NCBI GenBank assembly: GCA_964106645.2
Contig: OZ067052.1
Origin: Podarcis pityusensis
Taxonomy: Eukaryota
Length of the DNA: 64,000 nt
Reading direction: 5' to 3' (one strand)
Shown: piece by piece, positions 1 to 64,000 of the stretch
Layout: each line of letters opens with the position of its first letter
How positions within the stretch are numbered: the stretch's first letter is position 1
The notes under the pieces: model-generated
What the model was told of the DNA's origin: nothing
Seen by the model: only the letters and a program-made list of their open reading frames with translations
The model's database searches: none
Made by a program: the position numbers and the translations under genes

Positions 1-240
1 CCACTTCCTATGCACGTCATGCTCATCGGTTTTGGGTCCGGTTCATGTCTGTGATCTGCTCTCTCCCCCCCCCCCCCCCCCAGCTTCGGGAGCCACAGAA
101 AAAAAGCCGGGCATGAAGAGAGCAAACTTGGCTTAAGCCAGTCAGAGAATGAAAAGGCACCTCTGAGCCCACAAAGGAAGCAGAGGCAGCAGCGCAGCTG
201 ATGTGTGCTCAGCAAACATCCTAGAATGAAGCTCTGCAGA

Positions 241-581
241 AATACCATTCACTGAAGCCAAGTGTTGCAGGATTCCAGACAGGCAAAGGGAAGGACTTCT
301 TCACACAGAGCGTAATTAAATTGCAGGGTTTGCTCCCACAAGACATAGAGATGGTCATCAATTTCAGGGGCTATAAAAAGGGATGAAAGGCTATCAATGG
401 AATATTAGCTACAATGGCTGCGTTCTGCATCCAGCGTTGGAGGCTGTGTGCCTTTGAATATCAGTTGCTGAGAAATGCAATAGTGAAAATATTGCTGCTG
501 CACTCAGGTCCTTCTCGTGGGCTCCAAGAGTGGCTGGGGAAACTCAGCCAGATGGGCAGGGAAGGAATGAAGGAAGGAATG

Positions 582-625
<44 letters not shown>

Positions 626-706
626 GTGGTTGGCCACTGTGAGAACCAGATGCTGGACTAGACGGGTCTTGGACGTGACCCGGCTGCAGGGCAATTCTTA
701 TGTTCT
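241..706 (+). mobile_element. CR1-type LINE 3' fragment interrupted by (ATT)n
   Basis: ORF2-end-like sequence (ttcttcacacag...gtaattaaattg) and a squamate CR1-like tail (ggactagacggg...cttatgttct). Confidence 0.55.
583..624. repeat. (ATT)n microsatellite
   Basis: About 14 ATT units; this repeat creates the poly-Ile ORFs in the track. Confidence 0.95.
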
Positions 707-1503
707 GAGAGAAGGAGACCCACTTCTGGCCCCCAGGACAGGGCTTCTAGGGAAAAGGAGATCTTTCACACCCTGAGGTGCCGCCCCATCCTAGGCCCCT
801 GTTACAAACAGGCTTTCTGGGTTTATTCCTGAACTGCCACCAGCCTCAACAACAGGAGGCAGATGGGAGATTAGCTCTCCACCACAAGGGTGGAGCATTA
901 TCTTTCTTTACAAGTCTGCCCCTCCCAGCCTTGGCTCTTGGGCGTACTTCTTTGCTCCTGCTAGGGTGGCCCATGGGGAAATCTTTGCATCCTCCTGGCA
1001 AAAGAAAGGTCAGGGGAACTGATGGTTGCTCAACACCACCAAAGCAATTCAGCTGGAGAAGTACGGATTAATTGCCAGGTGGATACGAATGAAAACTTTT
1101 AAGATCATTAAGATCAATGAGCAGCAGGGAAGTAGCACAGCTGACAAACACTTAAGTAACAGCCTGACAAACGAAACCCTGTGGCTGCTAGCAAATTACA
1201 GCAATAGTAGCAAAGGGACAAAGCCTTGAGGAGCAGCACTGAGTGAAATATAATTCAGAAAGATGCACATTTGGGAACACAGCTCCTGTCATACTTAGCC
1301 TAATATAAATTTGGAATTTGCTATTACTGAAGGGGAGGGCAAGGATAGTTCCCAGAATATGTGAGTTCCTGCACAGCAGTCATTAAGAGCTGCGGCAGCA
1401 GTGGGGGACTCTAAGTCTAAGCTTTGCTTGATACAGAAAACCCAGCAACATCTCTAAGAAAGGATTGTCCAGCCTCTGCCTAAAGACCCCAGAGAGGCAA
1501 TAC

Positions 1504-1664
1504 AGGAAACTGCCTTATCCCAAGACAAACCATTGCTCCCTCGAGCTCAGTTTGGTGAGCACTGACTAGCAGCCATTCTTCCAGGGTTTCAGGCAGGGAG
1601 TCTTCTTTCACAGCCCTACCTGGAGATGCTGGGGATTGAACCACAAGAGCTCCACCACTGAGCT
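1504..1664 (-). mobile_element. tRNA-derived squamate SINE (Squam2-like)
   Basis: The reverse complement gives agctcagtggtggagc...ggttcaatccccagcatctccaggtagggctg...ggcagtttcct; same family as 44054-44245. Confidence 0.6.
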
Positions 1665-2090
1665 CTGTACCTTCCCAAGGGAGAGTCCACCATGGTTTCA
1701 GTGTTAGAACTGCTCTTGCCTTTAAGAAGCCTCTCCAAATGCTCATCTGAGCTCTCCCCTCCTGGGACATAAGGCCAGAATAGTTCTTTGTCCTTTTCAT
1801 AAGGCATTTTTATATATTGCTATTATCCACCCCTATAACCCAGTTCTTCAAGAATACACTTCGTTCCAGGACTTGCTCTCTTCAGCACCAGCCGTCTTTC
1901 CCTGCCTTCCTCTGTTCCAACCTGGTTACTAGAAAAGGAACAGAAAATGCCCTGTTGTCCCAATGCAAATCCATTCACCAGTCAATGCACAGTCCTGTTT
2001 GTACGAACACTTTGCAAGAAGCAGACCCAGGAAAAGCAGAGAGAGAAAAGCAGCAGGCAGGCAAGAGAACGCTAATGACAAGAACCTCAC

Positions 2091-5000
2091 CTGGCTTTTC
2101 CTTGTTCCCACGCGGATAGTCTCTTTCTTCAAGCCATTCTTCTCCTGTGAAGAAATGTCTCCAATTACTCCAAAGAGGGAGGGTTATTATGGTGGCATTT
2201 CCACAATCTCCCCGCAAAACCCTACATTAAGAGAAAGCTTGCACCAGCCAAGCCTTTCCTCACAAAGGGGCTGCCAAGCAGGGTGGTACAGTTCAGCCAT
2301 GGAAGTGGACACAGAAGGCATCCCAGGAAGCCCCACACTGGAACTTACCTGGGCAGACGCCTTCTGCAATGTTCGCTGCATTAAAAGGAACAGCCCTAAA
2401 GGATAGCTGAGCAATGTGCAATTAGATACCCATCCCTCTTTCCTGCCTCCCTTGTGTCAGATCTAAAATTCTACGCTTCTCTGGGCAGGGGCCCGCCTTT
2501 CCCTTTGTTGTGCTGTAAAGCACCATAACATTGTTGGCACAACCACAAACAACTATTACTAATGTCGTTTTTATTGCCTGACCTGACCAGCCCTAGCCCA
2601 GCAACCCTTGACAGGCTTCAGGGCAAAGAACACATGTGTCAAAGACCTGAAAGAAGCGGAGATTATTCAGTAGCACAACTGGCCCCAAGGGGCAGAGTCA
2701 TCTGCTTCCCAAGAGTCCCCCAAAGACCAGGTCGTGCAATGCAGGTAAGCAGCACATGGAACTAGCAAGGGCCCTGTAGGAAAAGGTGCCTGCAGAGCCA
2801 TACAGGGCACAGGACAAGATAGCACTAAGACAAACATTATCAGTTAAGGGCCTATCGAGTCCTAATTGAAGAGAGAAGTATTCCTCAGTAGGGTCAGTCG
2901 GTTGCGGTAAAGTTTCATCCCTAAATATGCCATAACACACACAGCTGAAAAGAGAGATTGTGTATGCATGTGTGTGGGTAAGAGAGACAGGGAGAGAAAT
3001 ATGAAGTCCTGGACAATAACCCAAGGCCAGAAAACCTTCAGACCTGTCAAAATGGCTGTTAAGATTTGGAAATATTTCCGCAGACCCGCAAAGAGGCCTG
3101 GAGAGACATACACCTCTTACCTGACTGTCCTGCAGCACCACCTTTGCCATCTCAATGAGGTTTGCAACCCAGGACCCAGTGAAGAGGAGGAGGAGAAAGA
3201 TGTCTTTGCTAGAGGGGAGAGGAAGACCTGCTGCCTTGCTCTGTCAGCGTCTAATCAAGGGAGTCTCTCCTTGCAAACTAGCCCCAACCTGGCAGCAGAG
3301 ATAAGGCAGAGAAGGGGAAAGGGCGTTCAAGGGGGGTGGGGAGAAGGAAGGAACTGAGCCTGGAGGGAACTGCAGCTGCAGGGGCTGCTTGCAAGGAACT
3401 GTCCAGGTTTTGCACAGAAAGAAATTGTTCTGGGAAAGGCAGGCAGCAGAAGACAATCTCCCAGGGCAAAGCAATTGACAAAGGGGCCATTTGCACAAGT
3501 GAACAAGGGACATTTCAACCACTTATTTGCAATATAGAGCAGGGGGAGGGTGGCGGCGCAGAAGGGGAGATACAATCAAACTGCATGGCAAACAACTATA
3601 ATCTCAATGGATCAGAATGCAGGAAGCTATCATCCTGATAACCAACTTGCTTCCACCCATGGTGGCCAGTGCTATCTGTGCCATCCACATAGTTCTGCAG
3701 CAAGGAAGTGCACAAGCTGGGCTGGTATTTACTTTCTAGGACATCTCCCAAGAGAATGTGGCTCCTCTTAGGATAGTGGCCATGGAAAGGAGTACATAGA
3801 CAAGAAATGGGATGCAGGGAGATAGGGCAAAACACAGGAATGGGACACAGGTGGGCAGTAGAGCTGAAAATGGGCAGTAGATATCAATAGTTCATAGGAG
3901 AGATTGGTAGTCACAAGGTACAGAAGCCCCATGTGTGACTTCTGGAAGTCAACCCCAAATCATCAGTTCCCTTCAGTCTTCATCAAACATAGCCATGAGC
4001 ACTAGCTGCTTAGCTTTAGGGAAGAAAAAGAGAGATACCATCAGGGTGCTGAAAGCAGCAGTTTCTGTGTTTGTAGGGCAATTATGCAGCCAAGGGGGAC
4101 AGAAAGAGGTGCTTAGTGTGAAGAGAGAAGAGAATTTGTTTGAATCTGGGACTGAAAACACAGAAACAGGCAAGCTGTGTAGGTGTCCACCATACAGTAT
4201 CACCCAAAAGGCTCAGGCCCAACAGCCCCAAATCCAGGCAAAGTCTCAGGTTTGGAAGCTAATATAACAGTCTCGCCATGGGAAGGCTATGGGATGTATT
4301 CCCAGCGGAACTTTGAAAGGGTAAGTGAAAGTGTGAGTGTGCATGCAGAAACTAGAAAAACAGCTTGATGAAGCACCCTATAGCAGAGGGGAATGCAAGA
4401 GGGCACCTGAAAGCAGCAAACCCACACTTCTCTTCGCCGCCACCGCACTCTGGCTCACCTTGGCTGCTAGTAGAAACTGCCTGGAGGTATCTGTACAGTG
4501 TACTACCTAACAGGGCAAAGGTGTGTCCTACAAAGCCACCCTGTGGATTAGGCAAGAGTGCCTTGCTACACAGAGGCAGAGCTCAAGTTGCACAAGGTTG
4601 TGCAAGAAACAAGAGGCATCTGATTTTGGCAGGAGCACATTCTAGAAATGCAACCTGCCTCCCTTGACCGGCAAAGGGCAAAATAGCCCTGGGAGAAACA
4701 CCAGCCTCTCCCAATGTTTCTCTGCAGATATAAAGCGGATTACAGGGATACTAACATGAAACACTTTGAGCACTTGAACGAGGCCAGTGCCCTGTTGTTG
4801 TTCTTGCTACTGCTGCTATCATAAACAAAATTGTGTGTGCGTGTATATAAATCAAGTTTCATAAAAATCAAACTAGCACTACTATTTAACAACTATATTC
4901 CCCCTTCCAAAGAAAAGCAGCACTGGAGGACACACAAATGTAGGAAGAGAGAGAGTCGGGGGTGGGGAAGAGTAGCAGATAGGCAGCCATGGTCGGAGAC

Positions 5001-5243
5001 AACCCCCGTCCCCAGGCCCACCCGCGGGGGCTGAACTTATTTGCATCTCATTAAAGACCCCCGCGACGCGCGTGAGGTCACCACCATGCACAGAGGTCAC
5101 CTCGCGACGTCCTCCGCCATTGGCTGAGCCCCTGGAAGCCCCGCCCCTTCGCCCCCTCTCTCCCTCCCCCTCCCCAAAGCGAGCGAAGCGCCGGTCAAGG
5201 CAGCGGCGGAGAGGCTCACCGAGGCGGGCGGAGAGCTGGTCAT
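2091..5243 (-). CDS. HMBS: Hydroxymethylbilane synthase (porphobilinogen deaminase), 5' part; gene presumably continues beyond window start
   Basis: Housekeeping exon 1 CDS 5220-5243 (ATG ACC AGC TCT CCG CCC GCC TCG|GTGAG, MTSSPPAS, phase 0) lies in a CpG island. The 54-bp exon 2091-2144 (cag|EKNGLKKETIRVGTRKSQ|gtgag) carries the PBGD IRVGTRKSQ motif. The position downstream of VPS11 matches synteny. Confidence 0.88.
3121..3150 (-). CDS. HMBS: Candidate alternative (erythroid-type) coding first exon of HMBS, MAKVVLQDSQ
   Basis: gagATGG Kozak context, exactly 10 codons, then a CAG|GTAAGA donor in phase 0, in frame with exon 2091-2144. GATA and CACCC motifs lie 150-190 nt upstream. Confidence 0.55.
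3236..3341 (-). promoter_or_regulatory. Candidate erythroid promoter of HMBS (GATA1/TAL1 composite, KLF1 CACCC, ARE-like)
   Basis: AGATAA at 3299-3304 is preceded by CTG-N7 (3289-3291). CCCCACCCC lies on the minus strand at about 3332-3341, and TGACAGAGCA (TGACnnnGC) on the minus strand at about 3237-3246. Confidence 0.45.
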
Positions 5244-5620
5244 GCCGCTGGTGGCGCCGAGCAGCGAAGGGGGCCGGCAGGCAGGCGGGGCGAGGGCTGG
5301 AGGGGGTCCCGCTCTGGGTCAACTAGGCGCTGCCGGTTCCATCGCCACTCCGCGGAGCCACGCATGCGCCTCCCCGTCCCGGACGTCACTTCCGGCTTCC
5401 TGTTCCTCCCACAGGCGGCTTTCCATGAATGGGAGGTGGCTCACGAGGCCCCTTTATACCGTAATTGCCGTCGACGCGGCGCACGCCCTTTTCGGAAACG
5501 CGAAGCCGGGGGCGCCGCTGTGTCGCTTCGCGCTCCGGTCCTTGCAGTGAGGCGCTGCACGTGGCTCCGGCCGCATATTTTACGGGCAGCGGAGCGTCTC
5601 CTGCCCGAGTACGCCAGTTA
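5000..5620 (-). promoter_or_regulatory. HMBS housekeeping CpG-island promoter
   Basis: CpG-dense. Contains an ETS/CRE composite CCGGAAGTGACGTCC (minus, 5381-5395), an NRF1-like CGCATGCGC (5361-5369), GC boxes and an E-box CACGTG at about 5558. Confidence 0.75.
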
Positions 5621-7650
5621 GGCTTTGAAAGGGGCTGGCCTAGATAGTATTATGCAAACTACCTGCAAATTGCCTTCAAAAGTGTCACGAGATTTATTCT
5701 AAAATTGAGGAAACGCTGCTTGAAAGGCCTGGGAGAGCCGCTGCCAGCCAGCCAGCCAATGAGGCAGAAGGGCCAATGGTCTGGTTTGTGTATAGCTGCT
5801 TCCTGTGTAACTCTCTGCTACAAGATGAGCTGACAACGAACACTACCTTAAACGGAGAGGTCTCTCAGGCTTTTCATCCTGTAATATGGAGACCCCAGGT
5901 GCATAAGAAGTATATCACTGCATACTGAAAATGGGACCCACTGACTGGTGTTCATCCCTGATGGTGCTGCAAATGAGTTTATTGGAGGTGGTCTAATTAG
6001 CAAGTGCAGCTGGCAGGATAGTAGACGAGTGTGGTGCTTGATTGGATCCAGCAAGGAAATTGGCATGTGTTTTATTAAAAGGGGATTGGACCAACTGATG
6101 GAAGTGAAGAGGTTTAACGATGCTTATTAGGAACCCCAGCTCCCAAAGAGCATAACTATAAATAGTGTAAGAGCAGCTCTGCTGCTGTAGCCCACACACC
6201 ACCTAGTCCTGTATGCCAGTAACAGCCCAACCAAGTGAGAACAACCAACTCCTTCACTCCATTTACTAAACTTTTCTCTAAATCAGTCATTCCATCCATC
6301 ATTTTGGGTACCCTTTTCTAACAATGTAATATTTTTTCCATAGATTGGTGTTGCAGCATTATGATATCAACAGTTTTCTTTTCAGTTTCTTTCCCAATGA
6401 TCCCTAGCATGGAAGTTGTCCTTTTTCACAGCTACCACATGCTATGTCAACAACTTCATTGAGCTATCCACTGCCACCCTGAAGGTCTCATTCCTGGCAA
6501 CTCACCATCAGATTCACAGACCACGAGGTATATGTAAAATTAAGGTATTTTGTCCCAACATACATCAATTCATGGTTTAGAGTGAACTGCATTTTCCTCA
6601 TTATCTCCAGAGAGAGAAAAGAGCAGGCAGCTGTGGGAGGAAGCTCAAGCCTGCATCTAGCCTCAAAGATTATTCCTCCCTCTGTGGTATAAGATGGTGC
6701 CCCAAGAAAGATGAAGGAGCAGGAAGCAAGCTCCCTGTGGCTTGCAGCACAGTTCCAATGCATAATTGCTCTTGCAAAGTCAAGAACCAAGGAGGTGAAG
6801 TGACGGGGTGGTAGGAAGCTAATTGCAGCAGAGGAGATGGGAGGAACCAGCTCAGATAACAGCCATCTGCCTGCAGGCCCAGCTTCTACCACCCACAAAC
6901 TATACCAGAAATCTAATCCTGAGCAAGATTAGCCACAGAACTGGGCCTTTTCTATGAAGCAGCTCCTCTTGGCTCTCAAAGAAATACCAAAGAATTGGGA
7001 AGGCGGGAGGGAGAGAGAGGCAGTTGTTCAGAAAGGAAGCAAGAGTATACATACATATACAGCAAGACCCATAGTTCTCTTCACCCACATTCACACATTT
7101 TATAGCTCAAGCAAGTAAACCGCTATTAAGTGAAGGGTTACAGAGATGTTAGTGCTGAACATTATTTACATCTTCAATCCACCTCCCCAGGAAAATAACT
7201 CTTCCAGTTCCAGAATCCAGTCAGTTTAGTTCCACGCTGTATATCTTTGATGAGGGCAACACAGGCTTACTAGAGATCCTCCTCATACAGAGCTTGGAAC
7301 ACAAGAGGCACCAGGAGAAAGTTGGAGCGGAGAGCTCGTTTTCATCACACAGTCTTACAGGAGACCACTGCTAATGCTGAAACACCAGACTTTTAACCAG
7401 GAGACTTAACCAGCAGGCTGTAAGGCTTGGAGAAGCAGGCCTGGCTTTAGTCGGGCAAAATAATAACAATAAACAAGCCAGAGTTCCCTTGGTCTCTCTC
7501 TCTGTTTTCTAAGCCAGCTACACAGCCCTCCTGGTCTTCAGTCAGATCCTACCCTCTTTTGGGTCACAGTGCACTAGAAAGAGAGGCTGATTGCATCACT
7601 CATTTGGAGACCCAAGGTCAGGGGACTGAAGGACACCCACCCACCACCAT

Positions 7651-10600
7651 CTAAGTGCTCCGTTTTGTGTGTATCAGCAGCTCACGCTGCAAGCCCGCAT
7701 CAAGTACTGCAGCAGATTTGCCCGGAGGAAGGTCTGTGATGAGGGTGAGCTTGTTGAAAACGCCTCGGCCAAAATAATCCGCAACCACAGAAAAGCTGTC
7801 ATTGGAGCATTTCATCTGTAAGATGGAACAAACAAAAGCTTCACTTTTGGGGGTGTTTGGGGTGGGAGATTCTATCATTTACTATACATTTTGGAAAATG
7901 GTTTGCCTCTATATGTTCGGCCACCTCTTGAGATATCACTGTCAAACTGAGCACGATGGTTCCAGTGGTGGGGCAATAGACTTCGTTGCTGTTTGGGCAC
8001 AGACGCCATTTTGAACCAAGATGGTGGACCGAAACATGACTTTGGCATGTCCTCACCCAACATCCAGAGTTATGGGTTCAAACACAAATTACACTATGCA
8101 TTTAAAACAACACAGTATTCCCCCCCCCCAAAAAAAAAAATCCCAGGCAGGGCCGGGCACTCCCCACCAGTTGGATATAAAGTGTCATAATAAACCAGAC
8201 TGGAAATCTAGCTAGGCAGCCAGGGAGCCCCACCTGGTGCTGGAACTGGTCATGCAAGTCCCGCTTCTGCTCTTGAGCGCGGATCATGTCCATGACTTTG
8301 CGGTTCTCTGGCAAGCAGGTGGGACACTCCGACCCACTCTCCGAGTAGCTCTCAAAGCAGTGCTGGTGGAAGGAGTGGCCACACAGAAAGTGAACTGAGG
8401 GCAGCTCCAAGGCACTGGTGCAAATGCTGCACTTGGTCTTCTGGAAGATCTTGGGACTGAGAAAAGGAAACACACAAGGGAAGGGCAAGGAAGAGAGATG
8501 GCTTTCAGGGACACACACATGCGCAGAAGTAACAGCAACACATTCCTGTGATGCCCACATTGCATTTGGGCATCAAGCTTCTCCCCTGCCCCTGGATTCC
8601 AGGATTGCTACAGCAGCTGTAAGTAAAGCGCAGCTGTACTCTGGAAGACTGGCAGATGAATGAAGTCTCCTTTGGAGTCCCTTCCCGATCCATCTCAATC
8701 CCTTCCAAGGAACCACCTGGACTTGTTCATCACACTGCACCACCAAACAGAGCACAATGGGCAGAAGGCAGGAAAGTGGCATGTGGTGATGTCTTGCTCC
8801 CTCTGGAGGCCACGTCTTATGGAGGTCAGACAGGCCCAGCAACATGGACTGCGTCTACCTGCTTTTGAGCTCCTCGATCTCCTTGCGGATCCGCTTAGTC
8901 TCCTCCCGGTACTTCTGAATCCTCTGCTCGTCCTGCTCGATCTGGCGGCTCTGCTTCTGCAGCTTGCTGACCAGGTAATCCTTGATGACTGACAGGGTGG
9001 CTGTGGAGTTGTGAGCCAGAGTCTGCACAACTGGACAGAGGGGGCAATCCATCAGCACAGGGAAGTAGAGGGAGTGGGGCAATTTATAGTACAGCTGGGT
9101 GAGCACAAATCTACCTTGTCCCTTCAAACCACAGGGGAGGGGCCCTTCAGCATTCTCTGTCCCATTCCAAAACACTTCAGACCCTTTAAAGGTCAAGATT
9201 CAGACAGCAGAGGGCAATTTAAATGTTATCCATTGATAATGGGGGGAACAGAAAAACAAATAAACCTTCAGCCGTAAGCATCACTGGCGTCAAGAGTAAG
9301 AGCAGCATTGTGACGTTAACATATGAGAGAGTGCTGGAGGTGAAATAGTTAAACAGGCTGCCCAGTCAGGACCCAGGGGGGTGGAGTCAGTGGGACTATA
9401 AAACCAGCTCTGGGAGGGGCAAAGGGGAGAGTTCCTTGGGGAGTCCTTGGGTGGGTGGTTGGAGTGGGAGTGAATTGGGCTAGAGTTGTGGGTTAGAGTT
9501 AGTGTAGCGAAATAGGCTGAGTAAGGAATAGTTAGGGGCTAGGCAGACAAGTAAATATCTGAGAGGTGGTTTAGTGTGTGAGGGCAGGTAGCGAAAGTTA
9601 TAGGTCTGGATAGGCACCCCATGAATGTAATTGACAGATACTGTTTATGAAACCACACGCTTGTTAAACTGCAATAAATAAACAAAAGTTTATGTTTCAA
9701 TTTAACCCTGACTGGACTCAGTATTGTCCCAGGTAGGGCCTGGGTGGTGGCAGCGAGAAATAAAGTGGTGGCACAGGGATCAATAGATGGTGAAACATCC
9801 GGGGACCATTGATAAAGGGTGGATCAGAAAAACAAATAAACCTTCAGCCAAAAGCATCACTGGTGTCAAGAGTAAGAGCAGCATCTGTCCTCCATAGGGT
9901 CTTGGAAGGCAGGTCATTCTCATAAAGGGAGAGGCTGAAGGGAGCTCTGGATTTAACTAGCAGCTCTTTTGCTTGAGAGACTGGTTTTAATTCCCAGCTC
10001 CATCCACCCCAGAAGCTTCCCAAAGTCAAGCCTCTCAAGGAGACAGCCTCAGCCACCCCCACCACCCGGCCTGGAAGTGGAACCTCCCTCACCCAGCAGG
10101 GGCGGCATGAGATTCTTGGTCTCAATGTGCTTGAGCACAGCTGTGATGTACTCTTTGCAGTCCTCCTCCTTGTGGGCGAAGTAGCCGAGGGCTTGTTCCC
10201 AAAGGCAGGCCTCCTGGTCTCCATACAGCTCACAGACTTCCACCACCTTCTTGTACTGCTCGTTCTGCATGTGGTAGTGCATGATCTGCTGGAAACTGGG
10301 GAAGGAAGGGAGAAGAGGGCTCTTTCCACCAGGAGGCCACATATAATGCCCTTGAGCCCACCTGCTGCTCTCCAAACCTTCCTTAGCTACATAGTCTGGG
10401 CACAGATCAACCAGGTCCAAACCCTGCACATAGGCTGCAAAGCCTGGTCTACAATATCCGGCACCCTCCTCATTGGGGAAGCTCCAGAAACCCTCTTCCA
10501 ACCCCCACAAAGAGTAGGAGGCTGCTGGTGCCTCTAGACTCACAGCTTGCCCTGTTCGTAGAGGTACAGGACACCATCCTTGAAGTTGTGCATCTGGCAC

Positions 10601-13600
10601 AGGACCAAAGCCTTATCGAAGACACTCCGAAACTTCCCACTCTTCAGCAAGGAAATGGCTTCGTTGTGCAGCCTCTCTTTGACCTACACGGAGCCCAAAG
10701 CCAAGAAAACATCAAGCTAATAAGCAGAGCTCTGCAGCAAACGGATCAGGCCAAAGGAGGCCCATCCGGTCCAGTATCCTGTTTTTACGGTGGCCAACCA
10801 GATGGCATAATGCAAGGAGAGCTAAATGCAACAGAAGCACTTTCCTGCTCTTGCCCACCAATTCTGGAGAGAGCATGCAACCATCAGGAATAATAGCATT
10901 GCCCTCCGTGAATGTGTCTAATCCTTTTTTGAAGCCATTCAAGTTGGTGATCATCACTAAATCATGTGGGAGTGGATTCCGTATTTTGTGTTCCATCTTC
11001 CCGTTTCTCTGCCCTGAATCTCCCACTATTCAGCTTTGCCGGATAACCCCAGGATCAAGAATTAAGAGATGGGCAAGGGACAGGGGTGGCTACGCTTCAT
11101 TTCAAGAGTCTGATCCAGACACACACCTCCAAGCAACTGTTCTGGCACTGCCCCAATAACCCTCCAACTTTGGCAGAAAATAATAATGAAACAGACATAC
11201 TGCTGTGTGGTGGGTGGGCCCTAATTGGGTGTTTGTGTGGGTGCAAACTGTCCTGTTCCTGGTCATCCAACTGGTCATTTGGTGTACAGAGAGGAAAAGA
11301 TAATCTCCACTTCGCAGTTTTCTGCATAGATCAGCTGTGTTTGTGTGTGCAGGCAACAGTATGTGATAGTATCTGGTGAGCACCCACCCCTGGAACGCAG
11401 TTCCTTGCCCCCTGTGAAGGTTGACCAAGGTTCAATGTGGCACTCAGGCCAAAAGATGGGTTAGCCACCTGTGTCACAGGCACCTTGAACCAGAGCCCCA
11501 TAAATTGAGGTTTTCTCTCTTGCCAGCCAGATTTTCACCAGACAGGTCACCCAAGACCTTGCTGCCAATGGCTTCCACCAGTCAACCTCCCCTGGGCACA
11601 ACTAGAAATTTGACCCCAAGCGGATGGAGGACTGACCTGTGGATCCTGCTCATGCGCCCAGTTCTGGAGGCGGAGCTCCAGCAGTGTGTCGTACACGCCC
11701 TGTGGAGAGTCTGGCTGCACTTCTGACATGTGCTCTAGGAAGGCCTTCAGCTCCCGGGAGTTGTTGGCAAAAATGGGAATGAACTCATCAGGATTTGCCT
11801 ATATTACAAAGAGAGAAGAGAATGGGGAAAGGCAGGCAGTAGCCAGTCTAGATGGAACATTCTGTGTCTCAGTTCTCCTGGCAGAGCCTTCTGCAGCCCC
11901 AAATGTCCCAGAGCAACCCCCACAAAACATGTGGGGAACCTTTGGCTCTCCAGACGTCGCTGAACTACAACTCCCACCAGCCCCAGCAAGCAAATGGCCA
12001 GAGATGATGGGAGCTGTAGTTCAGCAACACCTGGAGGGTCAGTGACTCCCCACACCTGCCCTACAAGGAGCCTAGCAAAGACTGGCTGGTGCTCAGGACA
12101 CAGCAAGTATCAGCAAGTGCTATTGCAATAAACCCGGTATGAGGTATGTGTGTGTGTTTGTATGGGGAAGAATGGCTTATCTGAACAGCAACCAGACAAG
12201 CAAAAACTCTGCAAGCCACACTGGTCTGAGCCCTTTGCTGCCTCCCAGAGGTTGTTCAACATTCCTGCCTTCCAACCAGTTCAGTCGGTAGAGCATGAGG
12301 CTCTTAATCTCAGGGTTGCGGGTTTGAACCCCACTTTGGGCAACACGGGTTGGACAAGATGACCCTAATGGTCCCTTCCAACTCTACAGTTCTATGACTC
12401 TGTTTGTCCCCCACAATACCCTGCAGGCTATCACCACTGAGCCTGCTTGCCCAGACTGTATTTTACACTTAGCATTTTGTTCACTTAATGCCTATTACTC
12501 CTCATCCCCCTGCTCTCCTTGGTGAGCACCACCCTCAGCTGCACAAGCAACGGGCAGCAACACACATACACACACACCACCCCGAATCCAGCCGATACCT
12601 TCCTCCCTTCCAGTGCTCCAGGACCCTCACGATCCCCCACCGGCTGGTAGTTCGTGCACAGGACCTTCAGGAGCTCAGTGGTCTCATTCGGGACGTGATG
12701 CATGAGGATCTTGCCGTACCGCTTCATGTTGCTCTCGGCCTGCTCAAAGGGCAGCTTCCCAATGTAACGCAGGGCTTCCTGGTAGTTCTGCACAAGAGAA
12801 GGTCAGGTGATAGAAGAGAGAGGTTGCTTTGGAGCCAACGCGTTGGCCTTCTGCCTGCACGCAGAAGAGCTTTCCCAAACTGGGTGCCCTCTGCATGTTT
12901 TGCAGGACAACTCTCCTCAGTCCTAGCCAGCACAACAGCTGTGTTATGATGGGGGCTGATGGGAACTGTAGTCCAAAACACACACGGGTGGGGAGGGACC
13001 CACTTGAGGAAAACTGCTGCAGAACCATCACACATGGAAAGTTTGTGAAACAAGTGTGCCAGCTCTGCCCCTCTCACCACTGTTCCTGTGGGTCCTCCGC
13101 ATGCCACATGCTGGATGCTGCATGCTGGGTCCTCCGCATGCTGGATGCTGACCTTGCAAAGCAGGGAGCCTCCTGCACTCAAGGAAACTCTCCAATGCAT
13201 TTTAGAACCCTGACTTCTGCGTTTGAAAGTGCACAGGGATCCTCAACAAGTACAAGAAGCTCAGAGCTTCAGACAGTTGGCCTCCAACTTGGGGGAGGGC
13301 AACGGGAATGAAAATGAGGGGGGCAGAGCTAGCACTCCCATCCCCATGCCCCCCTCCCCCAGTAATTATTCTACATGCTGATAGGACACCTGAAGAGGGC
13401 TTCTGACACAAGCATGGATAATACTCCCAGGGCAAGACAGGCTGAGCAAACTTCAGAAGCAGACCCCAGTTCCCCTGTATCTTGGGGTTAGAACTAAGTA
13501 TTTAAAGAACTACCTATAGTGAGATGAAAACGCGAGCAGGACTTGAAATATGAGCAACAGTGTTCATTATTAAGATAAATAGGTTAAAATGGATGTACAG

Positions 13601-16600
13601 TCATACCTTGGTTGCCAAACGCCTTGGAACTCGTACGTTTCGGCTCCCAAACGATCAAAAACCAGAAGTGAGTGTTCCGGTTTCCGAACAATTTTCAGAA
13701 GCCGAACATCCGGTGCGGCTTCCAACTGGCTGCAGGAACTACCTGTAGCCAATCAGAAGCCACACTTTGGTTTCTGAACGTTTTGGAAGTCGAACGGACT
13801 TCAGGAATAGATTCCATTCGACTTCCAAGGTATGACTGTATTGGATAGTATATGTGAAATTTGCAGCATTCAAGGGTAAATGTGGATACCATGGAAGGGG
13901 AGGATGAGAAGTCAATGGATAATATAATTTACGGTCTGTGTTAAAGGTTTTTGTCTGTCTGTTTTTTGTGAAAAATCAATAAATAATAATAATAAGGAAA
14001 AAGAAGTAAGCAGCGGACAGTCCTGCCTTTTTTTCTCCACGGCAACAAGTCACACAGATCCTCTTGCAAAAGGGAGCACAGGAGCAGCTGCCCCACTTAA
14101 TGTAAAAATCATAGCAAGTCCTTTTAAACTCGCTGCTGCAGCCTTGAGACCCCAAAACATTTTAACAACTAAGGAAGTGTTTGTAACAGGCCAAGTGAAA
14201 GACCCACGGGAGCAAGCAAGTTACCCACCCTTACGCTAATCTAACGCCTCTTTGTCTGCCATGTGGGAAAACAGATGTACACGGTCCCAAACTGTGGACA
14301 CTACTATCCCCATTGCAAAAAAGGGAGAACGTAGAGAAACACAGTCGTCACACCCCCCCCCCCCTCCCGAGCCAAAGCACCTCTCAGGTTTCTACAGCAT
14401 CCAGATGCATTGCAAGAAGTCAGCTTTAAAAGCTGGAAGTGAAGCTCAGCATCAGGCAGGCAGTTTGGTCTCACCTTGATATCCTCCAGCTGGATCTTGA
14501 GGTACCACTCGTGGTGCGCATGCTTCTCAGCTAGGTACACGGCGTGGGAGTAGCAGCCTGCCTGACGCAGAACCTTGATGGCTGTCTCCACATCAAAGTG
14601 CACCTCGCTCTCACTGGTCTGTGTGGGGGAGGACAAAGCAAAGAAGACATTCAGAAGGGGCACGTCTACTGAGAAAGAGGAATGCCTCTGTATGTCTCCC
14701 ATGAAACTGTAACATATTATGCCTGGAGCCAGAAGCAAAAGACAAAGAGAAGGCCTCTGCATCTTCCCTCCTATGAGGTTAAAAAGAAATAAGCTGCTCT
14801 TCCTGCAAAGGGAATACTTCTGATCCTTCTCAACTCCAGGACTGGAGGAAAGCGCCCACCCAACCTCAAGCAGCCACATGAAGGGTCCTTCAATTACCCG
14901 GAAGGCTCTCTCAATCTCTGCACTGGGAATGTGGAGCAGGCAGGCACCAAAAGTTGGAGGATGGCTGCTCAAGCACACAAGCCCATTGAGGCATAATGCG
15001 GAAGGAGGAGCCAGCGCGCCAGGGCATCCACACCCTTCCCTGTTGTACCTTAATGAACTCCTCAAGCTTGGATATGTCTTTCAGCTTGGTGTAGCAATTC
15101 AGCAGCAGTGTCGTGTGGTCTGCGTTGGCCAATGACTGCAGGTGGAGCGTCTGTAAGTACGCAGTCAGGTTGTGTATCCTCTGAGCATCCAAGAACTTGC
15201 GGATGACATAGGATGGCTCTAGTTTCCCAATGGTACTAGGGAGAAAGAGGACCCTATGAGGACCCTATTCCAGGTAGGCAAAAGCCAAGAGAGAAGATGA
15301 GAAAGTGTGCGCGTAACCCCAACCTCGGATCTGGTTCTACAGAGGATCAGAAGGTGCAGCCACAATTTCCAACACAAGTAGGACACAGGGAGAGGTGGCA
15401 GCTTGGAGTGTCGAATTAATTGGGGAGAGTGGAAATCAAGTGGGTGGAAATCAAAACTTGCAATTCTCACAATTTGTAGCTGGAAACTTATCTTGGTCTG
15501 CCCCTCACATTGCCAAAGGTAGTGCAATCTGCTGATAAGCACCTCGCAATCTGAAAAGCCAGGAGCAACCACAGATAGATAGGCATCCCCTGTATACTAT
15601 CTCAGTAAATAAATCCCAGTCCACTGGGATCCAGAGAGCCAAACTCCATTTGGACGCGTCAGAGGTCACTAGGGCTCTGTGTGTTTGCAAACCACATTTG
15701 GGTGGATTTAGTTCCCATCTCATGATGGTTTCCCTGGTGAGGCAATTCAGAAAAGAAGCCAGCAAGAAGGTGGCAGGTCGGCCAGATTAAAAATCCAGAT
15801 TTGTGGCACCCAGATAGCAAGGCCTCTGGTCTTTCTTCTCACTCCAACATGGCTGTAATGAAGAGGGAGGGCCAAAACTCCCCTGTGCCGCCTACCGAAT
15901 ATATTGCTGAATGGCGCCATCGTGGTTTCCCTTGTTATACAGATGGTCTCCATACTGGCGAAAGATCTCAGACAAGCCGTCACTATCCAGGTGGTGGCTC
16001 CTGGCCAGGTGAATGGCCATTTCAAAGAGGTTCTTCCTGAAGAGCATCTGTTGGAAGAGAAGTGCTTGCTTGCTTACAAACGTTGATGGGATCAACAGGG
16101 TTTTAAGGGTTATCTTGACTATTCATAACTATTGTTCCATGGGGAGCTGCTGAATTACTGGGGTCCTCAAGTATGGAATGCATACTGATGTATTGTTTTG
16201 TGAATGCATAACGACATGCATTTGCAACTTTCGTAATTCTAAGAGAAGAAACAAGGGGCTCTAGGCCACAGCTGCTCCTTCCCTCTGTGCCACATGGCAC
16301 AGATGCTAGTTCAGAGTCACTTCCAGCCCCTTACTCAGGCTCCCTACGGAGAAACAGCAGACCACACCAACCTCCCATAAACTGGAGCCCTCCAAATGGT
16401 TGGGGCTACAGCTCCCCATCAGCCCCAGGCAGCACAGGTGTATGATGCTGGGACTAATGGCATTTGCAGTCCAAACGGTCTGGTGTAGGGCAACGTCTGG
16501 GCTTTGAGCTGCAGGCAGCTGTGAATAAGCTTTGCACCTCAGAACCCCACTAACCACAGAGGAGGAAGAAGCGACCAAGGTCCCTTGCCTCAAGCTTGGT

Positions 16601-19600
16601 TTGCGTGTCCTTCTCCTGCAGTGCATGGAGCTTCCCATCTCTGGTCAGCACATAGAGGCACCCCCACTCCGCCAGGACATCCACCACGTCGTCAAAGACA
16701 GAGCTGTATGCGATGAACTTGTTGCCCAAGTCATAAATATTCAGGATCTGCTTGTCAGAGTTTTGTGGATCACTCCCAGCAAATTCCGATCTAGAGTACA
16801 GAGGAGCAAAGAGTGAGGGACAGCCTCAGAGATAGTCTTTTAACTTTCACTCACAGGTCAGGAGTTCCCTTTTGTGCACTGGATGAAAGAATGGTCCACA
16901 CTCACAGCCTCAGAGAGTCTCAAACTGCTTACTTAACATTTCCAGACAAACGTTAAAGTCAGCTGGCAGAGCCCTCTGTGAGTACCTGATGAATCTAAAA
17001 AACTAATGACCAAGCTTTTGCATTCCAATGCATAAACTGCACCTGCCTCCTATTTCTCCCCCACGATATGTACGTCAACCTAACTATTTCTGAGCCTTGG
17101 ATAGCACAACATATTGCCTTGCTGCAAAGTAGGGTTTCCCTACCCAACCCCAACCCCCGCATTCAGCCATTTGGACCTTTCATGACAGTCATCACATTCT
17201 CAAGATTACTTGTACATATCCCACTCAGCATAGTCAGAAAATCCAAGATCTGATAGGAAGCTGGAAAGGAAAGCTGGATTTAACACTGCCTTCAAATAGG
17301 GATTGGAAGGCCAAAAAGAAATCCCATGCAACACACAATAGCTTTCTACTGCTCTCTCCTACAGAAGAGTACCTAACCAGAAGCAATAAATAATTTCACA
17401 GCAACCACCTTTATCCAGATCCCACACCCTGAGTTTTTAAGAGGTCAAAGGAAAACAATTCAAGTTATTCTGTCTTGCAGTTCTGTCTTACTTTGGAGAA
17501 GGCTTCCGTTCCTTGGAAACAATGACAAGGTAGCCCCGATACCAGTGGGCTATCAGCTTCTGGCCTTCAAAGGCAAAGCAGGGCCCACGCTCATCTGGCT
17601 GGTACAGATATACGCATTCATCTCCTGCCACAATGAATTGGAGGTCCTGGGAGGGATCGCTGAGTGTGCAGCAGCGCAGCCCACAGCCACGTGTGTCCAA
17701 TTCTAGCTTCGGATAGTCCTTCACTGAAAGCGTGTAACACTGCAAAGTCCACAAGGAGGAGGACACAATGAAGCTTGGAAAGCCACAAGAACAGCTCAGA
17801 AACTGGGATGGAGCAGGGCATAACACACACACCCCGCCTGGTGGTCAACCAAACATCTTACCTGGATGTTCTCTGTGGTGGCAACAAACAGATGTGTTGT
17901 TTTGCCAGACTGACGGAAGGCAAGGCCTGTAATTGGGTAACTGCCTTCATGAAGGATCTGACTTTTGCTGTGCCGATCTCTCGTGATGTCCCCTTTAGTG
18001 AGCACAACACTCCCATCTGTAAAGCCTACAGCAGAAATGGGAAAGGGTGAATGCTGCATTCCAAGAGAATGGGGAAAAGCAGGCATTCTCTGCCATCGGA
18101 AGACATCAGGTAAGTCCACCAAATGGAAAGCTGAATTAGATTAATATGAAACGACGAAGGAGTACTCTCCCCAAAACAAAGTAGATCAATTTCTGCAAGA
18201 TCAATTTCTCCTTTATGATTTTATGTCTGTAACTCACAGCAGCAATTTCATTTCCACTTACCAATGGCCATGAAGTTGAGATTCTCATGGACTGTGAGGC
18301 AGGACACAACTGTAGGCTTGTTGCCTGGTATTGCAGGGAAAATCCTGGTGCACAGAGGATTCCCACCGTCACGCTTCTCTAGATTCCAGACTTTGACCTA
18401 CAAGTTATTATAGGGGGCTTGTTGAGGAAAACCACCACAAATTGGACCGATTCCCTTTTTATCTAAAAGTGCTACTGTGCATATAAGATGCACATTTCCC
18501 CCTTTCTCCAGTCAAACTCTGGGACCAGGAGTGCAGACATAGTTGCTGTGGAAAGAAAGGATCCACATTTACTCTTCTAGCAGAAAGTCACTGCAGGGCA
18601 AATAGGCAGAAGGAGCAAGACACCCTTCTTTTGATCAGGCTTAAGCCAAATACAGTGGTACCTCTGGCTGCGAACGGAATCCGTTCCGGAGGCCCGTTCG
18701 CAACATGAAAAGAGCGTAACCCGCAGCAGTGCATCTGCTCATGGCAGGTTGCAATTTGCCGCTTCTGTGCATGACGTCATTTTGCGCTTTTGTGCATGGG
18801 CGAGTGGCGAAACCCGGAAGTAACCCTTTCCGGTACTTCCGGGTCGCCGCAGGAAATAACATGAAGCAGACGTAACATGAGGTATGACTGTATGCACAAG
18901 TCAGAAAAATACAAAAAAGCCAAAATTCCTGAACACCTGAGTTAAAGGCTTAGATGACAAACAAATATTTAAAATTTCTAGATTCCAGCAGCAATGTTTT
19001 GAAGAACTGGTGGCCCACACTTATCTCAGCCTTGTCATCACAGAAGACGCCTCCTTCCCTACAACTAATCTCGCAAAAGCTTTCCATCAAACAGAAAACC
19101 AAGTCTGGCTTCCCTCAAACCAACTTACCAAAGGGTTAATGCCTTCTTCATCCTCCCCAACTGAAGCCAAGATGCTGTGCTGCTTCAACTGGTAGAGATG
19201 TGTCACTCTCAGCTTATAAGCTTGGAAGCTGCTGAGCTCAAGGTTGCGCAGCAGGAACCATATCTGCCCTTCCATATGTAGGTCTGAGTTAAGGAGTCCT
19301 CCCCATAAGAGAGCAGAAGGCCCAAAAGGCTCAGTGGTTCGCTTCTAAAATCTTTTATCGCATTACGTTTATATCCCATCTTTCTTCCATGATGGAACTC
19401 AAATTGTTTCCGTAGCTGCCTCCCACCCAGACACTGAACAAGACCTGCATATCTGAGCTGGGTCAAAGGTTGGTGGTGAAGCACCTGCTTTGCATATAAA
19501 GGATTCTAGATTCAATCCCTAGAACCTCCAAGTAGGTAAAGGCTTCTACTTTCTGTCTGTTGGTCATCGTAGACTCAAGAGTGCCTACCTAACCTGTGGT

Positions 19601-20070
19601 TGCCCAGATGTTGCTGGACTTTTAACTGCCGTCAGTTTGGGCAATGGCCATGGTCAGCAGCAAGGGTGACAACTCAGTCACCACGATGTAGGGCCAATGC
19701 TTTCATCAGGCATCGCCTTATGTTCTTAACATGAATAAACCCACGGGGCGGAGAGGAGGAATGCCTTCAGACTTTGGCAGAAGGCGAGCCATGGCTCCAG
19801 CTTACCCAAAACTCATGTCCGCTGACCGAGACAAAAGCCCTGCCCAGGCAAACTGGTTGAGGGAAAAAGAGCACTCCACACACGCTCAGAGGCACCCTGC
19901 CCGCCCCCCGCGACACCACTAACAGCAAGGATATCCCCGAAAACGAGACTGCCCCGGCCCGAGTCGCAGACCGTGATGCCTGGCGGCAACAGCACGGGCT
20001 TCCCATCAGGCTCCGTCAGGACATCGCGGTCGAAGAAGGCGAAGCGGCGCCACTGCAGGTAGGCCGCCAT
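7651..20070 (-). CDS. VPS11: Vacuolar protein sorting-associated protein 11 (HOPS/CORVET core subunit, C-terminal RING-H2), 923 aa
   Basis: Exons (minus): 19935-20070, 19129-19277, 18262-18397, 17862-18025, 17492-17739, 16589-16790, 15896-16047, 15049-15235, 14475-14618, 12599-12787, 11637-11798, 10544-10683, 10093-10295, 8859-9030, 8234-8456, 7651-7815; total 2772 nt. N-terminus MAAYLQWRRFAFFD; RING CSICTSALELPSVHFLCGHSFHQHC...CPTC. Intron 1 is AT-AC and intron 6 is GC-AG. Confidence 0.97.
9309..9805 (+). mobile_element. Solo-LTR-like insertion flanked by a 79-bp direct repeat
   Basis: Starts TGTGACG; TATA-like CTATAAAA at about 9396; AATAAA at about 9673. Flanked by direct repeats 9230-9308 and 9806-9884. 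Confidence 0.55.
10730..11000 (-). mobile_element. CR1-type LINE 3' fragment
   Basis: The minus strand reads NPLPHDLVMITNLNGFKKGLDTF (resembling a CR1 ORF2 C-terminus), followed by the ggaccggatgggcc...cctgatcc tail. Confidence 0.6.
11930..12058. mobile_element. hAT-type palindromic MITE (ctacaactccca...tgggagctgtag family)
   Basis: Internal inverted repeat aactacaactcccac / gatgggagctgtagtt. Related copies at about 12860-12990, 16375-16470, 21168-21303, 50310-50400, 53890-53975 and 58960-59030. Confidence 0.6.
12278..12400 (+). mobile_element. tRNA-Lys(CTT)-derived SINE with CR1 tail (POM-SINE-like, lacertid)
   Basis: tcagtcggtagagcatgaggctcttaatctcagggttgcgggtttgaacccc is a degenerate tRNA-Lys. 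It is fused to ggttggac..gatgaccc..ggtcccttccaactctacagttctatga, a CR1 3' end. Confidence 0.7.
13598..13838. mobile_element. Tc1/mariner (Tigger/pogo-like) MITE
   Basis: TIRs CAGTCATACCTTGG / CCAAGGTATGACTG with a TA target duplication. It sits within an L1-3'UTR-like AT-rich tract (about 13500-13997). Confidence 0.8.
18653..18890. mobile_element. Tc1/mariner MITE
   Basis: Termini CAGTGGTACCTC and GAGGTATGACTG, flanked by TA. Confidence 0.75.
19278..19934 (-). other. U12-type (minor spliceosome) AT-AC intron 1 of VPS11
   Basis: 5' splice site ATATCCTTGC at 19934, branch point TCCTTAAC at 19295-19288, terminal AC at 19279-19278. Splicing restores the conserved FG|DMEGQIW. Confidence 0.93.
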
Positions 20071-20913
20071 CTTGACAGGTAGGCCCAACTCCGGAGGAGA
20101 GTCATGTGACCATGCCGCTTCCGCGTTGCCGCTGCTCTTAGCGCTGGGGCTGCTGGGATTTGTAGTTCGCCGGGTCTCTAAACCCCCCCCGCCCTAGTGC
20201 GCAAGCGCAGAGAAGACCCGCAGCCCTTGCGCCGCTGCCCCCTTGTTTCCACGCGGCGGTATTGCAGGCATCCCCGCTGAGCCCGCAGGCCGAGGGCGGG
20301 TGACTGTGACTGTCTGGCGGGCCGGCACAGATCAGAGAGGTGCTGGGGGTGGCCAAAGGAGAGCGCGCAGTCTGCACGTGCTCAGGAGCTCTCCGGTCAG
20401 GCCCGTCGCTGCCACCGCCACGCTAGGAAGCCCCGCCCCTCGGCCAATGATTGCGGCCGCTGCGCCGGGCGCCGGAGACGTGGCCCAATGGGGAGCGCTC
20501 GAGGGGAGCCGCCGGGCCAATGAGCTCGCGCCGCGTCCGGCTCCGGGGAGGGAAGGAGGGCGGAGCGCAGCTTTCGCAAGCCAGGGAGTCCGGGAGACCG
20601 GCCGGCCGAGGGGAGAGAGAGAGAGAGAGGGGCAGCCGGAGCGGGAGGGAGAGAGTCCGCGGAGTCCGAGCCGAGAGCGAGCGGGCAGGGAGCCCCCGGA
20701 GCGAGCGGTTGGCGTGCCGGGCCGAAGACAGCGGCGTCCCCCTTAGAGGCGCCCGGGGGTCGGCCTCTTCCGCGTGGGGGTGGGGGAACCTCTGGGTCTC
20801 CAGGTGAACCTTGGCGCCGGGCCTCGCCGCCGTTCCGGGTCTGTCGGAGGAAAGTGCCCTCCCTGCCTCGTCTTTGTTTCCACATCGGGGTTGGGCGGCC
20901 CTCGATCGTCAGG
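20071..20913. promoter_or_regulatory. VPS11/HYOU1 bidirectional CpG-island promoter
   Basis: Head-to-head ATGs at 20070 (minus) and 20914 (plus). CLEAR/M-box GTCATGTGAC 20101-20110; ZNF143 motif ACTACAAATCCCAGCAGCCC (minus, about 20147-20166); CACGTG 20375-20380; CCAAT 20444; ERSE-II CGTGGCCCAAT 20479-20489; ERSE-like CCAAT-N9-CCGCG 20517-20535. Confidence 0.85.
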
Positions 20914-23900
20914 ATGGCTCCAGCACGCGTGTGGCTTCTGCTGCCCCTCCTCCTGCTGGCTTCCCTGCCTGCGCACTTGGGTAGGTGCCTCTCCCGCCCC
21001 CGTGGAAGGACCTGGGAAAGATCTTGGTGGTTTTGCAAGTTGCCGAAGAATCAGGCTTGCTAAGCGGAGTTGGGCAGGAGCGAGCCCTTTGGTCGCATGG
21101 TTGCATCCGACTCGCCTCAGAATCATAGAATGGTGGTGTTGGAAGGAACCACTAGGATCATCTAGTCCAGGGTTTCCCAAACTTGGATCGCCAGCTGATA
21201 TTGGACTTCCAACTCCCATCATCCCTATCCTTTAGGACCAGTGGTCAGGGGTGTGGGAACTGTAGTCCAAAGACACCTGGAGACCCAAATTTGGGGAACC
21301 CTGATAAAGCCCAACCACCTGCAATGCAGGAATCTCTTGCCCAGCATGGGGCTCGAAACCACAACGACTGAGCTGACTGTCTGAAAAGCTAACGTGTATC
21401 CTGTAGGTGGGCGGGACGAAACTGACCAGCAGGAAGGGCCGAGTGATCCTTGGATGCTTCTGTGCACACCTTGAGGTAGCCCTTAGGTGACAGTCTGTCA
21501 TGTCCCTGAGAGTGAAAGCATTTCCATTTTAGCTGGTGTTGGACTCATTATGAACTATTGGAATGCAGAAACTGGCTGTGGGACCTGATGGAGACAACTT
21601 TTCTAAAGGATGTTGCTGATGCTGCACTACATTTACTTATTTATTTGGTGGTGGCATGTTTCATTTGCCACCTCCTGTAGAAAATGTGTGTCAACATTTA
21701 AGCCTTACAAAATGTGTTGCATAAAGAAAGAGGAACCAGCTGTACGTTCTTGCATATCTTTTTTTTACCAGTTTAGTTCTTGAAAAGAGGCACTTTCAGT
21801 GATGTAAATGATAGCCCATTTTAGGTTCAGAGACCATATTAGGAGAGGTGTTGATTATGGCAGGCATTGCTATAATTTGCAGGGAGCTTTTGGGGCCCCT
21901 GGATATTAGATTTATTGGTATTGATATGGGGTCCATTGGCAAGAATAATAGCTCCTTGTTTTTGTAGGCATCCAGCAGAGGTTCAGTTTTTTTATTCAGA
22001 CCTATGCCATAACTTGTGTTTACCAAAACTAACTTTAAAGTAAATAGAGAGCCATTTTTCAAAATAAAATTGATAATGTTGTAACCCTTTTTTCTTGGAT
22101 TTTGACGTCAGATATTTATCTGCCATTTGTAACCTCTAGGCTAGGCTACTAAGTATTTGGCATGGGGGGCACTATCCTTGGAGATTTCATAAGTATCAGC
22201 TAGTGCAGAATGGGGCAGGCTGTTGAGTTATCAGGAACATGTTAGCGACTTGTGTGCCATTGGCTCCACCTCCAGGTAGCCTTCTATTGCAGGATTCACA
22301 ATTCAACCTGGATGGCGTTTGAGCCTGTGTTTGAGGATCTTAGTGGTTTGGGCCCAATGTGTCTTAGAGGCCAGGTGCCCTTTAAAACCAGTTCAGGGCC
22401 TCCCTTGGCTATGCTGTCAGTGCCACATGTCCATAAGGCACATATTGACTACCTTGAAGTCTGTTTGGAAACCCCCATTCATACTGTTAGATAGCTATGT
22501 TGGACTGGGCATTATTTATTGTATTATGCTTCTGTGATGCCAACCACAGTAGCTCGCAGTCCATTTTCAGGTCCAGTTCAAGTGCTGTTTTTCACCTTCA
22601 AAACCCTTCATGTCTTATGGCTGGACTATTTAAAGGACTGAGTACTTCCCTAGTACTCATTAATTCCATAAATTAATATATTCATTGGAGGGTCTCCTGT
22701 AGGTGCCCCCATATCTATGGTGAAGCAAGTAGCTACCAGAGAGAAGGCCTTCTGGGTGGGTCTCTGGAATCTAGTTTATTTTTCTTTTAGTAGCAGGAAA
22801 GATGCCTCCTAATTTCCATGTAGACATAGTTTTAATTCTTCTGGTTGTTTTATTATGCTCTTACTACTTTGTAGCTTTTAGCTTTATAATTTTATTTGCA
22901 TTTTGATTGTGTGTTTGTTTTTTCTATTTACTTTCTATAAACCTCCCTGGGAATATGGTTGAAGGATGCTTAAAAAATACTTAGCGATAAAGAGATGTTT
23001 TGAGATGTTTCGCTACAAATGAGATGCTTTGGATGATACAGTACTGTGAAACTTTCTTCTGGTGGAGTCCTCCGGGTGTGCTGTAACACATCTGTGTTTA
23101 GACTGGCTTTTTGATTCAGCTAAGCATTAGAAATTGGAAGGAGGCTGGGCTGGAGGGTATTGTCTGAGGTTCTTCCTGGAAGAAAGTACATTTGACACAA
23201 TACTTTTGTTCCACAGATTCATTGGCTGTGATGTCAGTGGACATGGGTAGTGAATCTATGAAGATCGCCATTGTGAAGCCTGGGGTGCCAATGGAAATTG
23301 TCTTAAACAAGTGAGTGGGCTAAATATGTGCTGCAATGAATGTGACTGTGGCAACAACTGTTTTGGAGGGCTTGACACATCAAAGAATTGTAAAGGTGCC
23401 CCAAGGTTCATCCGGTCCAACCACTTACAGTGCAGGAATAAATCCATGTCTTAGTGGTGCAGTACAGAAGATACGGGGCAGTTTCCCATAGGTGTAACTT
23501 CCTTTTGCCCTTACTTATTGTTCCCTAATCTTAGATGTGGTTATTTAGAAGAGACTCCACTGCGTTTCTCTTCACCTGTTCCAGTGCTGAATCCTGGCAT
23601 TGAAAACCAGTTCTGCATTTCTCCAAGGAACCCAGAAGTTAGACCCCAGGAATCTCTGGGGCAGGGCCATTGTGCAATGCACCTGCTTTGCTTGTAGGAG
23701 GTCACGTATTCAATCCCAGGCATCTCCTGCTTAAATTTATTAGGAACCAAACGATCGGAATAGTGTGCCTCTGTCTGAGGCCCTGGAGAACCACTGCAGA
23801 CCTGAGTCAGAAATATTGCTTCAGCTAGATGAATAAATAGCCTAGCCTGGTTGTTAGACAACTTCCTATCTCCCCAGGAAACAGTTCTAGTTTAACTTTT

Positions 23901-26900
23901 CTTGTTGTTCTAGGGAATCTCGGAGAAAAACACCAGTGGCTGTAACTCTAAAGGAGAATGAGCGCCTCTTTGGTGACAATGCCGTGGGAATGGTAAGTCC
24001 CTCAGATGTCCACTCACACATCCCCTCTGCCTTTTCTATACTTTGTACCAAGAGTATTTATTTGCATACACAGCTTGTTCTTCTGGGGTCCTGTCTCTGC
24101 TGCACCTTCCTCTTTACACTTTCAGCTTCAATAACATGTTCCTCCCCACTGAGATTTGTTGAAGAGACAGTACTACAAGTCCTCTTTGGCAGGTTATCTC
24201 ATGTTCCAGAGAAGGACTTTTCCAGTGCTGGCATGCGGTGACTTTTTGGGTTTTGGAAACAGAGGCTCCGAAATGCCACTTTGGGTATTTTCAGTAGTTG
24301 AGTTGTTGAGGGTTTCTGGCGTGTATGCCTTTTTAAAAGAAATTTATGGGGGATAGGTGAACATTCCGGAGGAATCAGCATGGTTGTGTGTTTTTCCTGT
24401 TTTTTTAATAGGGCATCAAGAACCCAAAAGTGGCTTTCCGGTATTTCCAGGATCTCCTGGGCAAGCGCATTGATAACCCACAAGTGACCATGTACCAGTC
24501 ACGGTTCCCAGAACATGAGCTGGTGAAAGATGCAAGGAGGGAGACAGTCAGTTTCAAGCTGTCAGAGTACGTTTCCACTTTGAGGTTTGCCACGTGGCAC
24601 TGCTGAGCAAGAAAGGTTGTGGCATCTTTCTGTAAGCCACTTTGGGAGTACTGCTGCATAGATTTGGTTGGCCAAATGCCATGGTCAGCTTGTATTTGGT
24701 ATGTGCCCTGATAAGGGGCAAGTGGTTTGTGGAAGTGATGAGGTCCACTCATGCTCAAAAGATGCATTTCACAGCTGGGATCAGGAATTTAGAATTGATC
24801 ATTCTTGTTCTTCCTTGCAGCAAATTGCAGTATACTCCAGAAGAGATCCTGGGCATGGTGCTCAACTATTCTCGGGCACTGGCAGAGGAATTTGCAGGTT
24901 AGAAATGACTCTTGAGTGTTTGAGGCACAAGAGTTGTCTTTCCTTCTTTGGTCAGCAAGGATATGAGTAAAAATATGCCTGAACCAGGAGCTCACACCAT
25001 ACCTTCTCCTTATCTTACAGAACAGCCTGTCAAGGATGCTGTGATCACTGTCCCTGCCTACTTCAACCAGGCGGAGAGGAGAGCGGTCCTGCATGCAGCA
25101 AAAATGGCAGATCTCAAGGTTTTGCAGCTCATCAATGATAACACAGCTGTGGCTTTGAACTATGGGGTGTTCCGAAGGAAGGACATCAACGCTACAGCCC
25201 AGGTGCTTGTAACTGGAGGGTTTGGGAGGGGGGAGGTTTTTACCCAGGGCTCAAGCTCATTGTGCCTCTGTAACCTTACCTAGAAACCACAGGGAATTTG
25301 GGCAGGGCAGTCTTCTTGGTCAATGAGAGCTGCCTGTTTGAATCCAAACTTTTATGTGAATCCAAACTTTTATGTACCGGTTCCGCATTCCCCTAATTCC
25401 AGCTAGCCACATACACAAGCGAGCAGGGCCCTCTCACCTGTCAGTCATCTGATATTACTATGAAATCTAGTGACCAACTTATCCTTTGTAGCAAGGCAAG
25501 CTGTGTTACCAAAGCCAAGCCAAGTTTCAAGTTAGTACCTACTGGCCAATAGGCAGTGACTCCAAACCTGCTTTCTGCAGGTTTGACTACAGATTGGCTC
25601 TGTGACTTGAGCTTCCTCTGGAGAACTTGGTTGCACATCCAATCCACTGGGCTTGGAGTCACCAAGGCCACAGGTGGACACTTGAGGCCTGTTAGAGTTC
25701 CACATGCCTGCTTTGTCTGTCAGTTGATTGACGTGGACAGGAAGCCTCCCTTGCCAATGCACAATCTGGAGCATTCGTCAGGACTCCCAATATAGCATCT
25801 TGTCAGCTGCATCTTTACCTGTCTCCCACCTGACATCACACATGACATCTGGTGTGGGGCTGGTGGGCATACTTGGCAGAAAACAGCCTCATGGGCCAAT
25901 TTTGGACCCATATTAGGTCTAATTAGGCCTGCAGGCTGGAGGGCTGACCCACCTCTGGACCAGATGAACAAACAGTCTGACTATTATTATTATTATTATT
26001 ATATCCCACCCATCTAATTGGGTTGCCCCAGCCACTCTGACAACTTCATACTCTTGTATATATTTTTAAGCTTGGAGACTGCTGATCTGACTTCCCACAG
26101 ACATTCATGTACCATCCTTCAGACTGTGATACCTCCGTGCCTGCTGTTGCCTGCTGTCTTTAGCATTGATTCTTTCTTGATTTCCAGAATATTATGTTTT
26201 ATGACATGGGAGCAGGCAGCACTGTGTGTACCATCGTGACTTACCAAGCAGTGAAAACCAAGGACTCGGGAACCCAGCCTCAGCTTCAGATTCGGGGTGT
26301 TGGGTAAGAGCTTGATTCTTGGAATTAAATTTGCTAGAGAGTCAGGAGAGAGCAGGAAAGGTTCAAACTGGGAGGTGTATTGCACAAAGCAGAATCAAAC
26401 AAATTCATAATGGAACATGTTGGCTAGGTCCTAGCTGGAGTCAACATGCCTCTCCCCCCCCCCTTCTTTTTATAGTGATTTCCTGGGAATGGCAAATGTG
26501 GAGAGTGCTATTGCATTTGTTTCCTATTTGATGGTTGCCCATAAGCCACTGTAAGATTGGGATGCTGGATTTGGATGGACATGTGGTCTGATCTGGCTGC
26601 AGGGCTCTTGTGGAAGGATGTTTAGAAAACCAAAATGCTGGTTTTGGGGTGGGAGGGAATAGAGAGATATCAAGCTTGTTAAGAGGAGTGGTAGCTGGAG
26701 AGGTAGTTGCTGGGCTTCTTTGCAAAGGGGCTGCTGGCTTGAGTAGCTGCTTCCACTGCATACCTCGTCTTCCTCCTCAGATTTGATCGCACACTGGGAG
26801 GGCTGGAGATGGAGCTGCGCCTCCGTGACCATCTGGCCAAACTCTTCAATCAGCAAAATCCATCAAAGGATGTCCGGAAAAATCTCCGGGCCATGGCCAA

Positions 26901-29900
26901 GCTGCTAAAGGAAGCCAATCGCGTGAAAACAGTACTAAGTGCCAATGCTGACCATGTGGCGCAGGTAGGTTGTGTGTGTATCATTTGGTGTGGCATGGGT
27001 GCATGGAAAATGCCTAACCTTTGTAGTCTGCTATAGTCAATTGTAAGCAGCTATCTGCTTACATGTAGATGAAAAGCTTCTACATTTCATTAAGGTCTTA
27101 TCCTGTTTTGAAGGCACAGTAGAAGCAGTTTGGTGGCTTCAGAGAGGAAATGCTGCATGTGTCTGTGAGATAAGATGCTCTTGGTTTCTCTCCCTAGATC
27201 GAGGGCTTGCTGGATGACATTGACTTCAAGGCCAAAGTTTCACGGCAGGAATTGGAGGAGCTGTGCTCTGATTTGTTCCAGCGGGTTGCAGGACCTGTGC
27301 AGCAGGCGGTCACCAGTGCTGAGATTGGTTTGGTAAGTGCGGATGGTTTTGTTACAAGGTCTCTCGTTTTCACCAAACAACGTGAATTCCACAGCACAGG
27401 CCATGGTGGGAAGCACTTACTGCTCCTTCCAGGCCACCTACATCTGTGCAAGCAGAACTCTTAGATTCAGAAAGTGTAACAGAGTTCAAGCTCAGAGAGT
27501 CAGACCTTGTTATCTTTCCCCAATTCCCAGAATGAAATTGACCAGGTGATCCTTGTCGGTGGTGCCACTCGTGTCCCAAAAGTGCAGGAATTTCTGCTAA
27601 AGGCAGTTGGCAAGTAAGCATCAGCCCAGTTTTGGTGGTACTTTCCGCCTCCCACCCCTCAAAATATTCTCTGTCCAGAGCAGGGTAGCATCTAATCATT
27701 CTTCTGTTGACAACACAGGGATGAGCTGGGCAAGAACATCAATGCAGATGAAGCAGCTGCAATGGGCGCTGTCTACCAAGCAGCTGCCTTGAGCAAAGCC
27801 TTTAAGGTGAAGCCTTTCATTGTCCGTGATGCAGCTGTTTTCCCCATCCAGGTGAGCTGTGGTTCATTACCAAGTATCAGAGTGCTGTGGATTTCAGGGA
27901 GAGGGTTGGTAAAAAGCCTATCTTGGCATTCTGTCTCAAGTGCTGATCTTTGTCCCTTAATGACAAGACGCCTGTTGGCATGCAATTGGCTCTCCCGTGG
28001 TAGAATCTGGAAGAGGTACAGTCTGTGCTTTATCCTCTCCTAACCTTAGGTTGAGTTCACCCGTGAGGTAGAAGAGGAGGATAAATCCAAGAGCCTTAAG
28101 CACAACCGGCGGATCCTGTTCCAGCGCATGGCTCCGTATCCCCAACGGAAGGTCATCACCTTCAACCGATACACAGATGACTTTGAGTTCCATGTCAACT
28201 ACGCAGATATGGGCTTTCTGGGTGACAGTGACTTGAAGTGAGTGCAGTTGTGGGTCAGCCACAAAAACAGAACATGTTGGTTCTTACTTTCCTTTCCCCT
28301 TTTGTTATGGTAGTTACAGCTGCCCGGGAATTTGGTCTAAGGAGGGAAGAATTGACGGGGTTTGCTTAAAGAACAAAAGCAAAACATGACAGAGGGTGGA
28401 ATAGCTGGATATTACTCTTTATTGAAAATTTGATTGTTTTGAGGAACTCTTGTATGTGGTAGCTGGAAGTCCCTTTTACTTATTTTTGTTATCTTTTTGT
28501 TTATCTTTCTATTCTGTTATTATTTCCTTAAATATTCTTTTTCTTTTCTTTTCTTTTCTTTCTTTTGTTTCTGCTTTGGTCTGGTCTTCTATTGTATTTT
28601 GAAAAGTCCTAATAAAACCCTTTTTTTAAAAAAGGCTTAACTTGACTCATGTTCTCAGAGTTTATGATTCTGCCTGAACTCAGCTTTATGTCAGTGGCTA
28701 CGGCTTTGGGAACTCAAATTTGTTCTCGGCTGTTTGAACTTGTGCCCTTGCAGCTGAGTATCCAGGAAATAAAATATCTATATTACTGCCCTTCAGTGTT
28801 TCTACAAGGTTTTGTGATTTCTGTGGTAGAGCTAGAGAATGGGAACAGAAAGGAGGGTTGGCCAGCCGCTGTGCTCACCCATCCCAATGTGTGTCCTCGT
28901 GTGGTTCCTGCAGAGCTTTCGGGTCCTTGAATCTCACAAGGGTGAAGCTGCAAGGAGTGGGCGAGAGCTTCAAGAAACATTTGGATTATGAGTCCAAAGG
29001 CATCAAGGCTCATTTCAACATGGACGAGAGTGGTGTGCTGAGCCTCGATCGTGTAAGTACCGCTTCAATGCCCTTCATCTCTGGCTTACTTGCTGGACCT
29101 TCCAATCTCATTCTGCTCCATGTGTTGTCTCCCAGGTAGAATCTGTGTTTGAGACTCTGGTGGAGGACAAGCCAGAGGAGGAATCCACGCTAACAAGTGA
29201 GTTGGTTGGGTTGCAGCAACAGCTCTTCTCGTACCATGTAGGCAGTTTGACTTAATCTGCCCCTTCCCAGTTTTCAGCATCATTTTGAGTGGTCGGAAAT
29301 GAGACCTTTCCAACTCTTTGCCCCTCAGCTTTCCCAACCAAGCAAGCTGCGGTTGCAAGGACTGGTTCCTTGGGGTGGGGCCTCTCTGTTCTTGGCTACC
29401 TTTAGTAATCCGGTATGCTGGAGAAACAAGGCAGTGTACACACCACGACACTTGGCACTCGGAGACATGGAGGTTTTACATTCGTTGAGGGTGTTGTAGT
29501 TTTTACAGCTGTAGGGGCAGAGGTGACCCATGCTATTTTGCCAGCCGACACCCACCCCAAGAGGCTGCCACATAGATTATGAAGGCTTTCACTAAGCAGA
29601 CACAAAGATCTGTCCCTTACCACAGAGGGGATGGTCAGGTGGCAGACAGGAGCTGGGTTTTCTGTGTGTAGAACCCAAACCTTTCTTAAGTATGTTTCTT
29701 CTTTCGAACAGAGCTTGGGAACACCATCTCTAGTCTCTTTGGAGGAGGGAGCCCTGTGCCAGAAGCACCTGAAAACTTGACTGAGACTGTTCAGGTGAGC
29801 TCTGTTCTGTGGAGAACCTGCCAGCAAGATGCAGGATTTGAGCCTAATGCAAATGTCAGCAGGGACTTGAAAAGGGGTACAAATATGAAAAAAGATCAGG

Positions 29901-32900
29901 GGTGGATCCTGGTATTAGTCTCAAGAGTTCTGTGAACCTGTTCAATGGCACTTTGTTCTTGGCTAAAACCATAATAAATACTTAAGAGTCAGAAGGATTC
30001 CATGACAAGTGTCTGTCGCAGCAGAGCTTGTAGCTGGACCTGCTGGGTCCCTTCAGAGTCATGCCTGTCTTAGCTGAAGAAGCCTAGCTGCACAAGGTTC
30101 TTATAACACCCTTGGGAATTTCCCTTCTGTTGCCCAGGAGGAAGAGGAGAGCCAAGCGGAAGTGGGTAAGGAGGACCAGAAGGATGACAATGGGGCTGCT
30201 AGTGAGGAGGAAGAAAGGCAGCCAACGCCATCCCCATCTCAGGAAAAAGCTGCTGAAGATGCTTCAGCTGAGGACCAACAAGAGGAAGGAAGAGAGAAAT
30301 CTGACTCCCAGGTGAGCAAGCAGTGAGCAGGGTCACTGAACAGCCTCCCCCCCCCCTTTTATCCAATAGGAGACAAATGAGAAGGCGTCCGTAGGGGTGA
30401 AATTATTGTGGGGAACAGTACTTTTTCACGTTTCAAATCCCCTGAACCACTGTTGTCTACTTATTGGAGAGGGTGGGAAACTTCCTTTTAAGGTCTGGTG
30501 CCTATGGGGTTGTGTGAGAATTCTCCTGAAAACTTGGCATCTACATGGTTCTGAGCATGGCTGAATCCAGGGCCATTACAAAACCTTTTGCTACCTGAAG
30601 CAAATACGGTGGTTTCCACCAACAACAAATTGTACATACAAACTCTGACTGGACCAGCAGTTGAATTTTTTATTTCATTGTTGCCAGTGGAATAATGCTC
30701 TCCACCAACCCTGAGGGCAACAGTAGTTATGCAGGTACAGATCTTACAACAGAAAGATATGGCCAGGGAACTCAGAAGGAATGGGGTTGTTAGGTAGCTG
30801 TTACCAGAAGTTAGCACTTGAGGTAGTTGCCTCTCTTCCTAATGGCAGGGCCGGCCCAGCTTAAATTTAAAATTAAAGCAAACCTGTCAAATGTTGGCTC
30901 TAGCTGGTGGCTGAAAACAGCCCCCTGTTAGTCCTGGAATTGCTCCCATCTAGGAAGCCCAAGAGAAGACAGATACTGGGAAGGATGAAGAGCCTACAAA
31001 GAGCCCCGAGAGCAATGGTGCCAAAGCAGCCGAGGAGGAGGAGAAAAAGCTGAAGCCGCCAAAGAAACAAAAGCTGGTGGAAGAGATTGCAGTTGAGTTG
31101 GATGTGAATGATGTGCCAGAGTTGCTGCCAGAAGAATTGCAGGACTCCATTAAGAAGTAGGTGGATCTTCAGGGCTGCCTCTGCCCCCTAGCTGTGGGCT
31201 GGGATGAGACTGCTTGCAGTCAGTACATGGGGATGCTTTTTGTCTTCTCCCATTCAGAGAAGGTGACCTTGGGTACCTTGTTCTTCCCACCTTTTTCTAA
31301 CATCAGGTTGCAAGAATTGACTGAAAGAGACATAGCAAAGCATGAGAGGGAAAAGTCAGCCAATGGCCTTGAGGCCTTCATCTTTGAGACTCAGGTAGGT
31401 CCTGGGAAAAGGATCAGAGGGCATAGATTGCTTTAGCGGGTTCATCTTGTTGCCGATGATCCCACCCCCATAAAATTATTTCTCTGCTGCCGTATAAAAG
31501 TTGCAGCACTATTGCAATTTGAGCTGTAAGAAAATTTGGAATAGGTCAGGGAGGCTGCCGTGTCGCCTTTGGCTAAATTTCTGTCAGGAGGACGAGCGAA
31601 CAAAGCCTAAGACTCCTGTTTGGTGAATGTTCCCATAAGTGACAAGAACTTCAGAGAGATTGATTTTGTGTGTGTCTTTTTTACCAGGATAAGCTACAAC
31701 AGGAGGAGTATAAGTTTGTTTCAACAGAAGAAGAGCGAGAGGAAATTTCCAAGAAGCTGAGCGAAGCTTCCAACTGGATGGAAGAGGAAGGCTATACAGC
31801 CACAACTAAGGTTGGGGCACCACTTTGAACTGATAATATCTTTTTCAGGGGAAACTTCTCTGTATTGTAAGGCTAAAGATTCTCAGAGTGTGTTTCATGT
31901 GGGTTATCTGGACTACAGTAGTGTCTTTCCCTTGCCAAAAGCATTTTAGAAATTTTTGCCAGTATGTTTTGTCAGAAACGGAAGAAGGTGACTTGCTATG
32001 GTTGATGAGAACAACTTTAAACTTCCTTGACTGCACTGCCTTCTGGGCAATGGCAAAATACTTTGTCATTCATAGCTGCAAACATTGTGCGGGATTCCCG
32101 TGGTCTGCATGTCTGACCAACCTGCAAGTGTCACACTTGGCTTGTGTGTCCTCTTAACTTTGGGACGGGGGTTTGAACTCCCTGGGAACTGGATGCCCTA
32201 ATAATAGCTTAGCTGTCACTGTGGAGACTCCAGGGCGGAGTTCTAGTGTGTCTCCAGGCAGGCTCAGTTTGTGGATGTTTAACCCCTACTTCCTGAATTT
32301 CCAAACCATCAGTAATCTTTGCAAGATGATATATGTGTCCGAGGCAGAATTTTAGTTTTTTAACTTCTATTCCAATTCACAGGAGCTGAAAGAGAGGCTC
32401 TCTGAACTGAAGAAGCTGTGTCGGAGCCTTTTCTTCCGTGTGGAGGAGAGAAGGAAGTGGCCAGACCGTCTAGCTACCCTAGAAAGCTTGCTCAATCACT
32501 CCAATATTTTCCTCAAGTACGAGCAACCAAGATGTCTTTAGTAGGAGAGGAGGGGACTTGGGTTGGGGCAGAGGGGATTGCCTCACTTACACTAGCAGCT
32601 GAGATCAGCGCTCTCTGGAACCAAAGGGTGTGCATGGGGAGCTGTGCAATGCAGCTGTTTAAATCTCAGCAAGGCAACCAGTGTACCACACAAAAGTTTT
32701 ATTTTAATAAGCCTTGTTCTCAAGCTGATAGTGGAACTCATGGAAGAATAGCAACCGGTTCCAGTGCTGTAGCGTCCTCTTGCTAAAAGTTATATATGAA
32801 AATGGTCTCCATTTGTGAGAAGTTGAGTTTCTTAGCATGGAACGCTAAACTCTTACCCATGAGAGTTGCTTTCCAAATCTCTGCTACTTTGAAAGGAAGT

Positions 32901-35860
32901 AAGGGTGCATATCAAGGACACATGTGCATGCTGCTGTAAGGGTGTGGTGGAGTTTGCTTTTCTTACGGAGGGCTGGTATTTTACCGTAGTCATACATACT
33001 GGGGTTTTTTTCCTTTCCTTGAGCAATATATATTTTTATGTAGAACTTCGGAGTTGCTGATTCCATGTCTTTGTCACCAAATAGAAAGGAAAATTGTTTG
33101 AGGCAAAATAAATTGGCACTCATGGTCACTGGGGGAAAAATCCCGCTTTGTAACCATCTCCCGAAGTTTCACCTGTTGTCCATCTCACTTGTTAACATGG
33201 TTGTCAAACTTAGCAGTTGAAATTAGCTAGAAATGTTCTAGGGCCCTCCAGGACTTGACATCTTTCCGCAGGGCCTGCAAGACAGAGCTGTTCCACCAGG
33301 CCTTTGGTCAGGGCGCAGCCTGACTCCCTCCTTTGGCAATCTTTACAATACTTTAGTTTATGGTTGCCATCAATTTTGATTTTAATTAATTCTTTGATGT
33401 TTTTATAATGTTGCACTATTTTAGTGTTGTTAGCCGCCCTGAGCCCGGCTTCGGCTGGGGAGGGCGGGATATAAATAAAATTTATTATTATTATTATTAT
33501 TAGCGTAGATATTTCTGAGCTGCATCCTGTGTCCCAGTTGTCACTTTTCCTAGAATAGTAAAGCTGAAGGTGTTGTCTTTAGCAGTTGTTGTTGGCTGCA
33601 CAGGAGCCAGTTACACCAACTAGAGAGCTTTAATATAGTGTGAAAACTGCTTCAGGGCAAGAGGGAGACACATTTCTCATTCATTTTTTTCAGGGGAGCT
33701 CGCATGATCCCGGAGGCTGATCAGTTATTCACAGAGGTGGAGCTAAGCACCTTGGAAAAAGTTATAAACGAGACAACGGTAAGAAGGGTCACAAGGAGTG
33801 CAGAAAATCTTTTCAGTATCCAAACTATGTGCGTTCATGCATGTGCACGTCTTGTCCCTTCTGCTCTAGGCTCCAAAAGATACCCCTTTTGGTCTTTTTA
33901 CTTAGAATGTTGTGATTCAGTTCACAGGTAAACCTAAGAATCCTGCCAAAATACAGTAAGCCCACAAGTTGTGCTCACTTTATGGAGTGGGGGGTATGAA
34001 CGAATGAATGGATGGTTGTAGAAATAGGGCTCAGCAGAGGCCAGATGGAGCTTTTAAGCAGTGATTATGCACTGAGTAGTGGAGTTGTGTCAGGTCAGAA
34101 GGCCATTGGCACTTGGTAATGAACAGCACCAAACAAGGCTGGTCTTATCAGGTGGAGCCTAAGGATAATATGTTTTCCTGGGTTTGTTTGTTTTAGTTGT
34201 GGAAGAATGAGACCCTGGCAGAACAGACCAAGCTGTCGCCCGCCGAGAAGCCTATTCTGCTTTCCAAAGACATTGAGCTGAAGATTGCAGCTCTGGACAG
34301 GGAAGTGCAATACCTCCTCAACAAAGCCAAGTTTTCAAAGATCAGGCCCCCCAAGAAGAACACCACAAAAACAGAAGCGGGCAAGAACACCACTGTGCCT
34401 CCTGAGGGTGAAAAGGTCATTCCTCCCAAAGATGAGAATCAAAAAGGTGAGAAGGTCTCGCAGCAGCATCAGTAGTCTTCTAATTCCCCTGTTCATATTC
34501 CCTGGTGTTTGAAACTAGCCCTGTGGAAGACTGCTTGGTGTAAAAGAGGGTCCTCAGTCTTTGCTGCCTCTTCTAGCCTTTGGTTGGTTGCTCCATGAGA
34601 TGTATTGTAAATGGTTCAAATTTTTCTTGGGTGATGTGGTGTGCATCCAGTTTGGTCATTGCACATACCTCTGCAACTATGGATACCATTTTTTCTCCTT
34701 CCAACCAGATAAACCAGAAGATGCTAGCCCAGTCAAAGAACCACCCATAGAAGAAAAAGCACCACTGGATGATGAATTGGGACCAGACTCTGGTAAGGAA
34801 TGAATCGATTTATTTTGATCACTGAGCAGAACTCTGATAAGGAAATATTGGGCTGAGAGAATTGGAGTTCCCTAGGCCATGTGATTGCTTTTTCTTGGGT
34901 TCTCCACGTCATAGTGGGAATTCAGGAACCTTTTATTCTGGAGCCACGCTATTGTGGGCCTCAAATTCACAATGTGAAACAATGTAAGGAAACAAGTTAT
35001 CCAAATTACTATTTTAATAGCCATAGTCAATTCATACAGTTATGCTGGGAAACTCCATGCCACCCTGGGAATTGGCTGCAAGACAGGGGGAGACGTGGCT
35101 GCTTTCAGAAAAGACACTGGGCACTGTGTTGCTCAAGGGGCACCAAGAGCATTCCCAACATTCAGGGAGGGAGGAGAAAAGACAGTAATACAGAGGGATG
35201 AGCTATTCCCAGACAAGGCTTGCTCTCCTCCTTGCCCTGCTAACCCAGGGGAAGGGTGCTCCTGGCAAAAGCTCCTCCCCAAGTGATCTCAACAGTCCTG
35301 ATGGAGGAAGGGGCCTCAAGAGCATGTGTAGGGAATTTAAGTGGCACAAATGTGTGGGTTTAAAGTGCCACAAAACTGATTGAATTTTTATGCAGTATGC
35401 ATCTCAAGGATGGCAATGTATCCCCCCCCCCCCAATTAACCTTTTCTTACTTCCTGTTTACCTCATCCCTGCACTGCACGAGAGTTGGCACTGGGAATCT
35501 TGAAGAACCAAATCCCTTTGGAACCGTCCAGGGTTAGGGTGGGGATTTGTAGAGGTAGCAACCCTTTACTTTTCGATTCCAAATGCTCTTCCATCCGCTA
35601 ATATGTTTGAGTCTCAAACCATGGCTTTATCTGCCTGCTCTTGCGTTCTAACCCTGCTACCCTGTTGCTGTTGCAGGAATTTTTCTTACTCTTTGTGTAT
35701 CTGAACATGTTTCCCCGGTACTATCGTGATTTGGAAAGTTGTTGTCCATGCTGCACAGTTTTGATTCATTATGGTTTTTCTGCTCTTGCTCTTTTCAGGG
35801 CCACAAACTGACAAGAGGTCGGAAACAAGGGAAGACACCAGAACCAATGATGAATTATAA
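20914..35860 (+). CDS. HYOU1: Hypoxia up-regulated protein 1 (ORP150/GRP170; ER Hsp70-family nucleotide exchange factor), 992 aa
   Basis: Exons: 20914-20980, 23217-23310, 23914-23992, 24412-24566, 24821-24897, 25021-25202, 26188-26303, 26781-26964, 27198-27332, 27531-27613, 27719-27851, 28050-28237, 28914-29052, 29136-29196, 29712-29794, 30138-30311, 30954-31156, 31307-31394, 31688-31810, 32383-32516, 33694-33778, 34197-34446, 34709-34792, 35799-35860; total 2979 nt. Signal peptide [18 protein letters not shown], Hsp70 motifs ([37 protein letters not shown]) and ER-retention NDEL-stop. Confidence 0.97.
21119..21375 (-). mobile_element. tRNA-Lys/CR1 SINE interrupted by a hAT-type MITE (21168-21303)
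   Basis: CR1 tail (agaatcatagaat...gttggaaggaacc..ggatcatctagt) and tRNA head (gcccagcatggggctcgaa) are split by CAGGGTTTCCCAAACTT...AAATTTGGGGAACCCTG. Confidence 0.6.
33238..33501 (+). mobile_element. L2-type LINE 3' end with (ATT)n tail
   Basis: ttccgcagggcctgcaagacagagctgttcc...gttagccgccctgagccc...gggcgggatataaataaa followed by (att)n. Confidence 0.65.
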
Positions 35861-38077
35861 CAGTTCCTTAAACCCCCCCTTGCACCAACACCTATTTATT
35901 TACAGTTAACTCCATTGTTTTTATGATGGACCTGGTTAGTGGAACATGGCACAGACTGACAACAAAATGCAATAGAGCTGTACATTTTTTTTCTTTCTGT
36001 TGGGGATTTATTTGTTGCTGATTTTGGTGTGTTGTCTTGTCTCTTCCTTTCTTTAAAAATGACTTTGAGCTCACTGGGCACTCTTGCTGTGTTTTCCACA
36101 GCACTGTCCCCAGAATTGCACTTCTAACCAGTAGATTTAATCTACCTGAAACTGTTCTAGGAAATGACAGTTGGCATCAGCAGTTTTTTGGGCTATGCTT
36201 CACCTTCTGGAAACATTATTTGTCTGCAACTGGAAATATCAAATTGGAACCTTCTGCTTCAGCCTCATCATGTTATGGTTCATCAACTAGGTTTGAATGA
36301 GCAAGTCCCTTTATATTCTTACTCTTGGGCTGTTGATGGACAGTTTTCTCTTTTGGGGGTGTCTGTGCAACTGAAATGGATGAAACAGGAGTGGAGAGTA
36401 AAAGAAGTTGGCAATTCTTGGAAGGAAAACCAAAATGCTCAAACAGATAACTATACAACTCTGCTTTCAGAAGTATTTATCAGACAGCTGTAGCATAGCA
36501 GGGATGGCAACTGATGAGACACGCATCCCTGATTCTTATTATCAGTTACTGCCTTTAGCAAAACTCCCTAATGCCAGTCATTTTCTAAGAGGCCCATGAA
36601 ACTATGCTGTTGTAATAAAGCAGGAAGTCTGATCTATCCCAGAAAGGTACAGGTTTTCTTTACCTATTTTATTTGCTCCTCAAGTTTGTAGATTTGCTTT
36701 ATAATTGCCTTCCCAGCAACACTGGGCACTGTTCTTAGTCTTGCCATTTCCTAATACTGCTGATGTTATATGGTGATTTGGGAAGCTGGCTTACAAAGCT
36801 TGCTGTCTTGGGTGGTGAATGCACATTTTTGTGTGTGTGCACCTTTTATTTACTAGCTCAGTCACCCTACTGGCAGCTGAACTTTCCACTTTGGCCACCT
36901 AGTAGTGTAGTAGGGACAGCTTTGGCTATAGGACAAATAATTGTGATACTTCAGTTTTCAGAAGTACAAATCAGTCCAACTGCACATAAATTAGAATATG
37001 TAAAGATGTCACAAAGTAGAGGAAAAACTTCATCCAGCCCTTTTTACTTCAGTTTTCCCCTCTACACACAACGTCCAAACTGTTCAAAGGAATATCATAT
37101 GTAGACCATGCTGAGACCCTGTTTTCTTTAACATCATTGCTCAGCAACTCATTCCTAAGCACTGCCTCCTACTCCCTAAAATCAATTTGGAAATGTGTTC
37201 TTCTCTTGAATTAATTTCAAGACGTCTTTGTCTTAACTTGCAGCTTTGAGGAATTATTTCTCTAGTATTCAGGCAGAAGTGGTATGCCAAATGCTACAGG
37301 CTCCTAGAACAAGGCAAATGTGAGAAATTAATACTAAATTGTGTGCTGCCTATTGTAATGCCCCCTTTCCTCTTCATTTCAACAAGCTTTTTACTTGTGC
37401 TTGGAAGTTAAGCTTGCCATCTTTCCCAGTTGTGTGTATATATATATATATACACACACAGGTGTTTTTGCCTCTGTTAAAATGTGCATTGAATATTTGG
37501 ATTTTGATGAAAATGGAGTTTAAAACCTTATTAAAAACAAAGCAACTGTTTCTGCATACCTCTGTTTTGAGCAGAATGTGCATTCTACTGTGAGCATTGA
37601 TAAAGTAATTGGAATTTGAATGTAAATCTTGGTTTCCTGAAAAACATTTCCCTGAATTTGTCTTGTGCTGTGTCTGTCTTTTCTTAAAAATTTTCCCCTT
37701 TTGAACACGGCAGGCTTAGAAGTTTTAATTTCTCTGTCATGGGAATGTAATTTGGGAGTGAAGGAGGAATGTTCCCTCTTCCATTCCTCTGCTGCTGCCT
37801 AAAACCCAACTAAGCCTAATCCAGAAAGCCAGTAGGCAAGAGAGTACCTTGTGCTGCCACCTTTGTGTGCTCTGCAGAAATTGTGCAAGTTCCCTCTGCC
37901 ATATTGGCACTTACTTAGCTGTGGAGTCTGGGGTTGTTTGTTTTACATCAATGTTCAGGTGCTCGTTGGTCAGTTCTGTTAACTTTTTTTTCTGGAGGGA
38001 GGAAAGGAGAAAGTGGGTGGTGATCACATTATAAGTCATTCAGTTGAAATGTATTTGCTCCTTTTGAAAATGGTTTC

Positions 38078-38133
38078 AATAAAATAACTTGCTTTTCTAA
38101 AAAAAAATCACTCTTTTTAAATGGAAGAATAAA
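38078..38133 (+). terminator. Probable HYOU1 polyadenylation signals
   Basis: AATAAA at 38078-38083 and 38128-38133, after about 2.2 kb of U-rich 3'UTR-like sequence. Confidence 0.5.
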
Positions 38134-38859
38134 AATTGGTGGAACCTACACTGGCTACCCTCTCAAACAGATGGATCCTAAAGTGCCACCTACTATCTGC
38201 TGCAGTGATGGATTTCTAAAAGGTGAGGGGCTGCCTGTTTGGTAATCCCTAACCCATCCAGGCCTCCTGTGTGGGCAGTGAGAATTGGCCATGGTGCCTA
38301 AGTGCAGTTTTTCTTTCCTCTCGCTTCCTTCCCCTCCATATTGGTGGATGCATTCTAGAGCTTGGGTAGTCAAGTCTGGTGCCCTCCAGGTGTTAGGCCC
38401 CTATTCTTTTAAGCCCGAATGGCTTAAGCCCAAAGGCAGTCCAACAACATCTGATGACCACCATATTGGCTACCTTGTGTGATTTTTTCTTGTCCCTGAA
38501 CCTCTTTTTAGTTTGGAATCCTGCCTCATGTTAAGCCCCCACTATATAAAAGGGTGTGTTGGATGTTTTTTCCTAAACTTTAAATACTCCTAGCATGAAG
38601 GCAGGGCCTTGTTTGGTGTGGTGCTTGATTCCTTCAGTTGGGGTTTCATTTTTGACAGGAGGGACAGGGAGGCTGTTGCCTTGGTGACCGTTCCTCTTTG
38701 GAAGTTGCTGGCCAAGGGAAGAAAGTCAGCACTCTTATTTTTATGTTTCGTTTTTATTTTATTTATGGGCCCCTTCAGCTTCTCCTCAAGATGCTCCCTA
38801 CTTAAAATGCTGTCAGCGCAGCCTTTGGCTGCCTCAAAAGGCGCAGTCCCTTCTAGTCG

Positions 38860-39760
38860 TTACTTTTTGGCGGGAAAAGTGATTCAAACTTTGAAGGCCG
38901 CAGGTCTTTCAGTAGTGGGAAGTGCGCGTGCGCTGCAGTTTGGCTTGGGACGTGAGGCCGACGGGAAAACAGGTAAAGGAGGCCAAACACGGAGGGCGAC
39001 CCTGCTTAGAAAGGGAAGCGTTACCATAGGAAACACTGCGCGCGAGAGGCAGGGATTGGCCGGAAGCTCTTACCTGTGTCGACACGGACAATATGGATTG
39101 GAGGAGCCCGGAGAGTGGCGTGCCCCTTGCCCAATAGCCGAGGAGAATGCTTTCCGCAAGGCGGAGCTCCAAGCTGCGGGTCGCTGAGGAGCCACTATCA
39201 GGTTATCCCACTTTTCTTGCAGCTGGTGCAGAGGAGCCACCGCGGCCGGTTGGTGGGTTGGCGGCGGCGAATGGTCCATATCCGGCTTGGGCAAGCGCCC
39301 TTGAATTGTATGGGCCCAAGGTGCCCGGGCCTACGCTGATGGGCGCCCGGAGGCCTTTGGGAGCGGGAGGGAGCCGCTGCGGCGAGCGTGATAAAAGTTT
39401 CTTCCTGCGTCCTCGCGACCTTTGCTTCCCTTGTTGTGTGGATCTGTACTAAAGGGCCACCGCTGCCGCGCCGCTATCCTCTCGGAGGGTGAAGGGATGG
39501 GGCCACGGCGCTCCCCTGAACCTGTTCCCGGCCGGGAGGAGTGGAATGCGACTAGCCTCCGCCCGGGGTCGGGGGACCCGTCCGGTCTCTTGACTGCCTC
39601 TGCACCTTCGATTGCCTTTCCTGTCTGGCTCCCTATGGGGTACGTGCCAGGCACCCCCACAAACACCCGAGACTCAAGATCCTGCCGTTTCCCGATTTAG
39701 CCCCATCTCTGCCTAGACCACGTCACGCGGGAAGGTGTCTTATATTACGCGGCATTAAAA
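38860..39760 (+). promoter_or_regulatory. CpG-island upstream promoter and probable non-coding first exon of SLC37A4
   Basis: CpG island about 5-6 kb upstream of the SLC37A4 ATG. CCAAT boxes at 39055, 39097 and 39131; E2F site 38865-38878; CHR elements 38883-38895; candidate donor GG|GTACGT at about 39640. Confidence 0.6.
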
Positions 39761-42700
39761 TTCGTTACTGTTTTAGCTAAATAGCCTTTGGCACCTCAAT
39801 ATATATGTTTGTATTTCTTTTAATACTGATTTCAGCATTGTACTTTTTAAAATTGTTGTCATACTTTCTGCGTTCACATGATGAAAAGGGGGTAAGAAAT
39901 TGGATAATATTTGAATTGTTTGTTTTCACAAATACAAACTTATATATTGAAATGAAGAATAAAGGGAGTGCAGCTCCTAATATATAGCGCCATTCTCCAA
40001 TCCCAAACTTTTTAAATTCAGACGTTCGCTTAAAGTATACAGAATTATCTCAGGCTAAAGTTGAACTGTTAACTCCACCGAAACTATTGCCTCCCTCCCC
40101 TTATTAATTATTAAATTAAACTTACTAGTCACTTGTAACCCAAATGGTCTCTGAGGAATGTAGGTTGGAATATATATGTGTGTGTATGACAATGGCATAC
40201 AGAAATACATTACATCATATACTACATGAATATTACATACAGCACAGCGTATTAGGAAAACACAAACCCCCCATTTGTTGGCATCCATCTGTCTCAAGAG
40301 ACAATGAAAGAGTTCACCATCAGAGGTAAAATCAAACAGTTGGAGAGTTACAGCACCTGTTGTGGCTGTAGAAACCAATACGAGAGAGACATGTTTTATT
40401 GCAGGTGGGGAAATGAAGGCATCTGGTTTTGCTGCTGCAGATGCATCACAGCGTTTCATGACCTGACACTCCAGGCACTGCAGTTGTCTGCAAGGGTTTC
40501 CATATGGCGAGGTTAATGTCAGCCTTCATGTCACATTTGCAGACATCTTTGTAATGCAGAATTGGTCTGCCAGTGCCAACCTAGTGCCTGAAAGCAAGCT
40601 CCTCCTAAAGCACATCCTTGGGGATCCTGTTCTACTTAGGAAGAGACACTAATAGGCAGTTGTTCACACAGAGTTGTCTTCATTATAAAATGTAATGTAA
40701 AGTATCCTGTAACACAGTCTTAGTTTTAGATAGTGGTGTAACAAGTGACTAGATAAAAATTTTACTCTGGAAAAGTGTACATAATAGCATTTGCAACCAT
40801 TTAATGTCCTTGGCCCAGTCCTCCAGCTTGGCTGACTGCCCATTGCTGGCAGTTACCCAATTGTAAAGTTATCTCTGTTAATTATTCTTTGGCCTAAATT
40901 CAGTAGAGGGAAAGCTCCGCTGACTTCATCAGACTTGTATCAGAACCATTTTGATGGACTTTCCTTTATTGATTTTGCCTGCTGGTTTCCAAGCCCTTTT
41001 AGGCTCTAGAAAGTCATACTGTTTAAGTAAGATATGGGATCTCCTTCAGAGGGCTGTGAAAAACTGGGATAAATGTGACCATACTCTTATCACACTTGCT
41101 CAGGACAAATGTCTGCAAGCTGCTTCACTCTGTCCCAGGAATAAACCCTTCTAAAAAGCAAGTAGCTGGGGGACCTCATAGGACTTTCAGCTGAATCTTG
41201 GATCTAATATCATTTATAATCTAAAAAGAGTGGGATGATCCTAGCTAAAAGGAGGTGACATTTAAAGGACTTCTTGTTAAGGACCCTTGAAATTGCAGGA
41301 CTCTGTAACCCATTTATAATTTTAGGTGGTCCGACATCTGTGCAGGGAGTCTGAGTACTGCCTTGTCCATTTCAACTTCATTCTACTTTGCTCTCTACTA
41401 GCTCACTTTTCCAGACAATTTATCCTTTTGTTCCAAAGTCCCTGTGAGAGGACACAAAAATGGCAGCAAACTACAGTAGTGCTGTCTAGCAACACTGCAG
41501 TGAAATTATCACATGTCAAAGCAGATTTTAAATTTCTGAATGAGATTTATTCTTGGAACTCCTTAAAAGAAGCAAGGGAACTTTTTTAAAAGTGGGGGGA
41601 GACATTTTTCAGCTCATGGACAATTGTTTTGCAGAGAGAACATATCAATGGTGCCCAGAGCAGGAGGCAAAAAAGTGTGTAGAACAACAGCTGTAACTCT
41701 TACATCTGTACAAGAGGCTACATTCCAGCAGCCAGCCACAAGTTACCCATCCTTCTATCCATGCTAGCAAAAGGCATTATCACAGTTCAGGGACACATTC
41801 CAGCCACACAAAAGCACTTGAGAAGGGTACAGAGCTGAACCAGTTAGGAGAGTGGCATGAGGGCTGGGTAGAAGGGTTTGAAGGGTTGCATTTGGCCTCA
41901 GCTCAGATTCCCCACGCTGTCTTGGGGGACTTTTACTTTGCCCCATGGCATATATGCTATGGAGTGCTACAAGAGTGTTTCATTCTTTCTGTTGTTTAAG
42001 AAGAAATTTGCAGAGCAGTCTCTAATGTGCTGTTTACACTCAGCTCTATCCTTTTCATACAAGATTCATGTGAGACATGATGTTATGAGCAGGGGAATTG
42101 CGGTCTGCCATGGACCAGCCAAATGCTAATAAACTTAACAGTAATAAGAAGAGGGCCAGTTCATCTAATCAACCGCATGGTGGGTGTTTCGTTTTCTCAT
42201 CCATTCCTCCTACTGTAATAGTTTGCATCTTGGGGATGTCTTGGTTAGATGCAGCCTTATGCTGGAAGCCCAGATGGTATCTAGCACAAGCCTTTCAGCA
42301 ACTTGGGCTGATGCACCTAGTGCACCTAGTAACCATTGTCTGTGACATGGTAACATATAACTTGGATTACTGCAACACTTTTAGGAGCTGCCTTTGAAGA
42401 CTACACATAAGCATAAACTGATGCAAAATATGACAACTAGATTTATTGACTGGAACGCACTGCATGGAATTGTGTCTGCGTGTCTGTCTAAAACTTTTCT
42501 GTTTTCATGGAATAAGCTATTTTGGAATAATGATGGGTGAGATTACTCTAGTGCTTGGGGTACCTGTTTTTGCAGCCCTGGTTCTGTTGTGGCAGAGGAC
42601 AGGCTGCTGAGCAAGTAGAGCTGGCCTAGAAACTAGCATGTTTATCAAATCCACAGAAGCACAGTATGCATAACTTTAGGAACCTTAGTCTGGTGAGCAG

Positions 42701-42848
42701 AATGCCCTAAGGTACCTGAGAGGAAATAACAGAGACAAAGCCTGAACTTTTCCAGAAAAAGGAAGCATTAATTCTGATAAAAGGCAAATGGCAAGCAAAC
42801 TTATGGAAGGTTTTCCTCTTATGGGCAGTCCCTTTAACATGGGATATA

Positions 42849-43311
42849 CAGCGGTACCTCGGGTTAAGTACCGTATTTTTTGCTCTATAAGACTCACTTT
42901 TTCCCTCCTAAAAAGTAAGGGGAAATGTGTGTGCGTCTTATGGAGCGAATGCAGGCTGTGCAGCTATCCCAGAAGCCAAAACAGCAAGAGGGATTGCTGC
43001 TTTCACTGCACAGTGATCCCTCTTGCTGTTCTGGCTTCTGAGATTCAGAATATTTTTTTTCTTGTTTTCCTCCTCCAAAAACTTGGTGCGTCTTGTGGTC
43101 TTATAGAGCGAAAAATACGGTACTTAATTCGTTCCGGAGGTCCGTTCTTAACCTGAAACTGTTCTTAACCTGAAGACCACTTTAGCTAATAGGGCCTCCT
43201 GCTGCTGCACGATTTCTGTTCTCATCCTGAAGCAAAGTTCTTAACCCGAGGTACTATTTCTGCGTTAGCGGAGTCTGTAACCTGAAGTATATGTAACCTG
43301 AGGTACCACTG
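42849..43311. mobile_element. Tc1/mariner MITE containing a nested 250-bp MITE (42871-43120)
   Basis: Outer TIR CAGCGGTACCTC/GAGGTACCACTG with TA. Inner 23-bp TIR CCGTATTTTTYGCTCTATAAGAC with a TA duplication. Confidence 0.85.
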
Positions 43312-44053
43312 TATTAAGATATGGCATGCCCCAACAATCTAATCTTCCAGATGTGTGCTTAAGATCTTTCTATTTGCCCAAGCCTTTTCTGACAACTTTT
43401 CTGTTGTCATTCATATCATATTATTATTATTATTATTATTATTGGCATACATTTTATACTTATCCTTGTTTTTTGTACACCACCCTGATATTTTATAATG
43501 TGAGTGCTTTATAAATAATTAAAAACGGGGAGAAAGCTTAAAGGGAGATGGAGGGCAAAGGTGGACACAGACAGAAAAAGATGTTTCAGTGTTTCTGCCA
43601 AGCTATATGGGGCAGGTAAAACAGGGCTGAGTCGAAAGTGGGTTTGCAAGCACAGCTGATCAGTCCTGTGCATATGGGCTTTCAAATCCCAAGAGTAAGC
43701 TGATTGTCTGGTCTTATGAAGCACTGTTTATGGGACTGTGTTAGTACTTTTCTGGATGTGCCTTTGCCTGCATGGTTTGATTTCAAACAGTGTGGGCAAA
43801 AGCAGTTCATCTAGTGCTTTAAATTGATTTGGATTTTAATTTTATGCTGCCTTTCTGTATTTTATGCTTTATTTTTGTGCTTTTATACGCCTTGATGTTT
43901 GTACAGTATTTTTGCTCTACATTTAGAAGCTTCCTTAGGAATTTTGATAAACTGAAAGGAAGAATAAAAGTCTTCCAAATTAATAAGCTTGGTGGTCCAC
44001 CCTGGAAATACAGTAGAGGGAAGTGTTTGGTTTTTAATTCACTTGCAGTATCA

Positions 44054-44245
44054 GGGCCATCACTCAGTGGTAGAGCCTCTGCCTTGCATTCAAAAAGTCC
44101 CAGGTTCAACCCACAGCAGCCTGAGGTAGGGCTGGGAGATACCCCCTGCCAAAACCTAGAGAGATTCTTGCTGCCTGTCCGTGTTGACAATACTGAGCTA
44201 GATGGACCCATGATCTGACTCTATAAGGCAGCTGCCTATGTTCCT
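44054..44245 (+). mobile_element. tRNA-derived squamate SINE (Squam2-like)
   Basis: A-box ctcagtggtagagc, B-box ggttcaaccc, body gtagggctgggaga...gagctagatggacc, tail gcagctgcctatgttcct. Confidence 0.7.
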
Positions 44246-44925
44246 GCCGATACAAGAGACAGCCTTCTTGCCTTACTGATTTTGACAGAGCAATCCATCA
44301 GTGTCTGCGACTGCAGGATAATGTCTTTACAGCTTTGCACCTTCTTTTGAGAGCAAGACTCTTTTCCTAGCAAAGCTGGTGCTAGGTAGACTGCCCAGCC
44401 CATAGGCAGCTTGCTTCTGCAGCAGGACTTAGTTCCTATCAAAGATTATGTTGTAGACCTGATTGAGGAAGGCATTGATTCCCCCCCCCCTTACTCCATC
44501 GTGCTATTTGAGTTCAGGGGTCAGAGTGTAGTGGGAGTGAGGAAACCCTTGTTAATCTTTCTACTCGGAAGACAGCTCTGTTTATCCCAGGCTAGCGTCT
44601 CTTGTTTGTTTCACTGTAGGTGGATGGATTTATACTGAACAGTGTGTCCAGCCATGTTCCCAGAGTTAATTATTCTCCAGAAGGTGGCCGTGAGCAGAAA
44701 AGAGAGCAACAGCGAACTCCAGCAAACCTCCGGGCTCAGCAGAAACCCTGGCAAGCGCCTGCCGCTCAAGTGCTCTGACAGCTGCTGGTTCCCTGCCTCT
44801 CTCTCTTCTTTCTAGCACATTGGTGCCGCCACCCTCTTCTCACATTTACTGTAAACTGGGATCTAAAGGCAGAACTGCTACAGGCACCTTCTCTCCGTCC
44901 TTAGAGGCACAGCTCTGAAATCGCA

Positions 44926-51990
<7,065 letters not shown>

Positions 51991-53138
51991 AGCAGAGCAG
52001 TAGCTTGGCTGTTGGAGGAGCCTCCCACTGCAACCATGGGTTTTTAAAAAGTACTCCAACAACTATTAGATCAAGGCAGAACTAAGCTTTGACAGTGTAT
52101 CCTGGACCAGGGTAAAGTTTTCTGTTTTAAAAAAAAAAATCACTTTGCTGCCACCTATTTTTGTTCCTTAAAATGGGAACGGCCAGAATGGTTTGGACCT
52201 AATGGACCAAACCCTATTCTGCTTCTCCCTGGCAAAGGCAAGATTTGGCAGCTCCACCTGTATTCGCCTCCTGATGATCTCACTGGCAGCCTGCACTTCT
52301 TACAAATGTGTTGTAAGCAAGCAGCGTAAGGACTTTTTCACTGCCTGGAGGGAGGTGTCACTTTCCTACCTCCATCACCTACAGAACACTTCTCTTGTGT
52401 ATTTGTGCTTAATTATTCCCTTGATTTCTTCACCTTCCAACATTCAGTTAACTCCGAGAACTCTCTTCTCAAACGGTCTGTGGTTCATTGGGGTGTAATT
52501 GAATTGGAGACATTCACAAGAGGGGAGGCTTCATTCCTTAATCTTAGTATTTGGGGCTGTAGCCAGGCAAGGATGGACGGGCATGTGTACCTTACTAAGC
52601 ATATAGACATGCAAACCTCAGAACTGGGCCCAAATGTGACCATCCAAGCCTCTTTTATCTGGTCCTCTGGGTTATTCCCCAGATCCCATCCCTACATTGT
52701 TTTCATTTTCCAGAATGTGTTCTTGAACTCTTGTAATGCTTCTTCCTTACATGGATGGAAGAGAGAAGGGGATGTGTGTGCGTAGAAACTAGTCTGCTGT
52801 ACAGAGGTAAAATTTACATGAGTTATCCTCCTGCTTTTGCCTCTGGCCCTGTCTTCTACTGGCATGTTGCCAGCAAGGGAATGCAGCCCTCAGACTGATG
52901 TAAATAGATACATGATAATGAGGAAATGATTACCCGTGCCCCCCCCCCCTTAGTGTAAGGAAATGTAGCATTTAGCAGTTTGCACTGATCAGAACTTCCC
53001 TGGACACTTCTGCAGACATTTTAGGGGCCTCTAACTATAATTCCCATGAGGAGCTGATAATGCAGACTAAAAATGGACAGTTTTATGTGAAACTGGATTC
53101 CAGATCTTGTTCATTGTTATGGAGTGTACACTGACAGC

Positions 53139-53153
53139 AATAAAGACAATAAA
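53139..53153 (+). terminator. SLC37A4 polyadenylation signals
   Basis: Tandem AATAAA at 53139-53144 and 53148-53153. Confidence 0.6.
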
Positions 53154-53322
53154 GTAGAATTAACCTATGTTCCTGTGCAGTGGCCTCTTCCTAAATAGTA
53201 TTACTCCAGTAGGCAGAAGCCCACAGAGATTTGCAATTTAGTTCAGGCTCTTACCCTCCCTGGATGCTGATAATTCATTCCCAGCTCAAGAATCAAGTCT
53301 CTTCTCTTCCTTTAAGGAATGC

Positions 53323-53328
53323 TTTATT
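53323..53328 (-). terminator. TRAPPC4 polyadenylation signal
   Basis: TTTATT on plus (AATAAA on minus), about 300 nt after the stop codon. Confidence 0.55.
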
Positions 53329-53626
53329 TACATTTGCAAACATACAGTGCTTCAGTTATAAATTAAAAGAATACATTGCAGCAGACATATATGTACATGC
53401 ACCACTCTTGAAGGAATGGTGTAGCTCTCATGTTTCCTTTCAAGCTGCCAGCCAGCTTCCTTCAGCAGCAGCCAAGATTCAGCACCAACCACATCCACTC
53501 AACAGCAATACTCCCTGTTCTGTGCTCTGGAATTGCAGTCAAGGTGGCTATGAACAGATGGTCATCTGTCTGACTCATATTTTAGTTGTTTAGTCCACTG
53601 GGTGACTGAAGAGGGATAAATCCACC

Positions 53627-56600
53627 CTACAATCCTGGTCCAAAAGGCCCTGCTTTCTCTGCTACCTCCAGCGCAAGCTTCAAGTTCTGATCAAAGAGCT
53701 CACATCTGAAATGGTGAAACAAACACAAGAGAACTAGAACATAACCACACTGGAGCAGGTTTAGAACAGTAAGTCACCCATTTTCCATTTTATTCTCAGT
53801 CTAGGGTGAATGTCTGAACGAAGTGCAACTGTGTGATTCAGCATTAGTAAGGTATGAAATACCATGTCAATGCAGCCTGAAGATCAACCTTGGGGACCCT
53901 CTAGACGTTGTTAGACTACTCCCATCAGTCCCAGCAAACATGACCCGTAGTCAGGGATGATGGGAGCTGGAAGGCTTCCAGGCCCTGTTGAAGATGCTTT
54001 TGTTCTCTCTCCTTGATAAGCTTAACTTCTTGAATCAACACTGGCACTGTGGAAAATGCCCCCCAGGCATGAAGTGTTCAATAACATGTCTCAGTGTGAG
54101 GGCATGTAAGAAACTGGAAGCATGCAGACTTACTAGGCCTCATACACTATCTAATGTGACACTGCCTATCTATTGTGATCACATTCCACAGTTGTTCATG
54201 GGATTTGCCAGCATCCCAGGGAATAAACTGAGGGGTTCAGGAGCCAGGAGGGCTTTTCTCTCTTGTAATACTCATGTACATTGATTTTTAAACACATGGT
54301 GGGGGGAATCAATTTTAGTAAGGGAGGGTTTTACTGTGAGAATGTGCATTTGATCTCTACCTGATTGGCATCTCCAAGGAGTAGAAAGGATTTTTCAGAG
54401 CAAAGTCTGAATAAATCTCATAAATCTTGCGCAGAAGGGAATCTATCCCAGACTGCCGTGGATCAGCAAGCACCACAAATTTTATCCCTGAGGATATGAA
54501 AAACAGAGTTAGAGCAAGCCACATCCAAAGCAACACATACAACTGGCTTGAGTGATTTTAAAATGCACAAAAAGGTTCATTCCTTGTCATTCTTCCTCAA
54601 TAAAGACACTGCAAGGCAAAGGCAGATATCAAATGCCAGGTACCAGGCAGATGGAACAGCAAAGGAAGAGAAAGTTAACTATTAGCTACCAAGGTTTTGT
54701 TGGTTTTAAAGCCCTACACAACTAGGGACCAGGATAGCTAGCAAGCTCCCAAGGACACCCTGCAAGTCATTCCACCATCACTGGATTGCCACTTGGTAAT
54801 GCGGAAACAGGCCTCAGTGATGGCTCCCACCTTTTGCAATGCCTTACCGCGGGAAATTTATGGAGACAGTAATGATATTTAACTGCCTCTTAAAACATCT
54901 GTTTACCCAAGCTTCGTTGGACTCCTGACTCTTACACTTTTAATTCTATTTTGTGATACATACTTTTGTTTTTAGGTAACTTAACTGATTGGGAGTTTTT
55001 TTGTTGCTTTTTATAAGCTGCTGCTACTACTACTACTTATTATTAATAATAATAATTACATTTGTATAATGCTCTTCACCTGAAAATGAACAGCAGTTCA
55101 CAACATAAAATTACAAAATGAAATTATAAGAACACAAGATTAATAATAATAATAATAATAACAACAACAACAACAACAACAATAAACAACTCCCTGGGGA
55201 GAGACGATTATTAGGTTAAGCGGTAGAAACATTTTATTTTTTTGTAAACCACTTGTGATTTTTATATAATGAAGTACACATAATAGTTATTAAACATTTG
55301 TCTTTTACCACTTCTCCACAAAGAGTAGCACTTCTAGGAACATCCTCACTGAATGTCGCTGCAGAACTTTACTTGCTCAAGTGGGGTCTGCTGTCCATAC
55401 TAACTAAAGGTCAAGAAATGCAGATATTATAAAAGAAGCAATACCTGTTAGAGTCTGAAAACAGTGTAGCTTGAAAGTGTCGGTCTCTAGCATCTCAATT
55501 CCAGAGCTCCCCTGCTCGGGAGACAGTTGGGACCCAATCGCAAACAACCTGCGCATAAAACAGAGCCCCAAATTGTACCAATTGATGAAGTGCCTTCCCC
55601 ATATCAAAACCAGTCAACCCCTCTCCCTTTCTGGGTTCTGGCAAACATCTCATCCACCCCTGACTCACGAGTGGAACATGGAGGCCAGCATGAGCTTCTC
55701 ATTGGATGACAGTCGGGGGCGACCAAAGCGGATTGACACTGGGTAGTTGGCTGGGTTGCCCAGGAACTCCAGCACATCCCTGCCGTCACCAGTGTACCTT
55801 CCGTTGACATCAATGCCGTTGATGGCAAGCACAGCATGGCCCACTGCAAAGAAGGGAAGAGGCAGTCACCATTCAATACCCCCTCTCACCCGGCACTGGC
55901 AATCCTTCCTGCATCAGTACCTCCCCTGTCTCCCTCACCCTTGGGAGCTCTGCCAATCAGTGGAGTAAAGGAGCAAGAGCAGCTCCAGTATACAATGTAT
56001 ACAATGTCATTTTCTGGAGCAGAATTTGCCAGTGACATAACCTGAGATGGGTGGTGGGTGTTAGGTCTGACCAGGTTCAGCTTGGGATCCCTATATTAGG
56101 TAGGCAAAGCTTAGCCAGTGAACATCTCTGAGCCACCCTGAGATCTTTGGATTTAAGGTGGTGTGCTAAATAAACAATAAATAAAACCTTTGGGAGCTGG
56201 TCAAAACGTTTTACTATAAATGTCACACCTGAGGCTAAAAACCCTCAGAAGCATAAATGTACAGTGGTATCTCTGGTTACGTACTTAATTCACTCTGGAG
56301 GTCCGTTCTTAACCTGAAACTGTTCTTAACCTGAAGCACCACTTTAGCTAATGGGGCCTCCCGCTGCTGCCACGCCACCCCCGTGCAATTTCTGTTCTCA
56401 TCCTGAAGCAAAGTTCATAACCCGAGGTACTATTTCTGGGTTAGCGGAGTCTGTAACCTGAAGCGTATGTAACCCGAGGTACCACTGTATTGATAATAAA
56501 TTATCAATGGCCATCAAAACCAGCTGCTGGAGGCAGCCACCGTACCCTGCCTAATGGTAAGGGGGTCGGAGAGAATCGCTGGTGGGACCCAGTTGTTCCC

Positions 56601-57370
56601 TCTCCCTGCCGCAAAAAGCCCAATTCCCTGATCCCTTGTGAGCCACCCTTTGCCAGAGGAGCCTAATGAAGTGGACATGGTTCAGGTGTGCGCTGCCACC
56701 AAAGCTTTTTCAACTCAAGGAGCAGCTGTCATGAGTTCCGTCTCCCCTTCAATGTACAAAGGCAGCGAAGGCACCAGAAAATAATAAATAATAATAATAA
56801 TAATAATTTTTTATACCCCGCCCATCTGGCTGGGTTTCCCCAGCCACTCTGGGCGGCTTCCAACAAAACACTAAAATACAATAACCTATTAAACATTCAA
56901 AGCTTCCCTAAACAGGGCTGCCTTCAGATGTCTTCTAAAAGTTTGGTAATTATTTTTATCTTTGACATCTGGTGGGAGGGCGTTCCACAGGGCGGGTGCC
57001 ACTACCGAGAAATAAAAAAAATCGCGGGTGGGGTGGGGAGGCAGAGTGGGGAAAGTATACTTATTGGGGGAGGGGGGAATACAGCGCTTGTTAACGAAAT
57101 GGGGGGGGCTCCGCTCGTCCCCCTCGGGCGCCGCCTGTGTCGAAAGGGCCCAGCCCCCGGGGCCGCTCCTTTGCCGGCTGCTTCCCGCCCCTCACCGCGG
57201 ATGCCGTCGCGCTGCCCGAAGGAGACGAGGACATGCTCGTCGTGCGGGCGCAGCACCAGCTCGAGCGGGAAGCTGAAGGTCTTCTCGGTCTCGGCCCTCG
57301 GCGCGTAGTGGTCCAGCTGGTAGATGAGCCCTCCGGCCTTGTTCACCACATACACGCTGAAGATGGCCAT
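53627..57370 (-). CDS. TRAPPC4: Trafficking protein particle complex subunit 4 (synbindin/TRS23), 219 aa
   Basis: Exons (minus): 57196-57370, 55669-55843, 55445-55548, 54361-54487, 53627-53705; total 660 nt. [18 protein letters not shown]...[26 protein letters not shown]. Confidence 0.97.
55138..55184. repeat. Compound (TAA)n(CAA)n microsatellite
   Basis: taataataat...acaacaacaacaac. Confidence 0.85.
56262..56487. mobile_element. Tc1/mariner MITE (uninterrupted copy of the outer element at 42849)
   Basis: CAGTGGTATCTC...GAGGTACCACTG, TA-flanked; the body is nearly identical to 43121-43311. Confidence 0.85.
56786..57010 (-). mobile_element. L2-type LINE 3' end
   Basis: (taa)n followed by tataccccgcccatctggctgggtttccccagccactctgggcggcttcc...agggcgttccacagggcgggtgcc. 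Confidence 0.7.
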
Positions 57371-57551
57371 CGCGGCTTCCGTCTGACGTCACGCCGCTCC
57401 TGCCCAGCTCCCTGCCTGAGTATCTCTTCCGGTGCCGCCCCGGAAGGGACCCTCGGCTACGGGGTTTCCCGGCCTGCCCACACAGGCGCCTTCCTTTCTG
57501 GCCGGAAATCGCTGAGGGAGAAGCAGCGACCGTAGCCGCTCCGACTGCACC
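57371..57551. promoter_or_regulatory. TRAPPC4/RPS25 bidirectional promoter with TCT/5'TOP initiator
   Basis: 181 nt separate the divergent ATGs. CRE TGACGTCA 57384-57391; inverted ETS sites at 57426-57432 and 57440-57446; polypyrimidine CTTCCTTTCT 57490-57499. Confidence 0.8.
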
Positions 57552-59473
<1,922 letters not shown>

Positions 59474-60524
59474 AAGGTGAGCTGCTTCTCAGTGCTGGCA
59501 GTATGGCTTGGTGGAATTCTATCATGGCAGTTATTTAGCAGGCAAATGGTTCTAATTAATTTATCTGTTTGTTTTGCAGGTTCTTGGGAGGTTTTTTTAA
59601 GACTCTGTAAATGACTAAAATAAAATAATTTCAACTCCTGAAGTTTTGTGTGGTTTTCTGCTCAGTGAAGTTAAGTACAGCTTTGTTTCTAATAGTCAGG
59701 GACCATAGCAATCAGTCATTGAAAAGCCTTTACTCATTTTCATACCAGGCTGGCCTGCAAGTGCATGGCTATGTAATTTAAAAATTATGTCCCGGGGCCA
59801 TGACATAAAACATGCAGATACTACCACCCAGTCTTTGTTTTTACTGTGCCAATGAGGCTATCATGGGAGCTATTTATAAACAGGCTTCTAGTCTCCTTAT
59901 AACAGCATAGATTATTAGATCATAGTGGAGGGATAAAGGACTCCCAGCTGTCCAGATTTAAAGGCCCTGATGCAGGAGGGTTCTGATGAAGAGGTCGTGC
60001 TTAACCACCCACTCAAACAGCCAGGACATTGTGCAGTGTAGGGGGTGTTCAGTCCAGCAAGGTGTCAAGGAGTTGAGCGCTGTTGAAATGAATCCTCTGC
60101 TTGTAGGAAATGGAGACCTGGCATTGGAGCAGGCCTGCATTACACCATATTCCTACTGGATACTGTGCAAACAGAATGTGGAATGCTTAGCCCTTTGGGG
60201 TAAATGTGGCATGTTGCACAAAGTGAGCTAGTGCCTTTTAATAAAAATTAAAAAAAATACAGGAGAAAAGTAAGCCCTTAGAACAGCCAGGGATAAGAAC
60301 ATGTTCCCAACTTTTACAATAACTGCCTTAGAGGAGCTATCTGTTTAAGAAAGATGAGTTGAGATGAGTGGAATTGTAAAACACATTTTATATTTAATGA
60401 TACTTTACTACAGAATAACCACATGATACTTGCTGACATACAGAATGTTCAAAAAGAAAAGTCTTCATCTGGCATCTTCTCAGGCTGCACAACCTTCTGT
60501 AATTGAATCAGGCCTTTCTTCCCT

Positions 60525-63500
60525 TCAGTCAGTTTTTTGCCGTTTCCTTTTAGGGCCAGGATGTTTCTGTGCTTCAGATTTGAACTGATGTCTAGAAAAA
60601 GTATGGTTAATAAAAGCTTAAAAGAATGAACCAGCCACCACATCAGTTGCAGAGCCACCATGTTCATTCCCTTACAAATGAGTGTATTGCCAATTATCAT
60701 TTTAATTGGGGGCAGGGGGAGAATAAACTCCCATACCATATATTTTTCAAAGTGTTAGATCAAATTCATCAAAGGCCTGGATAAGCAGTTGTGTTTTGAC
60801 CTGACCGTGAAAGACAAAGTAGAAGCAATTGACATTTGCAAAGGGGGGAATTCTACTAGTGTACAGGGAAGGCTCTATCACTGTTCAGCAAGAAGTCCTC
60901 TACCCTGATCTCGGGGCAGGTGATAAAGAGAAATGTACACCATCAGAGACTTAAGGCTCTATGTATCAATAATGAAACCTTAAATTGGGCCCAGTAACGT
61001 ATTGGCAGCCTGTGCAGATCTTGCAGAATAGGTGTTGCTGCATAGGTCCAGAAAAAAACAAGCTAAATTTTCTGGACCATTATTCAAAGGTAGTTCTGTG
61101 GAAACAGATTATAGTAATCAAGACTCCCGGTTATCTGAGCATGCAGCACTGGGCAGACTATATTTAGAAACATCCATAGCTAATAAAAGGCACTTCTTGC
61201 CATTTTGTCGATTAATGAAAGTGAAGGGAAGTGACACAGGTCAGTTAAAAAAAAAAGAAATAATATACCAGGACAGATAACTTCAGTAACAAGTACTCTA
61301 CTTAAAGATGAAACTAAAGTTTCTGTGGCCAACCAGAAAGCGTTCGTTTTACAAAGCCAGTGTATGTTCAAAATGCTGGGGTCGAAGACTCAACTAGTAT
61401 GTGCTAAACGTTTGGGAATAAGTGCCTTGTAGGATTCAACCAAAGATCCACCACATCTGGTTTTCTTTGTAAGAGCCCAAGGTGCTAGAGAGCCAGCTAC
61501 AGAGCCTACCATGTAAAAGCTGCTGTATTGTCCACCGTTAAATACAGATACATTATAAAGGAAGCAAATGTGCACAGAGGCTTACCTGGACTGCCACCTC
61601 CTGCCATGGTTCCAAACCCGCCCAAAGGAGGGGAGCCACCCTTCTCCTGTCTGAGAGGTGTGATCGAAGTTGGCACCAACACGATTAGGTGGGAGCTTCT
61701 TCAGCTTCTGTTTCTCCTCTTTAAAGAAAGGAGGGTGGGGAAAGAAATCATTTTCAAGCCTCAATTGGAGTCCTAGTCTCACTTTGATTTCCAGCAAGTG
61801 AGCTGTGTCATAATAAAGAGTCCCGACTACAGGGCCAAATTTCTGCATACTCACTTTCCTTGAGAAATTCTTCGTAAGAAGGTCCAATCTGTGGTGTGCT
61901 TTCCCCTTCCTCCTCCTCCAGCCAAGGGGGTTTGGCCCCTAAAGTATGGAAGGATGACAAGTTAGAGCAGCCCCATTCTTCTTACCTCCGTGTCAAATGG
62001 CAGCCTCCCCATCTGTGGGGCCATTATCTTTCCGGAGAATGCAATAAGGTATCTTTAATATTTTTTACCTTCCTGAACAAGGGTTGAAACCTCCATGGGA
62101 ATGTGGTGGGAATGTAAAAAAAAGTAAAGAACTTCTGGGAAATGATATATAATGAGATGAAAAAGATGTTGAAATATACATTTTTTTAAAAACCAGAAGC
62201 ATTTTTACTTTGTATTATAGGTCAGGACATTAATAGGCAAGATGTTAAATAGTTTTTATATGCAACAACTGCGGCAAGAGCCCAGTTAGCCCAGAAATGG
62301 AAACAAGAAGAAATTCAGACGAAAGAAGAATGGCAGACGAAATTAATGGACTATGCAGAATTGGACAAAATGACAGGAAGGATTCGAAACCTGTGGGACC
62401 AGAGATTTACAGAAGATTAGAAGAAATATATGAATTATTTGAAGAGCAACTGAAATCAAATTACGCTAGTAGGACTACAAGAAGTTTTGTAAGGAGAAAT
62501 ATAGGAAGTGTTACAAAGTAGAAAAAGACAGAGATATTGGTTATGAGTTTGAAATGTAATAGGGAAGATAAGAAATGCATACTGAGAGATTAGATTGGGA
62601 AAATTTTCAGACAAGATTGATGGAAGTCAAAAAATTGAATAAGATTTAAAAGTATGTTTAATTACTGTTGAAAATGATATGTTAAAAAAAACTAATAAAA
62701 TTATATTTTTAAAAAAAACCTCCGTGGCAGAGCACATGCTTTACATACAAAAGGTACAAGGTGCAAACCCTGGTGTCTACAGGTAGGGCTGGGAAAGATT
62801 CTGGAACCTCAGAGAGCCACTGTTAGTCACAGAGTCAACCATGTTGGGCTAGATGGACAAGTGGTCTGTGTAAGGCAGCTTCCTATGTTTCTGTTAACGT
62901 GGCTATTCTTAAGAATCTGTGTTTTTGGGCATTCTCTATTTGCAACCACAGTTAGGATCTTTCTCATGTAAGACCAGAGTTTATTAAACCTCATCATAAG
63001 ACAGGTCAAAATCATGTTTTAGAAAGTGGAGCAATCAAATCTTTGCTAGCATACCTGTGTAAATGTTGCCGCGCTCTGCTGGTTCCTGTGTTCAAAAAAG
63101 CAAAGGGAAAACCAAGGTAGAAATGATTTAAGAGAAGAGGAAGTATGTAAAGAGGCAGCTGCCATTGCTGCAAAGAAGGAGCAAGAGTTGCATTTAATTA
63201 TACAATGCAGCTTTTAAAGGTAATGTAACTCCCGATTCCAATTCCCCATGTTCACAAATTTATTAAATTTGTATACCACCCTACATCCATAGATCTCGGT
63301 GGTTCACAACATAAAAATACAAGATAAAAACACAAAATGCAAGATAAAAACAAAAAAACAAACCAATAAACCCCTCTCCCACAAACACATTTAAAAGGGA
63401 ATAGGATAATAATCAGCCAAAGGTCTGACTGAAGAACATGTTCGACTGTTGCCTAAAGGTAAAATGAAGGTGCCAGCCAAATCTTATATCAAGCTGGGAA

Positions 63501-64000
63501 TGGGGCATATCCTATCATGTACAATAAAGGTAAGGGACCACCAGACTGTTCGCTGGTCTGCCACTGGTGTAGGAGCTCTACCACTCAAGTCAAGCCATTC
63601 ATGGCAGTACAAGGCACCTGCAGTGGATTTTTTTTTATTCAAGAGATTTATATTCTGCTTTCTAAAAAAAATCTTCAACCAGGCAGACTACAATAATTTT
63701 TTTAAAAACTATCTCATTATTACCCAACCTTTAACACAATAAAATCCGTACCACTATGAGAATAAAGCGTAATCATACTCTAGTTAGCTATATTCATCCA
63801 GAACCCCAAACTAAAAGGCTTTCAAGGACAAATGGGTCATTGTGAAGAGATGAAGTGGGCTCCCATCTGCCTACCTGATGGCCAATAAAAGTTAAAGACT
63901 GTCCTGCTTCCTGCCACTCTGACTCTGGCACAGTTCTGTATGCAGATCCAGGGAATCCTTCAAGAAATGCCACATTTCTGCTTGGCCCAGGCTGCTGCTC
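60525..64000 (-). CDS. CENATAC: Centrosomal AT-AC splicing factor (CCDC84), 3' part; gene continues beyond window end
   Basis: Exons (minus): 63875->64000, 63055-63085, 61855-61938, 61586-61718, 60525-60591. Encodes [25 protein letters not shown]...[31 protein letters not shown]...[21 protein letters not shown]. Convergent with RPS25, as in human. Confidence 0.93.
62099..62715 (+). mobile_element. 5'-truncated L1 (ORF2 C-terminus plus 3'UTR) with 12-bp TSD
   Basis: Frameshifted [41 protein letters not shown]; AATAAA plus A-rich tail; TSD AAACCTCCRTGG at 62087-62098 and 62716-62727. Confidence 0.8.
62716..62890 (+). mobile_element. Squam2-like SINE whose head was split by the L1
   Basis: gtggcagagcacatgctttac...ggtagggctggga...ggctagatggac...ggcagcttcctatgtt. 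Confidence 0.6.

Follow-up and report, generated by a model that had tools for sequence, protein, structure and literature searches.

Two described systems are close to the locus analysed here. In mammals, HMBS, the gene for porphobilinogen deaminase (PBGD), has an erythroid promoter in intron 1, and the corresponding transcript comprises exons 2–15 and yields a protein that starts at Met18, according to the accessible portions of the sources (PMC8945550; bioRxiv 2023.02.06.527353). GATA and CACC motifs have been reported in this promoter (PMC3463598, in excerpt), and a conserved DNase-sensitive sequence has been described in intron 1 of the human PBGD gene, in a report whose accessible part does not treat coding first exons (PMC3904948). 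In zebrafish, hmbsb is reported to have two promoters, with a start codon in each of the two first exons, and the second promoter, P2, was confirmed by 5′ RACE; P2 is induced by hypoxia and cold, alas2, gata1a and the globins are induced by hypoxia too, and the evolution of this exon layout is not discussed in the accessible sections of the paper (PMC4432979). Translation of the P2 primer gives YARDSDGR, which corresponds to a form of 10 codons, and that of the P1 primer corresponds to a form of 8 codons. Alternative coding first exons are therefore of a known kind; in reptiles they are annotated and apparently uninterpreted, and searches of the open-access literature turned up nothing on HMBS isoforms in reptiles or on their history.

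The window, a stretch of 64,000 nucleotides from the lizard Podarcis pityusensis (contig OZ067052.1), carries on its minus strand the 5′ part of HMBS, which follows closely after VPS11. The remainder of HMBS and an H2A gene lie in the neighbouring stretch; the last HMBS exon shows 100% identity to a Podarcis lilfordi protein. Fusion models of VPS11 and HMBS exist in turtle, snake and bird (P0098, P0202 and P0231 of the protein set described below) and are likely read-through or annotation artefacts of this close tandem layout. Housekeeping exon 1, with a CpG-rich promoter upstream, has the coding part MTSSPPAS at 5220–5243 (the N-terminus of P0074 and P0077). The 54-nt exon at 2091–2144, shared by both transcripts and equivalent to mammalian exon 3, reads EKNGLKKETIRVGTRKSQ from 2144 to 2091; it lacks an in-frame ATG and has Lys where an alignment to human PBGD places Met18.

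Within intron 1 lies an alternative first exon, at 3121–3240, whose 5′ end (3235–3245) is approximate and comes from read depth. Its coding part at 3121–3150 consists of an ATG and nine further codons, MAKVVLQDSQ, an N-terminus identical in P0001, P0075 and P0076. The ATG (3150–3148) is in a strong context, with G at both −3 and +4, and is the first one past the transcription start, as there is none between 3245 and 3151. The frame ends in phase 0 at CAG/GTAAGA (3121/3120), where the donor at 3115–3120 is used in reads joined to 2144. The combination of a strong donor and an ATG in frame with it turned up with a probability of 0.046 in 1000 dinucleotide shuffles of intron 1, for patterns chosen post hoc. 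The initial annotation had located all of the sequence features on which it relied correctly, namely the shared exon devoid of ATG, the ATG and its donor, the GATA and CACCC motifs and an acceptor-like TAG, with the gene on the minus strand.

The most probable explanation is that HMBS has here an alternative first exon that brings an in-frame start codon of its own. The exon is likely under the control of a red-cell promoter in intron 1, and this arrangement is likely ancestral in bony vertebrates. The promoter, with a CACCC box at about −100 and a GATA motif at about −60, would direct transcription from about 3240, a start taken from read coverage. The ATG at 3150 would then give MAKVVLQDSQ, and the phase-0 splice to the shared exon would produce an enzyme of 360 amino acids, compared with 358 predicted for the housekeeping form; that this message is translated is suggested by conservation of the frame. 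The main role of the ten-residue peptide is likely to provide a start codon, and it perhaps also alters N-terminal processing. In the alignment to human PBGD, these residues are outside the catalytic fold. In addition, the variant maps of human erythroid and ubiquitous PBGD match closely (r = 0.96, from a source available in part), so enzyme chemistry is unlikely to differ between the isoforms.

Splicing of this exon was examined in seven RNA runs from close relatives, chosen by species label, of which five are raw reads (X20–X24) and two are contig sets (X1 and X5). The joint between 3121 and 2144 is present in two of the five raw runs, with 10 reads from 8 different starts in X22 and 2 reads in X24, and in one of the two contig sets, X5, which comes from a second organism and in which a contig carries it at a depth of 20. 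It is absent from X20, X21 and X23 and from the X1 contigs. The housekeeping joint, 5220 to 2144, was found in all five raw runs, giving ratios of alternative to exon-1 joints of 10:32 in X22 (a second count gave 40 rather than 32 housekeeping reads), 2:19 in X24, 0:25 in X23, 0:44 in X21 and 0:41 in X20. The alternative exon is thus real, that is, transcribed and spliced from 3121 to 2144, as the initial annotation had predicted. Its varying share among runs, although based on small counts from relatives, is as expected for a promoter restricted to some cell types. A read variant at 3136 is synonymous. Mean depth in X22 is 13.9 over 3131–3181 and 10.4 over 3182–3232, and falls to 1.27 over 3233–3283 and to zero above; because of this drop, the transcript 5′ end is placed near 3235–3245. 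The start near 3230 that had been proposed agrees with the coverage, which puts it at about 3230–3245. Separately, four X22 reads depart from the donor at 3120 into other sequence, with a consensus agreement of 0.74 and no match in the genome to which the window belongs, and are probably mixed reads.

Some other features of the region were noted. A possible third stretch from an in-frame ATG to a donor, of 11 codons (MQRTLQKASAQ; 2349–2381, minus strand), ends in a second strong donor, CAG/GTAAGT; one X1 contig, at a depth of 42, joins 2349 to 2144, and coverage of the stretch is zero across the five raw runs. A third annotated N-terminus also occurs in Hemicordylus (P0101). The 150-codon open frame that would continue from the ATG at 3150 into a retained intron (2698–3150, minus strand) is probably due to chance, as the opposite strand nearby has frames 147 and 129 codons long. 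No match to an Rfam family was obtained in 2000–5600 at E ≤ 1.

The erythroid promoter of mammalian HMBS has a GATA motif at about −70, a CACCC box at about −100 and an NF-E2/AP-1 site at about −160. In the lizard, a putative CACCC box of the KLF1 type, CCCCACCCC, is at 3333–3341 on the minus strand, and a composite of a half E-box and GATA, CTG-N7-AGATAA, the only one in intron 1, is at 3289–3304 on the plus strand; its GATA motif reads TTATCT at 3304–3299 on the minus strand, seven bases from the CTG half-site. By itself, this composite is at chance level (P of at least one = 0.36), while the full set of donor, ATG, GATA and CACCC within 300 nt has P = 0.01 (both from 1000 dinucleotide shuffles of intron 1, with patterns chosen post hoc). 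The GATA motif is therefore weaker evidence than had been assumed, both for this reason and because it lies inside sequence that also occurs in a transposon. Control of the alternative promoter by GATA1 and KLF1 is suggested by these motifs, and erythroid specificity of the exon by the motifs together with the zebrafish parallel.

It is also conceivable, though rather unlikely, that the exon is real and coding and that its promoter is not specific to red cells, responding for instance to hypoxia, cold or another tissue. This would agree with zebrafish P2, reported as hypoxia- and cold-induced and not as erythroid in the accessible part of that study (PMC4432979), and with the lizard sequence, where no NF-E2/AP-1 consensus is matched within 2000–5600. 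Against it, GATA and CACCC motifs occur a short distance 5′ of the start, the mammalian promoter in the same intron is described as erythroid (PMC8945550, in part), and in zebrafish hypoxia is reported to co-induce an erythroid programme (PMC4432979, likewise in part). A red-cell promoter thus continues to be the preferred reading.

The promoter core, 70–80 nt within 3236–3316 (minus strand), is common to the interior of one subfamily of miniature transposons (MITEs) of hAT type. A genome search with 3225–3345 gave 39 other matches among the 40 scored of 103 candidates, with 85–97% identity and centred on 3314–3245, and an exact 27-mer of the core occurs 13 times in the genome, HMBS included. 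The MITE copies are 450–900 nt long and have terminal repeats CAG(T/G)GGC.TAGC and 8-bp target duplications, a length presumably diagnostic of the hAT type. Among 31 copies, the duplications match at 8/8 positions in 5, at 7/8 in 4, at 6/8 in 8 and at 5/8 or fewer in 14; two of the 33 copies were left out of this scoring because their right end was not found. A whole-element query returned 253 candidates, and at least 40 copies bear the core (loci L006–L097). Compared with the column majority of the 31 copies, HMBS agrees at 64/68 positions in the core, which is within the range among the copies themselves, and at 12/48 upstream and 14/45 downstream. Only the core matches; neither the MITE ends nor the flanking interior was found at the HMBS site. 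The HMBS-like piece adjoins the shared MITE terminus, and TTATCT is intact in 23 of the 31 copies. Among 27 copies found by their right end alone, 16 contain the core and 11 have the same end with another interior. Another short element with GGGCGTAGC-type ends is present downstream of the H2A gene (L003, about 3370–3520).

On balance, we lean towards the reading that one MITE subfamily captured HMBS DNA. Capture is favoured because the promoter appears to be older than the element, because the CACCC box and the transcription start are outside the shared piece and because relatives devoid of the core exist. Against capture, no second host donor for the middle 100 nt of the MITE, next to the core, appeared among the 30 loci examined of 40 scored, which were all copies of the element, so capture of several fragments is not supported. 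A trimmed and exapted MITE insertion could instead be the source of the HMBS core. Much more doubtful is a wider scenario, in which the MITE would have picked up the GATA core from an old red-cell promoter of HMBS and carried it to at least 100 sites, some of which would now act as GATA1/TAL1 elements, and in which the coding erythroid first exon would be ancestral in bony vertebrates, recoded in mammals and lost in birds. If true, a DNA transposon would have spread an erythroid switch of its host. No literature on a MITE-shared HMBS core was found. Of the present results, the sharing of this core is the more unexpected one, because it would be a testable vertebrate case of a transposon that takes up and spreads a tissue-specific promoter module.

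The distribution of the second N-terminus was followed in 270 proteins obtained from searches and cluster listings, mostly automatic models, of which 218 contain an IRVGTR-type motif. Outside lacertids this comparison concerns proteins only, and the location of the exon in intron 1 was established for the present genome. The two N-termini of the window are the annotated isoforms X1 and X2 in Podarcis and Zootoca, and the MAKVVLQDSQ form is already annotated as porphobilinogen deaminase isoform X1 in Podarcis, Lacerta and Zootoca (e.g. XP_028563799.1). A homologous second N-terminus accompanies the Ser/Pro-rich exon-1 form in Lacerta, Rhineura (MAEVVLQHSQ), Pogona, Sceloporus, Anolis carolinensis, Varanus (MANVVLLHNQ), Elgaria, Hemicordylus, Tiliqua and Eublepharis; the Anolis sagrei records seen have the exon-1 form only. 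The proposal that a distinct N-terminus would be conserved in related lizards is thus borne out by these annotated lacertid isoforms and their homologues.

In snakes of several families (e.g. P0191 and P0199), the second N-terminus is reduced to four codons, MAAE. Beyond squamates, the gharial pairs MENCTSRNSQ with MSAT, and paired N-termini are also found in Discoglossus, Xenopus, lungfish, gar (MENGVPKSTR), arowana and zebrafish, while turtles, tuatara and Pelodytes have the MEN type alone in the records seen. In birds, by contrast, a second short N-terminus is absent among the 37 proteins with the shared exon (67 bird proteins in total, e.g. P0021, P0050 and P0245). Most of 27 long bird proteins extend the exon-1 peptide by about 20–30 residues and look like read-through of a very short intron 1, and the erythroid promoter may have been lost or moved in this group. 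Other bird models start immediately ahead of exon 4 and do not contain the IRVGTRKSQ exon.

Coding second exons might have evolved independently in fish, in frogs, in lizards and in the other reptiles, which we consider improbable. The peptides do differ strongly between groups, their length ranges from 4 codons in snakes to 11, lizard and fish forms share length and Met and little else, and the lizard promoter partly matches a transposon. On the other hand, a length of ten codons is found repeatedly, in lacertids, Varanus, geckos, turtles, gharial, gar, arowana and zebrafish; starts with MEN, which in turtles, gharial, tuatara and gar belong to 10-codon forms, are common to gar, frogs, turtles, tuatara and gharial; and the tuatara pattern ME..L..SQ bridges to the lacertid form. 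Common descent is thus preferred, and the coding second exon is likely older than amniotes. In this respect the initial annotation, which had supposed an ancestral amniote arrangement, is supported as to an old origin and was too narrow in extent, as the layout reaches frog, gar, arowana and zebrafish.

The internal Met has a very different distribution. Among the proteins with the motif (the 52 without it were left out of this count), a Met within 9 residues before IRVGTR is present in 54/54 from mammals, platypus and marsupials included, and in 5/164 from other animals, namely three frogs, one gecko and one case in which it is the start Met. Shared-exon Met residues at other positions were seen in some frogs and one gecko (P0152, P0218, P0167 and P0106), and Discoglossus combines an internal Met with two first exons that are both coding. 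The mammalian internal Met is therefore likely a derived gain. In the simplest history, an ancestral coding second exon would have been followed by gain of Met18 in the shared exon on the mammal stem, after which the exon-2 start codon, no longer needed, would have been lost. The idea that the lizard exon is coding because the internal Met is missing probably reverses the order of events, given that the coding exon looks ancestral and the Met later, and that Discoglossus has both. If so, the textbook view would be turned around, with the truncated red-cell PBGD of mammals as a derived exception; in most vertebrates the second isoform appears to have its own start codon and N-terminus. It would also be a clean case of a start codon that moves from one exon to another while the promoter stays put.

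The weakest alternative, raised in the initial annotation and very improbable as the main use of the exon, is that 3208–3121 is an 88-nt cassette spliced after exon 1, with a polypyrimidine tract and acceptor-like TAG at 3209–3211 (minus strand), whose inclusion would create an early stop and whose mRNA would be concealed by decay; it is largely refuted, since reads and an X5 contig pass straight through the TAG, depth over 3182–3232 in X22 (10.4) is above the maximum of 7.4 for an exon starting at 3208 and does not end at 3232, no joint of exon 1 to 3208 and no loose end there was listed in any of the seven runs, and X1 and X5 have one extra nucleotide upstream of the ATG, which would shift the cassette frame. 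Coverage through 3209 and the missing exon-1 join therefore indicate a first exon.

Finally, the locus can be set against the known systems. DNA transposons that capture host fragments have been described above all in plants, for instance as transduplication by Pack-TYPE elements (PMC8616336, in part). Like these, the lizard MITE is non-autonomous, has terminal repeats and a target duplication, and has an interior that matches a host locus with sharp borders; in contrast to the described examples, it is a vertebrate hAT-type element and the piece is a promoter fragment of 70–80 nt. The isoforms X1 of Podarcis, Lacerta and Zootoca in RefSeq/GenBank have identical or near-identical N-termini, as automatic models whose names carry no tissue or regulatory meaning. 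Zebrafish hmbsb resembles the lizard gene in its two promoters, in its two start-codon-bearing first exons joined to a common exon and in the ten residues of the alternative N-terminus, and differs in the peptide sequence and in being reported as hypoxia- and cold-induced rather than erythroid (PMC4432979, in part). Mammalian erythroid HMBS shares with the lizard gene a second promoter and first exon in intron 1, joined to the same 54-nt exon, and GATA and CACCC motifs just upstream of the start, with the difference that the lizard promoter is devoid of an NF-E2 consensus. Mammalian exon 2 is non-coding, and initiation at Met18 in exon 3 leaves the erythroid protein 17 N-terminal residues shorter. 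In the lizard, where that position is Lys, the start codon lies inside the alternative exon itself, and the predicted alternative form is two residues longer than the housekeeping one.
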